The notes: generated from the letters alone by a model not told the origin. 33,767 bases of DNA from Candidatus Hadarchaeota archaeon (GCA_964621445.1 CAZUNO010000027.1:1-33767); one strand, 5' to 3'. Shown: positions 1 through 33,767, numbered from the stretch's first letter. Numbers and translations are program-made.

Positions 1-86
1 AAAAACCATACAACCCCTCCACCCCCCACCAGTTATGCAACAAAGCAGAAAAAAACATAAAAATATTACGTGATTATATCATTTAG

Positions 87-108
87 TAGATACATGTATC
101 TATAAATA
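87..108. promoter_or_regulatory. 16-bp perfect palindrome TAGATACATGTATCTA overlapping a TATA-like TATAAATA; probable operator
   Basis: Palindrome at 87-102 read directly; AT-rich context; related TAGATACAT at ~9516 and ~11777. Confidence 0.45.
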
Positions 109-213
109 ACGGGATATCGGTAAAACAAGGGCCCCAGATAATTTGGACCATATTAGAGATTATGGCATTCACATATCACTCAGCGAGACTGGTAGACAAT
201 AGACAGGCCCCTG

Positions 214-387
214 GGATTGACCTTCTCGGACCATTTGCACTACCCCAGCATGATCTCGTGTCTTGATCAACTCCCTTTTCTCTATCCTTCTTCTCCCATA
301 GATCACCAAGAGATCGAACCCGGGGGATCGCCACCTCTTCTCAAGCGCGCGCAGCTCCGGTGCCCGATCGATAAACTTCATTATCAC
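214..387 (-). pseudogene. Internally deleted copy of the archaeal ATPase at 5991-7367
   Basis: N-terminus identical to the 7367 gene, but Walker A is broken (GRRRIEKRE vs GRRRIGKTE); it joins directly to the CKWSEKVNP-coding segment (6156-6202), i.e. a ~1 kb deletion. Confidence 0.85.
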
Positions 388-562
388 GATAATAATTATT
401 ATGATAATGACTATTATAGATTTCGCTCGGCTGAGGTAATTTCACTGAGCGATCCAAGAGGTGGATTCATATCATATGCCTGCACATAACCTGGCCATCT
501 TTAACGATACGCCAATCCTACTCACAGTTCCCAATTCGTGGGGACAACGTCTATACCGAGGA

Positions 563-1494
563 TCAGAGGTTCTTCATGGCCCACATGATAGCAGGGTGTT
601 CTGGCAGTTTTTTGTGGAAGATCCCCGTGTCATCGATTGAGCCGGGCTCAAATGATTTCTGATCGTAGAATTGTCGGATTAGGGACCTCTCCTCTAGAGT
701 CAACTCATTAATAATTTCCTCTGCAAAATCTGACGCTCTGTCGATGACTTGTCGAAAATCTACATTGGCCCCGTCTCGAAGAAGATTCCGGAGATGGGAA
801 TCAATCGAAACGGAACCAAGCTTGGAGTCAACTTCAATTCTATCAACAGGTGGTCTTCCACGTGTGAGAGTGTCAATTACCAGGCATTTTCTAAATACAT
901 CCCTATCGAATGCTTCCCTAGAAATTCTGTAAACATCGTAGACATCTCCCGGGCTCGTCCTATAAAGACACGCTCCAAGTTTGTTGGCGAAGAGTTCCTC
1001 CGTCCTTGGGGTGTTAACCTGGAATCTTTCACCTTTTGCCAAGTGCACAAATTGTCCATCTTGATCCTGCTTGAGGATCGGAATTCTTCGTATGTAGCCA
1101 ACCTCTACCAGAAAACTGTCACTTCGATCCATAGAGTTCTGGTACGAGACATCGATTCGGGAAAGTGGATAACTGGGATCAATCCTCACATCTTCTTTCC
1201 TATATTCCCGGAGGTAGAGAAGTTCCTTAATTTTTTCGTCTATCTCGCTTCTTACCGCCCCCAATCCCCCTCATCGATATGCCGATAATTGAAGTCAAGA
1301 TCCACTGAAAGTCTAGGAACTTCCTCAAAGTGAATGAAGTTCAAGGCCGTGCCGCCATACAGGGAAAGTCTGTCCCTCAGGAATTTCACATAGGAGATGT
1401 CCTCCAAGAAGTCTGAAATCCTCAGCACTTTCTCCACTTCTCGAACATCAAATCCTAGCTCTATTGCCAGTCCCCTGAGATCGTATTCCATCAC
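563..1494 (-). pseudogene. abiEii: AbiEii-family nucleotidyltransferase toxin split by a frameshift (ORFs 1252-1494 and 563-1264)
   Basis: GGTAL...PRLSVDLDF motif in the 5' ORF and KLGACLYR..PGDVYD in the 3' ORF; one extra G in the G5 run at 1258-1262 would fuse them. Confidence 0.85.
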
Positions 1495-2303
1495 ACCCCC
1501 CTCAATTTGTCCTCAAAATTCTCGGGCACATATAGCCTCCATTCTTTGTTATAGGTGAAGGAATCACCCTCGGTCATGTATCGGCGGCCTCCGTCGATCT
1601 CTTCCCGCAGCTGATTAAGGATTTCGGTGTCCAGGTGTTCGTAGAACATGGAGGAATCCCTGAACAGGTCTAGAACAAATCCCACCTTTCTCCGGAGAAT
1701 TTCATTGTCGTAGTTCTCCAAAGTTTTTGGAAGCCGGTGGAAATTCAGGCCACCCAGCCTCTGGAGGCTCTTTAGACACTCCTCCCATCCTCCAGAATAC
1801 TTCACCCTATCCAGGCAATCGATGAAAGTGCGTTCCTTGCTACTAATTCTGGTCACGTTCTCAGAGTATTCCCTTTCATCGACTTCAAAGTGGGTGTTCT
1901 GGACGAAGACGGGCCTAAAATCCAACCCCCTGTGGTGGAAAGGATCGAATCTGTCTCTCTTCTTGACAGCAATCTGAACTTCATTGAAGTGCGAGTAAGC
2001 GCAACCGTAGAACTCCAATGCCGTGTGATAACCCAAATAGTATTCTTCTCTCAGCTTTGAGGCGACCAGAAACTTGTCGGGTGCGTGCTTAGTCTTGTCC
2101 TCGAGAGGGGAGAGCGCACAATACAGTCCCCTCCTAATGCGCTCAAGTTTCCCGTCCTCCAGCAGTTTCTTCACATATTTGAGGAAAATATATCGCCTAT
2201 TCTTGGGGCCGATCACTTTCTCAGCCTCGCCGATAATCTCGTCGAACGACACTACCTTTTTTGACAATAGTCTACGATAGATTTCTTCTCTCTTGTTTGT
2301 CAT
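1491..2303 (-). CDS. abiEi: AbiEi-family (type IV TA) antitoxin, wHTH + AbiEi C-terminal domain
   Basis: N-terminal wHTH (LERIRRGLY), YLGYHTALEFYG, ERTFIDCL, WRLYVP; overlaps the toxin start. Confidence 0.88.
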   Translation of the reverse strand: MTNKREEIYRRLLSKKVVSFDEIIGEAEKVIGPKNRRYIFLKYVKKLLEDGKLERIRRGLYCALSPLEDKTKHAPDKFLVASKLREEYYLGYHTALEFYGCAYSHFNEVQIAVKKRDRFDPFHHRGLDFRPVFVQNTHFEVDEREYSENVTRISSKERTFIDCLDRVKYSGGWEECLKSLQRLGGLNFHRLPKTLENYDNEILRRKVGFVLDLFRDSSMFYEHLDTEILNQLREEIDGGRRYMTEGDSFTYNKEWRLYVPENFEDKLRGV

Positions 2304-2569
2304 CTAAACCCTTTTTGAGAATTTAACGCTATAATCCGTCATATGGAAAAAGAGGTTCACTTTAATTAAAGTTACTATTATCTTCCATTAAATGGTATAT
2401 AGGTTTAAACTTACCAATTGATTGACGTACTCGTCAAACGGACTATCCCCAAGAACAGGCTTCTCCAGGACACTAATCAAACCATATCCATTCTCTTCTC
2501 GATATTTTCGCAGAAAATGTGGTTCCTGAAGGCTATCGGCCGGATACACGGTTGAAGACCCGGGGGCAT

Positions 2570-2614
2570 TCGCAATAATCTCGAAAAGTCATCATAGACC
2601 TCCCTTCTGTGCCC
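2570..2614 (-). pseudogene. 3' remnant of relE (paralog of 8879-9145)
   Basis: Encodes GHRREVYDDFSRLL, nearly identical DNA to 8879-8923. Confidence 0.75.
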
Positions 2615-2740
2615 CATCGGTCTGTCGGAAGTCGGTCTTCGGGTCCCTTGGCATCTAGAAGTTTCTTTCTAAAGCAGTGAGGTAAGTCTCACGCCGCGAC
2701 GTAAGATTTATGAGTTATCACAAAGCATGGTCATATTGGT

Positions 2741-2977
2741 ATGGAGTCGAGCAAGCTCTCATCAAAGTTCCAGCTGACCCTGCCGAAGCCGGTGAGGGAG
2801 GACCTCGGGGCCCGGGAGGGCGACCGAATCCTATTCGAGCGCGACGAGAAGGGTTTCTGGACGATACTCAGGGTCCCAAGCGATCCTGGCGAAGCCCTCC
2901 GCCACCTCGGGGAGAGGGCGGGGCTGACCGGAACCCCGGAAGAGGTGCACGGGGAGATGGAGAGTTGGGAAGGATAG
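2741..2977 (+). CDS. vapB: AbrB/MazE-family antitoxin
   Basis: SKLSSKFQLTLPKPVREDLGAREGDRILF swapped-hairpin motif; overlaps the PIN gene. Confidence 0.88.
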   Translation: MESSKLSSKFQLTLPKPVREDLGAREGDRILFERDEKGFWTILRVPSDPGEALRHLGERAGLTGTPEEVHGEMESWEG

Positions 2978-3423
2978 GCCTGGATTCTAACATCTTCCTC
3001 TGCCTGCTCCTGCCAGAGGCTTCGAAGACCGATCCCGAGAACGTGGAAAGGGCAGGAGAAGTCCTCCGATCCCTTAGCAGGGAGAATCAAGGCGTAACCT
3101 CCGCCCTTCTGCTTGCCGAGGTTGCCTGGGCCTTCCTTAGGGAGGGGAAGGGTGCCCCCGAGATTGAGGCTGCCAGGACCGTGATCACGAGCATGGAGCG
3201 ACTGGACATTCGGAGCGTAACGCCTGATCTCGCCTGGTTGGGAGGGAGGCTGCGGGGGAAGCACTACTCAAGGGAGCGATCCATCTCGTACCAGGACTCG
3301 ATCTACCTGGTGACCTCCATTGAGGCAGGCTGTGAGGTCCTGTACTCAACGGATAGACATCTTCTGGGAATCCGGGAAGGCATACGCGTGGTCGAACCCA
3401 AGGATTTCCCCGGCGGGTCCTAG
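2965..3423 (+). CDS. vapC: PIN-domain (VapC) toxin; likely TTG start at 2965
   Basis: IGLDSNIFL, LLLAEV, SYQDSIY, YSTDRHL acidic PIN motifs. Confidence 0.88.
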   Translation: MGRIGLDSNIFLCLLLPEASKTDPENVERAGEVLRSLSRENQGVTSALLLAEVAWAFLREGKGAPEIEAARTVITSMERLDIRSVTPDLAWLGGRLRGKHYSRERSISYQDSIYLVTSIEAGCEVLYSTDRHLLGIREGIRVVEPKDFPGGS

Positions 3424-3429
3424 GATGCC

Positions 3430-3600
3430 GGTTCCTGCCTCCGAGGACGGCCAACCTTCGGCTCTCGTCGATAACGTAGATGACCCTACAACTCCCCCAC
3501 CCCCCACTTGAGGCGCCCCCGCGGTTCGCCACCGAGCCTGCTCTTAGCTTTTTACTGTGGTATGAAGTTTCAAGGCCATCCATCATCCTGTTGAAGGAAT
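3430..3600 (-). pseudogene. Degenerate RelE/ParE toxin remnant
   Basis: Translates ...SYHSKKLR...WGSCRVIYVIDESRRLAVLG, matching the RelE G.YRVIY.ID....V.VL pattern. Confidence 0.55.
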
Positions 3601-3912
3601 ATCTACACACAAGCGGAGTCAATATTTCGTTAGGTGAAAGCTCAGTGAGGCCAGGGGGTTCGTAAAGGCCGTTTCTGGTGTCCATGACTACCCGGTGTCG
3701 GTTCATACGTCCCGGTCCTCAAGCTACCCGGCCTCTCCGCCTATATACCCAAGAACGCAAGAGCAAGGGGGATGAAAAAGAGAACAGATCTCTGATACGT
3801 ATTTTAGGGTAGGACATCAGGGCGACGAGACCCGAGGTCGCGTTCCACCGACTCCCTGATAGATGAAGATGGGCTCGGCTGACCCTTGTATTTCCATATG
3901 TCTTGGCCTTGA

Positions 3913-4686
3913 TCAAGAATCATTATTTCCCTGCATAAAGCTATTCTCAATGACATGAATTACCTGCTCGAACTCAGGAAGTCTAGAGTAGGTCAAGTTC
4001 TCCAGATCCTGCCAGCTCTTTCTCTTCTCCTTTGCTTTCTCCAAGATCTTTGGTGGATCGTAGGCCCGTCCATAATAGTCCAGCTTCTTTTCAACTAGCC
4101 CGTCATCGATTTCTACCCCCCTGTTGAGAAGATGATATAAATCATAGACATCTCTAGGCCTACTTCTACTGCATATAGCCCGGATTTTCTCAGCCACAAT
4201 CTCCCTCTCGCTCAAAAGAACGAGGTCGAAGCTGGGTATGTCCAGGAAATTCGGGGTGTACCTTCTAACTGTGGATCCAAAAACTGCAGCTCTCTTGTTG
4301 ACCTCTATCCTTATGAAGCTCATTGATACTCTGGTTCCCGAATACAAAGGGCCCCGTACAATGACCCTTGCACCAAATGAACTATCATCCTCGTTCCTCT
4401 GGATATTACCCACATCCATCCCGAAATTCTCAAAGTCTCTTTCTATGCTTTTCATTAGACTATCATACTCGATTTTGTCAATCGCCGTGAAATCTAAGTC
4501 CTCTGAAAACCGGTCAAGGTTATAGAGCTTGAATAAGGCCGTCTCCCCTTTCAGAACCAGTTCATCTACCGTCTCATGGTATATCGAGTGCAATACGATA
4601 TCCTGCAGGTAGAGTTTCTCCATATGGCCAACATTCCCATTAGTAAAAGTCCTGGCCAACTCTCTCAATTGGGATCTAAGCAACAT
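3913..4686 (-). CDS. abiEii: AbiEii-family nucleotidyltransferase toxin
   Basis: LVLKGETAL, RFSEDLDF, EKIRAICSRSRPRDVYDL; the GGT motif is altered to GET. Confidence 0.9.
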   Translation of the reverse strand: MLLRSQLRELARTFTNGNVGHMEKLYLQDIVLHSIYHETVDELVLKGETALFKLYNLDRFSEDLDFTAIDKIEYDSLMKSIERDFENFGMDVGNIQRNEDDSSFGARVIVRGPLYSGTRVSMSFIRIEVNKRAAVFGSTVRRYTPNFLDIPSFDLVLLSEREIVAEKIRAICSRSRPRDVYDLYHLLNRGVEIDDGLVEKKLDYYGRAYDPPKILEKAKEKRKSWQDLENLTYSRLPEFEQVIHVIENSFMQGNNDS

Positions 4687-5347
4687 CAGTATTCACCACG
4701 ATTTTCCACCGAACGTTTTTCTCTCCTTGTTGGGGCTTTGAAAGATCCAAGGGGACGTAATTTGGATCGATTAAGTCGATAAGCTTACCCATCTGCTTAC
4801 CCTCGATTTCCAGAAGGTATCCAACCCTCTTGACAACTGAATTCTTACCAAAGAACCTGCAGTACTCAATTATCCTCTCCTTGTCTATCTCTTGAATGAG
4901 GTCCACAAGCTCCTCTACTGGAACCGTCCCCTTGCTAAGACAGTCCAAGAACAGCCTCTCTCTGTCAGCGACGAAAACCTGGAAATCTTGATATAATCGC
5001 TTACGATAGCCAAAAATGCTTGTGCTAGAGTGGAACTGGATATTTTCCAGGTCTTCTCTATTTTTTCTGGTCACTAGGTGCAGGCGGCTTGGCTGTTGAG
5101 TTGTCAAATTGTAATATCTGAGTGCAGTCCAGTAGCTAAAAAAAGATGGAGTCTCGATATAGCTTGCATAGATCATAGGGTCGCGATATACAGTGTATTT
5201 TCCCCTCTCTACTCTGAAAATCTCTCCCCTATCGGTCAGCCTGTGAAGCTTCAACCTGATATATTCTCTAGTACGACCAAGAAATCTTTCCACATCATTC
5301 AATGTGAAAAGCGGTCGTTTCTGAGCCCAAGAAACGATATCGACCAT
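4676..5347 (-). CDS. abiEi: AbiEi-family antitoxin
   Basis: wHTH (FRVERGKY), SYWTALRYYNLTTQ, ERLFLDCL; overlaps abiEii. Confidence 0.88.
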   Translation of the reverse strand: MVDIVSWAQKRPLFTLNDVERFLGRTREYIRLKLHRLTDRGEIFRVERGKYTVYRDPMIYASYIETPSFFSYWTALRYYNLTTQQPSRLHLVTRKNREDLENIQFHSSTSIFGYRKRLYQDFQVFVADRERLFLDCLSKGTVPVEELVDLIQEIDKERIIEYCRFFGKNSVVKRVGYLLEIEGKQMGKLIDLIDPNYVPLDLSKPQQGEKNVRWKIVVNTDVA

Positions 5348-5513
5348 TATAGGGGGACCTTTTCTAATAAAAGTATATATAATTATCTTTTTTGATAATT
5401 ATTAACATATTAAATACCTAGTTCCGAGGAGAGTGAGCTGGCCGAACAACATCTCGATTTGTCGTCGACTAAACATCAGGATGTTCGCTGTGGAGTCGAA
5501 GATGCGGGAGCTA

Positions 5514-5591
5514 TCAGGCATCTGTTCTCTCCTTAGGGTGAGGTCTATGGGCCTCTTTGATTGCCTCCCTGGATATGTGGGTGTAGATGTG
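5514..5591 (-). pseudogene. C-terminal (catalytic Tyr) fragment of an XerC/D-like tyrosine recombinase
   Basis: HIYTHISREAIKEAHRPHPK resembles the XerD C-terminus T.IYTHV....L...H...HP. Confidence 0.6.
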
Positions 5592-5602
5592 TGCCGGCCG
5601 GG

Positions 5603-5677
5603 TTTCTCGGGGAAGGGTGAGAAGATGAAGATGTATCCCGGCACAAGAAGGATGAACGGGAGGTCCAGGGCTATCCG
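5603..5677 (-). pseudogene. Fragment of a DUF1616-like membrane protein
   Basis: RIALDLPFILLVPGYIFIFSPFPEK resembles R..LGLPF.LF.PGY....LFP. Confidence 0.4.
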
Positions 5678-5990
5678 GGGGTTCCCTCCACCTGGAGATA
5701 TATAAGGGCCACGATGGCCGCCGAGATGGCGAGGCAGACATACAGATCGATTGGACGATTATCGAATCTCGCCCTCAGTTTCCTCCCCCTATTGGTTAGG
5801 GACCAAGTTGAGTGTTCTTAGCTCTTTGCTGCCATTTCGGTTATGGATCGATGCAGAGGAAGCTGTACGTGAAGGACTCGCGGCTGCTAAGCGAAAGCTT
5901 GCAGATTTGGATATGGAGGAAGTGAAGCTCTGTCTACCCTTACCCTATCAGGGCAGGAAGGCGGGTGCGGCAGGGTTCTCCTTGCATATC

Positions 5991-7367
5991 CTACTTAAGC
6001 GATGTCTCCATCTCTTCGAGGTCCATGCAAGTAAGGTCATCCGTGCGAAAAACCTTGTTAAAAGATTTGGCGAATATTACGTATCGTTCATTTCTTTCCT
6101 CGTTTCTCCACCTCACCTCGTCTTTCTTCTCCTTTAGCCTGAAATAGAGTGCCTCGGGATTGACCTTCTCGGACCACTTGCACTCGCCCAACAGGATCTC
6201 GTTCTCGCTCTCATTGAGGGCAATTATGTCGATCTCGTGTTCCCCGTGCCACCACCGCCCTACCCTGGAGTATTTGGTGGAAAATAGGCCCTTGGGGTTT
6301 AGCTTCGAAATCAGCTCCCTGCAAACGTCCTCGAAAGTCTTGGAGCTGAATTCATCGAGAGAGGCCATTATCTCACTTGACGCCACGTCCTCTGCAGATA
6401 TCTCGATGCTCGACCTTCGTGGCTCCACGTAATGGAACCAGAATCGGAGAAAGTTGTCATCGATCTCGTACAGGGATCTTTTCGACTTCTTCCGTTCCTC
6501 CGTCACAGGTATCTCCCTCCTTAACAACCGGAGTCGCCGGAGGGTCTTCAGATAGGCGGACAGAGGCCCCCGATCAATACCGGTGTGGTTTGAGATCCTG
6601 TTTGGTTTCGTGTGCCCGTTTGCCACAGCCTCCAAAACGCTCATGTATCTGCTGGGATTCCTCAGCTCGGTTCTGAGCAGGAACTCCGGCTCCTGGAACA
6701 TGAAGGATGTCTTGTCCAGTATCACATCCCGGATGTTATCCTCCAGACTGCGACCATAGTCGAAACTGAGAAGGTACATGGGTGCTCCCCCTGTGACAGC
6801 ATACGAACGAATGGCCTCCTCAAACGGATACTTGATGGCTTGAAGCGATGTGGAGAAATCGAAGGGCTGGAGGTCGATCTGCCCCGTCCTTCTCCCGAAT
6901 AGCGGGCTCTTATGACCCATGACTTCGGATTCCATAACCCCAATGCTCGAACCGCACAATATCATGGTGGACTCGGATTCGATCTCGTCGGCTAATTCTT
7001 GTAGGTAGGAGAGGATCGATCGGTTCGATTGGACAAGGCGGGGAAACTCATCCATGGTCAGTAGTATCTTCTCTTCCTCCAGCTTCTCCTTCAAGTAGCC
7101 TACGCCGTCTCTCCAATCATGAATATCAGGCTTTCTTTCATGGAAGAAACTCGAGACCGCATCCAGCATCTTGTCTAGCTGCCGATCTTTGGCGTCCTGG
7201 GAGGAAAGGAGGTATATGTGGGGTTTGTCGCGAGAGAATTCCTTGATCAACTCCGTTTTCCCTATCCTTCTTCTCCCATAGATCACCAAGAGATCGAACC
7301 CGGGGGATCGCCACCTCTTCTCAAGCGCGCGCAGCTCCGGTGCCCGATCGATAAACTTCATTATCAC
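5991..7367 (-). CDS. Archaeal AAA+ ATPase (ATPase_2 + wHTH + DUF234 PD-(D/E)xK domain, COG1672)
   Basis: FIDR..EL, Walker A GRRRIGKT, Walker B MDEFP, DNFLRFWF, GRWW..EIDI..GECKW. Confidence 0.92.
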   Translation of the reverse strand: MIMKFIDRAPELRALEKRWRSPGFDLLVIYGRRRIGKTELIKEFSRDKPHIYLLSSQDAKDRQLDKMLDAVSSFFHERKPDIHDWRDGVGYLKEKLEEEKILLTMDEFPRLVQSNRSILSYLQELADEIESESTMILCGSSIGVMESEVMGHKSPLFGRRTGQIDLQPFDFSTSLQAIKYPFEEAIRSYAVTGGAPMYLLSFDYGRSLEDNIRDVILDKTSFMFQEPEFLLRTELRNPSRYMSVLEAVANGHTKPNRISNHTGIDRGPLSAYLKTLRRLRLLRREIPVTEERKKSKRSLYEIDDNFLRFWFHYVEPRRSSIEISAEDVASSEIMASLDEFSSKTFEDVCRELISKLNPKGLFSTKYSRVGRWWHGEHEIDIIALNESENEILLGECKWSEKVNPEALYFRLKEKKDEVRWRNEERNERYVIFAKSFNKVFRTDDLTCMDLEEMETSLK

Positions 7368-7544
7368 GATAATAATTATTATGATAATGACTATTATAGA
7401 TTTCGCTCGGCTGAGGTAATTTCACTGAGCGATCCAAGAGGTGGATTCATATCATATGCCTGCACAGAACCTGGCCATCTTGAGCGATGCACCAATCCTA
7501 CTCACAGTTCCTGATCGGTGGGGACAACGTCTATACCGAAAGGA

Positions 7545-8363
7545 TCAGAATGATTCATGGCCCACATCATAGAAGCGCCGGATTAGAGACCTCTCCTCCG
7601 CAGTCAATCCAGCAATAGTTTTCTCTGCAAAATCTGATGCTCCTTCGACAACTTCCCCAAAATCTACATTGGCCCCGTCTCGAAGAAGATTCCGGAGATG
7701 GGAATCAATCGAAACGGAACCAAGCTTGGAGTCAACTTCAATTCTATCAACAGGTGGTCTTCCACGTGTGAGAGTGTCAATTACCAGGCATTTTCTAAAT
7801 ACATCCCTATCGAATGCTTCCCTAGAAATTCTATAAACATCGTAAACATCTCCCGGGCTCGTTCTATAAAGACACGCGCCAAGTTTGTTGGCAAAAAGTT
7901 CTTCTTTTTTGGGGGTCTTAACCTGGAATTTTCTCCCTTCTGCTAAGTGCATAAAGTATCCATCTTGATCCTGCTTAAGGATGGGAGTTCTTCGTATGTA
8001 ACCAATCTCGATCATGAAACTGTCACTTCGATCCATAGAATTCTGGTATGAGACATCGATGCGGGAAAGTGGATAACTGGGATTAATCTTTACATCTTGT
8101 TTCCTGTATTCCCGGAGGTAGAGAAGTTCCTTAATTTTTTCGTCTATCTCGCTTCTTACCGCCCCCAATCCCTCTCATCGATATGCCGATAATTGAAGTC
8201 AAGGTCCACTGAAAGCCTGGGAACTTCCCCAAAGTGAATGAAGTTCAAGGCCGTGCCGCCATATAGGGAAAGCCTGCCCCTCAGAAATCTCACATATTAC
8301 TTTCTCCATATCTCGAACATCAAATCCTAGCTCTCCTGCCAGTTTACTGATATCGTATTTCAT
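7545..8363 (-). pseudogene. abiEii: Second AbiEii copy, frameshifted and deleted
   Basis: ATG at 8363 (MKYDISKLAGELGFDVR); deletion near 8297; same G5 frameshift at 8162-8166; C-terminal deletion near 7567. Confidence 0.85.
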
Positions 8364-8770
8364 TAGATCCCCCTCAAATTGGTTTCAAAGTCCTCCGGTA
8401 CATATAATTGTCATTTCCAATCATAGATGAAGGAGTCACCCTCGGTCATGTATCGGGGTTCCCCAGGGATCTCTTCCCGCAGCCGACTTAGGATCTGAGT
8501 GTCCAGGTGTTCGTAGAACATTGAAGTATCTCTTAGGAGATCCAGAACGAATCCTACTTTTCTCCGGAGAATATCCTTGTCGTAGTTCTCCAATATTTTT
8601 GGAAGTTTCTGGAAATTCAGGCCTCCTTGACTCTGAAGGCTCTTTAGACACTCCTCCCATCCTCCAGAATACTTCACCCTATCCAGGCAATCGATGAAAG
8701 TGCGTTCCTTGCTACTAATTCTGGTCACGTTCTCAGAGTATTCCTTTTCATCGACTTCAAAGTGGGTCCG
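8363..8770 (-). pseudogene. abiEi: Second AbiEi copy lacking its N-terminal half
   Basis: Matches 1491-1895; the 5' half and promoter (~1895-2432 equivalent) are deleted; TGG>TGA nonsense at 8411. Confidence 0.85.
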
Positions 8771-8878
8771 CAAACGGACTACCCCAAGAATAAGGTTCTC
8801 CAGGACACTAACCAAACCCTATCCATTCTCCTCTCTATATTTTCACAGGAAAATGTGGTTCCTGAAGGCTATCGGCAT

Positions 8879-9145
8879 TCACAATAATCTCGAAAAGTCA
8901 TCATAGACCTCCCTTCTGTGCCCGATGAATAGTATTACCACTCGATTTCTACCTCGATCTATTTCGTATATGGCACGGTAGTCTCCTATCCTCAAACGCC
9001 AAAAATTGGTATGATACAATCTCTTTCCTTTTTCCGGTACTGAGCACAGAACACGGAGTTTTTTCCTTATCCTATTCTCGGTTTGGTCTTCGGAATTCTC
9101 CAGGAATTCGTAGGCTTTGGGATGAAGTAGCACCTCGAACGCCAT
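8879..9145 (-). CDS. relE: RelE/ParE-family toxin
   Basis: FWRLRIGDYRAIYEID...VVILFIGHRREVY. Confidence 0.92.
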   Translation of the reverse strand: MAFEVLLHPKAYEFLENSEDQTENRIRKKLRVLCSVPEKGKRLYHTNFWRLRIGDYRAIYEIDRGRNRVVILFIGHRREVYDDFSRLL

Positions 9146-9150
9146 TTCAA

Positions 9151-9363
9151 CTACTCCAAAGGTAGGAGTTCTTCCGGATGCTCTCTAGCCTCCTTGCTCC
9201 GCTCAACCATCAGTCTATAGAATTCTCTCGTTTTTTCACGCTCTTCATATTGAAAAAGGACAGTCCTTATGGCATCGCTACGGCTTTTGAACTTACCACC
9301 TTCTATCCACTTATCCAGAGTCCTGATCATTTCATCGGGTACCCTTACCTGAACCTGGGTCAT
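9151..9363 (-). CDS. Ribbon-helix-helix (CopG/Arc/MetJ) antitoxin
   Basis: MTQVQVRVP...GKFKSRSDAIR; immediately upstream of relE. Confidence 0.88.
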   Translation of the reverse strand: MTQVQVRVPDEMIRTLDKWIEGGKFKSRSDAIRTVLFQYEEREKTREFYRLMVERSKEAREHPEELLPLE

Positions 9364-9371
9364 AGAATCAC

Positions 9372-9389
9372 GTAAACATATATGTTTAC
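9372..9389. promoter_or_regulatory. 18-bp perfect palindrome GTAAACATATATGTTTAC, probable RHH autorepression operator
   Basis: Lies between the minus-strand TATA (TTTATA ~9396-9401) and the ATG at 9363. Confidence 0.65.
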
Positions 9390-9568
9390 AAAGCATATAA
9401 ACCTTCCTCTTGTGGTTATAACACTGTTACATGAAAAACCGCAGTTTCGAGGGAGGCTGAACTCATAGATAATATTCGATCCAGGCTGTTAGAGGACAAT
9501 CATTGAGACCATCTTTAGATACATACTTGGTATGTCTCTCCAGTTTAGGTTGGCAATGAGGATTACTG

Positions 9569-10099
9569 TTAGTTCCCTTTCGTCTTTATTTCCCTTAATT
9601 TTTTATAGAAAATACATACCACATCTGGGCTGACCCGGAATCCTTGACTCACCATCTTCTCGAATGCCTGTGAACAACCATCTTTGGAGATGATTCCGCC
9701 CCTATACGCTTTTAAGATGAGGTATATCGTCCCCTTCCCTTCGATCCCCAGTGATTCTGCATATCGCTTTGCATCGTCATCATCACTTATGAAGAGCTCA
9801 CTTATCTCGCATGAGAGCGCCACCCCTTCCAATTCACCTTTGCCGAGACGGAAGCCTTTGCTTCTGGAATCAACCCTAGCATCTTCATCCCTTTCTTGCT
9901 CGGGTGGTCGCATGATCAGGCTTCTTCCAACTTCCCGTTTTACACTTTCAGCATCGGGATATCCCTTTTCTATGCCTTTTTCCACTACTTCCTGGTAAAC
10001 CCTTAAGGGACAGAGAACCTGGCCGTACATCCTTTTCAGGATGAATAGCAAGCCCGCCCTGGCTAGATAGATGAGTACCGTGGAGTCAACGACCGGCAA
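9569..10099 (-). CDS. PIN-domain toxin, DUF3368/COG2405 type
   Basis: VVDSTVLIYL, LGKGELEGV, FISDDDDAK, KGTIYLIL, GFRVS. Confidence 0.88.
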   Translation of the reverse strand: MPVVDSTVLIYLARAGLLFILKRMYGQVLCPLRVYQEVVEKGIEKGYPDAESVKREVGRSLIMRPPEQERDEDARVDSRSKGFRLGKGELEGVALSCEISELFISDDDDAKRYAESLGIEGKGTIYLILKAYRGGIISKDGCSQAFEKMVSQGFRVSPDVVCIFYKKLREIKTKGN

Positions 10100-10393
10100 T
10101 TAAAGCCCCTCGAGTTCTCGCCTCAATCTATCCCTATCCATTCTCAGAACCAGTCCCCTTTTCATTAGCTCCTGGTGAAACTCCATTATGGATAGCCTGG
10201 CGAGTTCCGCGGCTGCACCTTGGGATAGTCCTCCCCTTTGGTATTTCTCTATTGCCTTTTCGATTCTGTACTCCCGTAGGCCCTTGCCAGCTACGTCGCG
10301 GATTACTTCGGATTCGGTTCTCCCTTCCTCCTCAGATATCCTCTTGAGCTCGTCGACGAGTTTCTTGCTAAATCTATATGTCTTACTTTCCAT
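10100..10393 (-). CDS. UPF0175-family antitoxin (RHH + HTH)
   Basis: AIEKYQRGGLSQGAAAELARLSIMEF; abuts the DUF3368 gene. Confidence 0.88.
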   Translation of the reverse strand: MESKTYRFSKKLVDELKRISEEEGRTESEVIRDVAGKGLREYRIEKAIEKYQRGGLSQGAAAELARLSIMEFHQELMKRGLVLRMDRDRLRRELEGL

Positions 10394-10464
10394 TACGTTA
10401 TATTAAGGTATACGATTACAAAAATGTAATACAAATTGGCATCCTCCCTTGATCCGGCGGAGTT

Positions 10465-10590
10465 CCCGGCTGGAGAGGTCTTTACACTATTGCATCTAAA
10501 CCGGGAAAAGAAACCCCCGTGACAATATTGCGGATTCTCTCACATAGAGAGTATGATAGGCTTTTTGGACACTCCACCTCTCAGCAAAAC
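10465..10590 (+). pseudogene. Fragment of a RelE-like small protein
   Basis: GWRGLYTIA...VTILRILSHREYDRLFG; no start visible. Confidence 0.4.
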
Positions 10591-10775
10591 ACGAAGTTAC
10601 TTTGTTCTCAATTTCCCATATCACCTGAAAACAAGCACCATTCCCTGCGTCCAGTTCATATATGATATATGACCCGGGGAAATGGTTTTATTTACTCCCG
10701 ACTCCCGGAAATATTGGGAACCATCCGATTAGACCGTCGAGAGAATCATTACCCATTTAGGAGAAAGACACTAAC

Positions 10776-11153
10776 ATGGAAACGATAGCCGCGGTGATCT
10801 ATGCAGCCTCGGCCGGAATAGTGGTGGTTTTCCAGGGTTGCCTGGCGATAGGGCTGCCTTGGGGTGCGGCATCCATGGGCGGGAAATATCCAGGGAAGTA
10901 CCCACCCAAGATGCGAGTTGTAGCTTTGGCCAATATGGTTCTTCTGGGTACTCTCATGGTGGTTGTACTGTCCGAGGCGGAACTTGTACTCCCGAATCTA
11001 TCATCCTTTTCGAAATATGCGATCTGGTTTGTGGTGGTCTTTTCCGGAATTGGCACGGTGCTGAACACCATCACCCGCAGTAAGATCGAGAGGATCTGGG
11101 CACCGGTATCTGCAATTCAACTGATCACCAGCATAATTGTGGCCATAAATTGA
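10776..11153 (+). CDS. Small 4-TM membrane protein, hypothetical
   Basis: Four hydrophobic segments; GLPWGAASMGG motif; AGGAGA RBS upstream. Confidence 0.8.
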   Translation: METIAAVIYAASAGIVVVFQGCLAIGLPWGAASMGGKYPGKYPPKMRVVALANMVLLGTLMVVVLSEAELVLPNLSSFSKYAIWFVVVFSGIGTVLNTITRSKIERIWAPVSAIQLITSIIVAIN

Positions 11154-11311
11154 CTGGAAGATAATTTTGCCATGCATATTTCTACTCAACAGGCAAGTAT
11201 ACCATACGTATATATCTGGCATCAGGAGATCATTATTTGATAACCAGGCGGTATACCCCGTGCCCCAGGCCCGGGAGTCTGTGGGGAGGGAGACGTAACC
11301 ACCGGGGCTGG

Positions 11312-11503
11312 CTTGCTGTATATGGTGCTGTTGGTCAGCCACCTCTGTCTCTTAGCCTCGATAAGCTATCTCTCCAGATTGCTACAATCAATTTCCCGCG
11401 GAGGTTTCTGGAGGTGGCGGGGAATGTCCTGCACGTGGGTTGAGTAGAGCTCCTGGGTCTTCTTGGAGTATCCCTTGAGGTCCCAGATGGCCCTGGAGGT
11501 TTC
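11312..11503 (-). pseudogene. N-terminal SAM-like fragment of a tyrosine recombinase
   Basis: LKGYSKKTQELYSTHVQDIPRHLQKPPREIDCSNLER*LIEAKRQRWLTNSTI, with an internal stop. Confidence 0.65.
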
Positions 11504-11860
11504 TAGTGCATCTCGACTTCGCAACAGGTGGATGTGTCGGCGTTCAAATCTCTTCTAGCTCTGAAATAGGATTTGTGGGTCGACTCATTCTCCTTTTCAG
11601 TCTTGGGATAATAGTCCGTGGGTTGGATCAGCACGGGTTTCGGTGGATGTACTTACTTGGGGGCCGAAAAAAGCAGGCATGGGCGAAGCCATAGATGCTG
11701 AGGGCCCCCTTTGACCTCGAGGGTGAAGGGGCGGTGTCTATGCAGGACTCCAGGACGTTTTCTTCAAGGCTAAATGTAGATACATGTCTGGACCACACAG
11801 CCCGTGCCATGCGAATCCGTTTTTATGCAGGTATCACTATGGTGATACGGTGGCCTTTCT

Positions 11861-12052
11861 TTGGAGTCGGTTCCCGCCAAGATGACCAAAAGGTTGATTG
11901 AAGAATTGCATAGGATGGTGGATGAGGGTTGGTACGCTAGTCGTAGCGAGGCCATTAGGGATGCTGTCAGGCGACTTGCAGGAAGAAGAAAACTTGATCG
12001 TCTGCAATCTGCCATAGAAGAGGACATCGAATGGGGTCTGCATGGCCATTGA
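11861..12052 (+). CDS. Ribbon-helix-helix antitoxin
   Basis: LHRMVDEGWYASRSEAIRDAVR; overlaps the PIN pseudogene. Confidence 0.8.
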   Translation: MESVPAKMTKRLIEELHRMVDEGWYASRSEAIRDAVRRLAGRRKLDRLQSAIEEDIEWGLHGH

Positions 12053-12585
12053 GTCAGCAGTTTCGGACACCGGCCCCATAATCCATCTCTCTGAGATCGG
12101 TGAAGTGAGAGCATTCACTATAGTCAGCCGTTTATTTATTCCTCGTGAGGTTTCGAAGGAACTAAGGACCGGTGCACGTCCATAGATCCCGGTGACTTGG
12201 ACTTCGTGGAAGAGAGCTTGACCGGTAAAGGCGAGACAGGAGAGAACAGGGTGGCCGTCTTCATCAGGCGTTGGGGCTTACAGATGGGGGAGGCACAAGC
12301 CATCGCTCTTTCATTTGAGCTTGGGGTCTCCCTCTAATTTTCACCGATGATCTGGATGCTAGGGCGGTGGCAAAAAGGTATGGAATCAGTCCCCACGGTT
12401 CGGTGGGAATCCCACTCAGGGCTTACAGAGAGGGGATACTAACAGATGTGGAGGTCATCGATGGTCTGAGGAACCTTCTTCTCCGCTCTTCCCTTTACAT
12501 TACCTCGGATTTGGTAAAGAGGGCCATAGAGTCCGTGAAGAATGAGAACATTGCAACGAAGGAGGACCGGGAAAACTTCTTGTGA
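12042..12585 (+). pseudogene. DUF3368-type PIN toxin, multiple frameshifts/stops
   Basis: MAIESAVSDTGPIIHLSEIG..., LQMGEAQAIAL and TDDLDARAVAKRYGISPHGSVGI in different frames. Confidence 0.8.
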
Positions 12586-12589
12586 CTTA

Positions 12590-12880
12590 CCATTAGTGTT
12601 AAAGAATACTGTAAAGGTCACCTCTATCAAAGATTTCTGATTTTTGTTCTTCTGCATCGTCCAAGGCAAATGAAGGGTAAATTACTTCAGCTTAGGTCGA
12701 AGTGATAACTCTCTTGCCTTTGATTTATCATCGAAAAAAGCTGAGGTGTCGGCGACGAGCCTCATTTACATCAAGCCCAAATCTTGAGGTTCCTCTGCCT
12801 AAATCGCATTACCCTCAATCCAGGTTCCACCAACCTTTCCTCACTCAATTGGATTGTTCCGTTCATAACCTCATAAACTA
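12590..12880 (-). pseudogene. Decayed antitoxin + PIN toxin pair
   Basis: ATG at 12765: MRLVADTSAFF..SKARELS..*, then YPSFALDD..EQKSEI; upstream LSEERLVE.G..V.. antitoxin-like tail ending TAA adjacent to the ATG. Confidence 0.55.
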
Positions 12881-12900
12881 AGTTTGGACTCTTGCTCCGA

Positions 12901-13033
12901 TATCTATCCGGCCTTTTCCCGACCTGACGAGGACGACCTTGGACTCGGTATCTAGATCCTCGACCCTTGGCTGGAGAGCCTGCGATATCCGTATCCAGGT
13001 TCCCTAGAGGATTTCGATGAGGGTGGTTATCTC
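12901..13033 (-). pseudogene. Box I fragment of a tyrosine recombinase
   Basis: LIEIL*GTWIRISQALQPRVEDLDTESKVVLVRSGKGRID. Confidence 0.7.
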
Positions 13034-13153
13034 TTGGTCGATATTGGGGGTTTCTCTAAGGGCGAGGTATTTTCTATAGTAGCCGTGCCATCAATTCCTC
13101 CCGGAAACGGCAACCTTGATTCTGTGGAGAAAATACAGTTTCGCTTAACGAAG

Positions 13154-13552
13154 TCAATCCGCTATCCTGATCAGATCCAGGCCCAATTCATGAAAATGCT
13201 CATCCTGCCCAACGGCTAACTTTGCCTCCAGGGCCCTGGCCGTGGCGGCCGCAAAGCTATCCCCAATTGGAATGGCCTTCCCCGCCTTTATCTTCGCGGC
13301 CCGCTTCCAGATCTCCCTATCCTCAATACCCACCATTTCAAGGCCAAATCCAAGCAGACTTGTGACCTTCTCCTCTGCCAAATCAACGCTATTTCTGGAC
13401 AGGATGTAGTAGAACTCCGTCAAATTCACCAGGCTCATGAAACCCTTAATCTCTCCCTCTCTGCACTTCTCGAAGTAATCCCTAACCTCACTGGCTCCGC
13501 TTTCACCCAGGAAGTACATCAGAACTGATTCGGTGTCGAAGACTATTCTCAA
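13154..13552 (-). CDS. vapC: PIN-domain (VapC) toxin
   Basis: IVFDTESV, VNLTEFYY, IPIGDSFAAATA, VGQDEHF. Confidence 0.9.
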   Translation of the reverse strand: MRIVFDTESVLMYFLGESGASEVRDYFEKCREGEIKGFMSLVNLTEFYYILSRNSVDLAEEKVTSLLGFGLEMVGIEDREIWKRAAKIKAGKAIPIGDSFAAATARALEAKLAVGQDEHFHELGLDLIRIAD

Positions 13553-13809
13553 ACCATATCCTCCAGCTCTTTCTCTCTTCCCGAATCCAGCTCTCTGCTC
13601 TTCCTGAGCAGCTCCTCGGAGCTTTCTTCAAATAGATACCTGAGCGATCCCATTTCCTCATCCGGGTCGGGGAGAGGCTTAACGAGCAAACCTTCCTCTG
13701 TATCCACGACTATCACTTTTCTGTCCAGGTTGTGTTTCCTCCTGAATTCGGCTGGGAGCGTTGCCTGACCTTTCTTTGTAATACTTACTATTTTTCCTTT
13801 CATAATCAT
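13549..13809 (-). CDS. vapB: AbrB/MazE-family antitoxin
   Basis: SITKKGQATLPAEFRRK; 4-bp overlap with vapC. Confidence 0.9.
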   Translation of the reverse strand: MIMKGKIVSITKKGQATLPAEFRRKHNLDRKVIVVDTEEGLLVKPLPDPDEEMGSLRYLFEESSEELLRKSRELDSGREKELEDMV

Positions 13810-13941
13810 GGCGTATTACTATACCATGATGTATTACTTAAATCTTACTTGTTATGTTTTCGCGCGCTTTGGTATATTCTCTAAGCGAGTAATATCTAAG
13901 TAATGTAATCATTTTATATAATTAACATATAACTTGGTTAC

Positions 13942-14676
13942 ATGAAAAGTACGCCAGTATCCAGGCGAGAGGCCGAGGTCCTACATGAGATTCGAAGCAG
14001 GGACATGCTCATATTCACTCCCAGAGATATTAGGAGATTCCTAAAAACCTCGAAGGTAAATACTTACCGCATCATATCCAATATGAAAAACAAAGGTCTG
14101 ATAACGAGGCTGGAGAAGGGCAAATACATACTAACCGAGACATGGGAGGAACTGGATATCTACGAGATAGTTCCTGGAATAATCAGGCCGTCATACCTCG
14201 GCTTCTGGAGCGCTCTCCACTACCACAGCATGACGGACCAGGTCCCAAGAACGGTCTTCCTGGCCACCGCCAAGAGAAAGAAACCAATGAAGCTCCAGGG
14301 CCAAACTGTCAAGTATGTTACCATCAAGCCTGCCCTTTTCTTCGGCTATGAACGGTTCGGCAAAGTAGTGGTCTCCGACAGGGAAAAAACAATAATCGAC
14401 TCCCTCAAACACCAGGAATACTCCGGGGGCATCGGCAACATATTCCCGGGGATCACCAACCAGCTCGACATGGAGAAGATGGTTGAATATTGTATAAAGA
14501 CGGGCAGCTCGGCAATAGCATCCCGGCTGGGATACCTTGCGGAGAGAAAGGGCCTGGAATTCAAAAAAGAGGAACTCAAATCCATGATAAGCACATACGC
14601 CAAACTGGACCCCGGGCGAGGAGACAAAAGGCTGGAACCGGAATGGAAACTCTATGTCAATAGGGAGATAATATGA
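13942..14676 (+). CDS. abiEi: AbiEi-family antitoxin
   Basis: wHTH (ITRLEKGKY), YLGFWSALHYHSMTDQVP, EKTIIDSL. Confidence 0.9.
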   Translation: MKSTPVSRREAEVLHEIRSRDMLIFTPRDIRRFLKTSKVNTYRIISNMKNKGLITRLEKGKYILTETWEELDIYEIVPGIIRPSYLGFWSALHYHSMTDQVPRTVFLATAKRKKPMKLQGQTVKYVTIKPALFFGYERFGKVVVSDREKTIIDSLKHQEYSGGIGNIFPGITNQLDMEKMVEYCIKTGSSAIASRLGYLAERKGLEFKKEELKSMISTYAKLDPGRGDKRLEPEWKLYVNREII

Positions 14677-15497
14677 TAACCAGAAGACAACTAAGGAGAG
14701 TTCACCGCGCCAACCTCCCATTACACATTCTGGAGCAGGATTATATCCAGGCAATATTCCTAAGAGAGCTATACCAGGAGGTCGATCTACTAGTATCCAA
14801 AGGAGGAACCTTCCTGAGGCAGGCCCACGGACTGGACAGGTTCTCCCAAGATCTGGACTTCACGCTAAATGGGGAGACCGATCTGGATGGCAAACTTACT
14901 ATGGCCGCCTCCAACCTCGAGTCCTATGGAATTGAGGCCTGGCTGGATAGTGAAAGGAACACCAAACTTTCCCGCACTGCCAGGCTAAGATACAAGGGCC
15001 CACTCTACAATGGATCCGAAAAATCATTGGGGACCGTGAATATCGAGATCTCCAAGAGAAACGACGTTTTCCTCGAACCCCAGTGGGTGAGGATGTTTTT
15101 CAAATATCCCGAAATACGGGTGGTAAACGTGTTGGCCCTTCAGAAAAAGGAACTACTTGCCGAGAAGCTACGGGCCCTCACCATGCGGGCTAAAGGACGT
15201 GACCTCTACGACGTCTGGTTCTTGATCAGGCAGGACGTGGAGCTGGACGCCATTCTTTTCGAGCGAAAGATGGAGGTCGTCGATCGTCCTCCCACAATAT
15301 CGCTGTCAGTCCCGGAATCGGAGTGGGAGAGGGATCTAGAAGTACTGCTCCCCGACCCCCCTAAATATTCGCTTGTCATTCAAGAAGTTACGAAGGCGTT
15401 GGAGAATAAAGGCTACCAGATAAATCGATTCGGCAAAGACCCGGATCTACCTACCTGGCAGGAGGAAGAGGACCGCTCCAAATTCCGCGAGGAATAG
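14673..15497 (+). CDS. abiEii: AbiEii-family nucleotidyltransferase toxin with a VapB-derived C-terminal tail
   Basis: KGGTFL, RFSQDLDF, EKLRAL.MRAKGRDLYDVW; the last 22 aa match the 18959-19162 antitoxin. Confidence 0.9.
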   Translation: MITRRQLRRVHRANLPLHILEQDYIQAIFLRELYQEVDLLVSKGGTFLRQAHGLDRFSQDLDFTLNGETDLDGKLTMAASNLESYGIEAWLDSERNTKLSRTARLRYKGPLYNGSEKSLGTVNIEISKRNDVFLEPQWVRMFFKYPEIRVVNVLALQKKELLAEKLRALTMRAKGRDLYDVWFLIRQDVELDAILFERKMEVVDRPPTISLSVPESEWERDLEVLLPDPPKYSLVIQEVTKALENKGYQINRFGKDPDLPTWQEEEDRSKFREE

Positions 15498-15543
15498 GTT
15501 AAAGGGTTAGGGGATTGAACAGGCTATACCCCTTTTCCTGCAT

Positions 15544-15822
15544 CTATCCCAGTAACTCACCAGCCCTTGAAATTACAGTACCACCGTGATTGACAAGATC
15601 GAGAAGATGCACATCCCCCATGATTATGAAATCTGTATCCCCTTCACAGCTGTTTCGATGACTGTGTTGTCATCCGGCTCATGTTTTATGATTTCGATTT
15701 CTCCGGTGTATATACAACTTAAGAAAAGAACAGGATCTCTCGAATATATCTATTGATTCTATTTTCAGGATCTTCCAAAAGAAGGCGGAGATAAGAACAT
15801 TCGTATCAAGCACAAACCTCAT
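15544..15822 (-). pseudogene. PIN_3 (TIGR00305-type) toxin remnant
   Basis: MRFVLDTNVLISAFFW ... EPDDNTVIETAVKG / DFIIMGDVHLLDL; deletion plus frameshift. Confidence 0.75.
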
Positions 15823-15865
15823 TTTCTAGTCCCCAAACAGCATATGCCGGGAAACCAATGGAATT

Positions 15866-16110
15866 CTATCCATGGTCTTTTCGATATTTCTGGATCGCCT
15901 TCTGCACTTGCTTCCTCTCTATACCATTTTTCTGCTCGTATTCCTCCCCCCAATCCACTAGCGTCTAAAATTCCTACCTTGAAGAGAGTTCTAGTCTCTT
16001 TAGGACTATGTATCGTCCTCGCCGTAAATGGCAAATATCTCCCCATTCTCCAAACCCATCATCCCCCCTTAGATGAGAGGCGGGTTAAACCAATGATCTT
16101 ACCATATGCT
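15866..16110 (-). pseudogene. AbrB-family antitoxin remnant
   Basis: IGLTRLSSKG / MGLENGEIFAIYGEDDT / IVLKRL / WGEEYEQKNGI..QVQKAIQKYRK, with stops. Confidence 0.7.
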
Positions 16111-16241
16111 TTTCTACTTTAGACCATCGGCTCGTAGAGCTGTCCCTATCCATGACGTTATGGGGCTGAGGAAGCTGACCTAGGGCCCAGGGTGAAGGGT
16201 GACCCCGGTTCCATGCCGCGGGAGACAACCGCTCTGACCTT

Positions 16242-17654
16242 GTGGTTGCGGACCCCCTAGCAATACATAATAGGTTAGAGGGTTTCAGGGGAGAGGTGAA
16301 ATGGCCGTCCTTGGGCGTGCGTAGACCCGGTTTCGTGTTATTCTTGGCCTTGGCCTTATTTCTGGTAGGGTTCTTCTTCTCGGTGGGTGTCGGGAGGATT
16401 GGAGTTCTTGGGGCCTCTTCTTTGCCGGTATACCAGGGAGACCTGGTTCTGAGCGGGAGCAACGTGACGATAATCGAGGATGATGAATTCAAGATCAATG
16501 GAAGCATTATCGTCGAGGAGAATGCCACCCTGGTCCTCAGGAACGCTCTGCTGAACTTCACCCAGAACAGCAATTTTGAGTTCGGGATAAGGCTTGAGAA
16601 TCCCTCGGGTGGCGATCCCCGTCTCTTGGTGGAGAATGCCACGATACTCGGGAATGACCGGAAGCTTAAGCTGGAGTTTTACGCTTCGAGTCAGGGCTCG
16701 TTGAGCATGCTTTCGGCCCCCAAGCTCTACCTTTTCAGCCGTGATTCGGCTGCCTTGACGATATCGGATTCCTCGATCTATCATCTCGGTTGCGTGGACG
16801 AATCGGTTATTGAGGTGTCGAACTCCTCCTGGAGCAGTGGGGAACTCCGAGGTTATTCGAGCTGCGAGGTGGTAAACTGCACCATGGACAGGCTGCAGGC
16901 TCTTAGTAGTGAGAAGATAGACGTGGTGGACTCCACGGTCATGCACACTCTGACGATCTATGCCTCGGGGGCCAACTTCTCGGCAGATCGACTTCTTTCA
17001 GGCATCTACTCCACCTGGAGCTTCCTGGAAAATTGCTCGGTTCTGGTGGCCCCTGACGGCCGGGCCACCAGCCTGTTCTTGACCGATACTCGGGTGAATG
17101 AGTGGATCATAGGGGTGTACTCTTCCTCCAATGTCACAGTATCGAACTCGCATCTGCGGATAGCAAACCTGGGCGATACGGCCCAGCTGCGGTTGGAGAA
17201 TACAACCATCAAGTACTGCAACGTGTACGATCAGGCCCAGGCCCTGGTCCACTGGCTTCTCGACGTCCATGTGGTGGGCTCGGCCGGGCAAGACGTTGCA
17301 TCCGCGGAGGTAGAGGCCAGTTGCCCGGAAGGGACCAACGGAACGGACGGAATGCCAGCACAGTCCGGCGTGACTGGGCCGGATGGCTGGGCAAGGCTGA
17401 CCTTGGCCGAGAAGCTGTTGAATGCCACTGGAGAGTATCCCGCTGGCATCTACACAGTCCGGGCGGCATACGGAGGCCATTCAGAGACCACGACGGTGAA
17501 CATGACCGGGAACAAGAGGATCCAGCTAGGCCTCACGGGTCTTCCGGTCCCGGAATCCGGTTCTCTTATCCTGGCCCTACTCATTGCCGCAATCCTCCTT
17601 GTGGGGAGAGCAAGATACTGGGGAAAGAAAAGGCACAGTCCCAGTCGACGATAA
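16242..17654 (+). CDS. Secreted beta-helix-like surface glycoprotein with carboxypeptidase-regulatory-like domain and PEF-CTERM-like anchor (true start probably ~16296-16317)
   Basis: Signal-like hydrophobic stretch, many N-x-S/T sites, repetitive beta strands, TGPDGWA motif, C-terminal VPES + TM + basic tail. Confidence 0.8.
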   Translation: MVADPLAIHNRLEGFRGEVKWPSLGVRRPGFVLFLALALFLVGFFFSVGVGRIGVLGASSLPVYQGDLVLSGSNVTIIEDDEFKINGSIIVEENATLVLRNALLNFTQNSNFEFGIRLENPSGGDPRLLVENATILGNDRKLKLEFYASSQGSLSMLSAPKLYLFSRDSAALTISDSSIYHLGCVDESVIEVSNSSWSSGELRGYSSCEVVNCTMDRLQALSSEKIDVVDSTVMHTLTIYASGANFSADRLLSGIYSTWSFLENCSVLVAPDGRATSLFLTDTRVNEWIIGVYSSSNVTVSNSHLRIANLGDTAQLRLENTTIKYCNVYDQAQALVHWLLDVHVVGSAGQDVASAEVEASCPEGTNGTDGMPAQSGVTGPDGWARLTLAEKLLNATGEYPAGIYTVRAAYGGHSETTTVNMTGNKRIQLGLTGLPVPESGSLILALLIAAILLVGRARYWGKKRHSPSRR

Positions 17655-17849
17655 GCTGGGGTTGGCGGGTGTGGAATGACAGGTAATGCTCGAACCTCCA
17701 CCGGTGTTAGAGCTTGCCTCACTTTGTGCCTTCATTTTTCAGCCGAAGCCGGGCCGAAAAAGCCAAACCCATATTTCTCCTGTTCATACGTTGGTTACGA
17801 TTGGAAACCCGAGGCACCCGATGGTTACAGAGGTTCATGCATGACATCC

Positions 17850-18242
17850 CTAGTAGGATTCCATCCTCAACCCATCTATCCTGCCAAAGTGATCGGAGTT
17901 ACGCGTCAGAACGGTTTCTCTGGCGTTCAGCGCTATGGAGGCTATCATGACATCCTCCGTATCTATAGATTTCCCGGCCTTGGCCAGAGAAGCCTTTATT
18001 TCGCCGGAGAGTTTTCCATCTTCGAAGGTGAAGTCCCTGACTGTGAGACCTTCCAGGACTTGCTCTAGCTTTTGAACTTCCTCTTCCGGTATTTCCGAAA
18101 GATGTGCACCCTCCCAAAGTTCCATAGCTGATATTGTGGTAATTACTGGGATTTCACTTCCGGAATCGAACTTGACTATCCAGTCTGCTGGCAATTCCCG
18201 TCCTTTTAGAAGGTCGATGAGCGCCGAGGTGTCCAGAATCAA
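17850..18242 (-). CDS. vapC: PIN-domain (VapC) toxin
   Basis: MILDTSALID, SAMELWEG, DTEDVMIASIAL, LTRNSDHF. Confidence 0.93.
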   Translation of the reverse strand: MILDTSALIDLLKGRELPADWIVKFDSGSEIPVITTISAMELWEGAHLSEIPEEEVQKLEQVLEGLTVRDFTFEDGKLSGEIKASLAKAGKSIDTEDVMIASIALNARETVLTRNSDHFGRIDGLRMESY

Positions 18243-18487
18243 CTCTGCAACTCCCTCTTCATGCGTTCCATTCTTCTCTCCCGTTCCTCGCGGTGGGTCC
18301 TACGGGCCTCCTCTATGGTATTCTCCAGACTGGCAGCGGATTCCGGACTTAACACGCCATAGAAATCCCTTAGCTTAATCGGGGTGCAAAGCCTCCTGAC
18401 GACGTCACTGAAACTCTCATTCTCCCGTTTCATGTTCTTGAGCCTTTCGTAGGCATCTTCGGAGAGGGAAATAGTCTTGGTAGCCAT
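18239..18487 (-). CDS. vapB: Archaeal VapB antitoxin (DUF217/COG1753 type)
   Basis: MATKTISLSEDAYERLKNMKRENESFSDVVRRL. Confidence 0.92.
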   Translation of the reverse strand: MATKTISLSEDAYERLKNMKRENESFSDVVRRLCTPIKLRDFYGVLSPESAASLENTIEEARRTHREERERRMERMKRELQS

Positions 18488-18497
18488 TGAATATACA

Positions 18498-18511
18498 TAC
18501 ACATATGTGTA
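18498..18511. promoter_or_regulatory. Palindrome TACACATATGTGTA, probable VapB operator
   Basis: Between the minus-strand TATA (TTTAAG ~18512-18517) and the ATG at 18487. Confidence 0.55.
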
Positions 18512-18579
18512 CTTAAATATACTTGACATGAACAAATGCGTGTTTCAATCCCGCAGAAATCCCAGCACCTACAGTTTAC

Positions 18580-18815
18580 CCATTATTTTTTCCTGGCGCT
18601 CTCCGTATCTATGACGACTTCTGGGTTCTCTGGCCGAAATCCTCTTAGCAACCAGCTTCTCTGCTTTTTTTACAAAATCGATCGTCTCGGGATCAAAAAC
18701 CACTTCATACATTCAGAAACCAAGCCTTTTTCTTGCCTCTTCCTCAGTTACAAAAATTTCCAGCTTTAATTCTTTCTCTTGACTTCTTAATAGCAAGAAT
18801 AGCCTCCTTACTCAA
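18580..18815 (-). pseudogene. Decayed antitoxin-RelE pair
   Basis: LSKEAILAIKKSRERIKAGN/FVTEEEARKRLGF*, then ATG at 18712: MYEVVFDPETIDFVKKAEKLVAKRI, truncated. Confidence 0.7.
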
Positions 18816-18958
18816 CGATCACGGGATAAAAATCCATGTTGTCACTTCGAATGGTTATCCTTTCCACCTCGAAATGCTCTCTAATGAAATGGCCCACATC
18901 ATTACTACAAGAATAAAACATATATATATTTGTCGTATATTACTCATGTACACGGAGG

Positions 18959-19162
18959 ATGCGTATGGCAAAGACCCTGAGATTGAAGGACGGGACCCAT
19001 GATCTACTCAGAAGCCTGAGGGAGAAAAGCCAAGCAAAAAGCTACGATGAGCTCATACAGAGGCTACTCGTGAAATCAGGTGAAATAAGCGCGTTCGGTA
19101 AAGACCCCGACCTACCCGTCTGGCAGGAGGAAGAGGACCGTGCCAAGTTCCGCGAGGAATGA
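18959..19162 (+). CDS. vapB: VapB-type antitoxin
   Basis: MAKTLRLKDGTHDLL..L....AKSYDELIQRLL; overlaps the PIN gene. Confidence 0.85.
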   Translation: MRMAKTLRLKDGTHDLLRSLREKSQAKSYDELIQRLLVKSGEISAFGKDPDLPVWQEEEDRAKFREE

Positions 19163-19562
19163 AATTCTACTTGATACTTACGCCTGGATCGAGTACTTCA
19201 GAGGATCCAAGAAAGGAGAGAGGTTGAAGAAAATTGTTGAGTCTGATGCCGAGATACTGACCCCCACAATCGTGGTGGCAGAACTCAGCGACAAATACAG
19301 AAGGACAGGTAGGTCTGAAGAATGGACGAGTAGGAGGCAGCTAATCGAACTGAGATCGGAAATCCTGCCTCTGACCCCCGACTCTGCTGACCACGCTGGC
19401 AGGATAAAGGTCGGAATGCGTGAAAAATATAGGGACTTCCCGCTCGCAGACGGGATGATCCTAGCACTATGCAGGGAAAGGAACGCGAAGCTATTAACCG
19501 GAGACAAGCACCTGAGAGGACTAAGGGAAACCCTTAATCTCAAAGCTGGTAGCCGCGACTGA
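19140..19562 (+). CDS. vapC: PIN-domain (VapC) toxin
   Basis: LLDTYAWIEYF, VVAEL, PLADGMIL, LTGDKHL. Confidence 0.92.
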   Translation: MPSSARNEILLDTYAWIEYFRGSKKGERLKKIVESDAEILTPTIVVAELSDKYRRTGRSEEWTSRRQLIELRSEILPLTPDSADHAGRIKVGMREKYRDFPLADGMILALCRERNAKLLTGDKHLRGLRETLNLKAGSRD

Positions 19563-20079
19563 CCGTGACATCTCCCTCGGTTAGCCGCTGCTAAATGAAG
19601 GGGTCTGCCTCTTCTCGCCCCAATTAATACAATCTCCCTCATTCCGAAATTCTTCTTCCTAAACATTGGATAAAGAGAACTCAGAATATCATGGTCCGTG
19701 ATATGGTCAAATGCCTTGAAATCCTGTTCCCTGGAGTCCCCACACAGACACATAGAGAAAATGAAACCTTTCCTCGATACATCGCTTGGAGATGGAGATC
19801 AATGTCTTGGACCATCCTTCTGGGCGATGTTGCAAGAGAGTGTGAGGTCTCCTGATTTCCCGTCAAAATTGGGACCATAAGATTGCATCAGGGCCAATCG
19901 AGATAACTTATCCTCTTCTAGCGCCCAAGGAACTTCCCCAAATGAATGAATTTCTCTGAATCGCAGAGAACTGGAGTTGAAGAGGACAGGTTCTGTTTTG
20001 CCTAGAAAGATTGAATTCTATCTCTCGGAGGAGGAGTAACCGGATTGGGCAATCCATATTCAGTGCCATGGCCCTATCA

Positions 20080-20208
20080 TTTCCATTGGTCTTGACTTTG
20101 ATCAAGAATCATCATTTCCCTGCATCAAATTATTCTCAAAAACGTGAATTACTCCCCCGCATTCAGGAAGTGAGGAATAGGTCAAGTTTTCGATATCCTG
20201 CCAGTTAT
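20080..20208 (-). pseudogene. 3' remnant of an AbiEii paralog
   Basis: WQDIENLTYSSLPEC..VIHVFENNLMQGNDDS*; DNA similar to 3892-4015 including downstream sequence. Confidence 0.8.
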
Positions 20209-20227
20209 TCCTGGGGATAAAGGAATA

Positions 20228-20325
20228 AAGCTGGCTTTGGATACCAATGTTTTGGCAGATCGCGAATTTTGTAAATGGTTGAAGGCCCAAGTTAAGATTG
20301 ACAAGGTCCTTCCAGCAGTTGCATC
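20228..20325 (+). pseudogene. N-terminal PIN toxin remnant
   Basis: KLALDTNVLADREFCKWL...LPAVA, then loses PIN similarity. Confidence 0.4.
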
Positions 20326-20419
20326 TCCATCAAGGTACCACATCTTGGGGTCGCAGCGGAGCGTGACCCAGGTCGGCCAAACCTCGCAGAGATCCCCCCT
20401 TAGGGACATGAGCATACAT

Positions 20420-21877
20420 TCAACACATCATGAGAAAGGCCCATAGGGGAATGTAGACGACCTCTCCCGTGAAGGAGAACCTATCTCTCGTTACCATAAC
20501 GCTGAAGGGGGGGTGGTGTTCTTCGGAAAAGGATCTTATTCCGCGTAGATTCCCGTGAGTGATATCGCCTTGGTACTTGACCTCGATGGGAATTGGCTTG
20601 CCTCCGATGTCGATGACGATGTCGACCTCGGTTTTGGGGTCACGCCAATAGTAGACCTGTGGGTCCATCTGACGGGTAGTGTTGAAGATTAATCTCCTGC
20701 AATGATCGTTGACCACGCTCTCAGCAATCCGGACGACCTCATCCTCCCGGAAAGGCTCTTCAATAATTCGCCCAGCGGCGGTGTTACATATCCCTGGGTC
20801 TCTGACAACGATCTTCCTGTCCTTTCTCAAGGGTTTGTAGGAGCTTTTCGAGTAATGCCTGCTTTCTGAGACCAGGAAGACGTCCTTCAAGTAGTCGATA
20901 TATGATCGAACGGTATCGGATTTTATCCCCAAATTATCGGCAAGATTTGGTACGTTGAACCTCTGGGAACTCTCGCGAGCCAGCAGAGTAAGGAGTTCCA
21001 CCATGGACCTTGGATTCCTGATACCGAAGAAACGCACAACATCCTTGTAGATGGTGAGATCTATATAGTCCCTGAGCTTGCGGCGCCGCTCCAACTTGGT
21101 TTCAAGGAATAGAAGCTCCGGATATCCCCCGAACCTAAGGTACTGATCCAGTACAATCTTGACTCCATCAGAGCACGGAAACAGATCTGGGATATCCTTC
21201 TCAAGGGCAGAGGCAAACACCTCGCATCTCCCCAGTTCCACCCCTTCCCGAAATGCGGCTCTCGCTTTCTTGCAGAAGTTCTGTAATCTTTCATCCTCCT
21301 CGGGAATCTTGAACCGAGCAACCTCCAGGAACTTAAGGGGCAGCATTATTCTGGGCGACATTCTTCCCACGAGTGCACTTGACCCGCCCCTGACAATATC
21401 CGTGGTCGAGGATCCCGAGATTATCAGTTTAAGATTCAAGCCCATATCGTACCATCTCTTTAGGTAGAGCTGCCACTGTGCAGTGTGGTGTATCTCGTCA
21501 AGGAAAGCATAACACGTATCGGATATCTGGTCTACGGGCTCACCAAGCACATTTCGGCAAAATACATCAAGCACCTCTTGAAGAGGCGACTCTCTCGGGA
21601 GCAGTGCTGGATCGTCAGCAGACAGATATAGGATTCTCTCGGGTTGGACTCCCCGCTCTATCAAGTTCTGAATAAGCTGATAGAGGAGGGTCGTCTTCCC
21701 GACCCTTCTAGGACCGACTATTGCCATTATGTCTTGGGTCTCGGCTTGAAGCTCCTCTCGATGATGGTGGAAGTCACGGCGTTTGAATTCCGGTGCCTTA
21801 TCCTCCGGAACGCTACCGGTTCTCCACCATGGATTACTGATGTGAAGCCACCGAAGAAGCTCCTGATTGCTATACAC
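20420..21877 (-). CDS. AAA+ ATPase, COG1373 type (AAA_14 + DUF4143)
   Basis: NPWW, GPRRVGKT, FLDEIH, SGSS, GGYPE, EVDIV...PIEVKY. Confidence 0.92.
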   Translation of the reverse strand: MYSNQELLRWLHISNPWWRTGSVPEDKAPEFKRRDFHHHREELQAETQDIMAIVGPRRVGKTTLLYQLIQNLIERGVQPERILYLSADDPALLPRESPLQEVLDVFCRNVLGEPVDQISDTCYAFLDEIHHTAQWQLYLKRWYDMGLNLKLIISGSSTTDIVRGGSSALVGRMSPRIMLPLKFLEVARFKIPEEDERLQNFCKKARAAFREGVELGRCEVFASALEKDIPDLFPCSDGVKIVLDQYLRFGGYPELLFLETKLERRRKLRDYIDLTIYKDVVRFFGIRNPRSMVELLTLLARESSQRFNVPNLADNLGIKSDTVRSYIDYLKDVFLVSESRHYSKSSYKPLRKDRKIVVRDPGICNTAAGRIIEEPFREDEVVRIAESVVNDHCRRLIFNTTRQMDPQVYYWRDPKTEVDIVIDIGGKPIPIEVKYQGDITHGNLRGIRSFSEEHHPPFSVMVTRDRFSFTGEVVYIPLWAFLMMC

Positions 21878-22561
21878 ATAGCAGGAGGTCCCTTACTACT
21901 TATAAATCCAGCCATTACGATGGTCCAAAAATAAATAATAAGACCAACACATTGGTTCAATCTAAGAGAAGAAAGCTTGATCGCCTCGAATTTGCCATAG
22001 AAGAGGGAAGATGACCATTCAAGGCCGCAGTCAGCATCCGAAATCTTCCAATCCACGGTTTCAGGTGTTCAGGGTAACGGCAAACGTATCGATGGAGGGC
22101 GGGAACCCTTCACTCCAACTATCTCTATAGGTTATCAGAGATCCCCGGCCCCGTATATATCAGAATAACTCAGGCCCCGATTACCGGGAATTCCCTCTCG
22201 GGACTTCTCTGATACAGTACTCTGAGCATTTCGAAAGAATATCAATGGGTATTGTCAGAAAACTATGTTCGGCTTAATTTTCGATCTGTGAAAGTCGGAG
22301 GAATCCCAGAGGCGGCGGAAAAATACGGGATCTAGGGGGTCCTCATCCACTATACGAACCTTAGACCTCCACGACAAGAAACATAGTCAAGAGTGACGTA
22401 AGATGAGCTAAAGACTTACTTTACCGATGACAGCTCGTAGTCTATCTCTTAGAGAAGTAGAAGAAAAAAAACTCCCCATTGTAGAACCCGCCGTGTCCAA
22501 CCGGTTCTGATAGTCATGGCCGGCTCTTATCAAATGACGGATAAGTATTCGGGTTTATCCT

Positions 22562-22594
22562 AAAAAAAAGATGGCCGAGGTTCCGGCCCTCGGC
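22562..22594 (-). terminator. Hairpin + oligo-T terminator of the PadR operon
   Basis: GCCGAGG-7nt-CCTCGGC stem followed by T8 on the minus strand. Confidence 0.5.
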
Positions 22595-22616
22595 AAGCCT
22601 GATATTATAGGAGCGC

Positions 22617-22862
22617 TTATTCGCTGATTTCCTCAAGGCGTTTCTCTATTTGCTCAAGACGCTTGGCAAGCATCTCCTTGTGTCTCTTTAGAGTCTCTGA
22701 CTCCTCCTCCAAAGTCATTTCCCCAGGGGAACACCCCATCGAGGGATGGCCCATATAGGTGTGGCCCATCACAGGTCCACAGCACCTGGCGTGGGCGTGA
22801 TGCCCGTGCATTCCACAGTCGGTTCTCATTTTCCTTATCACCTCCTCTTCTTTTTTTGCCAT
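22617..22862 (-). CDS. Small His/Cys-rich coiled-coil protein (DUF5320-like)
   Basis: CGMHGHHAHARCCG followed by an EEE...LK..KE.L..RL..IEKRL coiled coil. Confidence 0.75.
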   Translation of the reverse strand: MAKKEEEVIRKMRTDCGMHGHHAHARCCGPVMGHTYMGHPSMGCSPGEMTLEEESETLKRHKEMLAKRLEQIEKRLEEISE

Positions 22863-22883
22863 GCCCTGGTCACAACTATCAAA

Positions 22884-23309
22884 TTAATCGGCAAAATGCT
22901 TATCGTAAAAGGCGGACAGGTCGTCCAGAAGGGCCTTTCGCCAGATCATTATCTCCAGGCCGTACTTGAGGGATTCTTTCCCCCTCTCAGTAACACTGTA
23001 AGTCCTCCTGTCGTGTCCCGACTCTGTTCTCTCCCACTCTGATTTTACCAGCCTCTTGGCCTCCATTCTCCTCAGAATGGTGTATATTGCCCCGGGTTTT
23101 AGACGATCCTCCACAATAAAGTCGCGTTTCTCAAGTTCCTCCTTGAGCTGGTATCCATGCATAGGCTTCTCGTAAAGCAAGCGCAGGAAAAGAAACTGCA
23201 TCCAGCCCCTCTCAGGAAACCCGGGACCGTGATGATCCGGAGGGCAACCGGGATGTTCATGGGAGGCACACTTACAGGGGAGTTCGGGTCCAGAGTCACA
23301 TCCGCGCAT
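22884..23309 (-). CDS. PadR-family transcriptional regulator with Cys/His-rich N-terminus
   Basis: LLYEKPMHGYQL, PGAIYTILRRME, RRTYSVTERG. Confidence 0.9.
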   Translation of the reverse strand: MRGCDSGPELPCKCASHEHPGCPPDHHGPGFPERGWMQFLFLRLLYEKPMHGYQLKEELEKRDFIVEDRLKPGAIYTILRRMEAKRLVKSEWERTESGHDRRTYSVTERGKESLKYGLEIMIWRKALLDDLSAFYDKHFAD

Positions 23310-23330
23310 TCCGCTATCACAGAATAAAGG

Positions 23331-23356
23331 TAACAACGTTATGCATAAATATGTTA
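23331..23356. promoter_or_regulatory. Interrupted palindrome TAACA-acg-TTATGCATAA-ata-TGTTA over the PadR promoter
   Basis: Read directly; ~22-47 bp upstream of the ATG at 23309. Confidence 0.55.
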
Positions 23357-23689
23357 CTTTAAGTGTCTCCCTGGACCGGAAGTAGTCAAGATTACCTGCC
23401 TTCTCCTCCAGGCACTATTTGCCGGATGCCAGACCATACAATGGTCCGCGCAGGCCTATTTGGAGGAGATGCAGTTCAACAGCACGATTATGCGGGAACT
23501 CCTGAGGACAGCGCCCTTGGTCCCGTAGAGAAAAACTCCCGAGCGGGGTCCCATGACCACAACGGAATCGACGCTTCTTCTTCAGATCAAACGGCGTCGA
23601 GATCTGTCCTATGGAACTTGTCATCCCCCGGGCTTAAGACCTTCGGCCATTTAGGCGAGCGCTTTCGACCCCAGGTCCCCGTTTCCGGA

Positions 23690-23885
23690 TTTGACTCCAT
23701 TTTCCCTAATCTCGTGAAGAAGATCCAATCCACCTCCGGGCTGACTCGACAGCCTCCCTACCATCTTCTCGAACGCCTTGAACTTTTGTCTCTGGAGATG
23801 ACGGTGTCCCTGCATGTTCCAAGTCTCCTCGATTCCATGTATTCCCTATAAAGTTTCGCGTCGTCATCATCGCTAAGAAAATATC
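23690..23885 (-). pseudogene. C-terminal remnant of a DUF3368 PIN paralog of 9569-10099
   Basis: FLSDDDDAKLY...ISRDK..AFEKMV..CRVSPEVDWIFFTRL. Confidence 0.65.
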
Positions 23886-23919
23886 CTGGCTTAATGGGGA
23901 GCCCGCCGGGGGAGGAACT

Positions 23920-24290
23920 TGATCTTTCGTCCCTTTTGGATAGATAGGTGGGTATGTCTTGCTTGGTGTTTGGGGAGAATGGTCCGATCCTTCTCGCGTT
24001 CTCCCGATTTGACGAGGATGAGCTTGGACTCGCTGGCGAGATCTTAGATCCTGCGGTTGAGGGCCTCTGATATCCGCATTCCGGTTCCGTAGGGCAGGCC
24101 GAAGAGGATTGTTCCCTGGGGGTTGGTTCCGGACTACCCGAGAAGAGCGTCAATCCCTTCCCGGGTGAGGTAGATCGGCAGCTTCTTTGGTCTCCTGGGA
24201 AGCGGTATCGCCTCCGCCGGTCGGGGTCGATATTGCCTGTCTCCAGGAGGACGCGGTAGAGGGCCTTGGTATGCGCAACAAAACGGAGGC
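23920..24290 (-). pseudogene. Core fragment of an XerC/D(XerA)-like tyrosine recombinase
   Basis: KALYRVLLETGNI / PRRPKKLPIYLTREGIDALLG*...LPYGTGMRISEALNRRI*DLASESKLILVKSGEREKDRTILP. Confidence 0.8.
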
Positions 24291-24299
24291 CTGAATTAC

Positions 24300-24755
24300 G
24301 CCCGGACAATCGCCTTCACCGTTATGGCGGCATTCCAGTGGTTCCAGGCTTTAAATGCCCGATCCAACTACCAGTCGATCTTCTCGATCGGCGTGTTCAG
24401 TAACAGATACCTCCTTCTGGGTGTGGGAGCTGCGATCCTCCTCCAACTGGGAGCTGTGTACACCGCCGTTGGTCAGATGGTGTTCGGAACCCCGGGGATC
24501 TCCTGGGCGGACTGGCTCTGGATAGCGATGGTATCGAGCACGATCTGGGTGGCTGACGAGATGCTAAAGCGGCTAGAAGTATATGGCAACCCACATTCAA
24601 TTCAGGACGATTCAAAGAGAGGATGGAGTGATTCTCCTTACATCGTCGGCCGGGGAGATGAATGTAATTTGCCTTGCTTAAGATGCGGGATCTCGAGAAA
24701 CGATATGGTTCAAACTGCTATTTCTTTTCTGGGCAATGGACGGTCAAAGACATAA
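24300..24755 (+). pseudogene. C-terminal fragment of a P-type (Ca2+-type) cation ATPase
   Basis: ARTIAFTVMAAFQWFQALNARS...FSNRYL...DW...ADEMLK = Cation_ATPase_C; the N-terminal domains are absent. Confidence 0.8.
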
Positions 24756-25104
24756 CCTTGGGAGGCACCGCTCAAATGAGGTAACCATACTTAGGGGTTG
24801 CAGCCATCTTGGGGATATGACAGGCCTCAACATAGAATTAGTTCTCTGACTAGTTCTGCTTACTTATGGGGTTATCGGGGGAAAAACAAGAATTAGTAGA
24901 CTTTCTTGGACATGTAAATTGCGGGACAAAAAAGAGGTAAACAGACGGTCAGCTCGCACGGATCCTGCCGTAGGTCTATGTATGACCAACCTTGTTAACC
25001 GGCATGACGAAGGAGCAAACTGATGAATCTAACCCGATTCCTTCCCCTTCCCGGGCACATCCACGGACGATAAGGCCATACAGGCTGCGGACAGGTCGTG
25101 TCCA

Positions 25105-25947
25105 TCACCTATACCTCTCGTTTAGCCCGATCATGTTTGTCCTACCCATCCTGTGCTTGCTGACGATTCCTCTCGAGTTCAGTCCCTTAACTATCCTTGA
25201 CATGGTCGCATCCGAGAAATCTCCAATATCTCTGATCTCCGCCTGGGTCATATCCCCTCTATCGCGCAGGATCTCCACCACCCTTCTCTCATCCTCGCTC
25301 AGGACCTCCATCAACTCCTCCCTGCTTGGACCCCCCTTCCTCCAACGTCTGACCGCTAGGAAAACAAGGAAGCCCACAAGGAGAAAGAACAGACCCAGCG
25401 CAGAATAGAGATGAACCTCGTCCCAGCCCTTCGCCATGCCTACGGGGGATACGAGAGCGAGATCAACCCTGATCCCTGGCTGTGAAAGATTCACGCTTAC
25501 CGAACCGGTCCCCATAAACCTACCGTCGTTGGCATTGATCCGTAACAGATCCCCCTCTCCATACCCGCTGGAAAGCATGGAGAGGTCGACGATGTACTGA
25601 CCCTGCTCATTGGTATAGGTCGTCAACCACTCCCCAGTCCCCTCATTAATCACCGTCACAGAGACGCCGGAGCCCACATGGTTCCCCTCGCGGTCGCTAA
25701 CATAACCATAGATTGCAAAAGGATCCAGGATACGAGCTTGACCCAGACAAGGTAAACAAAGGAAAATAACCGCCAGAATGCAACATATCCTGCAAACCCC
25801 CTGGCCGATACTTGACACCTTTATTAGAGAGGGAGGGCGTGAAAACCAGCCAGGCCACGTCAAACCAGGTCCACCAAAATCGGAACCGAAAAACAAACTA
25901 GGATCGCCACCTTTCATAAGTCGACCCAGCAAAGAAAAATACGACAA
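25105..25947 (-). CDS. Single-pass membrane regulator: signal peptide + carboxypeptidase-regulatory-like ectodomain + TM + C-terminal winged HTH (COG2512-like); true start probably ~25818
   Basis: PFAIYGYV..TNEQGQY..GYGEGD ectodomain, TM LGLFFLLVGFLVFLAV-RRWRK, LSEDERRVVEIL..GDMTQAEI....SDATMSRIV..L..RGIV.K.RMGRTN. Confidence 0.85.
   Translation of the reverse strand: MSYFSLLGRLMKGGDPSLFFGSDFGGPGLTWPGWFSRPPSLIKVSSIGQGVCRICCILAVIFLCLPCLGQARILDPFAIYGYVSDREGNHVGSGVSVTVINEGTGEWLTTYTNEQGQYIVDLSMLSSGYGEGDLLRINANDGRFMGTGSVSVNLSQPGIRVDLALVSPVGMAKGWDEVHLYSALGLFFLLVGFLVFLAVRRWRKGGPSREELMEVLSEDERRVVEILRDRGDMTQAEIRDIGDFSDATMSRIVKGLNSRGIVSKHRMGRTNMIGLNERYR
25460..25671. repeat. 212-bp identical direct repeat, copy 1 (ectodomain)
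   Basis: Base-for-base identical to 27196-27407. Confidence 0.95.
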
Positions 25948-26383
25948 TCAAACCCGCCAAAAGTAGGGAGGGTGGGTTTCCAACCGTCATCTCCTTGTAC
26001 ACATCTATCATGATCCCGGGCTGCGATAGATCAACAACCCCTTCAGCCGAGCCATAGCCGGAGGGGTTTTGGGCCTCCACGAGTATGCGGTCGCCCTCCG
26101 AGTACCCGGTCGGAAGGGCTGAGATGTCGAAAACATACTTGCCCTCTTGATTAGTCCAGCCGCTCAGCTGTTCGACTGTGTCAAGGTTAGTGACTTCCAC
26201 CGCTACCCCCTCCCCAACTAGTTCATCCCAAGGATCGTACACCGACCCATAAACGGAGTAAGGATCCCTGGGCACGCTCGGAACATCCCGCATGGCAGTA
26301 TAACCCAACACCAGAAGAGTTGCAAAGAAAACCACTCCAAGCAACCCCCGTTCCAAACCAGTGCTCGAATTAAATTTCTTCAT
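25898..26383 (-). CDS. Membrane protein: N-terminal TM/signal + same ectodomain family + C-terminal TM, no cytoplasmic domain
   Basis: PYSVYGSV..VGEGVAVEVTN..TNQEGKY..GYSEGD..DLSQPGI; GGAGG/GAAGGTGG upstream of the ATG at 26383. Confidence 0.85.
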   Translation of the reverse strand: MKKFNSSTGLERGLLGVVFFATLLVLGYTAMRDVPSVPRDPYSVYGSVYDPWDELVGEGVAVEVTNLDTVEQLSGWTNQEGKYVFDISALPTGYSEGDRILVEAQNPSGYGSAEGVVDLSQPGIMIDVYKEMTVGNPPSLLLAGLIVVFFFAGSTYERWRS

Positions 26384-26420
26384 CAATGCCCACCTTCCGA
26401 CCTCCATCCATTCTCCAAAT

Positions 26421-27554
26421 TTACTCACCGCCCCTGTCGGGATGGTGCCTCCCTGATTCACCCCGCCAATCAGTATTGTTCATTTTCTGGAACCGCCGGG
26501 GCGACCTCGGGTGTTCTCCCTCCCCAAACTCGATCAATCGATCAAATAATCCCATCATCTCCGGGGAAAGCTTCTCAAATCTGACATTCGCCTCAACGAG
26601 CCACAGCGTCGTTATACCTTCTCGCCCAATCCTCTGCAGGCCCTGCGAAACGAGGTCCTTGATGTCAGAAGATGATTTGGCTTCTGCAAACACCGACAGA
26701 ACGTCAACAACTATGGTACGCGGCTGCCTCAGTATGGCCCTAGAGATGGCAATATTAATGCGGCGGCTTTCGGGCTCTGTCTCTATCAGGGTGAAGTCTT
26801 CTTTACCTTCAAAGCTTTTCCATCCCGATCCGTTGAAGCAGATCATAATCACCCTCTTGTCGAGAATCCCCCACCGGCGCATAAGGCTCACCAAGGATGG
26901 GATCTTGTTACATTTGGAAAGACCGGTTACGAGAAGCGAGGCACCCTCGAAAGTCTCCAACCTTCCACCCTCTGCTTCGCCCTCTCTGTGGTGGTGACCT
27001 TTCGGAACTCTTGCTGGCTTCCTCTCCGAGCGACCGTTCCGTTCCCCGGCATCGGGCTTTCGCTCCGCCGCCATCCTTCTCCTGAGAAACCCATAAGCGG
27101 TCCAAGCGACAAACAACGACGAGACCACCCCAATCGCGATTAGACCAAGGTACTGACTCCGCTTGTCTGCTAAGGGTAGTGGTGATAGAAGGGCAAGATC
27201 AACCCTGATCCCTGGCTGTGAAAGATTCACGCTTACCGAACCGGTCCCCATAAACCTACCGTCGTTGGCATTGATCCGTAACAGATCCCCCTCTCCATAC
27301 CCGCTGGAAAGCATGGAGAGGTCGACGATGTACTGACCCTGCTCATTGGTATAGGTCGTCAACCACTCCCCAGTCCCCTCATTAATCACCGTCACAGAGA
27401 CGCCGGAACCCACGGGGCGCTCCTCATCGCTCGTAACTAAACCATACACCGCATAGGGGTCTGGAATACCCAGCGTTGGACCTTGGGAAGCCAAAGCTAT
27501 CATGGACAGGGCCGCAAGACACAGCTGACGGATATTCTTCCAGCATGCAATCAT
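26421..27554 (-). CDS. Single-pass membrane protein: signal + same ectodomain + TM + degenerate KaiC/RAD55-like (RecA fold) domain
   Basis: GASLLVTGLSKCNK (decayed P-loop), IVVDVLS (Walker B-like), GITTLWLVE, FDRLIEF. Confidence 0.75.
   Translation of the reverse strand: MIACWKNIRQLCLAALSMIALASQGPTLGIPDPYAVYGLVTSDEERPVGSGVSVTVINEGTGEWLTTYTNEQGQYIVDLSMLSSGYGEGDLLRINANDGRFMGTGSVSVNLSQPGIRVDLALLSPLPLADKRSQYLGLIAIGVVSSLFVAWTAYGFLRRRMAAERKPDAGERNGRSERKPARVPKGHHHREGEAEGGRLETFEGASLLVTGLSKCNKIPSLVSLMRRWGILDKRVIMICFNGSGWKSFEGKEDFTLIETEPESRRINIAISRAILRQPRTIVVDVLSVFAEAKSSSDIKDLVSQGLQRIGREGITTLWLVEANVRFEKLSPEMMGLFDRLIEFGEGEHPRSPRRFQKMNNTDWRGESGRHHPDRGGE
27196..27407. repeat. 212-bp identical direct repeat, copy 2
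   Basis: Identical to 25460-25671. Confidence 0.95.
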
Positions 27555-27907
27555 GCTCCGTCGCCCCCAATTGGTTGACCCCTGATCAAACAAAACGAGA
27601 GGTCTGGAATGAAGCAGTGATCGGAGTCGACTGAAGGGTAATATTTCGAACATTAAAATTTTTTGCAAAATATAGAAATTATTGTTCCTTACTCCGCAGC
27701 CAGCTGCGCAGTTTTTGGTAAGCAGTGCATCTTTATTGTCGATATTTTTGCCTCCTGTTCAAAGCTATACTAATCTGGAACATCACCAACACGCAAGCCT
27801 CTCAACATATTCCCATCTGTGTTCCTCTAGATGACATGCACGAAGAGCTTGTTTTTTCAAAAAGGAGAGAGGATGTCCAGAAAGAAACATCCTCCCCGGA
27901 ACCGTGC

Positions 27908-29935
27908 CTAGAGTTTCCTTTCAACCGCCCAGGTTGTGTTTCTAGAAACCCAGACGTAGTAGCCCTCCGAAGGCTGGATGAAGAATTCACTGGATGTGAA
28001 GCCCTCTATGTAGAACTCGAAAGAGCCATCGGGTCTCCTCCTGGCAATCTGCACTATCTCTGTCTCATTCGAGAGGTTGGAAAAGGTCTCTGAGATGTTC
28101 CCTGCGGAGAAAGAGGGCTTCCCAACTAGGTTCCACCTCCCGGCATCCAACTCGGTCAAGACGGACGTGTTGTATTCCACAATCCCACTCAACGTCACGT
28201 TCACTTCGCTTTCCAGCCAGACATAGTAAGCCTCATCCCGAACTATGTCAAAGTCCCCACCGAAGCCCACTCCGCTTCCGGGATCTACCACGTAGTGTTC
28301 ATAGAGCGATCCGTCTCCAGATCTTCTCGCAACGCTCGTCGCTGCCTCACCGATCTGCTCCAAAAGAGAACTAGCCGTGAAACCGACTTCGTAGGGAAAT
28401 GATACGATATTCCATCCCCGATCCAGATGCTTGTCGAATATCCCAGCGACCTGAAAGTTCTGGATTATCTCTCCGTCGGCGCCCATCTCTCTCACAACGT
28501 AGTATCTTGCATCGGTTGCAGATGTGTCCTTCCAGACCTGAGTGGAATTGCCCACTTGGTCGTTGGGAGCAGAGAAGTCAAATCCTTCAATCGAGTCCGC
28601 TGCATATATGGCGTAGCCAGCCGCTTCGTCGGAGGCAACCCAGCTCAGAACCGTTTCCGCGCCCTCTCTATAGGCCAGCCTGCTTCCTCTTCCGAACAAC
28701 AAGCCCTTCATGTTCTTTAACTTCTCGAGGTCAACGGGCAGATCCGTCGGCGGTCCCTCCATATCAGCTGCATTCTCGACATCTCTCAACTCGCCCTTAA
28801 GTAGGGATTCCACGGTTACGGGGAACACTTCCCACTGAACGGGAGCCATCTCCTCTCCCCCCAGGTAGTCCCTGTAGTAGACATCGTTGTACTCATACCA
28901 CCTCTCCGACTCGGGATAGGACGAGGCAGCAAAAAAGCCGAAATCCAACGCCTCCCTCTCGTTAACTGCTCCGTCCTTGATGTATCCACCGGACGTAGGG
29001 TCCAGAGCCAACCAGCCGTCATCGGTCAGCACCTCGACCCAGGCATGGCCCCCCTCAATTCCCTGGAAGCTAACCAGGCCCAAAACCACTCTCACAACCT
29101 CTGGTCCAAGGCCAGCCGCACGAAGCATGGATACAAGGGTATTGGCCTGCTCCTCGCAGTCCGATTTGATCCAACCCGTCACCGGTGGCATGTCGGGCGT
29201 CTGGACCAGACACTCGCCGGAGGTCAGCCATCGTTCCTCCACGCCGAAGAGCTCCATGTCCGATATCCAGAGCATTCGGGTGGTGACCCAGTCGTATACC
29301 GCCTCAGCGGTCCTGTCCAGATGGTTGACCGCGTCCAATATGGCCTCATCCTGCGGTGTAATATAGTCGGAGAAGGAACCAACGTCCTCCTTCCCGGATC
29401 GTCTAGCCTGCTCTTCTACCTGCTCGCGGTTCACATCGTCGACCAAATCTCCGTATCCCATCGTTTCGAGTATCTCGTCCCTTTTCTCCCTGAACCCATC
29501 CTTCAGATAGGAGGCAAATATGCCCAGCCCCTTGCCATCCGTCATCATCACAACGAAGGGCAGGGTCCGCAACCTTCCTATGTCGGTCGCATTCGCCCTG
29601 ACATAGTACAAATTGTCAACAAAACTGGAACGTTCCAGAACCTCGCAGTACTCGCCCAGCTGCCCGCTGGAGCCCTCCTCCACAAGGACAAGCAAAACCC
29701 GTTCAATGCTGTTGGGACCAGGTTCAAGTGGGACCGGAATCTTCTCGGGGGGGCCAGGGCGCATAGATAGAGTTAGGTTTCCCACTTCATCGCTGACGTT
29801 CTGTGCATGGGAGGTTGAACCATTCGAGGGACTCAAACGCCCCGGGACCTGCCCCCCTTTTCCCTTGGCACCTAACACCAGAACCGATCCAATCATCAAC
29901 ACAACTACGGACAACGCCGCCAGATTTCTCTTCAT
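27908..29935 (-). CDS. Secreted transglutaminase-like (Cys-His-Asp) protein with FN3-like domain and two C-terminal GWN/WNL repeats
   Basis: AAGGAGGG RBS; signal MKRNLAALSVVVLMIG; SDCEEQANTLVSMLRAAG, GHAWVEV, WLALDPT; LSW...GYAIY...YYVVR; GWNIVSFP/RWNLVGKP...YYVW. Confidence 0.88.
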   Translation of the reverse strand: MKRNLAALSVVVLMIGSVLVLGAKGKGGQVPGRLSPSNGSTSHAQNVSDEVGNLTLSMRPGPPEKIPVPLEPGPNSIERVLLVLVEEGSSGQLGEYCEVLERSSFVDNLYYVRANATDIGRLRTLPFVVMMTDGKGLGIFASYLKDGFREKRDEILETMGYGDLVDDVNREQVEEQARRSGKEDVGSFSDYITPQDEAILDAVNHLDRTAEAVYDWVTTRMLWISDMELFGVEERWLTSGECLVQTPDMPPVTGWIKSDCEEQANTLVSMLRAAGLGPEVVRVVLGLVSFQGIEGGHAWVEVLTDDGWLALDPTSGGYIKDGAVNEREALDFGFFAASSYPESERWYEYNDVYYRDYLGGEEMAPVQWEVFPVTVESLLKGELRDVENAADMEGPPTDLPVDLEKLKNMKGLLFGRGSRLAYREGAETVLSWVASDEAAGYAIYAADSIEGFDFSAPNDQVGNSTQVWKDTSATDARYYVVREMGADGEIIQNFQVAGIFDKHLDRGWNIVSFPYEVGFTASSLLEQIGEAATSVARRSGDGSLYEHYVVDPGSGVGFGGDFDIVRDEAYYVWLESEVNVTLSGIVEYNTSVLTELDAGRWNLVGKPSFSAGNISETFSNLSNETEIVQIARRRPDGSFEFYIEGFTSSEFFIQPSEGYYVWVSRNTTWAVERKL

Positions 29936-30007
29936 CAAAACCCTCCTTCTTTCCGTTTTTTTTCCAAAAAGGCTGTTGAAAGCCTGATACCTCCTATGCA
30001 GCACGTA

Positions 30008-30024
30008 TATTTAAAGTTTACCAT
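30008..30024 (-). promoter_or_regulatory. Archaeal BRE + TATA promoter for the transglutaminase cluster
   Basis: Minus strand reads ATGGTAAAC-TTTAAATA about 75 bp upstream of the ATG. Confidence 0.55.
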
Positions 30025-31085
30025 TTTCAAGCTTTCAGAGAACTCCTTTCGCGTTTTAGCGACGTCTCCACACGTTTCCATATTGTTCCATTCCTTTCCT
30101 GGTCTTTCCACTTTCTTCCAAGGCCTCGAGAAACGCGCCATCGGCCTACGAGACCTGCATGTCAAATCAACGTTACCATGTTCAATTACAAGCCGTGCCT
30201 GAAAGGCGGGGATCATCGACAGGACAAGAACAAGTTAACCTTAAAGGAAAGGGTGGACGCCACGCCCAACCGCCGCACGGGGGATCCTCATCTCATCGCC
30301 TTCCATCTCTCCACCCGTAGCTCGCCATAGTCGAACCAGATCCCCTCCCAGCTCCAAAATGATCATCTGCCCAACCGCAGGCCGGGCCGAGAAGGCCTGG
30401 CACTCCCCACTTGGATCCATTATCTTCTTTGCTGAGACCTCTCCGGACTCTAGAATACCTCCACGTTGTAAGGATTTATGTTGACCACCGCTTCTCCGGA
30501 GGGCGGAGGAGGCCGAGTAATGACATCGAAGCCAACGACCCAGCTGAGCATGTCCCTGTTCATCGGATGGGTGTCCCTACTAGTCAAGACGTTGGGCAGA
30601 TTGAAAGCAAAGACGGTATTATCCCTGGCCTGGGCCTCAAAGACGATTTCCTTGCCCCGAACCCTCTTGCCGTAGAACGACAACATGAAGACGTTGGTCT
30701 GGGCAAATATGTGGATACCGATGAAATCCTTCGGCGCAAGGGCTCTCTGAGTAAAGGCCAAAGGGATAATCGTATTTGCAGTCGTCGATCGCCAAGAAAG
30801 GCCGGGCGATGACAGAAGATGTTGAGAATCTTATCATGGGTGGGAATATACATCTGGGTCCGGGGCAGGGGCGATGGCTCCCTCAGCGGTTAAATTCACC
30901 TGCCCGGGGCCAAGTACTCGCCTTGAAATCCGATGCCAATTGGAAAGCTCTCTATAGGAAATTAAAAATTAAAATACATTCAAAAATAGCGACAGAGATC
31001 GACGCTCCAATTGTAATGGGAAAAAAATCTCCAAGCCCGGAATCCGGACGGGCTAATCAGAGTCTCCTTTCAGCGGGGATATTGA

Positions 31086-31388
31086 TTACCCTCTCATTGT
31101 TTTCGCTATCTGTAATCCTAGGATTTTTGCTCCCTTTTCGGTTTTCATGGACAACGTGGCGGGCTCTGTAACCAAGCATTCTTGTTCTTCGAGTATTTCC
31201 TCTTTTCCATCGACGGTAACTCTTACCTCGCCCTTGATCACGTAGAAGAGGACATATGAATCCATATCACAGGGAGGTATTTTACCATCGCTCGGCAGAG
31301 TGATGAGTCTGGAGTTGAACTCGTCGGCTTCGTAGAAGACGGTCGCCCTTTCCTCCGGTTCCATTTCTTTGAGATCGAAAATTTGCAT
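31086..31388 (-). CDS. Cupin-domain protein
   Basis: GGAGGTGA RBS; IPPCDMDSYVLFYVIKGEVRVTVDG cupin motif. Confidence 0.85.
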   Translation of the reverse strand: MQIFDLKEMEPEERATVFYEADEFNSRLITLPSDGKIPPCDMDSYVLFYVIKGEVRVTVDGKEEILEEQECLVTEPATLSMKTEKGAKILGLQIAKTMRG

Positions 31389-31499
31389 CTTTTCACCTCC
31401 TTTTTTCACCTTTGAAAGATACTCTTTTTTCATGCTGTTAGGTCCTCGTATTTTTTCACTGGTGATTGTATCAAACCCATGAGTGTTTCTCCGGGAGAT

Positions 31500-32039
31500 T
31501 TATTCGCTCCTGATTGTTTTAATTACGCCCTGAACTATCATGGATATAAATATAAATGCTAATATCACGCCGATCGAGCCCAGTAGAGAGGAGAGATCTC
31601 CTGTTGGTCTTGGCTCAACATAAAGATTCTTTCCAACACCGATCTCTTCGATAAGCACCCCTTTGTATTTTAGGACGACGTTTATCCGGTGCGTTCCTTC
31701 TTCGGCTTCCCAGGAGATTTTGTATGTGCTTGATCCTCCTGAACCTACCTTTATTCCGTTTATATTTCCTATTTTGATATTATCGACTAAATAAACTATA
31801 CCCAGGTTATCAATTGGGTCTGACCCATCGTTGTATATCGTCGCGCTAATCGAAATATTGTCTCCCGCTTCGGGATTATTATCCGAGAACTGGATTCCGC
31901 CAATCTCTATTTGTCGGGGCGAGGTTTCGCCACCGTTTTCCTGTCCTCTCGCAGGTATAAGGGAGAATAGTCCGAGGATCAAAACTAGGGTCAAGATTGC
32001 ACATCCTTTCTGAATCCCGGGCGTATCTACGCTCGTCAT
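31500..32039 (-). CDS. CARDB/Ig-like domain membrane-anchored protein
   Basis: Signal peptide, FSDNNPEAGDNISISATIYNDG...SWEAEEGTHRINV, C-terminal TM. Confidence 0.82.
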   Translation of the reverse strand: MTSVDTPGIQKGCAILTLVLILGLFSLIPARGQENGGETSPRQIEIGGIQFSDNNPEAGDNISISATIYNDGSDPIDNLGIVYLVDNIKIGNINGIKVGSGGSSTYKISWEAEEGTHRINVVLKYKGVLIEEIGVGKNLYVEPRPTGDLSSLLGSIGVILAFIFISMIVQGVIKTIRSE

Positions 32040-32869
32040 TCCATCCTCCTCCTATTAGCGAAATATAGGCCTAAGAGGAACAGGATAACCGTGTACCCTA
32101 AAATCACATATATACCGGTATGGAAATCGGGAGAAAAAGAGGCAGTGGTCGTAAAGGGACCTCCCGTTTTGCCGGGCCCTATCCCTCCTGTTTCAACTAC
32201 TCCTAGAACCTCTGTGATAAAACCCTCATAATAGGTGATCAGAAACCACGGCTCGATATCGACCATCTTTAGTACGTTTCCCGTTATGGGAAGTATCATC
32301 AGTAGGGAGAAGAAACCCAGTAACGCGGATGTTATCGACCTCTTTAATGTGCTGCTGAAGAAGAATATCAAACTGACCGCCCCGAACATGTAGAGTATGG
32401 AGAAAAGATATGACTTGCCAAACTCCACGATTATATTCGATAATCCATAGACATACTGGATCTCTAGAGCTGTTACTCCGTAATAAATAGACACTGCAGT
32501 AAAGGTGGTGAGTACAGAAGCTATGTATTTGCCGATAAATATACTGTTGTGGTTTTGAGGGGTGGGAAACAGTATCAATCCCGTTTCATTTTCGAACTCT
32601 GAAGATACTATATCTCCACCGAATAATACAGCGGAGATTATGATGAATAAGTTAACGAAGCCTAGATTCGTAGAAGCGAATCCTTTTGCCGTATCCGCGA
32701 GGTCCACATCCCAGATGGTTGGAACAATATAAAACACAGAAGCTAGGAATATGGCCAAAATCGCAGCCATCTGTATCCTGTTCCGCCGGAGAAGTTTTTT
32801 CAATTCGAACTTTGTCGACAAAAACGTGTCATACATAACGCTTTTTATGTTATCGATCAACCTCCTCAT
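32036..32869 (-). CDS. ABC-2 type transporter permease
   Basis: Six TM segments, VSSEFENETG..LFPTP....IFIGK motif. Confidence 0.88.
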   Translation of the reverse strand: MRRLIDNIKSVMYDTFLSTKFELKKLLRRNRIQMAAILAIFLASVFYIVPTIWDVDLADTAKGFASTNLGFVNLFIIISAVLFGGDIVSSEFENETGLILFPTPQNHNSIFIGKYIASVLTTFTAVSIYYGVTALEIQYVYGLSNIIVEFGKSYLFSILYMFGAVSLIFFFSSTLKRSITSALLGFFSLLMILPITGNVLKMVDIEPWFLITYYEGFITEVLGVVETGGIGPGKTGGPFTTTASFSPDFHTGIYVILGYTVILFLLGLYFANRRRME

Positions 32870-32870
32870 T

Positions 32871-33767
32871 TTATCCCCCTTCCTCATTTTTCCCTGCCAG
32901 AGAGATATAGAGATCTTCTAGATCCTTCTTCTCGTAGCTGAAAGACACTACCTCAAAGCCTTCTTCTATCAGTGCGGAAAGAATATTATACATACGTCGT
33001 TTTTTCCCGCTGTTGTGGATCTTGGCTTCCTTTCCGTCAACCACTACGTCTTCAACGCCTCTCAATGATCTTAATTTATCTATCTCGTCCTCTGATAACG
33101 GGTTCAAAAATTCCACCGATATATTCAGGTGCTTTGCATTCTTCAATACCTTTTCAACATCGTCGTAGGCAACGATCTCTCCTTCAAACAAAAAGATGAC
33201 TTTATTGCAGATTCGACTGACCTCTTGAAGCAGGTGGGAACTCAAAAAGATGGTCCTTTCCCCTTCCCGTAAACCGGTCAGTAATTCTCTTACCTCTTTT
33301 ATTCCCTTGGGATCGAGACCCATAACCGGTTCGTCCAGTATCAGTATCTCCGGGTCTGGTAAAAGCGCCAACCCTATAGCTAATCTCCGTCTCATACCCG
33401 TGCTGAATTCATCAATCTTCTTGTATTCCCAGTCCTGCAATTCTACAGTCCCCAACACTTCCCCAATCCTTTTAGTTATCCTGTCACCGTCCATCCGATA
33501 GACTTTGCCAAAATGTGTCATCAGTTCATGAGGAGTCAGATACCCATACATGCCGGGGACTTCTATGAGAGCTCCGACATAGCTCAGAGCCTTCTCCGGG
33601 TGTTTGTTCACATCTCTCCCGTTGATATAGATCTCACCCGAAGTGGGCGATAACAGGTTGGTGAGCAGCTTTATGGTGGTGGTTTTGCCCGCTCCATTGG
33701 GTCCAAGATAACCAACCACATCTCCCCTCTCGACTTTGAAAGATACTCCTTTCAACGCTGTAAGATC
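32871..33767 (-). CDS. ABC transporter ATP-binding protein (5' end outside window)
   Basis: GPNGAGKTT, FSTGMRRRL, LILDEP, SSH. Confidence 0.93.
   Translation of the reverse strand, partial: DLTALKGVSFKVERGDVVGYLGPNGAGKTTTIKLLTNLLSPTSGEIYINGRDVNKHPEKALSYVGALIEVPGMYGYLTPHELMTHFGKVYRMDGDRITKRIGEVLGTVELQDWEYKKIDEFSTGMRRRLAIGLALLPDPEILILDEPVMGLDPKGIKEVRELLTGLREGERTIFLSSHLLQEVSRICNKVIFLFEGEIVAYDDVEKVLKNAKHLNISVEFLNPLSEDEIDKLRSLRGVEDVVVDGKEAKIHNSGKKRRMYNILSALIEEGFEVVSFSYEKKDLEDLYISLAGKNEEGG

Follow-up and report, generated by a model that had tools for sequence, protein, structure and literature searches.

In this work we analysed a stretch of 33,767 nt from an uncultured Candidatus Hadarchaeota archaeon (the window; its genome is called G000 here). 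Four co-oriented genes, TG, K, S and H, lie in this order on its minus strand at 25105-29935, with TG first, and all the open reading frames of the original prediction were recovered. TG (27908-29935, minus strand, 675 aa) encodes a predicted secreted or N-terminally anchored transglutaminase-like protein and starts at ATG 29935 (MKRNLAAL), a start which is kept in a second genus of the same family (G003, with the orthologues K3, S3 and H3). The longest-ORF starts of the other three genes were replaced by those which are most likely used: ATG 27554 for K (26421-27554, minus strand, 377 aa), ATG 26407 for S (25898-26407, minus strand, 169 aa) and ATG 25917 for H (25105-25917, minus strand, 270 aa; P0001 of the gene caller). 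The gene-neighbourhood comparison showed that the order TG-K-S-H recurs in one other genus, that of G003, with identities of 68% for TG and 50% for K; H3 reaches the contig end before its tail, so that the winged-helix output is known from G000 alone. K, S and H follow each other at 13 nt and then -20 nt in G000 and at 3 nt and then with an overlap in G003; these overlapping or near-abutting frames point to operon-like packing and coupled expression. Between TG and K there are 353 nt. Directly 3' of the TG stop codon lies a hairpin, GGAGGAUGU...ACAUCCUC, with a U-run (27859-27897, minus strand), which looks like a terminator and is kept in G003 with another loop; its folding energies in G000 and G003 are -18.3 and -23.8 kcal/mol, with z-scores of -2.45 and -5.64, respectively. 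TG thus looks like a transcription unit of its own and, given this conserved hairpin, its link to K-S-H could be one of synteny only. In a related strain (run X4) insertions are placed at 27876 and 27885 in the span of the hairpin, whose loop occupies 27879-27884.

Are the four genes then mere neighbours? K, S and H could be independent tandem duplicates of a DUF7343-type receptor which gained or lost tails, and TG an unrelated gene inherited or transferred with them as a block. Beyond the genera of G000 and G003, a search across 401 archaeal genomes, two collections of contigs and 1.84 billion representative proteins turned up no further instance of the whole cluster. This accords with the earlier statement that the combination was not recognised as one already described, and it also means that the conserved order, seen in only two genomes of one family, may be due to common descent or to a single transfer. 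The cluster is missing from G001, which belongs to the genus of G003, and from G002, and is therefore accessory. The terminator-like hairpin between TG and K, a relative of the TG core in genome G009 with no K, S or H nearby, and the toxin-antitoxin-rich, gene-poor, decaying region beside the G000 locus would all suit such a history. However, the genes flanking the cluster are unlike in G000 and G003, yet the four stay together, the frames overlap or nearly abut in both genomes, which argues for coupled expression, and the gene conversion described below preserves likeness in both between the ectodomains of K and H only, which argues for selection on matched sensing. We regard mere neighbourhood as unlikely.

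TG matches the Pfam family Transglut_core (PF01841) with E 6e-9 and 36.6 bits against a cut-off of 23 over aa 280-336 (the domain spans nt 28997-29167, minus strand), and the isolated core segment reaches 39.7 bits against the same cut-off of 23. The triad reads, in canonical order and ORF numbering, C283 (SDCEEQ), H321 (GGHAWVE) and D336 (LDPT), and it is kept in the homologues of G003 (68% identity across aa 4-698) and G009 (39% identity). With the N-terminal signal or anchor MKRNLAALSVVVLMIGSVLVLGA, the claim that the first gene encodes a secreted Cys-His-Asp transglutaminase-like protein holds well; by its sequence, TG belongs to the transglutaminase-like superfamily and is a predicted enzyme. 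It also contains an N-domain, an Ig/FN3-like segment, and two tandem repeats of ~90 aa (GWN.V...YYVW; 34% identity, E 1e-6), and aa 433-518 give weak Ig-VH-like matches. The Pseudomonas protein LapG is a BTLCP protease controlled by the receptor LapD, which has dead GGDEF/EAL domains. The original prediction drew an analogy to this pair, and the likeness is that an extracellular transglutaminase-fold Cys-His-Asp enzyme lies beside a membrane receptor whose cytoplasmic domain is catalytically dead. The analogy did not gain family support, however. TG remains below the cut-off of 27 for Peptidase_C93 (PF06035, BTLCP/LapG), scoring 14.2 bits over its full length and at best 18.9 bits when the core segment is taken by itself, nothing in K is LapD-like, and the Pfam scan of K, S, H and their neighbours gave no LapD-type HAMP, GGDEF or EAL domain and no LapA-type substrate. 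LapG, moreover, is without the FN3-like and repeat domains which are found in TG.

Upstream of TG we found a Shine-Dalgarno-like motif, GGAGG (29942-29946), and a TATA-like box, tttaaatata (30006-30015, minus strand), ~75 nt upstream of ATG 29935, for which we infer a promoter role. The box falls within the block CTTTAATATC, which is conserved in G003; the rest of the spacer aligns poorly. A candidate operator array (30061-30120, minus strand) extends ~50-110 nt upstream of this box and consists of six 10-nt units, [T/A]GGA[A/G]N5, five of which have an exact GGAA core at a spacing of exactly 10 nt. The array stands out statistically, and part of it is conserved. It is the sole cluster of at least three phased GGAA in the window (expected 0.16; none of 100 shuffles gave 3), no other chain of at least four copies at period 10 emerged when all 4-mers were scanned without bias, five copies at this period were reached in 0 of 200 Markov simulations, and four units can be aligned in G003. 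Two other DUF7343 loci in G000 showed no comparable array. K has a TATA-like box as well, tttctatatttt (27666-27677, minus strand), preceded by AGGAACAATA; the K promoter region, this box included, is not conserved in G003, which makes it weak evidence for a promoter.

The last gene of the cluster encodes a protein with an N-terminal hydrophobic segment, an ectodomain (nt 25432-25743, minus strand), a TM helix and, on a tether of ~10 residues, a winged helix (nt 25123-25299, minus strand). The winged HTH tail foreseen for H is confirmed by its match to DUF7343 (PF24034; E 2.5e-15, 56.5 bits against a cut-off of 27.6, aa 217-275; 59.8 bits in the genome scan), ahead of which hydrophobic segments lie near aa 50-70 and 180-200. 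PF24034 is present in 108 of 151 archaeal genomes. At the best 30 DUF7343 loci in other archaea, a crude Kyte-Doolittle scan predicted at least one TM before the wHTH in every case (30/30) and an N-terminal hydrophobic segment in 23, and G000 itself encodes two more proteins of the H architecture with other ectodomains. H is thus, as far as domain and TM predictions go, a member of a widespread archaeal family of membrane-tethered wHTH proteins, for which our literature searches found no experimental study. It has the domain above cut-off and the usual architecture of this family; it differs in that its ectodomain is common to two adjacent paralogues with other tails and is homogenised with one of them.

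ToxR, TcpP and CadC are bacterial transmembrane transcription regulators, with ToxS and TcpH as co-components; direct repeats are the binding sites of ToxR, which acts together with a small co-receptor. H shares with these proteins, and with ArnR/ArnR1, a one-component logic of an outside sensor, one TM and a winged helix at the membrane; the tail-less S as a co-receptor and the phased GGAA array as direct repeats would fit the ToxR picture. The architecture of ToxR/CadC, namely an N-terminal OmpR-type wHTH, a TM and a C-terminal periplasmic sensor, is nevertheless not that of H, in which the MarR/ArsR-like DUF7343 domain is C-terminal and belongs to an unrelated family. Here the host is archaeal and a pseudo-ATPase paralogue is added, and the likeness is one of mechanism; we do not claim homology.

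K begins with a signal peptide, followed by the beta-sandwich ectodomain (nt 27165-27479, minus strand), a TM helix (nt ~27063-27161), a basic disordered linker, a KaiC/RecA-fold domain (nt ~26448-26972, minus strand) and a short conserved C-terminal tail (SP..F..M..TDW.GE.GR). Its cytoplasmic domain had no direct Pfam match at E up to 5. Aligned by hhalign with nine Pfam-verified KaiC-like domains, it gave a probability of 98% (E 1.9e-13, 138 columns), and its nearest relative, P0002 (E 1.6e-14), passes both the KaiC and the DUF7504 cut-offs. The model of residues 200-345 (pLDDT 86-97) found KaiC CI on top in Foldseek (E 7e-8) and matched RadA, KaiC and FlaH in VIA-align with Z 14.6, 14.5 and 14.2, a fold match which is not independent of hhalign because the AF2 alignment held canonical KaiC-like rows. 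The Walker A motif is degenerate, GLSKCNKI in K and GYPKCGKP in K3 against the KaiC-like consensus GxPGTGKT. The signature of an active ATPase, GxxxxGK[ST] with catalytic glutamates, is lost, with CFNGS at the SxEE position, and the Walker B Asp is retained (VVVDVL). The loss of Walker A and of the glutamates leads us to file K as an inactivated KaiC-like domain, and the degenerate KaiC/RecA-like output that had been proposed for it is well founded. Makarova, Galperin and Koonin reportedly treated iKaiC domains and KaiC-like ATPases of archaea in 2017. The term iKaiC is in use in the literature (PMC5847659). K resembles these proteins in its RecA/KaiC fold, degenerate P-loop, lost catalytic glutamates and signalling-type context, and differs from iKaiC domains in being membrane-anchored behind an ectodomain and in reaching no Pfam model of the KaiC clan directly. 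A K/K3 profile retrieved nine proteins among the 1.84 billion representatives, eight of them with KaiC-clan Pfam matches and six with TM or ectodomain N-termini, and genomic relatives of K show a signal, an ectodomain, a TM and then the same domain. Membrane-anchored inactivated-KaiC proteins therefore occur elsewhere too. In one such genome (G121) a canonical KaiC ATPase gene comes after the membrane-anchored K-like genes, whereas the neighbours of K are its ectodomain paralogues.

S has an N-terminal hydrophobic segment, a divergent ectodomain (63% identical to that of S3) and a TM, and stops seven residues past it, in keeping with the tailless receptor originally described. K, S and H carry a common beta-sandwich ectodomain of ~100 aa with seven strands, and the earlier reading of one ectodomain on three membrane proteins is upheld by 25 invariant positions in the ~103 columns of an alignment of six sequences, three from G000 and three from G003. 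In each protein, as seen in the sequence and in the model, the ectodomain lies between the N-terminal hydrophobic segment and the TM, which is followed by an Arg/Lys-rich sequence. In G000, the identities are 83% for K-H, 39% for K-S and 38% for H-S. A block of 212 nt in K (27196-27407, minus strand) is 100% identical to 25460-25671 in H and marks a gene-conversion tract. In run X1 it forms a separate unitig with a depth of 8.87, compared with 3.7-6.1 in the flanks, and the repeat is a double-depth unitig in the independent contigs of two runs. At third codon positions K and H are 80% identical in G000, as opposed to 46-47% for orthologue pairs; K3 and H3 are 65% identical at these positions and share an identical block of 51 nt. 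In both genomes, then, K and H resemble each other in the ectodomain more than either resembles its orthologue, and their flanks and tails diverge; this indicates concerted evolution: gene conversion holds the two ectodomains alike. Such matching is compatible with a shared ligand or with mutual contact.

The AF2 model of the ectodomain (seven strands, pLDDT 83-95) gave a single listed structural match, one beta-sandwich domain of the S-layer stalk protein SlaB (PDB 8qox chain B; Z 11.1, rmsd 2.1 A, 86 residues). This resemblance to a stalk domain raises another question. Could K, S and H be stalk-like anchors of the envelope, with TG maturing, trimming or cross-linking either these proteins or the S-layer, and with tails that do no more than tie them to cytoplasmic partners? 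Outside the lineage, relatives of the ectodomain occur as modules within large surface proteins (496-3336 aa). In G019, a surface protein bearing the C-terminal repeat type of TG has as its neighbour a protein with an ectodomain-like module, and in G003 the genes just upstream of the cluster encode a DUF4350 protein and a surface protein with CarboxypepD_reg repeats and DUF4129. The first half of the ectodomain itself weakly resembles the transthyretin-like sandwiches of CarboxypepD_reg (PF13620; 20.5-24.7 bits in K, S and H against 32.3, at profile positions 1-43 of 82 only); since these scores are below the cut-off, we speak of resemblance and not of membership, although a beta-sandwich is modelled. 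In contrast to SlaB and CarboxypepD_reg proteins, however, the ectodomains are small and single, the model shows no coiled-coil stalk, and the sequence identity is 19%. The six aligned ectodomains have no invariant Gln or Lys that could serve for isopeptide cross-links, and the cross-linking by TG which had been put forward is thus left without sequence support as far as a fixed ectodomain residue is concerned. Signalling and regulation, rather than anchoring, are besides the typical roles of output domains such as iKaiC and a winged helix held at ~10 residues from the membrane. A structural role for the cluster appears doubtful to us.

The first 22 kb of the window contain four AbiEii/AbiEi pairs, three PIN genes, an ATPase_2/DUF234 gene and the PDC-S01 candidate defence gene. 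This setting and the accessory nature of the cluster might suggest an anti-virus or conflict system belonging to a defence island, in which the membrane proteins would sense the attachment of a virus and act with a wHTH, an ATPase-like domain and an effector of protease fold. Yet TG, K and S match no PADLOC model, H does so solely through its generic wHTH (E 1e-4 or weaker), the candidate effector is extracellular, and nuclease, NADase and pore-former are all absent. We consider this explanation highly improbable.

What could the four proteins do together? Our preferred reading, to which we give somewhat less than an even chance, is that the cluster forms a module for envelope sensing, confined to this lineage and assembled from two archaeal parts whose kinds are known. 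It looks like a variant of membrane-anchored gene regulation that has not been described. One ectodomain-TM unit would have been duplicated to give K, a membrane-anchored iKaiC, S, its tail-less paralogue, and H, a membrane-tethered winged-helix regulator with signal, ectodomain, TM and wHTH, all probably translated from one operon. As gene conversion matches the ectodomains of K and H, both outputs may see the same external cue or pair via the same surface, and K, H and S may associate in mixed membrane assemblies. In K, the iKaiC domain would bind nucleotide, probably without hydrolysis, or dock an active KaiC-like ATPase, and so modulate the DNA-binding state of H. As precedents, the KaiC-like protein CirA of Haloferax is proposed to tune a transcription factor (PMC13286277), and ArnR and ArnR1 of Sulfolobus are cited as membrane-bound transcription factors. 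H would target the phased GGAA boxes (10-nt period) ahead of the neighbouring TG gene; the regulated output would be secreted TG, and envelope remodelling would possibly feed back on the ectodomains. The most specific form of this proposal is speculative, and we think it improbable as it stands: H and the pseudo-KaiC K would co-assemble, with S setting the stoichiometry, and pass one envelope cue to TG through the GGAA operator, the sensor being kept identical on the two by ongoing conversion.

Since both the H family and membrane-anchored iKaiC proteins are found elsewhere, the parts of this module are of known kinds and it is their combination that is new. If the proposal is true, this mixed-output receptor complex would be of a kind not yet described. 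It would also give a first mechanistic handle on two groups in archaea, the large and so far unstudied family DUF7343 and the membrane-bound inactivated KaiC domains.

The four genes, proposed earlier to be co-oriented, are indeed arranged head to tail, all on the minus strand, between 25105 and 30004 in our ORF reading. The first, TG, was predicted to encode a secreted transglutaminase-like protein with a Cys-His-Asp triad, and this accords with a Pfam Transglut_core match of 36.6 bits (cut-off 23), with Cys283, His321 and Asp336 read within this domain and with an N-terminal hydrophobic signal or anchor. The longest ORF of TG spans 27908-30004 on the minus strand, and its most likely start is the ATG at 29935 (MKRNLAAL), which is kept in the single orthologue, found in G003, a genome from another genus of the same family; that orthologue also shares the GGAGG motif before this ATG and the TATA-like box at 30006-30015. 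TG further contains two tandem repeats of about 90 aa each (34% identity, E 1e-6), a C-terminus with an fn3 lead below 0.9 in the ESM Atlas, and a stretch (aa 433-518) for which a sequence search of solved structures returned weak Ig-VH-like matches and nothing else. The N-domain, the FN3-like segment and the repeats, each taken in isolation, had no Pfam match, and an Inhibitor_I9-like propeptide in TG was dropped as being without support. The original prediction also drew a parallel with LapG and its receptor LapD, but TG falls below the BTLCP/LapG model (14.2 and 18.9 bits vs 27), so that family membership does not support the parallel, and LapG/LapD is a loose analogy only.

The remaining genes, K (26421-27554), S (25898-26407) and H (25105-25917), all on the minus strand, encode proteins of one layout: a hydrophobic N-terminal segment comes first, then an ectodomain of about 100 aa, and then a TM helix with basic residues after it. 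Their ectodomain was claimed to be a common beta-sandwich, and this is borne out by 25 invariant columns in an alignment of the ectodomains from both genomes and by an AF2 model of K (27-row alignment, mean pLDDT 79), in which a seven-strand ectodomain (pLDDT 83-95) leads through a long TM helix and a disordered basic linker to a confident alpha/beta domain. The ectodomain of K matched a beta-sandwich domain of the S-layer stalk protein SlaB (Z 11.1, rmsd 2.1 A, 86 residues), the sole match listed for a domain that was barely covered by the structure comparison because the C-terminal domain accounted for the other listed matches. Sub-cut-off matches to CarboxypepD_reg in Pfam were consistent in K, S and H. 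Could the locus be a structural envelope module instead of a signalling one? We regard this as one of two main rivals; the likeness to an S-layer stalk has to be weighed together with the tails of H and K discussed below. S is indeed tailless, ending seven residues beyond its TM. Its N-terminus (26290-26407, compared with 920-1033 of the G003 locus) has an unusually conserved hydrophobic segment (RGL.GVV..A.LL..GY.A.R), which, read by eye, hints at a helix that escapes Sec cleavage and is kept, be it as a second TM or as a class III signal of the pilin type.

Over 212 nt of their ectodomains (27196-27407 in K, 25460-25671 in H) the DNA of K and H is identical, between flanks that have diverged. 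At third codon positions the paralogues K and H are 80% identical and their G003 counterparts, K3 and H3, 65%, compared with 46% for the orthologues K and K3 and 47% for H and H3; an identical block of 51 nt is also present in K3 and H3. The paralogues are thus closer to each other than the orthologue pairs are, and therefore both lineages homogenise the K and H ectodomains, and S remains orthologous and distant from both. In sequencing run X1 the 212-nt block is a unitig of its own with a depth of 8.87 vs 3.7-6.1 for its flanks, as is expected for a true two-copy exact repeat. Unitigs cannot tell which flanks pair across the block, and the assembled K/H arrangement is supported by synteny with G003. 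A signature of gene conversion such as this is one of the rare arguments, at the level of sequence, for two different outputs having to read a common input.

What are these outputs? H ends in the winged HTH anticipated for it, a DUF7343 domain (PF24034) which begins about 10 residues past the TM and scores 56.5 bits vs 27.6. PF24034 matches were present in 108 of the 151 archaeal genomes sampled; by a crude hydropathy scan, a TM precedes the wHTH in all of the 30 best loci, with an N-terminal hydrophobic segment as well in 23. The genome of the window itself encodes two further DUF7343 proteins of this architecture, whose ectodomains are unrelated. Our literature search found no paper naming DUF7343.

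The K tail has no direct Pfam match, its AF2 model from two sequences only had a pLDDT of 38, and its ESM Atlas leads to KaiC/DUF7504 clusters were all below 0.9. Word-indexed protein searches with K, the alignment of its inactivated KaiC-like domain or the H tail returned the window's own product or three known proteins only. A profile of K and K3 found just nine proteins among 1.84 billion representatives at E up to 1e-3; eight have a KaiC, DUF7504 or GvpD match at E up to 0.01 (above the curated cut-off in two only) and, judged by eye, four have an ectodomain and one TM ahead of the domain and two have several TMs. A profile of all eleven sequences had matches at E up to 1e-5 in 135 of the 401 archaeal genomes, most of them in ORFs about 210-260 aa long, and Pfam KaiC was found in all nine hits tested. 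Compared with those nine KaiC domains by hhalign, the K/K3 pair alone gave 98% probability (E 1.9e-13). Foldseek placed KaiC CI first for the K tail (E 7e-8) and VIA-align gave RadA, KaiC and FlaH at Z 14.2-14.6, a fold match which is not independent of the hhalign result because the folding alignment included canonical KaiC rows. In place of the family's GxPGTGKT, K has the degenerate P-loop GLSKCNKI and K3 has GYPKCGKP, and the catalytic Glu pair is lost, with the Walker B Asp retained; the domain is therefore an inactivated KaiC-like one, which agrees with the degenerate KaiC/RecA-like domain originally assigned.

After this domain, in the otherwise disordered end of K (26424-26520) and K3 (1040-1140 of the G003 locus), there is a conserved short motif, SP..F..M..TDW.GE.GR, which could be a docking peptide. 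Another archaeon, G121, encodes two membrane-anchored proteins with the same inactivated domain, one with four TMs and the other with a signal and an ectodomain of about 720 aa (L110, contig C2, 5679-7876, and L112, contig C1, 4133-7779). In each case the very next gene encodes a canonical single-domain KaiC ATPase (Pfam E 6e-56 and 3e-61); L111, the third membrane form in this genome, lacks such a neighbour.

All four genes of the cluster are found again in G003, on a 9-kb contig, with identities of 68% for TG, 50% for K and 63% for S (ectodomain). This contig ends inside the TM of H3, and the missing tail was on no other G003 contig (best match 35% identical). The gene order is thus conserved in G003, and no further case was found in 401 archaeal genomes or two contig collections. 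A related strain was seen in run X4, from a second microbial-mat study: its contigs have parts of each of the four genes and of the spacer upstream, all within 25000-30200 and about 90-96% identical, and one of these parts bridges K and S. The ectodomain is present in two of the five genomes of the phylum in our set, and its profile had matches in 12 of the 401 archaeal genomes. Ten of these genomes lie outside the family, and their matches are partial and fall within surface-protein ORFs of 496-3336 aa; against genome and metagenome contig collections the ectodomain alignment found the G003 contig and weak partial CarboxypepD_reg-like matches only. In another genome, G019, a 925-aa surface protein bears the C-terminal repeat type of TG, and the gene directly after it encodes a 496-aa secreted protein whose ectodomain-like module matched the profile at E 4.4e-11 (contig C12, 1588-5845). 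This is a second, distant co-occurrence of the two domain types, and it may mean no more than that both are surface modules.

The other main rival is that the four genes are mere neighbours. The gap between K and S is 13 nt and S overlaps H by 20 nt, with similarly tight spacing in G003. The flanks differ, being a cupin, a CARDB protein and an ABC-2 transporter in the window's genome and a response regulator, a DUF4350 protein and a CarboxypepD_reg/DUF4129 protein in G003. The latter genes (5106-8992 of contig C129, upstream of the cluster) are a divergent stand-alone response regulator, the DUF4350 protein and a large membrane protein with CarboxypepD_reg/Big_3_5 repeats and DUF4129 at its end, domains which often occur alongside transglutaminase genes. 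In the window, the adjoining 23337-25104 (about 1.7 kb) and 30005-31085 (about 1.1 kb) hold no recognisable gene and no Rfam match; ORFs of this gene-poor DNA had no Pfam match, and at E up to 0.1 Rfam matched nothing in 22500-31500. The surroundings of the cluster are decaying or non-coding DNA, and no direct or inverted repeats flank it as a mark of a mobile element. A C-terminal fragment of a P-type cation ATPase stands alone at 24324-24755 on the plus strand (Cation_ATPase_C, E 1.9e-20). Positions 1-22000 are a dense toxin-antitoxin and candidate-defence region with four AbiEii/AbiEi pairs, three PIN genes, ATPase_2+DUF234, DUF3368 and an AAA_14+DUF4143 gene matching PADLOC PDC-S01 (E 5e-55). 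A defence role for the cluster itself, which the richness of these first 22 kb might suggest, has little support, however, as no PADLOC model matched TG, K or S.

The TG TATA box is preceded, at 30061-30120, by six units of 10 nt: TGGAAgaaag, TGGAAagacc, AGGAAaggaa, TGGAAcaata, TGGAAacgtg and TGGAGacgtc. When all 4-mers were scanned, this GGAA array was the window's sole chain with a period of 10 and at least four copies; none of 200 simulations reached five, and four units are alignable in G003. In the X4 variant the six displayed substitutions within the array are all outside the GGA cores, a weak point because 2 of the 25 differences of that piece were not displayed. GGAACA copies by the K promoter were dropped as a second operator, being too few to beat a rough chance estimate. 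The TG stop codon is followed in both genomes by a hairpin and U-run with differing loops; two small insertions in the X4 strain were placed at 27876 and 27885, inside the hairpin span.

Our best reading of the locus is as a variant of archaeal membrane-tethered regulation that is restricted to this lineage. A single ectodomain-TM unit would have been triplicated, and of the copies H would have a wHTH as its output, K a pseudo-KaiC and S none, with K and H held to one sensor specificity. We infer that K, S and H may associate, that the K tail may control H, and that H may bind the GGAA array as its candidate operator; TG would be the regulated output or a modifier of the ectodomains.

KaiC-like proteins are proposed signalling hubs for which few mechanisms have been worked out, and archaeal transmembrane signal transduction is poorly understood. 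A 2017 mBio paper reportedly treats KaiC-like proteins as hubs and may already list membrane-anchored forms. The combination seen here, not recognised as described by the original prediction either, was not found in a search of literature listings for membrane-bound archaeal wHTH regulators and transmembrane inactivated KaiC-like proteins. Inactivated KaiC-like domains are mentioned in PMC5847659, and in PMC13286277 CirA and CsmR are treated and work on ArnR is cited. The locus joins DUF7343 and KaiC-like outputs on one common sensor domain, and the gene beside them, which has a candidate operator, is a plausible target. It predicts that H would bind the GGAA array, that K and H would associate, and that the K tail would bind nucleotide without hydrolysis.
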